Part shown: piece by piece, positions 1 through 10,374 of the stretch
Layout of the letters: every line of letters begins with the position of its first letter
How positions within the stretch are numbered: position 1 is the stretch's first letter
IMG/VR virus record: IMGVR_UViG_3300033153_006784
Span: 1 to 10,374 of that record
Length of the DNA stretch: 10,374 nt
Origin: a virus
Taxonomy: Duplodnaviria > Heunggongvirae > Uroviricota > Caudoviricetes
Strand: one strand, 5' to 3'
Made by a program: the position numbers and the translations under genes
The notes under the pieces: generated by a model
The model's input: the letters and a program-made list of their open reading frames with translations, nothing else
What the model was told of the DNA's origin: nothing
The model's database searches: none

Positions 1-216
1 CGTTTAACTACTTCTAGAGTTCGATGGATTTTAGGAATGAAAGTTAATAGTGTCGGTGCAATTGTCAATTCAATACCTTTAGATGATAATGATATAATTA
101 GAAGAGATGAACTATTAACTGATGGTAATCATCACTTTAGAAATCATTTCAAGTGGGGATTAGAGAGACTTCTGTCATTAGGTTATGAAGTGCCAGCAAA
201 AGAACTATTAATCTAA
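1..216 (+). CDS. 3' end of a hypothetical protein (71 aa visible, begins upstream of the window)
   Basis: Frame 1 is open from base 1 (RLTTSRVRWILGMKVNSVGAIVNSIPLDDNDIIRRDELLTDGNHHFRNHFKWGLERLLSLGYEVPAKELLI) to TAA at 214-216. The stop abuts the promoter repeat in the same way as other genes here. No family recognised. Confidence 0.75.
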   Translation, partial: RLTTSRVRWILGMKVNSVGAIVNSIPLDDNDIIRRDELLTDGNHHFRNHFKWGLERLLSLGYEVPAKELLI

Positions 217-236
217 CCACAACCTTTTTATACTCT
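214..236 (+). repeat. 23-bp perfect direct repeat, copy 1 (TAACCACAACCTTTTTATACTCT)
   Basis: Identical to 569-591. It begins with the stop codon of the upstream gene and contains the TATA box. Confidence 0.95.
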
Positions 237-256
237 GTTTTTATATAATCTTAACA
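217..256 (+). promoter_or_regulatory. Archaeal-type promoter P1 (BRE/TATA-like AACCTTTTTATA plus downstream TATAAT)
   Basis: TTTATA at 227, TATAAT at 244-249, ATG at 257 (30 nt after the TATA start, implying a leaderless transcript). The motif recurs nine times in the window. Confidence 0.75.
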
Positions 257-571
257 ATGGCAATACTTGAAAATATGATCAAAAATGCACAACCTGATCA
301 AATAACTGCTTTGGAGAATTTTATTGAAGATAATCCATGTTTTAATGATCTTCTTCCAATTATTAAATTACATCAAAAATTACCAGATATAACCCAAATC
401 CTTAGAAAACACTCTGTATATGTGAAAAGAGACAAAGGAAATACGTGGGGATATAGACACGTTAAAGTAAAAGGACTTGATCACAGATTAAATGAAATAA
501 CGGGAACTTTAATTTTCGTTCATAATAAACCATACGACAGAATTGAAGTTAGAGAAATACCAGAAGAATAA
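257..571 (+). CDS. Hypothetical protein, 104 aa
   Basis: ORF track. Own promoter at the typical distance, flanked by the 23-bp direct repeats. No family recognised. Confidence 0.8.
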   Translation: MAILENMIKNAQPDQITALENFIEDNPCFNDLLPIIKLHQKLPDITQILRKHSVYVKRDKGNTWGYRHVKVKGLDHRLNEITGTLIFVHNKPYDRIEVREIPEE

Positions 572-591
572 CCACAACCTTTTTATACTCT
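569..591 (+). repeat. 23-bp perfect direct repeat, copy 2
   Basis: TAACCACAACCTTTTTATACTCT, identical to 214-236. Looser similarity continues about 17 nt further (T-run, TATAAT, TCTT). Confidence 0.95.
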
Positions 592-615
592 ATTTTTTAT
601 AATATCTTGATTATA
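572..615 (+). promoter_or_regulatory. Archaeal-type promoter P2
   Basis: TTTATA at 582, TATAAT at 598-603, ATG at 616 (34 nt). Confidence 0.75.
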
Positions 616-744
616 ATGTTAGAATGGACACTATGGGTAAATATTAGCATTGCAGGTCTAGCATTTTGTACACTAATATTAACGGTAACTGTTTTAAAAT
701 TATGGGAAGATTATACTAAAAGAATAATGGAAGTGACAAATTGA
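616..744 (+). CDS. Small single-pass membrane protein, 42 aa (not in ORF track)
   Basis: Manual translation MLEWTLWVNISIAGLAFCTLILTVTVLKLWEDYTKRIMEVTN. It has a hydrophobic stretch of about 22 aa, sits at promoter distance from P2, and its TGA (742-744) overlaps the TTG start of the next gene (TTGA coupling). Confidence 0.75.
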   Translation: MLEWTLWVNISIAGLAFCTLILTVTVLKLWEDYTKRIMEVTN

Positions 745-1400
745 GTACATGGGAAAGTCAAAGAAGAGTATGGAAAGCATTCGACTTTGCATTAGAAAAA
801 CATATAAATCAAAAAGATGATAATGAAGAATCATATTTCCATGCACACTGTATGCACGTTGCTGATATCCTTAGAGGATTTATGAGAGAACGTGACGATA
901 ATCTACTTTGTGCCGGATACTTACACGATACAATCGAGGACACAGACACAACTTACGAGGAACTTGTCACACAATTCAATAAAGATATTGCCGACTTAGT
1001 AATGGAAGTCACTCATGAGGGAAAGAAAGACAACTATGGTTATTATTTTCCACGACTGAAAACAAAACGTGGAATACTCCTAAAATATGCTGATAGAATG
1101 TCTAATCTTTCAAGGATGGAAGCATGGAACCCTAGCAGACAAGAACAATATATCAGACGTTCTCGATTCTGGAAATACAAAGCTCCAAACCTTATTGATG
1201 CAACACTTAACCCTGAAGGTATAGCTGAAGTTATAACTGAATCAATTGTAAATCTAAAAGTTGATACGTCAGCACTTCCAACAGATTTACGAATGAGACT
1301 CAAAAGCGAAATAGTTAATTACTTGTACACCACTAAGCACATAGACAGGTACAGAACACAAGCGTACTTGGTTAAATTAATTGAGAGGTTGATAAAATGA
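741..1400 (+). CDS. HD-domain hydrolase of the Mesh1/SpoT small alarmone hydrolase type, with a C-terminal extension of about 70 aa
   Basis: Motifs AFDFALEKH-x2-Q...Y..HC..VA.IL, AGYLHDTIEDT, F...IADLV.EVT and LKYADRMSNL match the Rel/SpoT/Mesh1 hydrolase domain (HD, ED and distal D are present). Confidence 0.85.
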   Translation: MSTWESQRRVWKAFDFALEKHINQKDDNEESYFHAHCMHVADILRGFMRERDDNLLCAGYLHDTIEDTDTTYEELVTQFNKDIADLVMEVTHEGKKDNYGYYFPRLKTKRGILLKYADRMSNLSRMEAWNPSRQEQYIRRSRFWKYKAPNLIDATLNPEGIAEVITESIVNLKVDTSALPTDLRMRLKSEIVNYLYTTKHIDRYRTQAYLVKLIERLIK

Positions 1401-1645
1401 TGATAGACGAACACCGACTACTTTATCTTTGTGAAAGATGTGGTGGCGAATGTAATAAACCATGTGAAGCCTTCAAAAAACTTGATGAATTATTAACATC
1501 AACAGAAAATAGGAAAACAGCCATTGAAGAAGCTATAACAAAATTTAAATATGATCCATATTTCCTAATAGAATCAATGACTCGATTAGAAGGTAGAAAA
1601 CAATCATACGATAACTTATTAAAAATCTTATTGGAGATCGAATAA
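1397..1645 (+). CDS. Small Cys-rich, probably Zn-binding, hypothetical protein, 82 aa
   Basis: CERCGGECNKPC (C-x2-C-x3-C-x3-C). ATGA overlap with the upstream gene, and the stop directly abuts the next ATG. Confidence 0.75.
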   Translation: MMIDEHRLLYLCERCGGECNKPCEAFKKLDELLTSTENRKTAIEEAITKFKYDPYFLIESMTRLEGRKQSYDNLLKILLEIE

Positions 1646-2698
1646 ATGAAACATGATATGTTGCCCGAAACGGCACAAAAATACGTAGTCAAAAGATTAA
1701 CAGACTTGTTATCTACAACAACTTTAGAATTTGAGGTAGAACCCGCAGGTTCAATTGTACTTGGAACATACGTGGGTGAACCCGATATAGATGTTTTCAT
1801 CAAAACTAAAGCTAAAAATATTGAAGGAATATTTGAATTGGTAAAAACAGCTTACGATGGATATATAAAAATCGGTGCATTAAAAATCTTCGCAACAAGC
1901 GTTGACAACTATGATGTAGATATAGTAATTGTTGATGGTGATGATCCAAAGACACAAACACTATTACACACTTCATATTTCAAGGACAAACTTACAGATA
2001 TTCAGAAAACGGTAATAAAGAGATTAAAAAAACGCTTTAAAAGTGCAAATTGTTATGGTGCAGAAACAGGTGGAATTACGGGAATTGCAATTACAACAAT
2101 AGTGTCACAATATACTAGCACAACTACCATATCAGAGTTAGAAAACTGTGTTTACAGACATTTAAGAGGTGCGGAATTCGTAGAAGATCCAACATTAAAA
2201 GATCGTAACTTACTAGCGTCAATATTGCCTTTCAGATGGATACAGGTGAGAAATCCAAACACAGTAGGTATGGTAAGTTTCTTAGCAAATCACAACAGAG
2301 TTATATCTATTCCATACGATAAATCATACGGGAAAGATCGCCAATTTCAGAGAGTATATAAAGCTGTAAACAAATCGTTCAATCAAATAAAACAAGATTA
2401 CAGATGGTGGAATCCTAATATTAGATATGATATATATTTCGAAGGTGAAAAAATATACATTGGATATCAAATTGTACCCCATTTAGTATTAAAACCATTT
2501 TGGGAGACAATACCAGTAGATATACTTTCACAGAAAAATAAAGATATCATAATGTCTGTTGAAGGTGCTAATATAACCGGAAACGGACATTACATAAATT
2601 ACCCACGATATCCACAACACCCTAGAGTTGAAGAAGCATTCGAGCATCATTTGATACATGAAATAGAATCTCACTGTAATGCAAGAATTGTAAAATAA
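1646..2698 (+). CDS. cca: Archaeal class I CCA-adding enzyme-like (tRNA nucleotidyltransferase, Pol-beta fold), compact and divergent
   Basis: AGSIVLGTY...PDIDVFI (GS plus DxD), third carboxylate in DVDIV, T..H motif (TLLHTSY), LKKRFKSANCYGAETGGITG resembling the LK.FLK..G.YGAE...GFSG motif, and EDPTLKDRNLLA resembling DPVD..RNVAA of archaeal CCA enzymes. At 350 aa it is shorter than typical archaeal CCA enzymes (about 440 aa). Confidence 0.8.
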   Translation: MKHDMLPETAQKYVVKRLTDLLSTTTLEFEVEPAGSIVLGTYVGEPDIDVFIKTKAKNIEGIFELVKTAYDGYIKIGALKIFATSVDNYDVDIVIVDGDDPKTQTLLHTSYFKDKLTDIQKTVIKRLKKRFKSANCYGAETGGITGIAITTIVSQYTSTTTISELENCVYRHLRGAEFVEDPTLKDRNLLASILPFRWIQVRNPNTVGMVSFLANHNRVISIPYDKSYGKDRQFQRVYKAVNKSFNQIKQDYRWWNPNIRYDIYFEGEKIYIGYQIVPHLVLKPFWETIPVDILSQKNKDIIMSVEGANITGNGHYINYPRYPQHPRVEEAFEHHLIHEIESHCNARIVK

Positions 2699-2731
2699 CA
2701 ATCTTTTTATACTACTTCCCTTTTTTATAAT
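2699..2731 (+). promoter_or_regulatory. Archaeal-type promoter P3
   Basis: CAATCTTTTTATACT directly after the TAA stop. TTTATA at 2706, TATAAT at 2726-2731, ATG at 2732 (26 nt) or 2741 (35 nt). Confidence 0.7.
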
Positions 2732-3076
2732 ATGATCATTATGTTTAATAAAGATGATTCACCTTTCAGTACGCAAGACATCGCCAATTTTGTATCAATG
2801 ATGGGAATGATGAAAAAGATAACTCCAATAGCTAAAGAACTTGTGAATGAAATGATACCCGAAATTTTAAGTATCATTGAAGATACAGTCGTACCTATAT
2901 GTGAATTTAATGCTAAATACAGCAGAACTATGCTTGACAAACTTTTAGAGCAAGAATTTACAAGGTCAGAAGCCATTGCAATAATGACTAAAAGACAGGA
3001 TAGATCAGTTCCGCAAGTTGGAATTACACCTAAAAGCGGGTTCTTCGACAAGTTCTTCAATAGGAGTAATAAATAG
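2732..3076 (+). CDS. Hypothetical protein, 114 aa (start could be the in-frame ATG at 2741)
   Basis: ORF track, promoter P3 and helical amphipathic character. No family recognised. Confidence 0.75.
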   Translation: MIIMFNKDDSPFSTQDIANFVSMMGMMKKITPIAKELVNEMIPEILSIIEDTVVPICEFNAKYSRTMLDKLLEQEFTRSEAIAIMTKRQDRSVPQVGITPKSGFFDKFFNRSNK

Positions 3077-3085
3077 GGGAAAAAC

Positions 3086-3685
3086 ATGTTTGTATTAGAG
3101 ACAGCAATCCTTATTTTTATTTTTCTAGTCTTATCAGCAAAGTGGAACAAGTTGCTTCCGATTCCATTAATACTAACAGTTCTAGCTATGGGCTTTATGG
3201 TTGTTGAAATATACACTTATCAAGAAACAACAAGAGTTATACCTACATCTGGAATTGTAGCATTTAGCAATAATGAAAGTATAGCATTTACATTTTATCA
3301 AGATATTACAAGAACAAAAGTATTTGAACATGGTTATTGGGGAATGATAGAAGTTGGCGGAACCAGTCACATATCTGTATATTTAGCAAATGAAGGATCA
3401 GTTCCTTTTTGGGGTTATACGTCAGGAATTGATTGGAACCCTATACATGCCGGAAATTATATTCAAATTACGTCAGACTTTGGAGATGAACCAATATATC
3501 CACAAAGAATACGCAAAGTTACATTCCAATTAGACGTTTCCTCTAGTGTGGCAAACTCACAACCGTTGATAGAGGACTTTGGTTTTGATATATTTTTCAA
3601 CGCTAGAGACGAACCAATAGAATACTTTGAGTTAACAATTGATGTAGTTGGCGAAGGAACCGTAGATGTACAGGTTAATCCGTAA
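3086..3685 (+). CDS. Membrane-anchored or secreted beta-rich surface protein, 199 aa
   Basis: Purine-rich SD-like GGGGA upstream. The hydrophobic N-terminus has two segments, followed by a beta-strand pattern (SHISVYLANEGSVP...WNP..AGNYIQITSD...KVTFQLDVSS...FGFDIFF) that I recall from archaeal (Bathyarchaeia-like) hypothetical surface proteins; this is not verified. Confidence 0.75.
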   Translation: MFVLETAILIFIFLVLSAKWNKLLPIPLILTVLAMGFMVVEIYTYQETTRVIPTSGIVAFSNNESIAFTFYQDITRTKVFEHGYWGMIEVGGTSHISVYLANEGSVPFWGYTSGIDWNPIHAGNYIQITSDFGDEPIYPQRIRKVTFQLDVSSSVANSQPLIEDFGFDIFFNARDEPIEYFELTIDVVGEGTVDVQVNP

Positions 3686-3722
3686 CATTTATATAACACT
3701 TGCCCTCTTTTTATTACTACTA
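3686..3722 (+). promoter_or_regulatory. Archaeal-type promoter P4
   Basis: CATTTATATAAC directly after the TAA stop at 3683-3685. TTTATA at 3688, in-frame ATG at 3723 (35 nt). Confidence 0.6.
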
Positions 3723-4088
3723 ATGATAATTCCCGTATTAATAATAATTGGAATATTCATACTCCTACTCTATTTGGGGAAGATAGTTTATGACGCAACT
3801 TTGACCATTGCAACCGATAAGAACCTGTACGCCAGAGGCGAAGATACAGATATTACAGGTCATTTAGAAACGACTGGCGGAGTCCCGCTAGTTGGTAAGG
3901 CGGTATCAATCGTCGTTAATCCGCCCGTTGGAGATGCTTATGTTTTACCTATAGCAATCACCGATGCAAGTGGAAATTTTCAAGTAAGTCCGGCATGGGT
4001 CGTACCGTCCGGTGCTGAACTAGGTGTCTATACTCTATCGGCTGCAAGCGAAGGTCAAACTGCTAATGCAACCTTTACACCCATTTAG
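3723..4088 (+). CDS. Membrane-anchored Ig-like (S-layer/MG2-like beta-sandwich) protein, about 121 aa; start re-called from 3666 to 3723
   Basis: N-terminal hydrophobic helix MIIPVLIIIGIFILLLYLG, then TDKNLYARGE..ITG...G.P....VSIVV.PP.G...TDASGNF...VPSGAELGVYTLSA...A.ATF, a typical Ig-like fold pattern. The ATG at 3723 fits promoter P4 spacing. Confidence 0.75.
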   Translation: MIIPVLIIIGIFILLLYLGKIVYDATLTIATDKNLYARGEDTDITGHLETTGGVPLVGKAVSIVVNPPVGDAYVLPIAITDASGNFQVSPAWVVPSGAELGVYTLSAASEGQTANATFTPI

Positions 4089-4107
4089 AGTAGGAATTTG
4101 AGTATAG

Positions 4108-4150
4108 ATACCTTTATATAAGAGTCTTATAATATAGGTTAACGATCAGT
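4108..4150 (+). promoter_or_regulatory. Archaeal-type promoter P5
   Basis: ATACCTTTATATAAG with TTTATA at 4113, TATAAT at 4128-4133, ATG at 4151 (38 nt). Confidence 0.65.
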
Positions 4151-4429
4151 ATGGAAATAGTATTGCCTGAATTTGGCAAAAAAAGATCATCACTTGAAAT
4201 AAGTGCACAAATTTTAGAAAGTTGTATTAAACCCAACATTCCAACAAGAATTATGTATGCTAACAATCTTTCATGGGTATTGTCTAAAAGACATCTAAAG
4301 GAATTGTCTGATAAGGGTTACTTACAAATATTGAAAATCCCAGACAACAGAATTAAAGAAGCCTATATGACAAGTGATAAAGGTAAAGACTTAATACGAA
4401 AACTTAGAGATTTAGATGTAGATTTATAA
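4151..4429 (+). CDS. Winged helix-turn-helix transcriptional regulator, archaeal COG3432/HTH_45 type
   Basis: KKRSSLEISAQILE...PTRIMYANNLSW...RHLKELSDKGYL...YMTSDKGKDLI matches the RRS.LEI..IL...T.IMY.ANLS...YL..L..KGL...Y.IT.KG pattern. Confidence 0.85.
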   Translation: MEIVLPEFGKKRSSLEISAQILESCIKPNIPTRIMYANNLSWVLSKRHLKELSDKGYLQILKIPDNRIKEAYMTSDKGKDLIRKLRDLDVDL

Positions 4430-5034
4430 TGATACGCAGAAATAAACATCAAAGATATCTTGACGCTTTAATAGGTTGTAGAAGAATTGTCTCGATAACA
4501 CAATTTATGAATGTCGCTAATGTAGACTCTAAAAATTCAGACATTTTACTAAAAAGAGCGATAAGTAAAGGACATATTCAATTATATACTGCGAAATCCC
4601 AAAAAACTCCCGGTGGCGGAGCCAACTCATACAAATATAGACCTATGAGAAACTGGTACAAAACTACACAATTAGGAGAAGAATATATCATAAAAGCAAA
4701 AGAATTACATGATACTTTCAATGATCTTAATCTTGCACCAACATTAGGTTGGAACTTTATCAATAACAAAGTATTTGGACATCGATTACTTAGACCAGCC
4801 AGAAGAAAAAAATGGGTATTAGATGAAGATTCTCTCCCGAAAGAAATAATAGACGTACCATCTAATCAAATAGTAATAAAAAATGTAACAAGAAAAGATC
4901 AAGTTTTATCTAAAGCACAAGTTCCTATATTGGCTGACACAACAGGTTATCTGTGGGAAAAAGAACAACCTAAACATAACGAATACCAACCTTGGAAAAG
5001 AATGTACGAAAATAAGAACAACAAGGCCGAGTAG
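4429..5034 (+). CDS. Second, divergent winged-helix protein with a wing insertion and a C-terminal tail of about 100 aa
   Basis: RRNKHQRYLDAL...SITQFMNVANV...LLKRAISKGHI...WYKTTQLGEEYI parallels the upstream wHTH pattern. TAATG coupling. The last 10 nt overlap the tRNA. Confidence 0.65.
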   Translation: MIRRNKHQRYLDALIGCRRIVSITQFMNVANVDSKNSDILLKRAISKGHIQLYTAKSQKTPGGGANSYKYRPMRNWYKTTQLGEEYIIKAKELHDTFNDLNLAPTLGWNFINNKVFGHRLLRPARRKKWVLDEDSLPKEIIDVPSNQIVIKNVTRKDQVLSKAQVPILADTTGYLWEKEQPKHNEYQPWKRMYENKNNKAE

Positions 5035-5099
5035 CACACTGGAGATGCACCACGCTTCTAACGTGGACTAAGAGGGTTCGATTCCCTTCTCGGCTACCA
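5025..5099 (+). tRNA. tRNA-Arg(UCU): tRNA-Arg (anticodon UCU), intronless, CCA encoded
   Basis: Acceptor stem GGCCGAG/CTCGGCT, D-stem GCA/TGC with GG in the loop, anticodon stem CCACG/CGTGG with loop CTTCTAA (TCT at 5057-5059), T-arm GAGGG-TTCGATT-CCCTT, discriminator A5096 and CCA at 5097-5099. A20 after the D-loop GG is consistent with Arg identity. Confidence 0.92.
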
Positions 5100-5100
5100 T

Positions 5101-5139
5101 AACCTTTTTATAATACATTTCTATAATATTTTATTGTGA
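5101..5139 (+). promoter_or_regulatory. Archaeal-type promoter P6 (the T-run may also terminate the tRNA transcript)
   Basis: AACCTTTTTATAAT immediately after the tRNA CCA. TTTATA at 5107, TATAAT at 5122-5127, GTG at 5140 (33 nt). Confidence 0.7.
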
Positions 5140-5424
5140 GTGTTAGACATGGGTATAGAAGATAACATTAAGAACATTAAACCGCCCAGACTAACTTATT
5201 GTCCTTACATTAAAGGGCATAAGGATTTTGGCAATACGCAATGTTCTGAACAGATTACTAGAATGTTTTTTCAAAGACTATGTAATACAGGTGCTTATGA
5301 ACAATGTAAAATCTGTGCTAAGAAGCATAACGAGTTGAAAAATCCTATCGCATGGCTACAAAAAGAAGCAGTAGATAAAGAAAATAAAAGAAATCCAAAA
5401 GAAAAGGGTAGTAATGATTTATGA
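5140..5424 (+). CDS. Cys/His-rich, probably Zn-binding, hypothetical protein, 94 aa
   Basis: CPY...H...C...C...CKIC..H. First gene after P6, with an ATGA overlap into pncB. Confidence 0.75.
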   Translation: MLDMGIEDNIKNIKPPRLTYCPYIKGHKDFGNTQCSEQITRMFFQRLCNTGAYEQCKICAKKHNELKNPIAWLQKEAVDKENKRNPKEKGSNDL

Positions 5425-7136
5425 GAAAACCAAATATCGGGCTAATCAAAGAAGATGAACTTTTACTCTTTTCTGCGTATTACGCATATACGTCAGGTCG
5501 AGTGAACTTAGACAGTAGAATTGGAGAAATGGAAAAATTTCACGATGCAGTTTTTAAACTTGAAGATGAAGGTAAAAGTGCTATAGATGTACCTAGACCT
5601 GACAGATTAGATAGAGTAACACAAGTATACTTTTTCAGAAAAATTCCTAAACATCTTGGATCATACGTCATATTTGCAGGTTTAGAGCAAGTCATGGGTT
5701 GGATTCATACATTACAAGATAAAGCAGGATTGACAAAAGATACTTTAGAATTCTTACAATCTACTACAAATAATGACTTGGATGGTGCATTTTTAGATTA
5801 TCTTCTATTATTCTCAAATCAAAGTGAATCGGATCACAGACCACAGCCCGACTTTAACATCTGGGCAGTACCCGAAGGAACACCAGTTTTCCCAAATGAA
5901 CCCTGTCTCATGATAGAAGGCGATCCAATAGATATTCAAATAATCGAGGATATGCTTCTAGCCTGTTTAAACCATCAATCATTGATTGCTACCAAAACAT
6001 CCCGAATGAAATATCAGGTTGGTAAAAAGTCATTAGTAGACTTTGGTACTCGAAGGGCACACGGGTGGCTTGCGGCTTTACATGGAGCTAGAGCGAGCTA
6101 TATTGGCGGAACTGACGGAACATCACTTGTCCTTGCAGGATACAAATTTGGAATACCCTTCGTTGGTACGATGCCTCACGCTTACATCCAACTTAGACAA
6201 AAACCAGATATGACTTTCAATGACAGTGAAATTCAAGCCTTTGCCGAATACGCACAAACCTTCCCGCATAACAGTTTAGTATTAGTTGATACTTACAATT
6301 CAATTAATGGAATTATGAATTCAATTGAAATTGGAAAAAGATTAAAAAAACAAGGACACGAATTAAAAGGTATTAGACTCGATTCGGGAAATATGCTAGA
6401 ACTTAGTAAAACTGCAAGGACAATGTTAGATAATGCAGGTATGCACAGTTCAAAAATATATGTCAGTGATTCTTTAGACGAATTCTTAATACGGGATTTG
6501 TTATCCAGTGGAGCACCCGTTGATGGATTTGGTGTAGGTACACGACTTCAAACAGGAGCAAACTTCAATCCTTGGACAGAGAAGGGAGGAGCATCAGCAC
6601 TTGGAGGAGTGTTAAAACTCGTTGCAATTGGAGATAAACCTTCAATGAAATTTACAGATAACCCTGAAAAGAGAACTTTGCCGGGAAAACAGCAAATTTG
6701 GAGAATCTACGACAAGAGAAGTATGTACCAAGAGGATTACATTTCTACTTGGCAAGAAACTCTATCAGAGGCTAAACCTTTACTGATTCCAATCATGCTA
6801 CAAGGAAAATTAGTTTACGATTTCCCAACAACAAAAGAAATACGCACATATTCAATGAATGAATTAAAAAGAGTCAAGGCGGGATTTAAACGATTACCCA
6901 CAAATACGACAGTTGGTACGGGAACTTTGAAATATCCAGTACATCTAAGTCCAGAATTACAACAATTAAAAGCTATGTTAGAAATTAAATACGATATGGA
7001 ATTTGCAAAACCTAGAGAACAACCACTTACAGATGCAGAAATCAATGAACAGGTTGAAAAATATATGAGTATAAACCCAGATACCGAAGCACAATTAAAG
7101 TGGGAAATAAAACACAAGTGGGCGAATTACAAATGA
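5421..7136 (+). CDS. pncB: Nicotinate phosphoribosyltransferase (PncB/COG1488 family), divergent
   Basis: FFRKIP...FAGLEQV, AVPEGTPVFPNEP, LNHQSLIATKTSR, DFGTRRAHG, ARASYIGG, GIPFVGTMPHA (phospho-His motif), LVDTY, GIRLDSG, LDE, DGFGVGTRL, LGGV.KL and K.TLPGKQQIWR are all NAPRTase hallmarks. Confidence 0.92.
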   Translation: MRKPNIGLIKEDELLLFSAYYAYTSGRVNLDSRIGEMEKFHDAVFKLEDEGKSAIDVPRPDRLDRVTQVYFFRKIPKHLGSYVIFAGLEQVMGWIHTLQDKAGLTKDTLEFLQSTTNNDLDGAFLDYLLLFSNQSESDHRPQPDFNIWAVPEGTPVFPNEPCLMIEGDPIDIQIIEDMLLACLNHQSLIATKTSRMKYQVGKKSLVDFGTRRAHGWLAALHGARASYIGGTDGTSLVLAGYKFGIPFVGTMPHAYIQLRQKPDMTFNDSEIQAFAEYAQTFPHNSLVLVDTYNSINGIMNSIEIGKRLKKQGHELKGIRLDSGNMLELSKTARTMLDNAGMHSSKIYVSDSLDEFLIRDLLSSGAPVDGFGVGTRLQTGANFNPWTEKGGASALGGVLKLVAIGDKPSMKFTDNPEKRTLPGKQQIWRIYDKRSMYQEDYISTWQETLSEAKPLLIPIMLQGKLVYDFPTTKEIRTYSMNELKRVKAGFKRLPTNTTVGTGTLKYPVHLSPELQQLKAMLEIKYDMEFAKPREQPLTDAEINEQVEKYMSINPDTEAQLKWEIKHKWANYK

Positions 7137-7276
7137 TTTGGAAATGCCCTATGTGTGAATACGAAGCAGAATCGTTTTATTATTCAACTGGAAACTTAGC
7201 TAGAATTGAAGTATTAGAAGATGCGTTAAATCATCTTGCAGAACATATTATGAAACAAATAAGGAAACATGGTTAA
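7133..7276 (+). CDS. C2H2-type zinc-finger microprotein, 47 aa (not in ORF track)
   Basis: MIWKCPMCEYEAESFYYSTGNLARIEVLEDALNHLAEHIMKQIRKHG contains CxxC...HxxxH. ATGA overlap with the pncB stop. Confidence 0.75.
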   Translation: MIWKCPMCEYEAESFYYSTGNLARIEVLEDALNHLAEHIMKQIRKHG

Positions 7277-7445
7277 AATGAAAACTAGATTTAATAAACT
7301 TGAAGTAAATCTTATTGACGCAGACGATGTAATAATAGCAAGAATGGTTACAACCGATGTGGGACAAAAAAGATTAACAATTCTATTCAATGATTTGGCT
7401 AGACAAATTGTTGATGCATCTGATAAAGAATGGAAAAAGGTGTAA
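7269..7445 (+). CDS. Hypothetical microprotein, 58 aa (alternative start at 7278, 55 aa; not in ORF track)
   Basis: MVKMKTRFNKLEVNLIDADDVIIARMVTTDVGQKRLTILFNDLARQIVDASDKEWKKV. It fills the gap in the coupled + strand chain, with AAGGA upstream of 7269. Confidence 0.65.
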   Translation: MVKMKTRFNKLEVNLIDADDVIIARMVTTDVGQKRLTILFNDLARQIVDASDKEWKKV

Positions 7446-7448
7446 AAA

Positions 7449-7565
7449 ATGAAGTGTGAAATAAAGCCAGAATTAGAATGCATTAATAACAAAGATTGTG
7501 TTAATTGCAAAACTTACGCTCAATCATGGATAGAAATGTTAAAAAATTGGAACTATAATAAGTGA
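7449..7565 (+). CDS. Four-cysteine microprotein, 38 aa (not in ORF track)
   Basis: MKCEIKPELECINNKDCVNCKTYAQSWIEMLKNWNYNK (C-x7-C-x5-C-x2-C). Its TGA overlaps the next GTG start (GTGA). Confidence 0.65.
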   Translation: MKCEIKPELECINNKDCVNCKTYAQSWIEMLKNWNYNK

Positions 7566-7819
7566 TTAAAATGAGTGGAATATCTATATTATATGTCGTT
7601 AAATGGCAATTTGATTATGAGGACTCTACTATCATATATGCAGGATTTAATGTAAAAAATGCACAAGAATACGCTGAAAAACGTGTTCCTAGAGATTACA
7701 TAAATTGTATAATTCATGAATTACATGCAAAATTAAATGTTGGATGGGTTGAAAATAATCCAAGTTATGTTTGGAACTATAACAATTTTAATAAAAAGTG
7801 GGAAAGGAGAACACACTAA
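7562..7819 (+). CDS. Hypothetical virus-type small protein, 85 aa
   Basis: ORF track, coupled at both ends (GTGA and TAATG). Confidence 0.7.
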   Translation: MIKMSGISILYVVKWQFDYEDSTIIYAGFNVKNAQEYAEKRVPRDYINCIIHELHAKLNVGWVENNPSYVWNYNNFNKKWERRTH

Positions 7820-8028
7820 TGGCTGAAAAAGATATAACAAGATGGGGAAATCCCGCAAAACATGCGTCTGATGATGGAAAGGCATATCAAGACGTATTTA
7901 AAGACATGACCGAATGGTTAGAAAAATTCCAATGTCCAGATTCATTTATTCGAAATACTGCAACCAGTATGACGAATAATGTCTTTGACATCTTGGAAAA
8001 ACATGAAATATGGAAGTATGACACATGA
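7819..8028 (+). CDS. Hypothetical protein, 69 aa (start re-called from 7798 to 7819)
   Basis: AGGAG SD-like sequence shortly upstream and a TAATG overlap with the previous stop. Translation begins MAEKDITRWGNP. Confidence 0.7.
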   Translation: MAEKDITRWGNPAKHASDDGKAYQDVFKDMTEWLEKFQCPDSFIRNTATSMTNNVFDILEKHEIWKYDT

Positions 8029-8279
8029 AATCAAATAATAATATTGTAAAACTGATCATAATTTTAATTGGTGTAATTCTTTTCTGTGGCTACATGTTAG
8101 ATGTACCTGCATCCGAACCAAATGTATATATTCCGGCACAACCAACCGAAACACAAGCACTTATAGAAATTCTTGAATCACTTAGTACATTAATATACGG
8201 CAGTATCGCAGCATCCCTGATCGCAGCGTTGGCAGCAATCGTGTGTTTAATGCAAGTAAACCTGATAGCGTCTCGATAA
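8025..8279 (+). CDS. Small membrane protein with two hydrophobic segments, 84 aa
   Basis: LIIILIGVILFCGYML and LIYGSIAASLIAALAAIVCLM. ATGA overlap. Last gene of the P6 operon. Confidence 0.75.
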   Translation: MKSNNNIVKLIIILIGVILFCGYMLDVPASEPNVYIPAQPTETQALIEILESLSTLIYGSIAASLIAALAAIVCLMQVNLIASR

Positions 8280-8280
8280 C

Positions 8281-8316
8281 GAAATCTTTATATATAACCT
8301 ATATTACATTATGTAT
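8281..8316 (+). promoter_or_regulatory. Archaeal-type promoter P7 with no downstream ORF; drives ncRNA units 1 and 2
   Basis: GAAATCTTTATATATAAC with TTTATA at 8287 and TACATT at 8305. The position +30 is G8317, the first base of unit 1. Confidence 0.65.
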
Positions 8317-8371
8317 GGGCATAGAGAGTTCCTCTAAAAAAATATATGAAAAAAAAATATACTCTCCGCTC
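8317..8371 (+). ncRNA. Structured RNA unit 1 (55 nt)
   Basis: GGGC(8317-20)/GCTC(8368-71), loop ATA/C, GAGAGT(8324-29)/ACTCTC(8361-66), with an interior of TCCTCTA and an A-rich stretch. Confidence 0.7.
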
Positions 8372-8379
8372 CTTAAAAT

Positions 8380-8436
8380 TGACATAGGAAGTTCCTCTAC
8401 AAAACTTGTCTGTATAACAAAAATTACTTCCCGTCA
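8380..8436 (+). ncRNA. Structured RNA unit 2 (57 nt)
   Basis: TGAC(8380-83)/GTCA(8433-36), loop ATA/C, GGAAGT(8387-92)/ACTTCC(8426-31), with an interior of TCCTCTA and a small TTGT/ACAA hairpin. Confidence 0.7.
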
Positions 8437-8440
8437 CCAA

Positions 8441-8474
8441 AACCTTTTTATATAAGTTCTACATACAATGTTCT
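8441..8474 (+). promoter_or_regulatory. Archaeal-type promoter P8; drives ncRNA unit 3
   Basis: AACCTTTTTATATAAG with TTTATA at 8447 and TACAAT at 8464-8469. The position about +29 is the start of unit 3. Confidence 0.7.
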
Positions 8475-8556
8475 TGACATAAAGAGTTCCTCTAAAACCA
8501 AGCCTCTCAGCATGCCTTCGGGTTGTGCAGAGGCTCCTTAAAAATACTCTTCGTCA
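8475..8556 (+). ncRNA. Structured RNA unit 3 (82 nt) with an internal cUUCGg hairpin
   Basis: TGAC(8475-78)/GTCA(8553-56), loop ATA/C, AAGAGT(8482-87)/ACTCTT(8546-51). The interior has TCCTCTA plus a hairpin at 8501-8535 (AGCCTCT/AGAGGCT closing, C-TTCG-G tetraloop). It is followed by TTATTTT. Confidence 0.75.
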
Positions 8557-8574
8557 TTATTTTAAGAAATTACC

Positions 8575-8617
8575 GAAACGTTTTTATATAAGTTACCTAC
8601 AATATATTCTGATACAG
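8575..8617 (+). promoter_or_regulatory. Archaeal-type promoter P9
   Basis: GAAACG (BRE-like) plus TTTTTATATAAG, with TTTATA at 8583, TACAAT at 8598-8603 and ATG at 8618 (35 nt). Confidence 0.75.
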
Positions 8618-10374
8618 ATGAGATCAACAATTAGATTATTTAGAGCAGTTCCTATAATGACAAAAGGAACAGCAAAAAAAGAACAACCCATGAATGTGCT
8701 ATTAAGAACAATGGCAAAAGGGTATTTATTCGCACCAGAAGTAGTTGCGTCTTATAATGATTTAGACAGATTAGCAAACATGGTCGAAAATGAAGTCGGA
8801 TTAGATCCAATTGAATTAAATGCTTCATTTCACAAATCTTGGGCTAAAGTTACAAACGCATCTATGAGACAGTTAGTGTTAGAACAACTTGTTCATTATA
8901 TGACTACTTACGGATATGCAAGTATAGGAATTTACAGCGACGCTACCGTATTTATTCCTAGAGAAAAATTATTAATTCCAGCGATAGACCTTGACGGATT
9001 CACATTTACGATTATCAAGGGATATACGTCAGAAGAATTAAAAGAAAAGTTGCTAAAACTCCTAGAAAGTGGAATCGCACTAAAAGAAGAAACTGCAAGA
9101 GACGTAATGGAAGTTGCGACTTATGTAGGAATCGATGAAAAGGATATGGATAGAGTCAAAAACAAAGAAGTCCGAATTATGATGTTCGACTACTTAGGGC
9201 TAGTTCCAAGAAATCCAACCGAATTCCTGAGATATTGCGTTTACAAGGCAACTGAAAGTACACTGTTAATCAAGAATATGGGTACATTCACGAAAATCCA
9301 AGAAAGAGACAACTATGACGTTGCGGGTAAATTCGCAATGTATGACAAAGTTGTTGGATTCGAAAAATTAGCTGAAATCTTCTACAGATACAAACCGCTA
9401 TTCTTGGCATTTAGAACAAATGACCAAATGAGACGATACACTAACCAAATCAGAAAATTAGCAAAAACACATCACAAGCCTATGAGAAAGGACTATCTAA
9501 ACGAAGTTACAGCAATGATCAAAAGCGGGACAATAAAAAACACACCACTACAAGAAGCATTATCCAGAGCGAACATATTCCGAAAAATCAGATTAGCTTA
9601 CACATTGAACTTTAGATTGAAAAATCCAGTTTCAACAATATACCGAATCAGAAACGGTAAAAGCTATGTTACAGAAATGAAAGAATCTACACCAAGAGAG
9701 AAAATGTGGTATAGAGAAGTATTGAACACTGTGAAAAATGCGATAGCATCTGACCTAGCACACTTAAAGGGAAAGAGAATATACATCCCAGAACACATGA
9801 ATTACGCACTTCCAGCAACAGAAAAGCAATTCGTTGGAAATCTTCCATCAGGGACAAGTATTTCAGTACCGGACAACATGGTTTTCGGTATCCATTGGGA
9901 AAATCAAGGTAGAAACGTAATTGACATAGACTTATCACTACAAAATCAAAACGTTGGAAAAATCGGTTGGGATAGTTCATATAGAACACAAAAAAGAGAT
10001 ATTCTGTTCTCAGGTGACTTAGTAACTGCTCCGCTACCAAACGGTGCGACAGAACTGTTTTATGTTAAGGATAGTGCAGAAGGCTTTTACCTATTAAACG
10101 CAAACTATTACAATTATGATGCAACAATACCAGTTCCGATAAAAATCATCGTTGCGAGTGATGAAGGTGGAAAGCGATTCGGTGGAAATAGTAATAGAAC
10201 ATTATACATGGTAGATCCAAACAAAGTCTATGGAACGGTAAACTTTGAAATCAAGGATAAACAACACATGCTAGGACTGTTAGGTATTACTCCAGAAGGA
10301 GCAAAATTCTACTTCATTGACGCATCAGCAGGTGGCGGAATTACAAGCCGAGTCAACAAGAGAACTGAACAAAG
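8618..10374 (+). CDS. Large protein (more than 585 aa, runs off the window) with a helical N-terminal region and a TerD-like C-terminal region
   Basis: Manual translation gives an uninterrupted frame from ATG 8618 (MRSTIRLFRAVPIM...NASFHKSWAKV...EQLVHYMTTYG...RANIFRKIRLAY...YRIRNGKSY...ALPATEKQFVGNLPSG...) to the window end. FGIHW...IDIDLS...FSGDLVTAP..GATE (about 9884-10055) resembles the TerD GLGW...DLDAS...HSGD motif. It is missing from the ORF track because no stop occurs in the window. Confidence 0.9.
   Translation, partial: MRSTIRLFRAVPIMTKGTAKKEQPMNVLLRTMAKGYLFAPEVVASYNDLDRLANMVENEVGLDPIELNASFHKSWAKVTNASMRQLVLEQLVHYMTTYGYASIGIYSDATVFIPREKLLIPAIDLDGFTFTIIKGYTSEELKEKLLKLLESGIALKEETARDVMEVATYVGIDEKDMDRVKNKEVRIMMFDYLGLVPRNPTEFLRYCVYKATESTLLIKNMGTFTKIQERDNYDVAGKFAMYDKVVGFEKLAEIFYRYKPLFLAFRTNDQMRRYTNQIRKLAKTHHKPMRKDYLNEVTAMIKSGTIKNTPLQEALSRANIFRKIRLAYTLNFRLKNPVSTIYRIRNGKSYVTEMKESTPREKMWYREVLNTVKNAIASDLAHLKGKRIYIPEHMNYALPATEKQFVGNLPSGTSISVPDNMVFGIHWENQGRNVIDIDLSLQNQNVGKIGWDSSYRTQKRDILFSGDLVTAPLPNGATELFYVKDSAEGFYLLNANYYNYDATIPVPIKIIVASDEGGKRFGGNSNRTLYMVDPNKVYGTVNFEIKDKQHMLGLLGITPEGAKFYFIDASAGGGITSRVNKRTEQ

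Follow-up and report, generated by a model that had tools for sequence, protein, structure and literature searches.

In the class II CCA-adding enzyme of E. coli, an HD phosphatase/phosphodiesterase domain is fused to the transferase, and in the class I CCA-adding enzyme of A. fulgidus (AfCCA), the tail domain holds the tRNA elbow. The CCA-adding enzymes carried by viruses and other elements have been read in terms of tRNA maturation or repair (PMC8651126; 10.1101/2024.11.05.622173; PMC7824862). Among the small alarmone hydrolases (SAHs), MESH1 and ATfaRel restore pyrophosphorylated tRNA by stripping the 3'-pyrophosphate from the CCA end (10.1101/2021.04.30.441581), and the same study cites Mesh1 as a published NADPH phosphatase. 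The HD-alarmone hydrolases of phages were read by Iyer et al. (2021; PMC7824862) as a counter-nucleotide defence. Viral tRNAs and tRNA-repair enzymes are being increasingly regarded as counters to tRNA-targeting immunity, the evidence coming almost entirely from bacteriophages. The locus described here, which encodes an HD hydrolase and a shortened class I transferase, originates from what is probably a large tailed virus of archaea. The window, i.e., the whole stretch of DNA analyzed (10,374 nucleotides), is part of an 84-kb record.

Organization of the locus

The features of the window are as follows:
579..602, + strand: TATA-like, putative promoter motif CTTTTTATA..TTTATAA preceding the first gene of the unit (motif match)
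607..744, + strand: small hydrophobic ORF, 45 aa, first in the unit (TTG at 607, ATG at 617; weak gene call)
741..1400, + strand: SpoT/Mesh1-type small-alarmone-hydrolase-like HD protein, 219 aa (Pfam, PHROG, NCBIfam, and PDB matches)
1397..1645, + strand: orphan protein of 82 aa combining a CxxCx3Cx3C cluster with a helical tail (from the sequence)
1646..2698, + strand: short class I CCA-adding-enzyme homologue, 350 aa, with head, neck, and body (profile, AF2, and Foldseek)
2703..2730, + strand: second copy of the promoter-like motif, at the start of the next unit (motif match)
5025..5099, + strand: tRNA-Arg(UCU) with a genome-encoded CCA, a possible substrate (ARAGORN and Rfam)

In line with the sequence-only reading of this DNA, the ORF list and the sequence show that the three genes 741-1400, 1397-1645, and 1646-2698 overlap or abut on the + strand: the TGA stop of the HD gene overlaps the ATG of the small ORF (ATGA), and the TAA of the latter (1643-1645) is directly followed by the ATG of the transferase gene at 1646. 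The TTG start of the HD gene likewise overlaps the stop of the 45-aa membrane ORF (TTGA). The composite motif CTTTTTATA..TTTATAA has two matches in the whole window, where none is expected by chance, and single CYTTTTTATA boxes occur approximately 25-35 nt ahead of most of the gene starts, so the motif copies may act as promoters. Since they are present only at 579-602 and 2703-2730, the region 607-2698 is predicted to form one transcription unit. Tight spacing is common throughout this compact, same-strand genome, however, and the spacing of the genes alone therefore says little about their function. The tRNA that had been noticed 2.3 kb downstream is a tRNA-Arg(TCT) located 2.33 kb after position 2698 and ending in ACCA; promoter-like boxes at 2702-2729 and 4111 separate it from the unit 607-2698, and it is part of another transcription unit, the second one downstream.

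The HD hydrolase and the small cysteine protein

The HD protein matches the HD_4 family PF13328 (E 2.4e-14; 53.8 bits, versus a curated cut-off of 27.2), phrog_990 (E 2.5e-26), and the N-terminal part of TIGR00691 (E 3e-19). The best solved relatives in the PDB are Drosophila Mesh1 (3nqw, E 2.4e-12), RelSeq, human MESH1, Aph1, and PaSAH, and the earlier description of the gene as SAH-like thus agrees with matches to Mesh1 and to the hydrolase domains of Rel/SpoT proteins. The protein consists of an HD core (residues 1-145) and a unique 74-aa C-terminal extension (146-219), and the residues of the HD, ED, and ADR..N motifs (H62-D63, E66-D67, D118, and N122) were found to be invariant in 33 homologues. 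At least 827 homologues were detected, which are mostly 140-150 aa long and 60-70% identical. The protein is hydrolase-only, no RelA_SpoT synthetase domain being detected in its 219 aa or elsewhere in the 84-kb record.

HD_4 is common as a stand-alone gene in viruses, where it was present on at least 474 contigs, in some contexts without any transferase, and the neighbours of its viral relatives include MCM and thermosome genes, or an SU10 portal gene. The HD genes occur near tRNA genes to a modest extent (7 observed within 1 kb, versus 3.6 expected, P 0.04). Only one weak match to the HD protein was obtained in the GenBank phage and archaeal-virus records. PF13328 had no match in four archaeal control genomes, and archaea, to our knowledge, mostly lack a classical (p)ppGpp system, which makes a classical alarmone substrate less obvious in the case of an archaeal virus. 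Given that (p)ppGpp is generally lacking in the hosts of this virus, the presence of a SpoT/Mesh1-type hydrolase points rather to a substrate other than an alarmone, for example NADPH or the blocked ends of tRNAs.

The 82-aa protein encoded between the two enzymes has four cysteines spaced CxxCx3Cx3C, which suggests that it may bind zinc. It matched no Pfam, PHROG, or NCBIfam family at a significant E-value, retrieved only itself from 5.8 billion clusters, and has no homologue at 67 transferase loci: it is an orphan without an assignable role.

The class I transferase

The transferase matches the archaeal CCA family TIGR03671 weakly (E 6e-10; 38.4 bits, versus a cut-off of 281.3) and scores 10.3 bits with the Pfam neck domain PF09249 (cut-off 27), while the profile of its own family aligns with AfCCA (1r89) with an E-value of 2.6e-22 over positions 4-352 / 15-397. 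An alignment-based AF2 model (pLDDT 94.1) was used instead of that obtained from the sequence alone (pLDDT 34). The top 13 Foldseek matches of this model were all AfCCA (E 2e-15, TM 0.69), and the structural aligner VIA placed model residues 2-350 on residues 18-413 of the AfCCA chain (Z 19.2, 315-323 residues). Judged by profile and predicted fold, which confirm the class I CCA-type assignment originally suggested by the weak TIGR03671 match, the transferase is a shortened homologue of the A. fulgidus enzyme.

The residues G35/S36, D47/D49, and D92 align with G46/S47, E59/D61, and D110 of AfCCA. Likewise, T105, H108, K128, Y137, and R187 align with AfCCA T130, H133, K152, Y161, and R224, which in the published structures are the neck residues involved in triphosphate binding and C/A selection, R224 being the CCA-type base-selecting arginine. 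All the aligned catalytic and NTP-binding positions are kept. Among 43 members of the family, G35, S36, D49, and D92 are invariant and D47 is conserved in at least 90%; T105, H108, K128, Y137, D181, and R187 are also invariant, as is the DPxxxxRN motif. The head, neck, and body are present, but the tail domain is largely missing (the 40-60 residues at the C-terminus of the canonical enzymes), so that with 350 aa the protein falls short of the four-domain class I architecture of about 410-450 aa. The AEHPY beta-turn motif of the head, which occurs as such or in close variants in the canonical class I sequences, is absent, and the short family has an invariant GxLxIW and a deletion there. Since most of the tail and the AEHPY turn are missing, the specificity of the transferase may differ.

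The family is rare: an exhaustive search of 1.8 billion proteins yielded 68 representatives, located on archaeal virus-like contigs and forming a separate short clade; a word-based search recovered only a 99% copy, and a narrower-alignment profile search of genome contigs gave only two archaeal MAG contigs. No tblastn match to the transferase was found in 50,697 GenBank phage and archaeal-virus records, and a canonical class I query had no match in these records either. All three clade-mates with enough flanking sequence sit among tRNA genes (22 in 6 kb at locus L010, 17 in 11.8 kb at L008, and one 0.9 kb upstream at L007), whereas the other 60-odd loci include a single doubtful tRNA call, most of the family members having no tRNA nearby. 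The tRNAs of these relatives all encode CCA, and de novo CCA addition is therefore not required in their case. In the distant clade, the neighbouring genes for the most part encode DNA methylases, an ARPP-1 protein, or small products without annotation, and no conserved partner gene was found. The genome of the virus itself carries at least 21 tRNA genes, four or five of which (among them Asn, Arg-TCG, Asp, and Met) lack a fully encoded CCA.

Association between HD and CCA-type genes

The loci surrounding the short-family transferases were compared within ±10 kb. The sequence-only reading had set rare adjacency among the homologues beforehand as a refuting outcome, and adjacency is indeed rare: an HD gene was present upstream of the transferase in none of the 47 loci with more than 1 kb of upstream sequence, and in one virus (L006, identical to L023), an HD gene lies 3.8 kb downstream of it. 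The picture differs when the HD genes are taken as the starting point. Nine of the 79 HD-bearing viral records also carry a CCA-type enzyme, mostly of class II, and these correspond to seven independent lineages; in four of the seven, the HD_4 and CCA-type genes are no more than 4 kb apart (0.67 expected, P 0.0014), the window itself being excluded from this test and CCA-type enzymes of any class being counted. At locus L115, an HD_4 gene overlaps a CCA-like gene beside tRNAs and Ro60, and at locus L134, HD_4 lies inside an Rnl1/RlaP RNA-repair island. The recurrence of HD_4 beside both classes of CCA enzyme is suggestive of a functional link, but the proximity could also arise if the two kinds of gene both tend to be placed in islands devoted to translation or RNA repair. 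The HD-transferase module proposed earlier thus finds partial support as a recurrent neighbourhood, and none as an obligatory healing-then-rebuilding machine.

Neither RtcB, an Rnl2-type ligase, a class II CCA head, nor a RelA_SpoT synthetase was found in the 84-kb record, but since this record is approximately 57% complete, these absences carry little weight. With PADLOC, no defence-system family was assigned to the HD protein, the Cys protein, the transferase, or the downstream 616-aa ORF.

Possible functions of the gene pair

The following substrates, activities, and cooperation of the two proteins are those that we infer. The unit 607-2698 would most likely encode two enzymes sharing one substrate pool, the 3' ends of tRNAs, and acting on it side by side, not as the two steps of a fixed machine. 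The role of the transferase would be to finish or restore CCA on the tRNAs of both virus and host, the four or five viral tRNAs without a full CCA needing completion and the remainder repair only. The HD protein would be a SpoT/Mesh1-type 3'-(pyro)phosphohydrolase removing blocking pyrophosphate or phosphate from tRNA 3' ends or, alternatively, destroying (pp)pNpp-type nucleotides. Because SAH-type pyrophosphate removal leaves the CCA intact, a rebuilding step is not needed and the two steps need not be sequential. We rate the chances of this parallel maintenance of tRNA 3' ends, by one unit of a large tailed, probably archaeal virus, as slightly better than even.

A stricter version, which we consider decidedly unlikely, is that of a split machine in which the HD protein removes the 3'-phosphate, cyclic phosphate, or pyrophosphate left by host tRNA-targeting defence and the transferase then rebuilds the CCA, with the Cys protein possibly bridging the two and the pair standing in for the HD domain absent from class I enzymes. 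The predicted co-transcription with overlapping or abutting stops and starts, the fusion of both functions in the E. coli enzyme, and the recurrent HD/CCA proximity in viruses are consistent with it. So is the action of SAHs on tRNA-3'-PP (10.1101/2021.04.30.441581), although this very activity, by sparing the CCA, argues against the order of removal followed by rebuilding that had been proposed. The adjacency is not conserved among the transferase relatives, and the candidate bridge is an orphan. Moreover, the class II CCA enzyme of the L134 phage keeps its own HD domain and nevertheless has a separate HD_4 gene nearby, which indicates that HD_4 does not simply supply the HD domain that a split enzyme would be missing. 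RelA/SpoT-type HD domains are also not known to act as 2',3'-cyclic phosphodiesterases, and no RNA ligase, RtcB, or toxSAS-type synthetase was found in the 84-kb record.

At the other extreme, the two genes may be incidental neighbours brought together by auxiliary-gene packing only, the HD protein acting on small molecules ((pp)pNpp signals, or NADP(H) as in the case of Mesh1) for metabolic takeover or counter-signalling and the transferase on tRNA maturation. This we consider unlikely. In its favour, HD_4 is abundant as a stand-alone gene with unrelated neighbours, a Nudix domain is fused to one homologue (P0011), Mesh1, the closest solved match, is an NADPH phosphatase, and the same virus carries NAD-salvage genes, among them that of NAPRTase (5421-7136). 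The phage enzymes, too, have been assigned to counter-nucleotide defence (PMC7824862). What speaks against it is the closer-than-chance spacing of HD_4 and CCA-type genes in other viruses, together with the absence of PF13328 from the archaeal control genomes; in addition, tblastn searches, which are of low sensitivity, detected no homologue of the NAPRTase, nicotinamidase, NadE, or NadM of the virus at 79 HD loci or at 67 loci of the transferase. It is rather unlikely, in our view, that the transferase is not a CCA-adder but, with its tail domain and AEHPY turn gone, extends tRNAs, viral mRNAs, or the Y-RNA-like small RNAs of the virus in some other way (by a poly(A)-like tail, a CCACCA-type tag, or one nucleotide). 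As structural matches to the transferase, the eukaryotic poly(A) polymerases (PAPs) tie with AfCCA (Z 19.4 versus 19.2), an invariant GxLxIW replaces the head motif, the tail is missing, the scores are below the curated CCA cut-offs, and most of the family is located away from tRNA genes. The profile search of the PDB with the transferase family nevertheless detected the CCA enzyme only, no PAP appearing at E up to 1; the R224 counterpart and DPxxxxRN are invariant, and the nearest clade is embedded in tRNA arrays.

On a bolder reading, the HD protein and the class I transferase without its tail, possibly joined by the Cys protein, might constitute an archaeal-virus system rescuing tRNA 3' ends from host immunity by stripping pyrophosphate or phosphate blocks and rebuilding clipped or mis-extended CCA. 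We regard this proposal as doubtful. If it were true, archaea would use defences targeting tRNA 3' ends of the toxSAS, MenT, or 3'-tRNase kind, and viruses of both prokaryotic domains would deploy the same counter-measure by means of non-orthologous CCA enzymes. The link between HD_4 and CCA enzymes is open to simple biochemistry, and the transferase, a class I CCA-type enzyme that is small, easy to express, and largely devoid of its tail, can be used to find out which portion of the archaeal enzyme suffices for measuring and finishing the CCA.

Comparison with known systems

The E. coli class II CCA enzyme and the RNA-repair islands of phages resemble the present locus in that they combine a phosphohydrolase with a 3'-end transferase for tRNA end repair. 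The HD domain of the E. coli enzyme is a generic PF01966 domain fused to the transferase, however, whereas here a RelA/SpoT-type HD protein is encoded by a separate gene and the transferase is of class I. The phage islands (T4 Pnkp/Rnl1, or Rnl1-RlaP-CCA sets) differ in carrying ligases or a kinase-phosphatase, none of which was found in the 84-kb record. As tRNA-rich elements having their own CCA-type enzyme, the halovirus HGTV-1 (PMC8651126), the Borgs (10.1101/2024.11.05.622173), and the jumbo phages (PMC7824862) are similar to this virus, although the jumbo-phage enzymes belong to class II (PMC7824862) and the present transferase to class I.

The HD protein shares its HD_4 fold, its catalytic motifs, and its single-domain, hydrolase-only form with Mesh1/MESH1, ATfaRel, PaSAH, Aph1, and the "HD-alarmone PDEase" of jumbo phages, and with the latter its occurrence in viruses (PMC7824862). 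In contrast with the known small alarmone hydrolases, it belongs to a distinct, very conserved viral subfamily of approximately 145 aa (HEGKKDxxGYYFPRLKT) and adds its unique C-terminal extension to this core, in a probably archaeal host where (p)ppGpp signalling is generally absent.

With AfCCA (PDB 1R89, 1SZ1, 3OVA, and 4X4N; TIGR03671), the transferase shares the GS, DxD, and third Asp of the head, the neck motifs K..Y-G-A-E and DP....RN, and the RRM-like body. It has 350 aa, versus 437 in AfCCA, and the match ends at about AfCCA residue 413; it lacks a neck insertion as well as the AEHPY turn of the head, and GFSGY reads GITGI. The AfCCA-type gene is a cellular housekeeping gene, whereas that of the transferase is carried by viral or mobile-element contigs. 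The pairing of HD and CCA genes is already known from large bacteriophages; the version of the enzyme present here is new.

Virus record and probable host

The window covers positions 1-10,374 of an IMG/VR virus record of 84,117 bases (completeness 57% according to CheckV), in which nearly all the long ORFs are on the + strand and 21 tRNA genes were identified by ARAGORN, three of them with anticodon-loop introns. TATA-like boxes are present ahead of most genes in the window; since they occur together with a family B DNA polymerase, an HTH_45 winged-helix gene and a class I-type transferase, the sequence features point to an archaeal host. The window also carries a 571-aa nicotinate phosphoribosyltransferase homologue with N- and C-terminal extensions (5421-7136; NF006695, 3e-120, under the NF006695 cut-off and over that of TIGR01513), which belongs to the NAD salvage set of the virus, and a protein of 140 aa that has a membrane helix at its N terminus and matches MG2 (alpha-2-macroglobulin-like) below the cut-off (3666-4088; 4.6e-6).

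Organization of the genes

The gene layout described in the sequence-only reading was borne out, the ORFs and the tRNA being located as follows:

607-744: hydrophobic ORF, 45 aa; its stop overlaps the TTG start of the HD gene
741-1400: HD gene; TTG start, TGA stop overlapping the ATG of the 82-aa ORF
1397-1645: 82-aa ORF; its TAA immediately precedes the ATG of the 350-aa ORF
1646-2698: 350-aa ORF (transferase); its ATG abuts the TAA of the 82-aa ORF
5025-5099: tRNA-Arg(UCU), two transcription units downstream of the HD/transferase unit

Since the composite motif CTTTTTATA..TTTATAA occurs in the window only at 579-602 and 2703-2730 (0 expected by chance), the four ORFs at 607-2698 look like one transcription unit. 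Tight spacing says little by itself about function, because it is the rule throughout this genome. CYTTTTTATA boxes were found at 223-232, 4111-4120, 5103-5112, 8443-8452 and 8579-8588 as well as at both composite-motif sites; they occupy nearly all the intergenic gaps, about 25-35 nt upstream of gene starts, lie directly 3' of tRNA genes elsewhere in the genome, and probably serve this virus as an oligo-T terminator and a TATA promoter in one signal. The 82-aa protein has four Cys with the spacing CxxCx3Cx3C; it matched no family in Pfam, PHROG or NCBIfam, and a homologue search recovered only the protein itself.

The transferase

The transferase matches TIGR03671 weakly (6e-10, 38 bits; cut-off 281 bits), and its single sequence gave no PDB match. 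An exhaustive phmmer search of 1.8 billion representatives yielded no more than 68 relatives. Most are about 350 aa long, and the canonical 410-450-aa archaeal CCA enzymes stand at the weak end. The homology with CCA enzymes is clear when a family-level profile is used: that of 43 members of the short family (the ~350-aa relatives) matches AfCCA, the class I CCA-adding enzyme of Archaeoglobus fulgidus, with an E-value of 2.6e-22 (profile 4-352, chain 15-397). With the confident AF2 model built from the alignment (pLDDT 94.1, pTM 0.87), 13 AfCCA entries head the Foldseek ranking (E 2e-15, TM 0.69), followed by eukaryotic poly(A) polymerases; profile and ranking both uphold the class I CCA-type assignment originally proposed. 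VIA-align superposed 315-323 residues of the model over AfCCA residues 18-413 (Z 19.2), and the tie with PAP-gamma (Z 19.4, 282 residues) is expected because the class I architecture is common to both.

In the profile alignment, G35/S36, D47/D49, D92, T105, H108, K128, Y137 and R187 of the transferase correspond to G46/S47, E59/D61, D110, T130, H133, K152, Y161 and R224 of AfCCA, which published structures show as the catalytic, triphosphate-binding and base-selecting positions. Unlike AfCCA, the transferase lacks the neck insertion and most of the tail domain, and its score against the Pfam neck model is only 10 bits. The AEHPY head turn of canonical class I enzymes is replaced by an invariant GxLxIW in the short family, and GFSGY by GITGI in the transferase. 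In a quick maximum-likelihood tree, the short family (48 rows) separates from the canonical enzymes with full support, and the window transferase falls into a long-branched clade with the homologue loci L007-L010.

Distribution of the short family and tRNA context

Short-family members were identified in one IMG/VR virus besides that of the window, in 66 metagenomic contigs and in only 2 of 185,579 species genomes, both archaeal MAG contigs (Thermoproteota, Methanosarcinales); GenBank phages and archaeal viruses gave no match. Their neighbours are variable small ORFs. The window's own clade sits within tRNA arrays (22 tRNA genes in 6 kb at L010, 17 in 11.8 kb at L008, and one gene 0.9 kb upstream at L007), and the remaining 60-odd loci gave one doubtful tRNA call. 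Of the contextual evidence for action of the transferase on tRNA, this setting is the strongest. The virus-like contig of L010 also encodes an eIF-1A/aIF1A homologue (2460-2771; PF01176, 3e-19).

The CCA is encoded in all the array genes of the clade-mates and in 14-15 tRNA genes of the window virus; it is incomplete in the viral genes for Asn, Arg(TCG), Asp and intron-bearing Met (24534-24606, 26458-26528, 38094-38168 and 40854-41041 of the full record, G000:C1). The E. coli CCA enzyme is non-essential and has a repair role. Since most of the viral tRNAs and all those of the clade-mates encode CCA, a repair role is a better fit for the transferase than obligatory maturation.

The HD protein

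The SAH-like (small alarmone hydrolase-like) assignment of the HD protein was confirmed: it matches Pfam HD_4 above the cut-off (2.4e-14), phrog_990 (2.5e-26) and the N-terminal part of TIGR00691, and its top solved relatives are Drosophila Mesh1, RelSeq, human MESH1, the (p)ppApp hydrolase Aph1 and PaSAH. By homology it is a predicted RelA/SpoT-type hydrolase. The HD, ED and ADR..N motifs are invariant across 33 aligned homologues. Residues 1-145 form the core of a strongly conserved subfamily (homologues 60-70% identical, mostly 140-150 aa), and residues 146-219 occur in the window protein only. Members of this subfamily abound in uncultured viruses (on at least 474 contigs of IMG/VR); among the contexts sampled were an SU10-portal phage and an MCM-plus-thermosome virus, both lacking a transferase near the HD gene. 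Fusions of the viral HD_4 core to a Nudix domain (homologue P0011, 292 aa) and to a DNA methylase domain (P0075, 330 aa) are also present, and several homologues carry Cys-rich C-terminal tails.

Clustering of HD and CCA-type genes

The ±10 kb flanks of the short-family loci were scanned with an HMM derived from 120 homologues of the HD protein. An HD gene was found in only one other virus (L006, the same as L023), which belongs to a distant clade, 3.8 kb downstream of the transferase with at least seven ORFs between; in the 47 loci whose upstream flank exceeds 1 kb, no HD gene lies on that side. Adjacency is thus not conserved in the short family, which argues against the split tRNA 3'-end repair module proposed in the sequence-only reading. 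For the reverse test, the 79 best viral loci with an HD gene were taken and their complete records searched for the Pfam class II CCA head (PF01743), which was present in eight; record G001 carries the short class I enzyme. The pairs, with domain assignments confirmed by Pfam, are:

L115 (G034): overlap of the HD and CCA-type genes, with tRNAs and a Ro60 TROVE/vWA gene downstream
L141, L143, L146 (one lineage): 0.63 kb apart; no tRNA within ±10 kb
L134 (G053): 2.8 kb, in an island with an Rnl1 ligase and RlaP
G001 (L006): 3.8 kb; short class I enzyme
G038: 17 kb
G037: 85 kb
G042: at least 94 kb

The HD/CCA neighbourhood is recurrent over unrelated viruses and both enzyme classes, since the pair lies within 4 kb in four of seven lineages as against 0.67 expected (P 0.0014 without the window, 0.0002 with it). 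This proximity could stem from a common preference for RNA/translation islands; HD enrichment near tRNA genes is only modest. The class II enzyme of L134 retains its own HD domain and yet has a separate HD_4 neighbour, so HD_4 does not simply stand in for the HD domain lost from a split enzyme. The gene arrangement is confirmed and the module interpretation partly supported: the proximity recurs, but neither adjacency in the short family nor a split-off HD domain was supported.

L115 (9298-12938 of IMGVR_UViG_3300017963_000032) belongs to a virus of 79 kb that has terminal repeats. Its HD_4 gene is 57% identical to that of the window and overlaps with a class II CCA-like gene of 240 aa; a Ro60 homologue (TROVE 2.4e-38, vWA_Ro60) lies downstream. 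In the window, small RNAs resembling Y RNA lie 5.6 kb downstream of the HD/transferase pair, together with a large ORF of no known family; an RNA quality-control theme may be common to the two viruses. The RNA-repair island of L134 (9989-15755, 216-kb phage record) comprises HD_4, an Rnl1-type RNA ligase, an HD-bearing class II CCA enzyme and an RlaP nucleotidyltransferase.

Possible functions

MESH1 and ATfaRel strip the 3'-pyrophosphate added by toxSAS from tRNA CCA ends, restoring aminoacylation (bioRxiv 10.1101/2021.04.30.441581). Because the CCA is intact after this removal, no rebuilding step is necessary. The most economical reading is two parallel services for tRNA 3' ends, in which the HD protein would unblock the ends and the transferase would complete or resynthesise CCA.

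Alternatively, the substrates of the HD protein may be small nucleotides instead of tRNA ends. Signalling by (p)ppGpp is generally absent from archaea, and PF13328 (HD_4) had no matches in four archaeal control genomes; a non-alarmone substrate is therefore more attractive. Since Mesh1 has also been published to act on NADPH and the virus invests in NAD salvage, NADPH is a possible candidate, but a low-sensitivity tblastn search for NAD-salvage homologues near 79 HD and 67 transferase loci gave no synteny support for such a link.

Comparison with known systems

No published description of such a short class I CCA enzyme was found in the part of the literature covered. Three features seem to be new: a tail-poor, short class I family restricted to archaeal virus-like contigs, the tRNA-array context of this family, and its combination, in a virus probably of archaea, with a hydrolase of the SAH type. 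In jumbo phages, the CCA enzyme has been classed as RNA repair and the HD-alarmone hydrolase as counter-nucleotide defence (Iyer et al., PMC7824862). Virus-encoded CCA enzymes are already known, occurring also in the halovirus HGTV-1 (PMC8651126) and in Borgs (10.1101/2024.11.05.622173), and the window enzyme would be a short class I variant of them.

What the first reader, a model, noticed from the sequence alone, without database searches (positions are those of the whole stretch)
8317..8556. Array of three covarying structured small RNAs next to a helical/TerD-like gene: candidate Y RNA/Ro60-like ribonucleoprotein system
Seen: three units of different length (55, 57 and 82 nt) fold identically. 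Each has an outer 4-bp stem (GGGC/GCTC, TGAC/GTCA, TGAC/GTCA), an invariant asymmetric loop (5'-AUA, 3'-C), an inner 6-bp stem (GAGAGT/ACTCTC, GGAAGT/ACTTCC, AAGAGT/ACTCTT), a U-U closing mismatch and an invariant single-stranded UCCUCUA followed by A-rich sequence. The first three inner-stem pairs and the outer stem change on both strands while keeping pairing, which indicates selection on RNA structure. Units 1 and 3 start 29-30 nt after their own TATA boxes, no credible ORF follows these promoters, and the downstream gene has a separate promoter, so these look like independent transcripts rather than a 5' UTR. Established: bacterial Y RNAs pair their 5' and 3' ends into an interrupted helix bound by Ro60/Rsr (TROVE domain), carry a pyrimidine-rich internal loop and variable appended modules, and are encoded next to the rsr gene. 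Inference: these RNAs are ligands of the adjacent 8618 protein (constant protein-binding stem plus a variable payload loop). I do not recognise them as a named RNA family.
Basis: partly seen in the sequence, partly recalled or inferred. Interest (0 to 1): 0.92.

Follow-up and report, generated by a model that had tools for sequence, protein, structure and literature searches.

The report
Y-RNA-like small RNAs beside TerD-fusion gene
The three folded units are real small RNA genes of a widespread family missing from the RNA databases; in viruses, bacteria and archaea the family sits beside one uncharacterised 630-residue protein gene, an arrangement like the Ro60/Y RNA particle but with an apparently unrelated protein.

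Summary
Units at 8317-8371, 8380-8436 and 8475-8556 fold as described, and a fourth copy lies 14 kb away in the same 84-kb, probably archaeal, tailed-virus record.

A covariance model built from relatives finds 219 units in 80 viral loci and about 185 in 80 bacterial and archaeal loci. All are on the gene strand, and nearly all lie just upstream of homologues of the 8618 protein. Eleven of 12 base pairs covary. In 81 genomes of one bacterial genus (Chryseobacterium by record title), RNA and protein co-occur in 49, stand alone in 1 each and are both missing in 30.

The protein is a helical N-terminal part plus a TerD-fold domain. It shows no TROVE or vWA signal. Rfam has no matching family, and the Ro-binding motif is absent. 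So this is not a Ro60/Y RNA member.

It does look like one in how it works. It has a constant handle and a variable payload, which elsewhere is a hairpin, a permuted tRNA mimic or a whole tRNA. In Flavobacteriia an RtcB RNA ligase gene is adjacent.

Most likely it is an undescribed RNA-protein particle acting on tRNA or RNA damage. Binding and transcripts are not shown. This scan has met the family before on at least eight other genomes.

The parts
8287..8294 (+). TATA-like box (TTTATATA) placed to start transcription at unit 1
   Evidence: Sequence. It ends 22 nt before 8317. Genome-wide, such boxes peak 23-30 nt before start codons. That it acts as a promoter is inferred, not shown.
8317..8371 (+). 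Unit 1: small structured RNA, 55 nt. Outer stem 8317-8320/8368-8371, AUA bulge 8321-8323, inner stem 8324-8329/8361-8366, bulged C 8367, A-rich loop.
   Evidence: Fold. Model hit 8315-8373, 57.2 bits, E 3e-14.
8380..8436 (+). Unit 2: small structured RNA, 57 nt, 8 nt after unit 1 and with no promoter of its own
   Evidence: Fold. Model hit 8378-8438, 52.3 bits.
8447..8454 (+). TATA-like box for unit 3. The T-run 8445-8449 just before it could also end the unit 1-2 transcript.
   Evidence: Repeat family D2 gives the same 23-nt promoter-like sequence at 8436-8458 and 8572-8594. Spacing. Inferred.
8475..8556 (+). Unit 3: small structured RNA, 82 nt, with a payload hairpin at 8501-8535 (UUCG loop)
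   Evidence: Fold at -23.9 kcal/mol, z -3.6. Model hit 8473-8558, 36.3 bits.
8583..8590 (+). TATA-like box of the protein gene, giving a leaderless or near-leaderless mRNA
   Evidence: It ends 27 nt before ATG 8618. Inferred.
8618..10374 (+). Gene for the 640-aa partner protein (it runs on to 10537 of the record): helical N-terminal part (about 1-385) plus a TerD-fold domain (about 416-590)
   Evidence: Translation. AlphaFold model with pLDDT 85.9. TerD matches 2qz7_B (Z 9.5, rmsd 3.1, 145 aligned) and 2kxt (Z 9.4). More than 2,400 homologues, all without a name.

Best explanation
The three units, plus a fourth 14 kb away, are genes for small non-coding RNAs of a widespread family that is not in Rfam. 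Each RNA pairs its 5' and 3' ends into a 4-6 bp outer stem. Next come an asymmetric bulge (AUA opposite C), a 6-bp inner stem ending in G-C and U-A, a U-U opposition and an invariant single-stranded UCCU followed by A/U-rich sequence. I read this constant part as the handle bound by the adjacent 640-aa helical + TerD-domain protein. The variable loop is a payload: nothing or a hairpin in this window, and in relatives a T-arm, a circularly permuted tRNA mimic or a complete tRNA. The RNA-protein particle most likely acts on tRNA or RNA damage, surveillance or repair, and in viruses perhaps protects translation against host tRNA-cutting defences. In logic it resembles Ro60/Y RNA, but the protein appears unrelated. 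Shown: the RNA structure with covariation, strand specificity, obligate genetic linkage to the protein across viruses, bacteria and archaea, the TerD fold, and the RtcB neighbourhood in Flavobacteriia. Inferred: transcription starts at the units, physical binding, and the biological role.
For: Structure: 95% of cells are paired, 11 of 12 pairs change on both sides, and the covariation score is 0.675 against 0.241 in shuffles and at most 0.18 with slid partners. A sequence-only anchor test finds the full structure at 160 of 203 upstream GTTCCT sites, against 30 of 4060 in controls and 8 of 205 elsewhere. G.U outnumbers A.C by 110 to 12, which points to RNA on the gene strand. Linkage: 219 of 219 hits in 80 viral loci are on the gene strand, mostly within 500 nt upstream. 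The same holds for all 190 listed hits (about 185 below E 0.001) in 80 bacterial and archaeal loci. In three complete bacterial genomes every hit is beside the gene. In 81 genomes of one genus, 49 have both, 1 has only the RNA (at a contig edge), 1 has only a protein remnant and 30 have neither. The cultured phages S-CRM01, S-CBWM1 and Phass-1 also carry both. Trans-acting rather than leader: a separate promoter-like box lies between unit 3 and the gene. Some copies are downstream of the gene or kilobases away. Payload modules are shown, and ARAGORN calls the element in L187 a tRNA. Role: an RtcB gene is adjacent in 41 of 80 cellular loci in two different gene orders. This parallels rsr-yrlBA-rtcBA (PMC7790460). 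Of the 80 viral loci, 23 have a tRNA gene in the ~6.9-kb locus, and 187 of the 188 tRNA genes in viral and cellular loci together lie on the gene strand. In S-CRM01 and S-CBWM1 the gene lies inside the tRNA island.
Against: There is no direct evidence that the RNAs are made as small transcripts. There is no direct evidence that the protein binds RNA, and TerD domains are known as Ca-binding stress proteins, not RNA binders. The helical part has no informative structural match. This virus has no RtcB in the 84 kb held, and none of its four units has a tRNA-like payload. Unit 4 has no T-run before the next gene, so it could be a leader there. Units in arrays are only about 12-15 nt apart and show no clear U-tract enrichment, so processing from a precursor has to be assumed. 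Tight synteny alone would also fit a cis-regulatory element.
Confidence: 0.6

Rival explanations
1. The units are cis-regulatory operators. The protein, or another factor, binds repeated elements in its own leader to control its synthesis, as in autoregulated ribosomal-protein or phage RegA/gp32-type leaders.
For: Nearly all units lie directly upstream of the gene on the same strand, 20-30 nt from the start codon in bacteria. Unit 4 runs into the next gene with no T-run. Contigs from RNA libraries bridge rtcB, the array and the gene in Chryseobacterium relatives (weak, because DNA carry-over is not excluded).
Against: In this window a promoter-like box lies between the array and a leaderless start. 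Some units are downstream of the gene, 1-10 kb away, or in front of unrelated genes. Variable payloads up to a complete tRNA or a tRNA mimic make no sense for an operator.
Confidence: 0.15
2. It is a true but very divergent Ro60/Y RNA system: the helical part is a TROVE ring that sequence methods cannot recognise.
For: The architecture is shared: an RNA with paired ends and a bulged helix, modular loops, tRNA mimics with the acceptor closed as in YrlA, and RtcB next door (PMC4201824, PMC7790460). Earlier notes of this scan called the fold Ro60-like (unchecked AI notes).
Against: Pfam TROVE gives no hit. The six-frame PF05731 search gives nothing at E<=10 while the controls ring. hhalign against real Rsr proteins gives probability 0.2%. 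A profile search of PDB sequences gives nothing. The C-terminal domain is TerD, not vWA. The Ro-binding motif is absent. No Y RNA or YrlA model scores. Genome G003 has a real Rsr as well, and the RNAs are not beside it.
Confidence: 0.06
3. The units work without the protein. They could be processing or insulator signals in tRNA-island transcripts, or free tRNA-like decoys or scaffolds, and the gene linkage reflects co-mobility.
For: They often lie in tRNA islands, and once next to a GOLLD RNA. A whole tRNA is embedded in one unit. Units are spaced like tRNA clusters.
Against: Co-occurrence with the protein is near perfect even in chromosomes without tRNA islands: 49 of 51 genomes that hold either part, and only 8 of 80 cellular loci have a tRNA nearby. 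The invariant UCCU and bulge are conserved across domains of life, which suggests one conserved reader.
Confidence: 0.12
4. The repeats are coding (a small repeat peptide, ORF 8315-8455) or act as DNA, for example as iterons or protein-binding sites.
For: Units 1 and 2 are in frame in a 46-codon ORF with GIESSSKK / DIGSSSTK repeats.
Against: Unit 3 has a stop in that frame. Across 331 units, lengths modulo 3 are flat (109/122/100) and no frame is preserved. Compensatory changes keep pairing, and G.U far outnumbers A.C. All hits are on one strand.
Confidence: 0.02

Closest known systems
Ro60 (Rsr) with Y RNAs, especially bacterial and phage YrlA/YrlB and the Salmonella rsr-yrlBA-rtcBA operon (PMC4201824, PMC7790460)
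   Same: Small RNAs are encoded in one or several copies beside the gene of a large, partly helical protein. The 5' and 3' ends pair into a bulged helix. There is a large variable loop or module. Some family members carry a tRNA mimic with T and D arms and a closed acceptor stem. An RtcB ligase gene is adjacent in many bacteria. Versions occur in phages.
   Different: The protein has no detectable TROVE domain and carries a TerD-fold domain where Ro60 has vWA. The RNA handle (GGC-AUA-RRNRGU-UCCUAUU...UAC-YNYY-C-GCC) differs from the Ro-binding motif. Rfam Y RNA and YrlA models do not score. Arrays reach seven units. A real Rsr coexists in the same bacterium. Most units, including all four in this virus, have no tRNA-like domain.
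TerD-family proteins of tellurite-resistance / Ter stress loci (PDB 2kxt, 3ibz, 2qz7)
   Same: Residues of about 416-590 adopt the TerD beta-sandwich (Z 9.4-9.5). The DLDLS and SGD motifs are kept.
   Different: The acidic Ca-binding stretch (GDGDDE in TerD, from my knowledge of the family) is replaced by TAPLPNGATE-type sequence. The domain is fused to a 385-residue helical part. No other ter genes are nearby. The Pfam TerD model does not score at E<=0.01.
Phage tRNA islands with large ornate RNAs (GOLLD, ROOL)
   Same: Found in phages and prophage-like regions, often beside tRNA genes. One relative (L242) has a GOLLD-like RNA, a tRNA, the unit array and then the gene. The function is also unknown.
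   Different: The units are 45-130 nt simple two-stem RNAs, not 400-800 nt multi-junction RNAs. They have an obligate protein-gene partner, whereas no protein partner is known for GOLLD or ROOL (bioRxiv 10.1101/2024.12.08.627333).

Membership tests
Ro60/Y RNA system | The partner protein has a TROVE domain | tested here: not met
   Pfam scan of P0001: no family at E<=0.01. PF05731 six-frame search of the whole record: nothing at E<=10, while the controls Deinococcus radiodurans and Bacteroides thetaiotaomicron ring. hhalign of the family profile against three real Rsr proteins: probability 0.2% (the Rsr alignment is shallow).
Ro60/Y RNA system | The partner protein folds as a Ro60-type HEAT-repeat ring | tested here: inconclusive
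   Foldseek and VIA-align searches with the full model and with the 1-385 model give only weak generic helical matches (Z<=7.1). No Ro60 chain is in the listed rows. A missing match does not exclude the fold.
Ro60/Y RNA system | C-terminal vWA domain | tested here: not met
   The C-terminal domain matches TerD structures: 2qz7_B Z 9.5, 2kxt Z 9.4, and Foldseek 3ibz E 1e-4.
Y RNA / YrlA (Rfam) | Match to the Rfam covariance models | tested here: not met
   cmscan at E<=10 on the window, on 8280-8620 alone and on related arrays that include tRNA-mimic units: no Y RNA or YrlA row.
Y RNA / YrlA | Ro-binding motif near the 5' end (GNCGAAN0-1G in bacteria, GGUCCGA in vertebrates; PMC4201824) | tested here: not met
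   In the alignment of 93 units the corresponding positions read G-C-A-(U/A/C)-A, with A7 invariant and A9 above 90%.
Y RNA / YrlA | The 5' and 3' ends pair into a long bulged stem around a large variable loop | tested here: met
   Folds. Pair counts with covariation.
YrlA | tRNA-like domain (T and D arms, closed acceptor stem) | tested here: not met
   None of the four units of this virus has one. A minority of relatives do, for example L124:2365-2477 and L134:2367-2482.
TerD family | TerD beta-sandwich fold | tested here: met
   The Pfam TerD model itself did not score.
cis-regulatory leader / riboswitch | The element is part of the mRNA 5' UTR of the gene it controls | tested here: inconclusive
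   A promoter-like box at 8583-8590 lies between the array and ATG 8618, which argues against a leader here. No transcript ends could be mapped.
CRISPR-like mini-array or type III toxin-antitoxin RNA repeats | Near-identical direct repeats of fixed length | tested here: not met
   The units are 55, 57 and 82 nt. The 27-nt cores are 78-81% identical. The two halves of each unit covary with each other rather than being identical between units.

The most novel reading that the evidence does not exclude
A second, domain-spanning Ro/Y-like ribonucleoprotein system. A helical + TerD protein reads a conserved RNA handle and displays interchangeable payloads (hairpins, tRNA mimics, whole tRNAs). It works with RtcB-type repair in bacteria. 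Large phages and archaeal viruses would use it to keep tRNAs or translation working under host attack. It would have evolved independently of TROVE proteins.
Probability: 0.45. Interest if true: 0.9.

Novelty: new variant of a known kind. Interest (0 to 1): 0.8.

Why it matters
If the RNAs and the protein form a particle, this is a large RNA-protein system that has gone unseen. It has thousands of protein homologues in viruses, bacteria and archaea, no Pfam family for the helical part and no Rfam family for the RNA. It parallels Ro60/Y RNA, whose bacterial function is still poorly understood.

The module gives a second, independent handle on what such particles do with tRNA-like RNAs and RtcB. 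It occurs in cultivable Chryseobacterium and in cultured cyanophages, so the question can be tested directly.

It would also correct annotation. At least one phage CDS is called on top of the units, and the units would explain unannotated gaps in phage tRNA islands.

Tried and rejected
- Megablast of the window against cultured phages: no match.
- Single-protein locus search in viral contigs: no relative found. The alignment query was needed.
- Pattern scan TGACATANNNAGTTCCT in viral contigs: nearly all matches were chance. Only L122 was real.
- Rfam at permissive thresholds on the window, the array alone and four related loci: no family on the units.
- Profile of the helical part against PDB sequences: nothing at E<=10.
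- ESM Atlas by features: only an unnamed cluster at 0.87.
- Ro60 was not among the listed fold matches. This is an absence, not an exclusion.
- Sequencing runs for the window: none was listed.
- RNA-library contigs (Logan) from three studies bridge rtcB, the array and the gene of a Chryseobacterium relative. Contigs cannot show ends or strand, some records reach 88-157 kb, and I laid no silent stretch. DNA carry-over is therefore not excluded, and I do not count this as expression evidence.
- Raw reads of four 2026 runs: zero reads laid, so no test.
- U-tract enrichment after units as a sign of intrinsic termination: not clear. Viral units 35/160 against 20/160 upstream; cellular units are confounded by the 12-nt spacing.
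- RtcB in this virus: not found in the 84 kb held, and the record is about 57% complete.
- Literature: no paper in the held library links TerD, these RNAs, RtcB or GOLLD. Burroughs & Aravind 2016 on RNA repair systems is not held, so an earlier mention of this protein family there cannot be excluded.
- Rejected ideas: K-turn (no tandem G.A pairs after the bulge); bulge-helix-bulge splice motif (the bulges are not staggered by 4 bp on opposite strands, and the flanks do not pair); anti-Shine-Dalgarno mimic (UCCU is equally conserved in Bacteroidota which, from my own knowledge, largely lack Shine-Dalgarno use).

Full report
**What is in the window**

The window is the first 10,374 bases of an 84-kb IMG/VR virus record, estimated about 57% complete, with GC near 33%. 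The record encodes a T4-type large terminase, a family B DNA polymerase, PCNA, a Rad51/RadA-like protein and 16 tRNAs. TATA-like 8-mers sit 23-30 nt in front of many start codons. The closest homologues of several genes lie in Promethearchaeota and DPANN bins. I read it as a tailed virus of an archaeon, with moderate confidence.

**Check of the observation**

Each folds as described:
- a 4-bp outer stem;
- an AUA bulge opposite a single C;
- a 6-bp inner stem;
- a U-U opposition;
- UCCUCUA followed by an A-rich loop.

Unit 3 also carries a UUCG-capped hairpin at 8501-8535. A fourth unit lies at 22356-22410 of the same record, between an eRF1-like small ORF and a methyltransferase gene. Units 1 and 2 lie in frame inside a short ORF (8315-8455), but this follows from the nucleotide repeat. 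Over 331 distinct family members, unit length is flat modulo 3 and no reading frame is kept.

**Relatives and structure**

The gene at 8618 encodes a 640-aa protein (P0001). It has more than 2,400 homologues of about 630 aa at roughly 50% identity, none with a Pfam domain or a name. An alignment-based search fetched 80 viral loci and 80 bacterial or archaeal loci that hold a homologue.

A structural pattern, and then a covariance model (R1, built from 93 units), gave these counts:
- 219 units in the viral loci;
- 190 listed hits in the cellular loci, about 185 of them below E 0.001.

Every hit is on the strand of the gene. Nearly all lie within 500 nt upstream, in arrays of one to seven about 12-15 nt apart, and a few lie just downstream.

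On the 93-unit alignment, 95% of cells pair and 11 of 12 pairs show changes on both sides. The covariation score is 0.675, against 0.241 for shuffles and at most 0.18 for slid partners. My seed units had been chosen for pairing, so I also ran a sequence-only anchor test:
- 160 of 203 GTTCCT sites upstream of the genes have the complete structure;
- 30 of 4060 do when the 5' half is shuffled;
- 8 of 205 GTTCCT sites inside the genes or on the other strand do.

The two outermost pairs, which were not selected for, pair in 61% and 81% of units with several pair types. Among non-Watson-Crick oppositions, G.U outnumbers A.C by 110 to 12, as expected for an RNA read from the gene strand.

**Linkage to the protein**

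- In the virus's own record the model finds exactly the four units.
- In three complete bacterial genomes of 5.3-7.5 Mb, all hits (3, 1 and 4) lie beside the homologous gene.
- In 81 genomes of one bacterial genus (Chryseobacterium by record title), the RNA is found in 50 and the protein in 50. Both are found in 49. One genome has the RNA only, at the edge of a contig. One has only a 108-residue remnant of the protein. Thirty have neither.
- Three cultured phages carry the pair. In Synechococcus phages S-CRM01 (g174) and S-CBWM1 (gp22) the gene sits inside the tRNA island. In gut phage Phass-1 an array of six units lies 1.3 kb downstream, and further units lie about 10 kb away.

The RNA and the protein therefore form one genetic module across viruses, bacteria and archaea.

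**What the protein is**

The AlphaFold model is confident (pLDDT 85.9, pTM 0.85). Residues of about 416-590 are a TerD-type beta-sandwich:
- 2qz7_B: Z 9.5, rmsd 3.1 over 145 residues;
- 2kxt: Z 9.4;
- Foldseek 3ibz: E 1e-4.

The DLDLS and SGD motifs are kept. The acidic calcium-binding stretch of TerD is replaced (SGDLVTAPLPNGATE).

Residues 1-385 are helical with a conserved basic patch (FRKIRLAY...YRIRNGK). They give only weak, generic helical matches.

For TROVE I found:
- no Pfam hit;
- no hit at E<=10 in a six-frame search of the record, while the positive controls ring;
- nothing in PDB sequences;
- an hhalign probability of 0.2% against real Rsr proteins from the same bacterial order.

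One of those bacteria (G003) has both a real Rsr and this module, and the R1 RNAs lie only at this module. Earlier notes of this scan called the protein Ro60-like. My tests do not reproduce that, although a distant fold relationship cannot be excluded.

**What the RNA is not**

Rfam 15 has no family that scores on the units, even at E<=10 on short stretches. The Ro-binding motif of Y RNAs (GNCGAAN0-1G; PMC4201824) is absent, because the units read GCA(U/A/C)A. The units are not identical repeats, so they are neither a CRISPR-like nor a ToxI-like array.

**How it probably works**

The constant part is conserved from archaeal viruses to Flavobacteriia. It consists of the stems, the bulge, the U-U opposition and UCCU followed by A/U-rich sequence. 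The loop between is free to vary:
- usually 25-40 nt of A/U-rich sequence;
- a GC hairpin in about a third of units;
- a T-arm in some;
- a circularly permuted tRNA mimic with a closed acceptor stem in others (L124:2365-2477, L134:2367-2482);
- once a complete tRNA (L187:2129-2246, also called by ARAGORN).

That is the layout of a handle plus a payload, as in Y RNAs.

In this window promoter-like boxes end 20-22 nt before units 1, 3 and 4. Another box lies between unit 3 and a leaderless ATG. Here, then, the units are probably separate transcripts. Unit 1 and unit 2 would share one transcript.

In 41 of the 80 cellular loci, all from Flavobacteriia, an RtcB RNA ligase gene is the immediate neighbour. 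It is upstream in Chryseobacterium and Flavobacterium and downstream in Winogradskyella and Algibacter. This mirrors the rsr-yrlBA-rtcBA operon, which responds to damaged tRNAs (PMC7790460). An RlaP nucleotidyltransferase and an SPFH protein appear near other homologues.

In viruses the module often sits in tRNA islands. Of the 80 viral loci, 23 have tRNAs in the ~6.9-kb locus. Across viral and cellular loci together, 187 of 188 tRNA genes are on the gene strand.

My best reading, at about 0.6, is a ribonucleoprotein in which the protein binds the handle. The particle would act in tRNA or RNA damage surveillance or repair and, in viruses, perhaps in protection of translation. Binding, the transcripts and the role are all inferred.

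**Rivals**

- A cis-regulatory leader fits the position of most units. It does not fit the internal promoter, the distant and downstream copies or the tRNA payloads (0.15).
- A protein-independent role in tRNA-island transcripts is hard to square with the near-perfect co-occurrence in chromosomes that lack tRNA islands (0.12).
- True Ro60 membership fails the sequence tests (0.06).
- Coding or DNA-level readings fail on frame, strand and G.U evidence (0.02).

**Novelty**

I found no Rfam family, no Pfam family for the helical part and no paper in the held library that describes the pair. One relevant review of RNA repair systems is not held.

The scan itself has reported the same family on at least eight other genomes. 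This window adds a probably archaeal virus in which units appear to have their own TATA-type promoters.
- the genus-level co-occurrence test;
- the RtcB neighbourhood;
- the negative TROVE tests, including coexistence with a real Rsr.

I class it as a new variant of a known kind: Ro/Y-like in logic, but with a new RNA family and an apparently unrelated protein.

Noticed in passing
window 5421-7136; G000 10624-11238 and 11235-12083 (just beyond the window): A viral NAD salvage set flanks the RNA-protein module: nicotinate phosphoribosyltransferase, an isochorismatase-family (nicotinamidase-like) protein and NAD synthase. Gut phage Phass-1 has nicotinamide phosphoribosyltransferase and PRPP synthetase beside its homologue. 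This may be NAD replenishment against NAD-depleting host defences.
   Followed up: partly
L242:1129-1608 (Winogradskyella chromosome): A GOLLD-like RNA (136.9 bits, E 1.7e-36, just under the gathering score of 150) is followed by a tRNA, the unit array, the TerD-fusion gene and RtcB. No protein partner is known for GOLLD.
   Followed up: no
L187:2129-2246: One family member carries a complete tRNA-like element, with CCA, inside its variable loop. ARAGORN calls it a tRNA of undetermined anticodon at 2154-2229.
   Followed up: partly
G000 22012-23097: The fourth unit (22356-22410) lies between a 113-aa ORF with an eRF1 domain-2 / bacterial-archaeal release-factor-like match and a SAM methyltransferase. 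It has its own TATA-like box and no T-run before the methyltransferase start.
   Followed up: partly
L296:3791-3937 (Synechococcus phage S-CRM01, CDS g173c): A 48-codon hypothetical CDS is annotated on the minus strand over two of the RNA units (model hits at 3747-3807 and 3815-3878). It is probably a spurious gene call.
   Followed up: no
G003 (the Chryseobacterium genome behind L265), 2.783 Mb and 3.29 Mb: The same bacterium has a real Rsr (TROVE, 506-aa ORF) and the TerD-fusion module with RtcB, at separate places. The two systems coexist rather than replace each other.
   Followed up: partly
window 741-1400 and 1646-2698: An HD-domain protein (HD_4) is followed by a 350-aa protein with a weak Pol-beta-type nucleotidyltransferase palm match. 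Together with tRNA-Arg(TCT) at 5025-5099, this hints at further tRNA or nucleotide-metabolism functions.
   Followed up: no
window 8315-8455: A 46-codon ORF runs through units 1 and 2 in frame (GIESSSKK / DIGSSSTK). It is a by-product of the repeated RNA sequence and could be miscalled as a gene.
   Followed up: yes
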